A DNA stretch of 17,931 nucleotides, taken from assembly GCF_006345805.1 (NCBI RefSeq), contig NW_021824621.1, positions 1-17,931 of the forward strand, written 5' to 3'. The translations under genes were made by a program, and so were the position numbers. The stretch is from Octopus sinensis (lineage: Eukaryota). Shown here in pieces: positions 1 through 17,931 of the stretch (the first letter of the stretch is position 1; every line of letters begins with the position of its first letter). The notes under the pieces are model-generated. The model did no database searches. It had not been told where the DNA came from and saw only the letters and a list, made by a program, of their open reading frames with translations.

Positions 1-40
1 TAGCCATAACCTAATTCAAATTACATTTATATATATATAT

Positions 41-71
<31 letters not shown>

Positions 72-321
72 ACTATATATATTATTTTGCACATTACTTA
101 ATCATCGTTTATGTTTTTATCTTATATTTAATCTTTCTATAATATGTAATTTCTAGATGGTATAATTTAATTTTTCATTATTGAATAGATAAAAGGATTT
201 TTTTTTCTCATTTATATATATATATATATAGTTATATTTTGTGAAATTTGATTTAGTATTTCTAAATTGAATTTTTCCCTGTAAGTTTGGAATAATATTC
301 CCTCGTATATTATAATTATTT

Positions 322-342
322 GTAGTAGTAGTAGTAGTAGTT

Positions 343-387
<45 letters not shown>

Positions 388-439
388 TATGTGTGTGTGT
401 GTTGTGTGTGTGTGTGTGTGTGCGTGTGCATATGTGTGT
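322..439. repeat. Compound (GTA)n + (GT)n microsatellite
   Basis: Visible GTA run ~322-387 followed by GT run. Confidence 0.95.
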
Positions 440-514
440 CGACTAAAACCCTTCAAAGCGGAGCTCCGCTCAAATGACTGAAAAACTTAAATGAATAAAC
501 GAATATAAAAGAAT
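439..514 (+). mobile_element. Degenerate 3' tail fragment of SINE family 1
   Basis: gactaaa...gcgg.gctcc...tcaaatgactgaaa...ataaaagaat matches the tails at 1914-1978 and 6112-6175, with an internal deletion. Confidence 0.7.
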
Positions 515-1526
515 GTGTGTGTCTGTGTGTTTGCGCATATACAAAGCAGAAAATTCAGTATTTAATAAAACGAATCATAAATGTATGCCAACTCGCTGCC
601 TTACTCTGTACAATGTAATGAGCAATCTGTTCTTACTTTTGTTTACAACCTGTACTATTTGGATGTATGCACACAGACACGCACATATACAGGCGAACAG
701 ATTCATATTTGTAATATTACCGGCTCAAAGCAAGATTAAAATGTTATATAAAGACGTTGTTATCATTGCTAATTAGATTAACCGCCCTTTTCTTAGAGGA
801 AAAGAACAAGAGAAAGAGTAGCATCGTAAGTAGATTAATTTTCTTTTGGTACTACTGGCATTATACATTATCTACATTTGTTTTCATATACTCAAGAAAT
901 GGTAACGTATGCAGCATTTCATTAGGCACCACAGTCTTGCTCACAGCACTAAATATTTTAATAATGTTTTGCTACTTCACAAGCATAGAGTATTACATCT
1001 TGAACTCATTTTCCTTTAGATGTTAATATACCAGCAGTCAAACTCAGATTCTTATTACAAAAATGTCTTTCAAAACAGCGCTCTCTGTATTCGCAGAACC
1101 AACAAGTATACATTTGATACCATGTAATATTCACTGACTTTCATAAAAGCAAGGATCTGACCGCAGCAGGGAAATCACTACTAATAAAAACCATAATTCA
1201 CGTATATAACTCTCAAAACTTTAAAACTTGAAATTATTCAAGATATATATATATATATATATTATATATATAATATATATATTATATATATATCTAATAT
1301 GTTGTATATGTAAATACACACACACACACACACCCACACACACACACACCACACACACACACATATATTATAGATATATATATATATATATGTCTGTGTG
1401 TGTGTGTGCGTATTATACCGCGTTTTTTAACAAGGCACGTCCATAATAGATCATTTTTCAAAACCTATACCACCATGAATTTCTCTTCACGTTTGATTTA
1501 TGCTTTGTATATTATATAGATACACA

Positions 1527-1690
1527 GGCGTAGGAGTGGCTGTGTGGTAAGTAGCTTGCTTACCAGCCACATGGTTCCGGGTTCAGTCCCACTGTGTGGC
1601 ACCTTGGGAAAGTGTCTTCTACTATAGCCACGAGTTGACCAAAGCCTTGAGTGGATTTGGACGGAAATTATATATGTATATATATATATG

Positions 1691-1736
<46 letters not shown>

Positions 1737-1978
1737 TGTGTGTATGTGTGTGTGTGTGTGTATACGTTTGTGTGTCTGTGTTTGTCCCCCCCCATCATTG
1801 CTTGACAACCGATGCTGATGTGTTTACGTCCCTGTAACTTTGCGGTTCGGCAAAAGATACCGATAAAATAAGTATTACGCTTACAAAGAATAAGTCCTGG
1901 GGTGGATTTGCTTGACTAAAGGTGGCGCTCCAGCATGGCCACAGTCAAATGACTGAAAAGTGTAACAGAATAAAAGAG
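1527..1978 (+). mobile_element. Full-length tRNA-derived SINE (family 1, octopus-type) with internal AT/GT microsatellite
   Basis: A-box-like TGGCTGTGTGG 1537-1547; B-box-like GGTTCAGTCC 1580-1589; internal microsatellite ~1668-1762; 3' half ends ccagcatggccacagtcaaatgactgaaa...aataaaagag. Related fragments at 2999, 5990, 6249 and 9330. Confidence 0.9.
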
Positions 1979-2311
1979 ATATAGATCGTTGAATATATGA
2001 ACGTATATATATATATATCAAATGAAAGAGAGGGAACGAGATGGAGAAAGAAAGAAAGAAAAAAGAGAGTGAGAGAGAGAGACTAGGTGATAAATATCAT
2101 TCAAAACACAAATTACTCAATACAATTCACAATATGTGTTTTAATCTAGGCATAATACTATTTTTTATTTTGGTATTAGGTATACGTGTGAACCAACCGT
2201 TTTATTACTCTTCTGGCTCCATCAGTATGACGACATGAAATTTTACAGAAAAGAAATATTTACATACATTGATGTGTGTGTGTGTATATATAGATATATG
2301 TGTGTTTATGT

Positions 2312-2695
2312 GGAGGCGCAATGGCCCAGTGGTTAGGGCAGCGGACTCGCGGTCGAAGGATCGCGGTTTCGATTCCCAGACCGGGCGTTGTGAGTGTTTA
2401 TTGAGCGAAAACACCTGAAGCACCACGAGGCTCCGACAGGGATGGTGGTGATCCCTGCTGTACTCTTTCACCACAACTTTCTCTCACTCTTACTTCCTGT
2501 TTCTGTTGTACCTGTATTTCAAAGGGCCGGCCTTGTCACTCCTCTGTGTCACGCTGAATATCCCCGAAAACTACGTTAATGGTACACGTGTCTGTGGAGT
2601 GCTCAGCCATTACACGTTAATTTCACGAGCAGGCTGTTCCGTTGATCAACCGGATCAACCGGAAACCCCTCGTCGTCGTGAACGACGGATTGCTT
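2312..2695 (+). mobile_element. Full-length tRNA-derived SINE (family 2)
   Basis: A-box TGGCCCAGTGG 2322-2332; B-box-like GTTTCGATTCC ~2366-2376; 3' part recurs at 14386-14502; 9-bp internal duplication gatcaaccg at 2644-2661. Confidence 0.9.
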
Positions 2696-2740
2696 AAAGA
2701 TGTGTGTTTTGTGTGGGGATAGAGGGAAAGAGAAATAAAT

Positions 2741-2781
2741 ATATCTATGATATATATATATATATATGTATCTATATATAC

Positions 2782-2823
<42 letters not shown>

Positions 2824-2852
2824 GTTTATATATATGTATAATATATATACAT

Positions 2853-2897
<45 letters not shown>

Positions 2898-2988
2898 GTA
2901 TATATATATAAAGTTATATATATAATATATATAATATATATTTAGATAGATGGATAGATATATAGACAGATAGATAGCTATATACATA
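2741..2988. repeat. (AT)n / (ATAG)n compound microsatellite
   Basis: Seen directly. Confidence 0.95.
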
Positions 2989-2998
2989 CTCTTCTATT

Positions 2999-3195
2999 CT
3001 TTTCTTTTATTCTTTTACTTGTTTCAGTCATTTGACTGCGGCCATGCTGGAGCACCTCTTTAGTCGCACAAATCGACACACTACATATTCTTTATAAACG
3101 TAGTAATCATTCTATCGGCCTCTTTTGCCAAACCACTATGTTACGGGGACATAAGCACGCCAACATTAATGGGGCGACAAACACAGACACACAAA
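2999..3195 (-). mobile_element. 3' half of a SINE family 1 copy
   Basis: Reverse complement of the family 1 3' half (cagtcatttgactgcggccatgctggagcac...gacaaacacagacac). Confidence 0.9.
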
Positions 3196-3223
3196 TACAT
3201 ATATACATAATACATACGTATAC

Positions 3224-3261
<38 letters not shown>

Positions 3262-3280
3262 ATCTATATATACATATGTA

Positions 3281-3447
3281 AGTCCCGTGTGATTCGGGGT
3301 TAACCACAGTAAATAAGGTACTCAATACATAGTAGAGTAAAATTAATTTTTATATAGAAGGAGCTTCTACAGGACTAGAACTGTTTCATTCAAGAAAATC
3401 TTCAGGAGCTAGTTTTACAAGAAGTGTATTGATTGCCATTTATACAT
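3281..3447 (-). mobile_element. Penelope-like element terminal repeat (pLTR) fragment, family P1
   Basis: Direct repeat of 5623-5786 and contains a type I HHR. The PLE call is inferred from the HHR, TATA-like and polyA motifs and the tandem/inverted arrangement; no RT ORF is present. Confidence 0.65.
3362..3410 (-). ncRNA. Type I hammerhead ribozyme (P1 copy 1)
   Basis: Minus strand: AGCTC-CUGAAGA-UUUUCUUGAAU-GAAA-CAG-UUCUAGUC-CUG-UA^GAAGCU; stem I has one bulged A. Confidence 0.75.
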
Positions 3448-4362
3448 ATGTATATATATGCGTGTGTATGTGTATGTGTATATGTACATATACGTGTACG
3501 CTCGTATTTTTATGTATATGTAGGTACGTAGAGTTTATCTATGTGTGTATGTATTTGTACATGTGTGTAAGTATGTATAATATATATTGTGTGTTATATG
3601 TGTGTGTATTTATAATGTGTATATGTGTATATGTATATATATGTGTGTATATGTATATATATATATATAATGTTATATATATATATATATATAATCTATT
3701 ATATATATATATATCCTTTGTAAGTTTATATGTATGTATCCGTCTATATAATAGGTAACTGCACGTACATATAATTAATTTTATTTTTATTTTTGAGTAT
3801 GCATGTATGAATAACTGCGCGTATATATATTTTTACTATTTACTTATTTTTTGAGTATGCATGTAAGTATGAATATAAGGAGCACGTGTGTGTGTGTTGT
3901 ATGTGTAAGCATAGATATATGTATACTTTAACGCATGTGTGTACTTATGTGTATATATGGATGCGCGGTGTGTGTGTGTGTGTATGGGTACGCATGTACA
4001 TGTGTATGTGCGTGTGGTATGTGTATATGAGTATGTATGTATGTTTGTGCGTATATTTATATGTATGTATGTATATGTATGTGTTTTTGTATGTATATAT
4101 ATAATATATATATATGTGTGTGGGATGTGTATGTATGTATATGTATATGTGTATGTATTTGTATGTGTATGCATGCGCGTATATATATGTACGTATATGA
4201 TACGTGTGGCTGTGTGTATGTGAAATAAATGTATGTATGTATGGATGTATGGATGTATGTATGTATGTATACGTATGTATGTGTATGTGTGTATATGTAT
4301 GTATGTGTATGTGTGTATATATTATTATATATATATATGTATATGGTATATGTATGTATATG

Positions 4363-4393
<31 letters not shown>

Positions 4394-4860
4394 CTAATGT
4401 ATGTATATATATGTGAATATGTATATATATGTATATATATATATACATGTATGTATTTGTATGTAGGTGTATATGTATGTGTGTGATATTTTATTTATTG
4501 GTGTATATGTTATAGACTAGCTTCTAAGAGTGTATACATGAATCTGTAGGTACGCGTACGTATGTGTATATACGTGAATGTCTGTAGATGTATGTATGTA
4601 TGAATATAAACGCGTGCGTGCGTGTATGTGTATGAGTGTGCGAATGAGTGAGTGTACGTGCTAAAGAGTGTGCGTGAGTAAATGAGTGCTTGTTTTCCAG
4701 TACACAGATAAATGGACTGGCTGTCATAGCCAAGATGTTTGTGACCAGCGATCAAAGATAACAAAAGTAATAAATGAAGATAATAAAATTAAAATTAGGA
4801 ATGGGTCTGTATTTGTATGTGTATATATATGTGTGTTTGTGTAGGTATGCATAGGTACAC

Positions 4861-4896
<36 letters not shown>

Positions 4897-5240
4897 TATG
4901 TATATGTATGTGTGTGTATAGTGTGTGTATGTGTATATATGTGTATATAGGGACTAGTGTGCTGTGTGTGCATATGTGTGTGTGGATATGTGTGTGTATG
5001 CGTGTATGTGAGTATGTGTGTGTATGTATATATATTTTTCTGTGTGTATTGTATGTGTGGTCGTGTGTGTTATATACATGTGTGTATACGTGTATGCATG
5101 TGAGTGTGTGTATGTATACATATATGTGTATGTAGATATGTATATGTATGTGTAAGTGTAATATATATGTATATATGTGTGGTGTACGTGTGTGTGTATG
5201 TATATGTATATAGTTTGTATGGTGTGTTATATGTATACAT
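3448..5240 (+). repeat. Long aperiodic TG/TA-rich low-complexity tract
   Basis: Irregular mix of TG, TA and TATG units with G almost all on the + strand; 56-bp tandem duplication at 3756-3864; short unique island ~4685-4810. Confidence 0.9.
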
Positions 5241-5402
5241 ATTGCATAGGTATAAGTGAGAATCTCCTTACTTACCTAAAACTCTATTCCCTTTTTTTAT
5301 ATATATTTTTATATATTTTTTTATATATTTTTTTCATTTTTTTGTTTTATTTATTCTTATCTATCTAATTTAACACTGACTCCTTGACCACTCCCCCCCA
5401 AT

Positions 5403-5572
5403 ATGATATTTTGTCGCTATGCCTACCCCCAAAAAAGTCCCCCACCAACACCCCTTTAAACCTGCCTAATGTATAAATGGCAATACAATTCTTGTTAACT
5501 AGCTTCCTGAAGATTTCTCTTGAAGAAACAGTTCTAGTCCTGTAGAAGCTCCTTCTATTAATAAATCTAATT
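5403..5572 (+). mobile_element. P1 pLTR fragment, inverted relative to 5686-5850
   Basis: Reverse complement of 5686-5850; TATAAA 5472-5477, HHR 5501-5550, AATAAA 5560-5565. Confidence 0.65.
5501..5550 (+). ncRNA. Type I hammerhead ribozyme (P1 copy 2)
   Basis: Stem I AGCTTC 5501-5506 / GAAGCT 5545-5550; CTGAAGA 5507-5513; stem II TTC-TCTT-GAA; GAAA 5525-5528; stem III ACAG/CTGT; GUA triplet, predicted cut after 5544. Confidence 0.85.
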
Positions 5573-5622
5573 ATATATTACATATATATATATTATTCTA
5601 TATATATATAATATATAATATG

Positions 5623-5850
5623 TAGGTCCCGGGTGATCCGGGGTTAACCACAGTAAGTAAGGTACTCAATACATAGCAGAGTAAAATTAATTTATTATAT
5701 AGAAGGAGCTTCTACAGGACTAGTACTGTTTCATTCAGAGAATCTCAGGAAGCTAGTTAACAAGAATTGTATTGCCATTTATACATTTAGGCAGTTTAAA
5801 GGGGTGTTGGTGGGGGACTTTTTGGGGGTAGGCATAGCGCAAAATCTCAT
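5623..5850 (-). mobile_element. P1 pLTR fragment (longest copy)
   Basis: Contains TATA-like motif, HHR and AATAAA on the minus strand; its 3' end abuts the (AT)n tract at ~5575-5620. Confidence 0.65.
5707..5754 (-). ncRNA. Type I hammerhead ribozyme (P1 copy 3; core reads CUGA-GA)
   Basis: Minus: AGCUUC-CUGAGA-UUC-UCU-GAA-U-GAAA-CAG-UACUAGUC-CUG-UA^GAAGCU. N7 is missing, either a real mutation or a sequencing deletion. Confidence 0.7.
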
Positions 5851-5901
5851 GCTTGCCTGAAGATTTCTCTTGAATGAAACAGTACTAGTCCTGTAGAAGC
5901 T
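5851..5901 (+). ncRNA. Type I hammerhead ribozyme (P1 copy 4) in a short inverted pLTR piece (5851-5918)
   Basis: GCTTGC-CTGAAGA(5857-5863)-TTTCTCTTGAAT-GAAA(5876-5879)-CAG-TACTAGTC-CTG-TA^GAAGCT(5896-5901); stem I has one bulge. Confidence 0.8.
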
Positions 5902-5989
5902 CCTTCTATATAATAAATATATATATATATATATAGTATATATTATATATAATATACGTATACGTATGTATTACGTATATATTATTTGT

Positions 5990-6175
5990 TGTCTGTGTTT
6001 GTCGCCCCTTAATGTTGGCGTGCTTATGTCCCCGTAACATAGTTGTTTGGTAAAAGAGGCCGATAGAATGATTACTACGTTTATAAAGAATATGTGTGTG
6101 TCGATTTGTGCGACTAAGAGGTGCTCCAGCATGGCCGCAGTCAAATGACTGAAACAAGTAAAAGAATAAAAGAAT
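5990..6175 (+). mobile_element. 3' half of SINE family 1; inverted duplicate of 2999-3195
   Basis: Shares copy-specific changes with 2999-3195 that are absent from the 1527-1978 copy (tgtgcgactaa(a)gaggtgctcc; gcccc(a/t)taatgttggcgtgcttatgtcccc). Confidence 0.9.
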
Positions 6176-6248
6176 ATATATATATATATATATATATATA
6201 TCTACATATAAAGAAGCCTGTCGTACATATATATATACATATATATAT

Positions 6249-6402
6249 GACGGGCTTCTTTCAGTTTCCATCTACCAATTCCAGTCACAAGGCTTTGGTC
6301 AGCCCGAGCCTAGATTAGAAGACACTTGCCGAAGACGCCACAAGGTGGGACTGAACCAGGAACCATGTGCTTTGGAAGCTAGCTTCTTACCACACAACCA
6401 CT
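6249..6402 (-). mobile_element. 5' (tRNA-like head) half of SINE family 1
   Basis: Reverse complement of 1535-1665-like sequence (gtggttgtgtggtaagaagc...ggttcagtcccac...aaagaagcccgtc). Confidence 0.85.
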
Positions 6403-6668
6403 ACAAAGAGTAACAGAATCAACATCAATACTGTCTACGATAAACAGATAAATAGATAAATAATATAGGGAAACACAAATTCTTCGTGAGAAGTCTGGAG
6501 CTGAGGTCAGCAATATTATGTTAGTTTTGATATTCTATCTCTAAATGGAAGAGGACTATCGATTCCACTTGCATATGGTTTCCCATGGCTACAAGATTAC
6601 TGAGTTGAGAGGCTTGTTATATAACGTGCACTTGTATCCAGCGAGGTCACTTATGACGGGTCTCTCGA

Positions 6669-6691
6669 GATATATATATATTATGTTTATA

Positions 6692-6722
<31 letters not shown>

Positions 6723-6723
6723 G

Positions 6724-6787
<64 letters not shown>

Positions 6788-6790
6788 TTA
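6669..6790. repeat. (AT)n microsatellite
   Basis: Seen directly. Confidence 0.95.
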
Positions 6791-7711
6791 TATTCATACA
6801 TACAGTCATACGTACAGTCATACATGATATACCCTGTATATACATATCAACTTCTTCATTTCGACTCCAGCTTTCTTGCTTTGCTTTATGTATTTATAAT
6901 CTGGGGTTAATAAATTCGATAAAGATAATGGTAGTTATGAGTTCCGATATCAATAATAATGATGATGATGATAATAAGTGTTCGACATGATAAAATAACT
7001 ATAATGACCGTCAAACATGGCAAACATGGAGCTTAGAAAACGTGTGGTATGTAAAAATCTGATACACAAAGACTAAGGGATAACTGTCTCTACTACTGTG
7101 CGTGATGAAATTTGAACATCTAATTCAATTTTTAATTTCCGTTGGGAAATATATATTATATATGTTCCCCTTCTTTCTCTCTTCATCTGTCCCTTTCTCC
7201 TCTCTCTTGTGCTCACGTGACCAGCCAGCGACTACTGCCTTTTCGCATCCAGCAGTCATTGTGGCAACACGTATTTGTTTGTTCTTCGTGGCCTTAAGGC
7301 ACTCCTCCATAGCCATCCCTAAACTTAACTCGTCCTGTCGAAAAGACGCTTGTCCTGACGTCCTGGTTTTGTTATTATTGTTTTTACGTATTTTGTATTC
7401 TTATTCGTGCTATCATTATTGTTTTTACGTATTTTTGTATTTTTATTCGTGTAACATCGTCCGTTTTCCGTCCCTGTGTTGTATACATTCGAGGCTTTCT
7501 TCCAAGGAATCTAATGCGCTTGGCTTAGATTTCCCTTGGGGGCTGCCCATATCGGAGCAATCTCAAGATTAATCAGCCGAAATTGCGAAGATGATCCGGT
7601 TCTTGACTGATGATTGAGGGCTCGAATGTCCCCGTGGGTGTTTTGTGTCGTCTTCGAATGTTTCACGTTCTTGTCCAAGTTTGTATATTTTTTTACTTTT
7701 ACCACACACAC

Positions 7712-7745
<34 letters not shown>

Positions 7746-7911
7746 ACAAAGATAAATGCGATACAATAAAATTAATTATAATCCCGGTGTACCAGTACAC
7801 GCCATATATTATACATATATCATTACATTCAAGGCGAAGAGTGCACTAGATACACAATAGCTGGATAATTTAGTGAGATGAGAAGTTAAAAACTTTTACA
7901 AACTTAACTTT

Positions 7912-7984
7912 TCTTATACTGCAGTTTCGCCAAATTCAGTAATAAAAATAGTATTTATTTACTCAGGCTGGCTCTTCAGTAAGA
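7912..7984 (-). ncRNA. Type I hammerhead ribozyme, retrozyme unit A1
   Basis: Minus: UCUUA-CUGAAGA(7979-7973)-GCCA...UGGC-GAAA-C-UGCA-GUA^UAAGA; predicted cut between 7917 and 7916; stem I extended by UUAAC/GUUAA. Confidence 0.9.
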
Positions 7985-8310
7985 TTCCTGTTAATGATGG
8001 AAAGACCATATCATAGATCCTGTGCGTCTATCGAAATGCTCTTTCTAAACTATTCAAAACACTGCGCAGACTCCGAACAAACCCGACAAAATAGGGGATT
8101 GTGGTATATCGTCTAACGGTCAGAAATTTATCGAGAGAATATGTAAACAAAGATAAATGCGATACAATAAAATTAATTTAATCGCCGGTGTACCAGTACA
8201 CCCATATATATACATATATCATTACATTCAAGGCGAAGAGTGCACTAGATACACAATAGCTTGATAAATTTAGTGAGATGAGAATTAAAAACTTTTACAA
8301 ACTTAACTTT

Positions 8311-8333
8311 TCTTATACTGCAGTTTCGCCAAA
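8311..8333 (-). ncRNA. 3' half of a hammerhead (unit A2), truncated in stem II
   Basis: Minus: UGGC-GAAA-CUGCA-GUA-UAAGA; CUGAAGA half replaced by (AT)n. Confidence 0.8.
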
Positions 8334-8353
8334 TATATATATATATAATATAT

Positions 8354-8392
<39 letters not shown>

Positions 8393-8552
8393 AAATTCAA
8401 AATGCGATAAAAAAATTAATTATTATCGCTGGTGTTTCTAGCACAGGCCATATTTATTCATATATAAGAACATTAAAGCGAAGTATGTACTAGAAACACA
8501 GAAGCTTGATAAATTTAGTGAATGAAGATAAAAACTTTTACTAACTCTGTTC

Positions 8553-8627
8553 ATCTTAGACTGCAGTTTCGCCTTTTTCAGCAATAAAAATAATATTTAT
8601 TTACTCAGGTAGGCTCTTCAGTAAGAT
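8553..8627 (-). ncRNA. Type I hammerhead ribozyme, retrozyme unit B1
   Basis: Minus: AUCUUA-CUGAAGA(8621-8615)-GCCU...AGGC-GAAA-C-UGCA-GUC^UAAGAU; predicted cut between 8559 and 8558. Confidence 0.92.
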
Positions 8628-8948
8628 TCCTGTTATTATGAAGCGCAACTCGATAGACACATCGTGCGTCTACTAATTTGCTCTTTCTACTAATCAGATC
8701 ACTGCGCAGACGCAGAACGAACCCGACAAACTAGGGATTTCTGGTATATAGTCTAACGCTCAAAATTTATCGATAAATATGTAAACAATTCAAAATGCGA
8801 TAAAATAAAATTATTATTATCGCTGGTGTTTCTAGCACAGGCCATATATAATTCATATATAAGTACATTAAAGGCGAAGTATGTACTAGAAACACAGAAG
8901 CTTGATAATTTAGTGAAATGAAGATAAAAACTTTTACTAACTCTGTTC

Positions 8949-9023
8949 ATCTTAGACTGCAGTTTCGCCTTTTTCAGCAATAAAAATAATATTTATTTAC
9001 TCAGGTAGGCTCTTCAGTAAGAT
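8949..9023 (-). ncRNA. Type I hammerhead ribozyme, retrozyme unit B2
   Basis: Identical to B1; CUGAAGA at 9017-9011; predicted cut between 8955 and 8954, 396 nt from the B1 site. Confidence 0.92.
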
Positions 9024-9329
9024 TCCTGTTATTATGAAGCGCAACTCGATAGACACATGTGCGTCTACTAATTTGCTCTTTCTAACTAATCAGATCACTG
9101 CGCAGACGCAGAACGAACCCGACAAACTAGGGATTTCTGGTATATAGTCTTACGCTCAAAATTTATCGAGAAATATGTAAACAAATTCAAAATGCGATAG
9201 AATAAAATTAATTATTATCGCTGGTGTTTCTAGCACAGGCCATATATTATTCATATATAAGTACATTAAAGGCGAAGTATGTACTAGAAACACTGAAGCT
9301 TGATAAATTTAGTGAAATGAAGATAAAAA

Positions 9330-9447
9330 CTTTGGTCGGCCCGAGGCTATAGCAGAAGACACTTGCCCAAGATGCTACGCAGTGGGACTGAACCCGGAAC
9401 CATGTGGCTGGTTAGCAAGCTACTTACCACACAGCCACTCCTGCGCC
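9330..9447 (-). mobile_element. tRNA-like head of SINE family 1, 3'-truncated, fused to the retrozyme array
   Basis: Reverse complement ggcgcaggagtggctgtgtggtaag...gggttcagtcccac...cgggccgaccaaag, matching 1527-1645. Confidence 0.9.
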
Positions 9448-9479
9448 TGTAACACACAACTCAGGCTGAGTAATCGAAA

Positions 9480-9760
9480 GAGGTTGTCCAATAAGGATAT
9501 CCATCTATTTTCTCTGCCTAATATTCCTGAGAGAACCATGTAGTTAGACTCGTCAGGAACCTCTGCTATGTGGTCCACTCGTGTGACCAGCTGAGGATAT
9601 AGATGTAATCAACCATCTCCCTCATGCTCTACTCATATGTCTCCTGCCGGCTTCCTCGGCTTCAAGAATCTGTCTTATGATATTTTCTTGTGACATCGTA
9701 ATCACATGTCCTTGATACCGGAGCTGTGACCTCTCAATGCAGACATGAGAAGTTAGTTTT
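9480..9760 (-). pseudogene. Decayed RTE-clade LINE ORF C-terminal fragment
   Basis: 9738-9610 translates IERSQLRYQGHVITMSQENIIRQILEAEEAGRRHMSRA*GRWL, then after a frameshift DYIYILSWS. This resembles the RTE-type LRWxGHVxRM...RQI...GxRxxGRPxxRWxD tail. Contains a stop and a frameshift. Confidence 0.75.
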
Positions 9761-11634
9761 TTTTTCTTTATCTAAATCAAAATATCATTATACATATAAA
9801 AGAACTAGTAGCATAAGCCCTGTAATGCACATAAGCAAAACAACTAAAAATCTTCAAACTTGTTATGAAAATCGTTTATAGCTCCGAAATATCAATAACA
9901 TTCTCAGAATTCAGACTAACGCTTCAGAACCAGAAAATAATTGACTCCTGATAATTTTCCGGCCATATAAAAATCATAACTGCCATTCTTGTCAAAGGAA
10001 ATCCTGATCTATATAAGCTAGAGTACATAACAATCGATATATTAGCAAATATCTACAATGAAACACAACACACTATAACAACTAACACACAGACATTGTT
10101 TCTACTCTAATCTAACGAAACTAAAATGTATTTTGTCTCTCTGAATATGAGACGTATCAACTTTATAAAGTCTAATCCGATACATCTACCAACTCCTCTT
10201 TATTTTATTCACACGTTCAACCTTACTTTATCCTACATAACACCACCACCACCACCGTATGAAAATTCCTTTATATATATTTCCATGGATAAAGGCAATT
10301 CTGCATGGTTGACAAACATGCCAGATATAACCTCTAATATTACAATCTGCAATCTTAAAAAATAAACAGAAACTGCAAGGTAATAACAATGGCAACAACA
10401 AACAAAATTTGAGCTCGTGCTACATTAACAAAGTACCTGCGAAGGTCATGGAAGGAAATGCTTTGCGACAATATAATTCCATGTTTCTGGTTAATGTAAG
10501 TCTCATGGTTGTTTTCCAACGCGTCACTCCCAAAGAGTCTTCAATTACTAGCTCAGAGACAGTCTCTTCACACATGGATTATACTAAATTGGCCTCAGGT
10601 TTTCTGAAGTATCCAGCTAAATACTATTACTTCAATATATTTCATATTTCGATCATGCTCCTCTTTCCTTTTTTGTTACCTTTATTGTATCTAACATTCC
10701 AGAATCTGCAGTAGACACATCACATACAACTTCCATCCCAAGAATGCAATCCTGTTGAATTTTCTTTCAGAGTATGTTTCGCTTCATATGTTGACTGAGA
10801 GAATTTTATTCTGAACATCAAATGCATCAATTTTCCAAAACATGTATGGCCTGATACTACTATTGGCAACCATCCCTTACTTCATTTTCTGTATAATCCA
10901 TACAAGAATCCCTGTAATATTTTGAAAAGTCTTATATTATTTTTACCACAGGAATATTAATATCTATATTAAGCCTTCAGTTATTAGCTTTTCTTTATTT
11001 GCATTTTTGCGATTGATAGATTATATAGCAATAATAACTCTCAAAGTGCAGACCTATTTAAATTAATATACATATATACATACACCCAAATACATAATCA
11101 GACACATACTTATAAAAATAGATACAAACGTGCGTGTGTGTGTGCGTAGGGGAAATGCATTTATAAAACGCTTTCTGTTGTTATTTTGCGTTTTCGACAG
11201 GAAGAAGGCAACTCTATACATGACCTTCGTAGACACTTCACGAAGAGTAAAGGATAGAAGCGGTTAGTTCTCTTCAACATCTGGAAGTCGATGTCTGCAG
11301 GAAAAAAGCCAGTGGGCGGCAATAAAAACATCCGCAGACAAAACACTTAAATCTTGTAGACAGGTGATTCTAACGAGAAATAAACATAATGATGTTCTCA
11401 TGAATGTCAACTAAAATGAAAACACCATTAACTTAATACACCTTAAAATCATTTTATCCATAATTTTACTCCAGCGGTAATAAACCTAGAAACTATAATG
11501 ATCTAGATTAAACACAGATAGAGCATAAAAGAAAATGAAGAAGCCTCTACAGAAAAAAAAAGAGAATTATTGTTAAAAATTTATGCTAAAAGGAAGGCTC
11601 AATATGAAAAGTAGAGTTTTTCATACCTACCTAC

Positions 11635-11957
11635 ATCCGAGATCCCCCTTCGGTCACGACATAGACCATGGGATTGCATCTAGAAAGTTACCCTCCCAGG
11701 CACAAGTCCGGGCAAGGTTGTTTATGGAAGACCAGTAGTCGCCCATGCATACTGGCCTCCCCTCTCCACGTCACCAGTCTTATCGAAGTAAGGCAAGGGC
11801 CGATGCAGCTTGGCACCTGTGACGTCGCAACTCATTTCTACGGCTGGAGCAACGTGAAATAAAGTATCTTGCTCAAGAACACAGCACGCAGCCCGGTCCG
11901 GGATTCGAGCTCACAACCTCACGATCGTAAGCTCGACGCTCTAACCACTGAGCCATG
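11635..11957 (-). mobile_element. Full-length tRNA-derived SINE (family 3, CORE-like middle) with 13-bp target site duplication
   Basis: A-box TGGCTCAGTGG (11955-11945); B-box-like GCTCGAATCC (11910-11901); gtgttcttgagcaagatactttatttcac middle; TSD CATACCTACCTAC at 11622-11634 and 11958-11970. Confidence 0.85.
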
Positions 11958-11970
11958 CATACCTACCTAC

Positions 11971-12066
11971 CTACATACATATACATACATACATACATAC
12001 ATACATGCATGCATACATACATACATACATACATACATACATACATACATACATACATACATACAT
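11971..12066. repeat. (TACA)n microsatellite
   Basis: Seen directly. Confidence 0.95.
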
Positions 12067-12489
12067 AGGGAAAAGAGAACATTTACGGCGAATTAATGCA
12101 GAACTTTTACTCTGACTATGAATTCTCCTATGTAACCATCATCATAGGTGCATTAGTTTATGTACCAACGAATTTTACAGATTTCAGATAGCGGTTTTGG
12201 TATTGCTGGGGTACTGCCTTTAGAATGATTGTTTTCTTTTTATTTCACATACACCTCCCGGCTTTCTCCCTGGAATTGTTTCTGACGAAGTAGCAAGCTG
12301 GACAGAGCGACACGTCTTTGTGTTTTCTGCCACGTTGTGGTTTCATCTGATATTTCAGATAAAAAAATGTTCTAAATATTCATTGAAAACACCCACATTA
12401 CCACTTCGCAGGTTTGAGAGGCTGTTTCGCAAAGTGTTGAATAGTTGTGGGGCCTAGAAAACTAAACTGTCAGAGTATTGGATTATAAT

Positions 12490-12560
12490 GAATTGCAGGC
12501 TCAGAATCAATTTTCCGAACTTATGATCTTCAGTTCATCACCTTAAACACTAGGCCACAT
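12490..12560 (-). mobile_element. Possible highly degenerate tRNA-SINE head
   Basis: Minus: gtggcctagtgtttaaggtgatgaactgaagatcataag...ttgattct gives weak A/B-box-like motifs only. Confidence 0.35.
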
Positions 12561-13163
12561 CCTTTCACACATATAAGGAGATAGCTAAACACACACACAC
12601 ACGCATGCCCCACAAACACACACACACACTCACACATACATGTACACATATACATATATGTATGCATACGTGAATGCGTCTACATGTTTGTGAGTTTGAG
12701 AATGTATGCGCAATTATAACACAATTTTGGCATTAGTCATCATTATACTTTAACGAAGTTCCAGAAAGTCGGTTATTCAATTTAGTATTAATCTTCTTTT
12801 GGTATTTTTCATATTTGCTATATATTATTGCTCGTTAACTCTCGACGTTTCTTTTCTGTCTATAGTTACAAAGGTAACTGAAAACTCGGTTAGATTTTAG
12901 TTTCCTTTAGGATATGAAATACATATATATATATAAAGTCAAGGTAGAAAATGCTAAAATAATTTTATAAAAACCAAGTTCTGGTTTCAGTCATTGAGAC
13001 TTCTTCAACTGTAAGTATGGAAAAGAATTAAATTTTGGAAAAATTAAAGGAAAAGCTTTTTAAAAGCTATATATTATTGCTCGTTAACTCTCGACGTTTC
13101 TTTTCTGTCTATAGTTACAGAAGCAACTTAAAATTCGCTTAGATTTTAGTTTCCTTTAGGATA

Positions 13164-13198
<35 letters not shown>

Positions 13199-13202
<4 letters not shown>

Positions 13203-13510
13203 ATCCAAACAAGAAAACACAAAAAAACACAACAACGCGAGGACGTGGAACAAATATAGTATTATTGGACGCTCAGGAAAGAAGGGAAGAAGGAGGGTTT
13301 AACGTTTCGAGCGGAGCTCTTCGTCGGAAACATAGGAGAAGGAAAGATCCAGAGAAGGGAAGACAGAGGGGAAAAAATCGCCAACGGTACATACGAGGTC
13401 ACATTTTGAAAGACCGGAAGGAGAAAGGGTGACGAAAGATGTTTTCAAAGACAGAAGAGTATTCAAAGACAGAAGAGTAGTATGGTCAGAGACAGCGGAA
13501 TGTAGGAGGG
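13199..13510 (-). mobile_element. Penelope-like element 3' end, family P2
   Basis: TLSPSGLS at 13430-13407 resembles the TLxPxGLN C-terminus of PLE GIY-YIG domains; minimal HHR downstream; 3' end at (AT)n; 18-bp internal duplication 13444-13479. Confidence 0.6.
13297..13331 (-). ncRNA. Minimal type I hammerhead ribozyme with U4C core variant
   Basis: Minus: GUUU-CCGACGA-A-GAGC-UCC-GCUC-GAAA-CG-UU^AAAC; stem I 4 bp, stem II 4 bp, stem III a single pair around palindromic ACGU. Confidence 0.7.
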
Positions 13511-13514
13511 GGAA

Positions 13515-14285
13515 TGTGTGTGTAAGTGTGGATGTGTGCGTGCGCGGAGGACTGCGTGTGCGTGTGTGTGTGTATGTGTGCAATGATAACACGTGTGTGT
13601 GTGTGTATGTTTTGTTTGTAGTGTGTGTGTGTGTATGTGTGTGTTCGTGTGTGTATGTGTGTGTTCGTGTGTGTATGCGTAGAGTTTGGGGTGTGGCGAA
13701 TAACTGTGTTTTACTTAGTGTATGTGTGCGTGTGTGCTTGTACGTGCGTATGTGTGTATATATATGTATGTATAATTGTGTGCGTGTATGTATGATTGTG
13801 TGCCGTGTGTATGGGATGTATGTGTGGGTTCATTTGTGCGTGTGTGTGTGTGTGTATGTATATGCGTGCGTGTCGTATGTGCGTGTAGTTGTGTGTGCGT
13901 TCGTATGTGTGTGTGTAAGCGTATATGGATGTATATGCGTGTATCCGTGGGGATGTGAGTTTTGGGTGTGTGCATTGGTGTGCGTGTGTGCGTGCGTATG
14001 TTTTTGTGTGCGTATGTGTGTGTGTGTGTGTGTCTGTGCCTGTGTGTATACGTATGTGTATGTGTGTGTGCGCGTGTAGGCATATATTGTGTTTATGTAT
14101 ATGTATCGGTGTGTATGTGAATTTGTGTATGCGTGTGTGTGAGGGTTTTTTTGGAGTTGTGTGGGCGTAATGTGCGTGTGTGGGCGTAATGTGCGTGTGT
14201 GGGTGTGTGTATATGTGTGGAAGTATGTGTGCATGTATGTTGTATGTGTGTGGAGTGTTGGAAGTATGTGTGTGTATGTGTTTCT
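13515..14285 (+). repeat. Long aperiodic TG-rich tract
   Basis: Irregular TG/TGCG/TATG units, G-rich on the + strand. Confidence 0.9.
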
Positions 14286-14385
14286 GTATAAGGACAAAAT
14301 ATTTATAAAAAATATATATATATATGGAAAAAATGTCAAGGTAGAAAATGCTAAAATAATTTTATAAAAAACATTTCAGTTCTGT

Positions 14386-14502
14386 GTTAAGAGTACACGT
14401 TTCTCTGGAGTGCTGAGCCACTTGCACGTTAATTTCACGAGGAAGCTGTTCCGTCGATCGTATCAGCTGGGACTCTCGTCGTCGCAACCGACGGAGTGCT
14501 TC
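14386..14502 (+). mobile_element. 3' fragment of SINE family 2
   Basis: Matches 2576-2695 (gtacacgt...ggagtgct.agcca...cacgttaatttcacgag...ctcgtcgtcg...gacgga). Confidence 0.85.
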
Positions 14503-14708
14503 GTTTATATGTGTATACAAATAATTTGGACTAGAGGAAACTGGTTAAACCTCTTCGTCAGCGAATTCAAAGTTAATCATCCACATGAATGGTTGTATGT
14601 AACAGAGTTCTGTGTTATCTATGAACCTTCAAAAGACAAAAACTAATTGTTGATGAGCAACTCTGAGTAGTGATTACGTGAATCTTAAGATTTGAATGGA
14701 AATATAGT

Positions 14709-14955
14709 GGAGGCACGTGGATTAGTGGTTACGGGTGTTGGACTCATGATTGTAATATTCTGGACTCGATTCCCAGACCGGGAGACGCGTTGTGTTCTTG
14801 AACAAAACACTTCATTTAACGTTATTCCAGTTCACTCAGCTGCAAAACTGAGTAACCCTGCGACGGACCGGCGTGTTGTCCAGGTTGAGGAATTTGTACG
14901 TCATGTAAACCGGGAAACCGGTCCTTACGAGTCAGCATGTCTCAAGAAGATAACC
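14709..14955 (+). mobile_element. tRNA-derived SINE (family 4, CORE-like middle)
   Basis: A-box-like TGGATTAGTGG 14718-14728; B-box-like GACTCGATTCC 14763-14773; gtgttcttgaacaaaacacttcatttaacg middle shared with 11635-11957; T-rich end. Confidence 0.8.
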
Positions 14956-15022
14956 TTTTTTTTTATTACATTAATGAAAATATATTCTATTTCATGTACT
15001 GTGAACTCATTTTCCATCTGTT

Positions 15023-15023
<1 letters not shown>

Positions 15024-15058
<35 letters not shown>

Positions 15059-15080
15059 CACACAACACACACACACACAC

Positions 15081-15120
<40 letters not shown>
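15024..15120. repeat. (CA)n microsatellite
   Basis: Seen directly. Confidence 0.95.
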
Positions 15121-15214
15121 TACCACATACAAAAGTATAAACATCTGGTCGAAAGTTTCAGCCCTTGAGTCGCTTTTATTTTTTACTTCCTACCGATTAA
15201 GAAATATTGGATTT

Positions 15215-15350
15215 TACTTTTGGATCAAAGCCAGCGTTTCGGAGAGAAGGGGGCTAAGTCGGTTACGTCGAGCCTACTGCTAAGCCGATACTTATTTTCT
15301 TGACAGCGAAAGCATGAAGGGCAAAGTCGACCTCGGCAAAATTTGAACTG
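15215..15350 (-). mobile_element. Degenerate SINE fragment
   Basis: Minus: gttcaaattttgccgaggtcgactttgcccttcatgctttcg...aaaataagtatc, a B-box plus central domain I recall from abundant octopus SINEs; not database-checked. Confidence 0.6.
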
Positions 15351-15636
15351 CCAATGTCGATAAAAAAACATTAAACATATACAGGTTCCCGCGTGCTCTA
15401 ACAAAATTGTGTGAGTTGTGTGCGTGTGTGTGCGTATGTGAGAGAGGGAGAGAGAGTGTGTGTGTGTGTTTGTGTGTACACGCATGCTTGAGTGTGTTTT
15501 CCTTTTTTTTTTTTATCTTGGAGTCTGTCTGCGAAGCATGTATGATCACTGAGCTAGGAAACTAATCAGAAGCCTATTTCCAATTAGGCCTGATAGCATC
15601 TTGCCAAATTGGCCACAATCCAGTATTTTCATTTTC

Positions 15637-15668
15637 ATCATCATCATCATCATCATCATCATTATTAA

Positions 15669-15708
<40 letters not shown>

Positions 15709-15836
15709 TGCTGGTATTATTGCTGATGTTATTGTAGATGATATTCTCGCAGCTAACCTCACCAGCACCCATCCACCAACAATCCACCACCACCACCGCC
15801 ACCACCAACCACCACCACCACCACCGCCGCCGCCAT
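15637..15836. repeat. Compound trinucleotide microsatellites (ATC, ATT, CCA)
   Basis: Seen directly. Confidence 0.9.
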
Positions 15837-15998
15837 TATCACGAGCGCTTACACTGACATACATGCTCATTTTTATATATATAAGGAAGGCTGTATGTTA
15901 GTCATACGTTATAGATCTGATGCTAACCGGAAATCGCTTTATGTAACTCTATCCATCAGGTCTTGGACTCAGTAGATGATGGCAGTGATTGTGCTGGT

Positions 15999-16049
15999 AG
16001 CAGCAACAACAACAACAACAACAGCAGCACCAGCAACAGTAGCAGCAGC

Positions 16050-16093
<44 letters not shown>
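15999..16093. repeat. (CAA/CAG)n + (GTA)n microsatellite
   Basis: Seen directly. Confidence 0.9.
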
Positions 16094-16429
16094 AAGCTGA
16101 TGATCGTCATGGCAGACCTTGTATCAATCAGCATTGGCTACGTTGATAGTGATGGTGGCTGTCTGTTGTAAGAAGCGATGGTTGTTCTGTTGCGTGCTTA
16201 TAGTTCGTAGCAGTCACATGGACAGTTGCGCCAATGGCACTGATGTCCTCTTAATTGTTATATGGGTGACGGTGGCGCCACTACATTCAATATCTTTGCT
16301 GTAGTCATGTCGGCTGTTGAGAAACTGCAATATTTTTTTCTAAAATTAGTAAATCTAATAAAGCCAGTTACTGGATTTTTTCCTGTTTGTGTGTATGAGG
16401 TTATGTACGTACGTCCGTACATACTTACG

Positions 16430-16677
16430 TGTGCATGTATGTTTGTATGTATGTATAAATATATATATACACACACATACATATATACGTATATACATTG
16501 CACGTATATATATATAAGCATGTATAAGCACACACACACAAACACACACATGCACATGCATATATATATATATATATATACATACATATATACATACATA
16601 TCATTACACGTAGATACACATGTTAAGCACACACCACATGCGCATGCATATATATATGTACATATATATATATATAC

Positions 16678-16726
<49 letters not shown>

Positions 16727-16916
16727 TATATACATATATATATACATATATAATATATATATAATATTATATACATATATATATATATATATACATATAT
16801 ATATACATATATATATACATATATATTATATATATATATATATATATTATATCTATATATATATTATATATATGTCAAGATGAAGCAATCATCATATATT
16901 ATATATATAATGTATG

Positions 16917-16948
<32 letters not shown>

Positions 16949-16955
16949 ATATATA
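16430..16955. repeat. AT/CA compound microsatellite
   Basis: Seen directly. Confidence 0.9.
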
Positions 16956-17004
16956 TCTTTTTGCTTTAGCTATCCCATTACTAACATATCGTAGAAAGAT
17001 GTTG

Positions 17005-17450
17005 ATGATAATGATGATGATACTGGGATTTTTGTTGTTGTTGTTATTGTTGTTGTTGTAATGGTTGTGATCGCTTGCATCTTCTTGTGCCAAAACAACT
17101 TTGAACAACATCATCTACAAAAATAACGCCAGCAGCATCATCATTTTTAGCATCAGCGTCGTCGTCGTGGTGCTCCACCTCTTCCTCCTTCACCTCCTCC
17201 TCGTTCTCCTTCTCGTCCCCCTTTATCATCATCATTATCATCATATTATAATCACCAATAAAGAGCAGCCGCAACAACAACAACAACGACAACGACAAGA
17301 CGAGAAACACCAGCAATAAGAACACAAACCACAAACACTACCACCACCACCACCACCACCACAACAACAACAACAACAAAATAAACAGAAGCAACAAGAA
17401 CAGCAGCAGCAGTAGCAGCAACAGCAGCAGTAGCAGCAGTGGCAGCAATG
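17005..17450. repeat. Mosaic of trinucleotide microsatellites (GAT, GTT, ATC, CAA, CCA, GCA)
   Basis: Seen directly; both orientations are mixed, which argues against a coding exon. Confidence 0.85.
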
Positions 17451-17797
17451 AGCAGAAATAGGAGTAACAAGATTACTATCGACGACAACACACATGGCAA
17501 TCGATGGCTTCTGTCTACACTGAACCAGGCAGAAAATGGAAGTAAAAATACAGTCCAGTTGTTTCCGTTGCATAACAACGAGTTAATTGTCGCATTGGAG
17601 AAAGAATAGCTTCTGCCATTATCCTATATATAACTATGTTATTATCAGATACCTTATTTTAATGTGGTTGGAGGAGAATACATTGATCTTCTTTCCCTTT
17701 CGTAATTTCTGCATTTACTGAGGTCACAATGGCTTTCTTCTGTGAGAATCATTTCCAGAAATTTCGTTGCAAACGGAATATCTACGAATCGCTCAGT

Positions 17798-17823
17798 TTC
17801 TTTTCTTTCTTTCTTTCGTTCGT

Positions 17824-17855
<32 letters not shown>

Positions 17856-17931
17856 TCCTTCTTTCCTTCTTTCTTTCTTTCTTTTTTCTTTTTTTTCTTT
17901 CGTTCTTTCTTTCTTTTGTTCTTTCTTTCTT
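17798..17931. repeat. (TTTC)n microsatellite
   Basis: Seen directly; runs to the window end. Confidence 0.95.

Follow-up and report, generated by a model that had tools for sequence, protein, structure and literature searches.

Non-LTR retrozymes of metazoans were defined as a class by Cervera and de la Peña in 2020 (PMC7229834). They are head-to-tail repeats of 150-450 bp, present as dimers to multimers, that carry a type I hammerhead ribozyme, and they have a low GC content (<45-50%), no coding capacity and no LTRs (PMC7229834). Their RNA circles are described as highly self-paired, and the same source covers circularisation by RtcB and the dimer-dependent hammerheads of amphibians (PMC7229834). 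Members of the class are multi-copy, lie dispersed in the genome and co-occur with Penelope-like elements (PLEs; PMC7229834). Retrozymes have also been presented as derivatives of PLEs (bioRxiv 10.64898/2026.07.22.740005), elements with a bias for insertion at (TA)n (PMC8557442) that start reverse transcription internally and cleave AT-rich DNA (PMC11167929).

The object of our analysis was a window of 17,931 nucleotides, by which we mean the whole stretch of DNA examined. Its sequence makes it likely that positions 7746-9333 hold two neighbouring insertions of a non-autonomous, non-coding, hammerhead-bearing repeat of the metazoan non-LTR retrozyme type. We are less certain of the RNA-level and integration steps than of this class assignment. 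The element is a new example of a known and widespread class that also occurs in molluscs, and not a new kind of element. The features of the locus are the following:

7700-7745, no strand: (CA)n(TA)n microsatellite adjoining the left end of array A, read from the sequence.
7746-7916, minus strand: partial unit A0 of array A, 99.4% identical to A1 by alignment; the 3' end of the array in RNA sense, ending in ...UUGU against (TA)n.
7917-8315, minus strand: complete 399-nt monomer A1 of subfamily A, bounded by two predicted cut sites after GUA, about 80% identical to B1.
7911-7985, minus strand: A1 hammerhead, RF00163 21.2 bits, E 0.0035, core intact, triplet GUA, descriptor match.
8316-8334, minus strand: A2 stub, a hammerhead reduced to its 3' part (GGCGAAACUGCAGUA), 100% identical to its A1 counterpart and followed by (AT)n.
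8333-8389, no strand: (AT)n microsatellite (TRF period 2, 28.5 copies) between A and B, adjoining the start of array B.
8390-8558, minus strand: partial unit B0 of array B, 98.8% identical to B1; the 3' end in RNA sense, with the same end motif as A0.
8559-8954, minus strand: complete 396-nt monomer B1, bounded by the cut sites 8955/8954 and 8559/8558; the RNA predicted from it is linear or circular.
8553-8627, minus strand: B1 hammerhead, type I, RF00163 36.3 bits, E 5e-6, predicted cut after GUC (8559/8558).
8955-9333, minus strand: B2, 379 nt of a unit, 98.7% identical to B1; the 5' end of array B in RNA sense.
8949-9023, minus strand: B2 hammerhead, type I, RF00163 36.3 bits, E 5e-6, identical in sequence to 8553-8627, predicted cut 8955/8954.
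9334-9450, minus strand: SINE-like interspersed repeat that borders array B; its identity is 91% with 1524-1640 and 81% with 6297-6402.

The tandem layout can be read directly from the window. The region is built of head-to-tail, non-coding units of about 396-399 nt, with unit periods of 396-401 nt across the locus, and TRF reports 8379-9333 as a repeat with a period of 396, 2.4 copies and 96% matches. A blastn search of the whole window with the 396-nt monomer matched 8955-9333 (97%), 8371-8558 (92%), 7918-8303 (81%) and 7725-7904 (80%), and gave no match outside 7725-9333. The tandem units of about 400 nt that the original prediction described are borne out by these results, but its single array has to be replaced by two adjoining arrays of different subfamilies: A (589 bp, about 1.5 units) and B (944 bp, about 2.4 units). 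No further array of the retrozyme-type repeat lies in the window. Units are 98-100% identical inside each array and only about 80% identical between A and B. Because one block of 25 nt shows an A to B identity of only 20%, we regard the arrays as distinct subfamilies and not as drifted duplicates.

Each complete unit carries one hammerhead. All three complete type I hammerheads (A1, B1 and B2) are on the minus strand, and Rfam scans of the window found no ribozyme on the plus strand. A hammerhead had been noted in each full unit; three complete cores agree with this, but the fourth copy (A2) is a 19-nt 3' stub that is cut off in helix II by (AT)n, and it is here that array A, in RNA sense, is truncated on its 5' side. 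Core completeness was read off the cmscan alignment and the A/B alignment: C3 U4 G5 A6 N7 G8 A9, G12 A13 A14, A15.1:U16.1 and H17 are complete in 3/3 full copies, with H17 being C in subfamily B and A in subfamily A. The three helices are present and helix I is open. In B, helix I is AUCUUA/UAAGAU (6 bp) and the core reads CUGAAGA...GAAA with a helix II of about 50 nt; in A1, helix I has 5 bp and an A.A mismatch. Helix III consists of one C:G pair beyond A15.1:U16.1 and is capped by a palindromic UGCA loop, a combination that would make this a double hammerhead of the newt/axolotl type.

The consensus of Rfam family RF00163, which we take to be newt-like in appearance, aligns end to end with the hammerhead found here. 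The comparison with the Rfam hammerhead models that accompanied the original prediction succeeded for the two B copies, which score 36.3 bits (E 5e-6) in a scan of the whole window and reach the curated gathering score of 34 bits, but not for the A copy, which a narrow scan puts at 21.2 bits (E 0.0035) and wider ones missed. Despite this low score the core of the A copy is intact (CUGAAGA, GAAA, GUA). A simple hammerhead descriptor matches the window three times, exactly at the three hammerheads; in 200 dinucleotide shuffles the mean was 0.03 matches, and three matches were reached in 0/200. The hammerhead and its 5' flank form the block best conserved between the subfamilies (84-92% identity), and none of the core positions varies between A and B. 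There is a compensatory change from U:A to A:U at 10.4/11.4 and a change from U:A to U:G in helix II; with only two distinct sequences available, formal covariation statistics carry no information, as 247 of 500 shuffles reached the observed value.

The simple repeats in the window produce many spurious sub-threshold Rfam matches. Separately, a CUGAAGA...GAAAC string with flanks AGCUUC/GAAGCU occurs at 5507-5536, 5857-5887 and 3376-3405, where it forms part of the arms of an inverted repeat of foldback or MITE-like type. We rejected it as a second hammerhead: for helix II it could offer 3 bp and a U.U mismatch, and it is not among the best 150 of the 187 matches that Rfam gives at E up to 10.

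The properties of the unit correspond to those of the class. A type I hammerhead with a complete core sits in a head-to-tail monomer of 150-450 bp, the GC content is 33-34% (0.33 for B1, 0.34 for A1), the units are simple direct repeats without LTRs, there is no conserved or recognisable ORF and the ribozyme is on one polarity only. These features, as read from the sequence, support the retrozyme family that had been proposed. The longest ORF of the unit encodes 75 aa (79 aa from stop to stop), is not conserved in subfamily A and had no homologues in a protein search, in line with the earlier statement that the monomer has no convincing ORF. Searches for relatives used several sources. Two exact patterns derived from the hammerhead gave 0 matches in metagenome contigs, the first of them 0 in viral contigs and the second 0 in prokaryotic genome contigs. 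An exact look-up of three ORFs from the window found none on record as a called gene, and Pfam gave no domain match for ten stop-free six-frame segments chosen by eye. The 17.9-kb window contains no long ORF of the kind that, in an autonomous PLE, lies between pseudo-LTRs and encodes a telomerase-like RT and a GIY-YIG endonuclease. No cephalopod retrozyme is named in the literature that we searched.

The predicted cuts at 8955/8954 and 8559/8558 would yield the 396-nt B monomer, just as first proposed, and those of the A unit (7917/7916 and 8316/8315) a monomer of 399 nt. The original prediction also saw several hairpins in the monomer, a point that needs qualifying. The circular MFE of B1 is -82.6 kcal/mol and about 62% of the bases of the circular monomer are paired, but against dinucleotide shuffles the MFE has z values of -1.5 (B) and -0.7 (A), not significantly beyond shuffled sequence; these values lend no support to a strongly structured, rod-like circle. 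The self-complementary ACUGCAGU is predicted to form an extended intermolecular helix III between two copies. In cofolding, the MFE structure of the B hammerhead homodimer is the canonical double hammerhead (-33.5 versus 2 x -14.2 kcal/mol), and the MFE fold of a 516-nt dimeric transcript includes an 8-bp helix III between the hammerheads. For a single hammerhead, a misfold is favoured over the active fold by about 6 kcal/mol. The hammerhead is thus predicted by folding to be inactive in the monomer and to act as a double hammerhead in dimeric RNA. The circle junction GUC/UAAGAU has the same sequence as the head-to-tail junction in the genome; reads that join 8559 to 8954 therefore do not separate circles from multimeric read-through.

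Both arrays start with the motif ATATGTAAAC directly after a (TA)n tract, and their far ends lie at different unit positions. The shared motif is 10 nt or less and is itself TA-rich, and only two arrays stand behind the fixed start. With n=2, the common start beside (TA)n would fit target-primed, internally initiated reverse transcription by a PLE. The middle (AT)n tract meets the unit at column 387 on its left and at column 176 on its right. At the other end, array B joins the SINE-like element through a shared CTTT (9330-9333). Compared with its two counterparts elsewhere in the window, this SINE-like copy (9334-9450) is missing about 25-30 nt of its 3' end; the counterpart at 1524-1785, like array A, adjoins a (CA)n(TA)n tract. 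The (CA)n(TA)n at 7700-7745 is a candidate integration target and possibly the tail of the SINE-like element. From these junctions, insertion of the SINE-like element into the array appears less likely than the reverse, because the SINE-like copy has no 3' end of its own at the junction and the (CA)n(TA)n beyond the arrays resembles the tail of 1524-1785. It is also possible that reverse transcription switched templates, passing from the RNA of the retrozyme to that of the SINE. An ORF from the SINE-like element had no protein homologues, and a literal literature search with the SINE core sequence gave no match.

The ribozyme motifs, the tandem layout, the uniformity of the units inside each array, the shared start beside (TA)n and the predicted dimer fold come straight from the sequence. 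In the cycle that we propose, the identity of the reverse transcriptase is inferred, as are the steps of transcription, cleavage and ligation. The minus strand would be transcribed through the array into a multimeric RNA, in which adjacent hammerheads would pair through the self-complementary ACUGCAGU to form a double hammerhead. The released monomer may be closed into a circle by the RtcB-type tRNA ligase of the host, and its hammerhead would then prefer the inactive fold, so that the circle is protected. A PLE reverse transcriptase would nick AT-rich or (TA)n DNA, and the cDNA would start at an internal site of the RNA, in the UACAUAU region, which could pair with (TA)n. Copying round the circle, or along the multimer, more than once would give a tandem insertion whose start is fixed and whose end is arbitrary. 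For this locus, we tentatively suggest that A and B are independent integrations, in which (TA)n-primed cDNA from the fixed UACAUAU site made 1.5-2.4 rolling-circle turns and the far end was joined by CTTT microhomology; as a complete account this is possible but rather doubtful.

The arrays could also have a satellite-type origin, in which a single ancient insertion (for example, a 5'-truncated PLE terminal repeat) was amplified by unequal crossing-over and the block was duplicated together with its (TA)n flank; on this view the arrays are fossils in the genome, and the hammerhead is carried along as a passenger without driving an RNA cycle any longer. Local amplification has been proposed as a route for retrozyme arrays (bioRxiv 10.64898/2026.07.22.740005), and a duplicated block of (TA)n plus array also yields identical start positions, while the ATATGTA motif of the unit could seed a microsatellite in place and the fold of the monomer is unexceptional. 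We nevertheless consider this origin unlikely. It needs strong homogenisation within tiny arrays of 1.5 and 2.4 units (98-100%) and none between neighbours (80%), and the 25-nt block at 20% identity far exceeds uniform drift. With column 387 on its left and column 176 on its right, in-place expansion of the (AT)n tract would need an extra deletion of about 190 nt. In addition, 3/3 complete hammerhead cores are intact and the hammerhead is the best-conserved A/B block.

That the repeat is the pseudo-LTR region of an autonomous PLE with its own hammerhead, with no separate non-autonomous retrozyme, is very improbable. The pseudo-LTRs of PLEs do carry type I hammerheads whose helix III is weak and which work as dimers, and PLEs insert as partial tandems with a (TA)n bias (PMC4209133; PMC8557442). 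The repeat unit of PLE tandems includes an ORF of 2.5-4 kb, however, and the period here is 396-399 nt without coding capacity, no RT or GIY-YIG remnant was found among the ten stop-free segments of the 17.9-kb window compared with Pfam, and a helix II of about 50 nt with a helix I of 6 bp is unlike the "minimal" PLE variant. A hammerhead-like motif arising by chance in an ordinary AT-rich minisatellite would suit a window that is extremely rich in simple repeats, with its many spurious sub-threshold Rfam matches and another repeat that carries CUGAAGA...GAAAC by chance, but this explanation is effectively refuted by B copies above the Rfam curated threshold (E 5e-6), by three descriptor matches where 0.03 are expected, and by 13/13 core positions, three helices, a correct H17 and a compensatory change kept across subfamilies that differ by 20%.

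The retrozyme reading, if confirmed in the host genome and transcriptome, would add a lineage, possibly the cephalopods, with ribozyme-processed small circular RNAs. If the proposed integration route is true genome-wide, animal retrozymes would be tied mechanistically to (TA)n-targeting, internally initiating PLE reverse transcriptases, a mobilisation step that according to reviews is still undeduced from retrozyme sequences (PMC7761336); the obligate double-hammerhead design, documented mainly in amphibians, would also extend to an invertebrate lineage. More usefully, adjacent homogeneous arrays of different subfamilies, with the same start and different ends, make the PLE rolling-circle model testable through array boundaries across the genome. 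Apart from these points the finding is routine repeat annotation.

Among the known systems, the plant LTR retrozymes (PMC4918200) are alike in being non-autonomous and hammerhead-processed with a circRNA intermediate, which is proposed here; their type III hammerheads, LTRs, PBS, PPT, high GC content, circles of 600-1000 nt and Ty3/Gypsy mobilisation do not apply to our element. The hammerheads of PLE pseudo-LTRs (PMC4209133; PMC8557442; PMC11167929) are likewise type I, with a weak helix III and action as dimers, and the array start found here fits the partial-tandem insertions, AT-rich or (TA)n targets and fixed internal RT initiation of PLEs. In contrast to PLEs, our element has no RT/GIY-YIG ORF, a unit ten times shorter and a hammerhead that is not of the minimal type. 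The retrozymes of Mytilus galloprovincialis, the coral Acropora and rotifers (PMC7229834, PMC7761336) resemble it in that their tandem repeats are short, AT-rich and non-coding, contain type I hammerheads, occur as dimers to multimers and have a proposed RtcB-closed circRNA intermediate; canonical loop-loop nucleotides are absent from the mussel hammerheads as well. For the invertebrate hammerheads a more stable helix III and good cleavage by single motifs are reported, whereas dimer dependence is predicted here, and their expression and circularity were shown, whereas our element is known from its sequence.

A further close comparison is with amphibian satellite 2 and the axolotl retrozymes Rtz_331 and Rtz_353 (HHR_Amex1, HHR_Amex2; PMC7229834). 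They too are low in GC and are built of tandem units (about 330-350 nt), with a type I hammerhead confined to one strand. Beyond the core there is no sequence similarity between the amphibian retrozymes and our unit, which is longer (396 nt) and has an apparently invertebrate host; the axolotl has about 126,000 motifs, as against the very short arrays found here. In place of a short stem with loop 2, the helix II of our element forms a hairpin of about 50 nt that is interrupted by internal loops, and for this reason the classical contacts between loop 1 and loop 2 cannot be taken for granted. Helix III of the newt hammerhead likewise consists of one base pair and a palindromic tetraloop, GCGC in newts and UGCA here, and because of this newt-like helix III we expect our ribozyme to be weak by itself and efficient once two copies form a double hammerhead.

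The stretch between 7746 and 9333 is built of units of about 396-399 nt arranged head-to-tail, whose RNA sense is the minus strand. A repeat search gave start-to-start spacings of 394-401 nt and TRF reported 2.4 copies with a period of 396 and 96% matches at 8379-9333, in agreement with the periods of 401, 394 and 396 proposed in the original prediction. That prediction treated the region as one tandem block; the repeats were confirmed, but the single array was not, as the units fall into two adjacent arrays, A (1.5 units) and B (2.4 units), that are only ~80% identical. When the 396-nt monomer (8559-8954) was compared with the whole window using blastn, it matched 8955-9333 (97%), 8371-8558 (92%), 7918-8303 (81%) and 7725-7904 (80%), and no further copies were found in the window beyond these four matches. 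The monomer has a GC content of 0.33-0.34, and its circular minimum free energy (MFE) structure has ~62% of the bases paired, with an energy not clearly lower than that of shuffled sequences (z of -1.5 for B and -0.7 for A). Its lack of a convincing ORF, also proposed earlier, holds: the longest in the unit encodes 75 aa (79 aa from stop to stop), is broken in A, and a search of 5.8 billion proteins gave no homologue of it.

The units carry hammerhead ribozymes (HHRs) at the following positions:

8553-8627, minus strand: type I HHR, array B (Rfam RF00163, 36.3 bits, E of 5e-6 for the window)
8949-9023, minus strand: type I HHR, array B (Rfam RF00163, 36.3 bits, E of 5e-6 for the window)
7911-7985, minus strand: type I HHR, array A (RF00163, 21.2 bits, E of 0.0035 in a narrow scan, below the gathering score)
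8316-8334: fourth HHR copy, 3' stub only

The gathering score of RF00163 is 34, so that both B copies pass it; wider Rfam scans filtered out the A-type copy. The cmscan alignment of the B ribozymes shows helix I (AUCUUA/UAAGAU), the core with CUGAAGA at C3-A9 followed by G10.1:C11.1 and G12-A14, and a helix III of A15.1:U16.1 and C15.2:G16.2 closed by UGCA. Cleavage is predicted after GUC, and therefore the cut sites would be 8559|8558 and 8955|8954 and the monomer 396 nt, the same values the original prediction had reached. The A-type ribozyme shares this core but has GUA as its triplet, and its helix I ends in an A.A mismatch. The minus-strand type I hammerheads with GUC or GUA of the original prediction were recovered as three intact cores. 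A descriptor (CTGANGA, 20-50 nt, GAAAC, 4-8 nt, GTH) matched exactly these three sites, while 200 dinucleotide shuffles averaged 0.03 matches. No plus-strand ribozyme family was present among the Rfam matches listed for the window. Exact-pattern scans with hammerhead-derived patterns in metagenome, viral and prokaryotic genome contigs gave no hits.

Alignment of all units in the RNA sense gave mutual identities of 99-100% for A0, A1 and A2 and of 98-99% for B0, B1 and B2. A and B have not diverged evenly along the unit: identity is 84-92% across the HHR and its 5' flank (UAACAGGA) and only 20% in the 25 nt directly upstream of this flank (alignment columns 301-325; minus strand, B 8630-8660 and 9026-9056, A 7988-8018). 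Had the arrays drifted uniformly following a local duplication, such a block would not have arisen; it has the appearance of a domain that is hypervariable or was replaced. By their sequences, A and B seem to be two subfamilies. Within the HHR, 9 of 75 positions differ, none of them in the core. One pair of helix II (10.4/11.4) is altered on both sides, from U:A to A:U, and a second changes from U:A to U:G; these changes are compatible with the fold and, coming from two distinct sequences, are statistically uninformative.

Outside the arrays, the window is AT-rich and crowded with microsatellites and interspersed repeats. It contains no credible protein-coding ORF, and ten stop-free segments scanned gave no Pfam domain, neither a reverse transcriptase nor a GIY-YIG of Penelope-like elements (PLEs) being seen there. 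A stop-free minus-strand translation at 9625-9771 (...RYQGHVITMSQENIIRQILEAEEAGRR...) has no Pfam match; we take it to be vaguely like the C-terminal region of non-LTR retrotransposon ORF2 proteins. A SINE-like repeat is present in three copies that are 81-91% identical, at 1524-1644 (plus sense) and at 6293-6402 and 9330-9450 (minus sense). By eye it has a box A-like TGGCTGTGTGG and a box B-like GGTTCCGGGTTCAGTCC, and neither ARAGORN nor Rfam called it as a tRNA; the copy at 1524 continues into a (TA)n(TG)n tail at 1669-1785. A foldback or MITE-like element lies at 5403-5850, its arms 80% self-complementary over ~450 nt, and pieces related to it are found at 2918-3447 and 5851-6248. In the arms there is a CUGAAGA...GAAAC string, which we judged a chance resemblance to the HHR core: its helix II would be very weak, and it is absent from the best 150 of 187 Rfam matches (E up to 10). 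Those 187 matches are mostly to mir-297, mir-466, mir-3149, mir-1277 and similar families (for example at 1283-1425, 3185-3290, 3440-3690, 4030-4630, 4810-5250, 12000-12066 and 16400-16960); among those listed, all are well under their gathering scores, with positions mainly in hairpins of (TG)n/(TA)n microsatellites, and we rejected them as miRNA genes, considering them low-complexity artefacts. The copies of a 119-nt direct repeat, at 12817-12935 and 13066-13184, are 93% identical and lie 249 nt apart; those of a 113-nt inverted pair, at 11844-11955 and 14718-14830, are 73% identical. Both are further unclassified interspersed repeats.

In the RNA sense both arrays end at one unit position, ...AUCGCAUUU(AUCU/UGAA)UUUGU(U), and on the genome this end is adjoined by (TA)n, from 7745 downward in A and from 8389 downward in B. 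Complete units go on past this position with UACAUAU, a sequence able to pair with a primer of (TA)n. The far end of A lies within helix II of an HHR, at 8334, and that of B lies 20 nt into the unit, at 9333, with CTTT shared with the adjoining SINE-like copy. This copy (9334-9450) is without the last 25-30 nt found in its two relatives, one of which is followed by a tail of (TA)n(TG)n, and a (CA)n(TA)n tract matching the SINE-like tail is found at 7700-7745, on the opposite side of the arrays. The simplest reading of these boundaries would be that a (TA)n tract, which may be the tail of the SINE-like element, received two retro-insertions, the cDNA of each having started at a common internal position of the RNA and ended arbitrarily. 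PLE insertion is biased toward (TA)n microsatellites (PMC8557442), and PLEs cleave AT-rich DNA and begin reverse transcription at fixed internal RNA sites (PMC11167929); the proposed reading would agree with these properties, in two cases only. The boundary architecture offers a cheap genome-wide test of animal retrozyme integration, which adds some value to the element.

In helix III of the HHR, A15.1:U16.1 is followed by a single C:G pair and the palindromic tetraloop UGCA as its cap. Helix II forms a hairpin that contains internal loops and, at ~50 nt, is unusually long. For a single ribozyme, a misfold pairing the core CUG with the helix III CAG is predicted to be favored over the active fold by ~6 kcal/mol. 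The predicted cofold of two copies is a textbook double hammerhead (-33.5 versus 2 x -14.2 kcal/mol), and the predicted MFE structure of a 516-nt dimeric transcript has an 8-bp helix III between hammerheads and one helix I in trans. UAAC/GUUA can lengthen helix I past an internal loop in A and B alike, with different intervening sequence. The newt and axolotl HHRs, which are weak singly and efficient as dimers, have the same helix III design (PMC7229834), and the modeled folding agrees with such behavior here.

By definition, metazoan non-LTR retrozymes are type I HHRs within tandem repeats that are AT-rich, non-coding and 150-450 bp long (PMC7229834). A text search found no paper naming a cephalopod retrozyme, an absence that is weak evidence. 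On the basis of vertebrate genomes, a 2026 preprint argues for an origin of retrozymes from PLE pseudo-LTRs and favors unequal crossover as the route of their local amplification (bioRxiv 10.64898/2026.07.22.740005). The repeat at 7746-9333 was described accurately in the original prediction and has every sequence-level character of the metazoan non-LTR class, which supports at that level the retrozyme reading first proposed; judged in this way, it is a genuine HHR-bearing tandem repeat and a further member of this known class.
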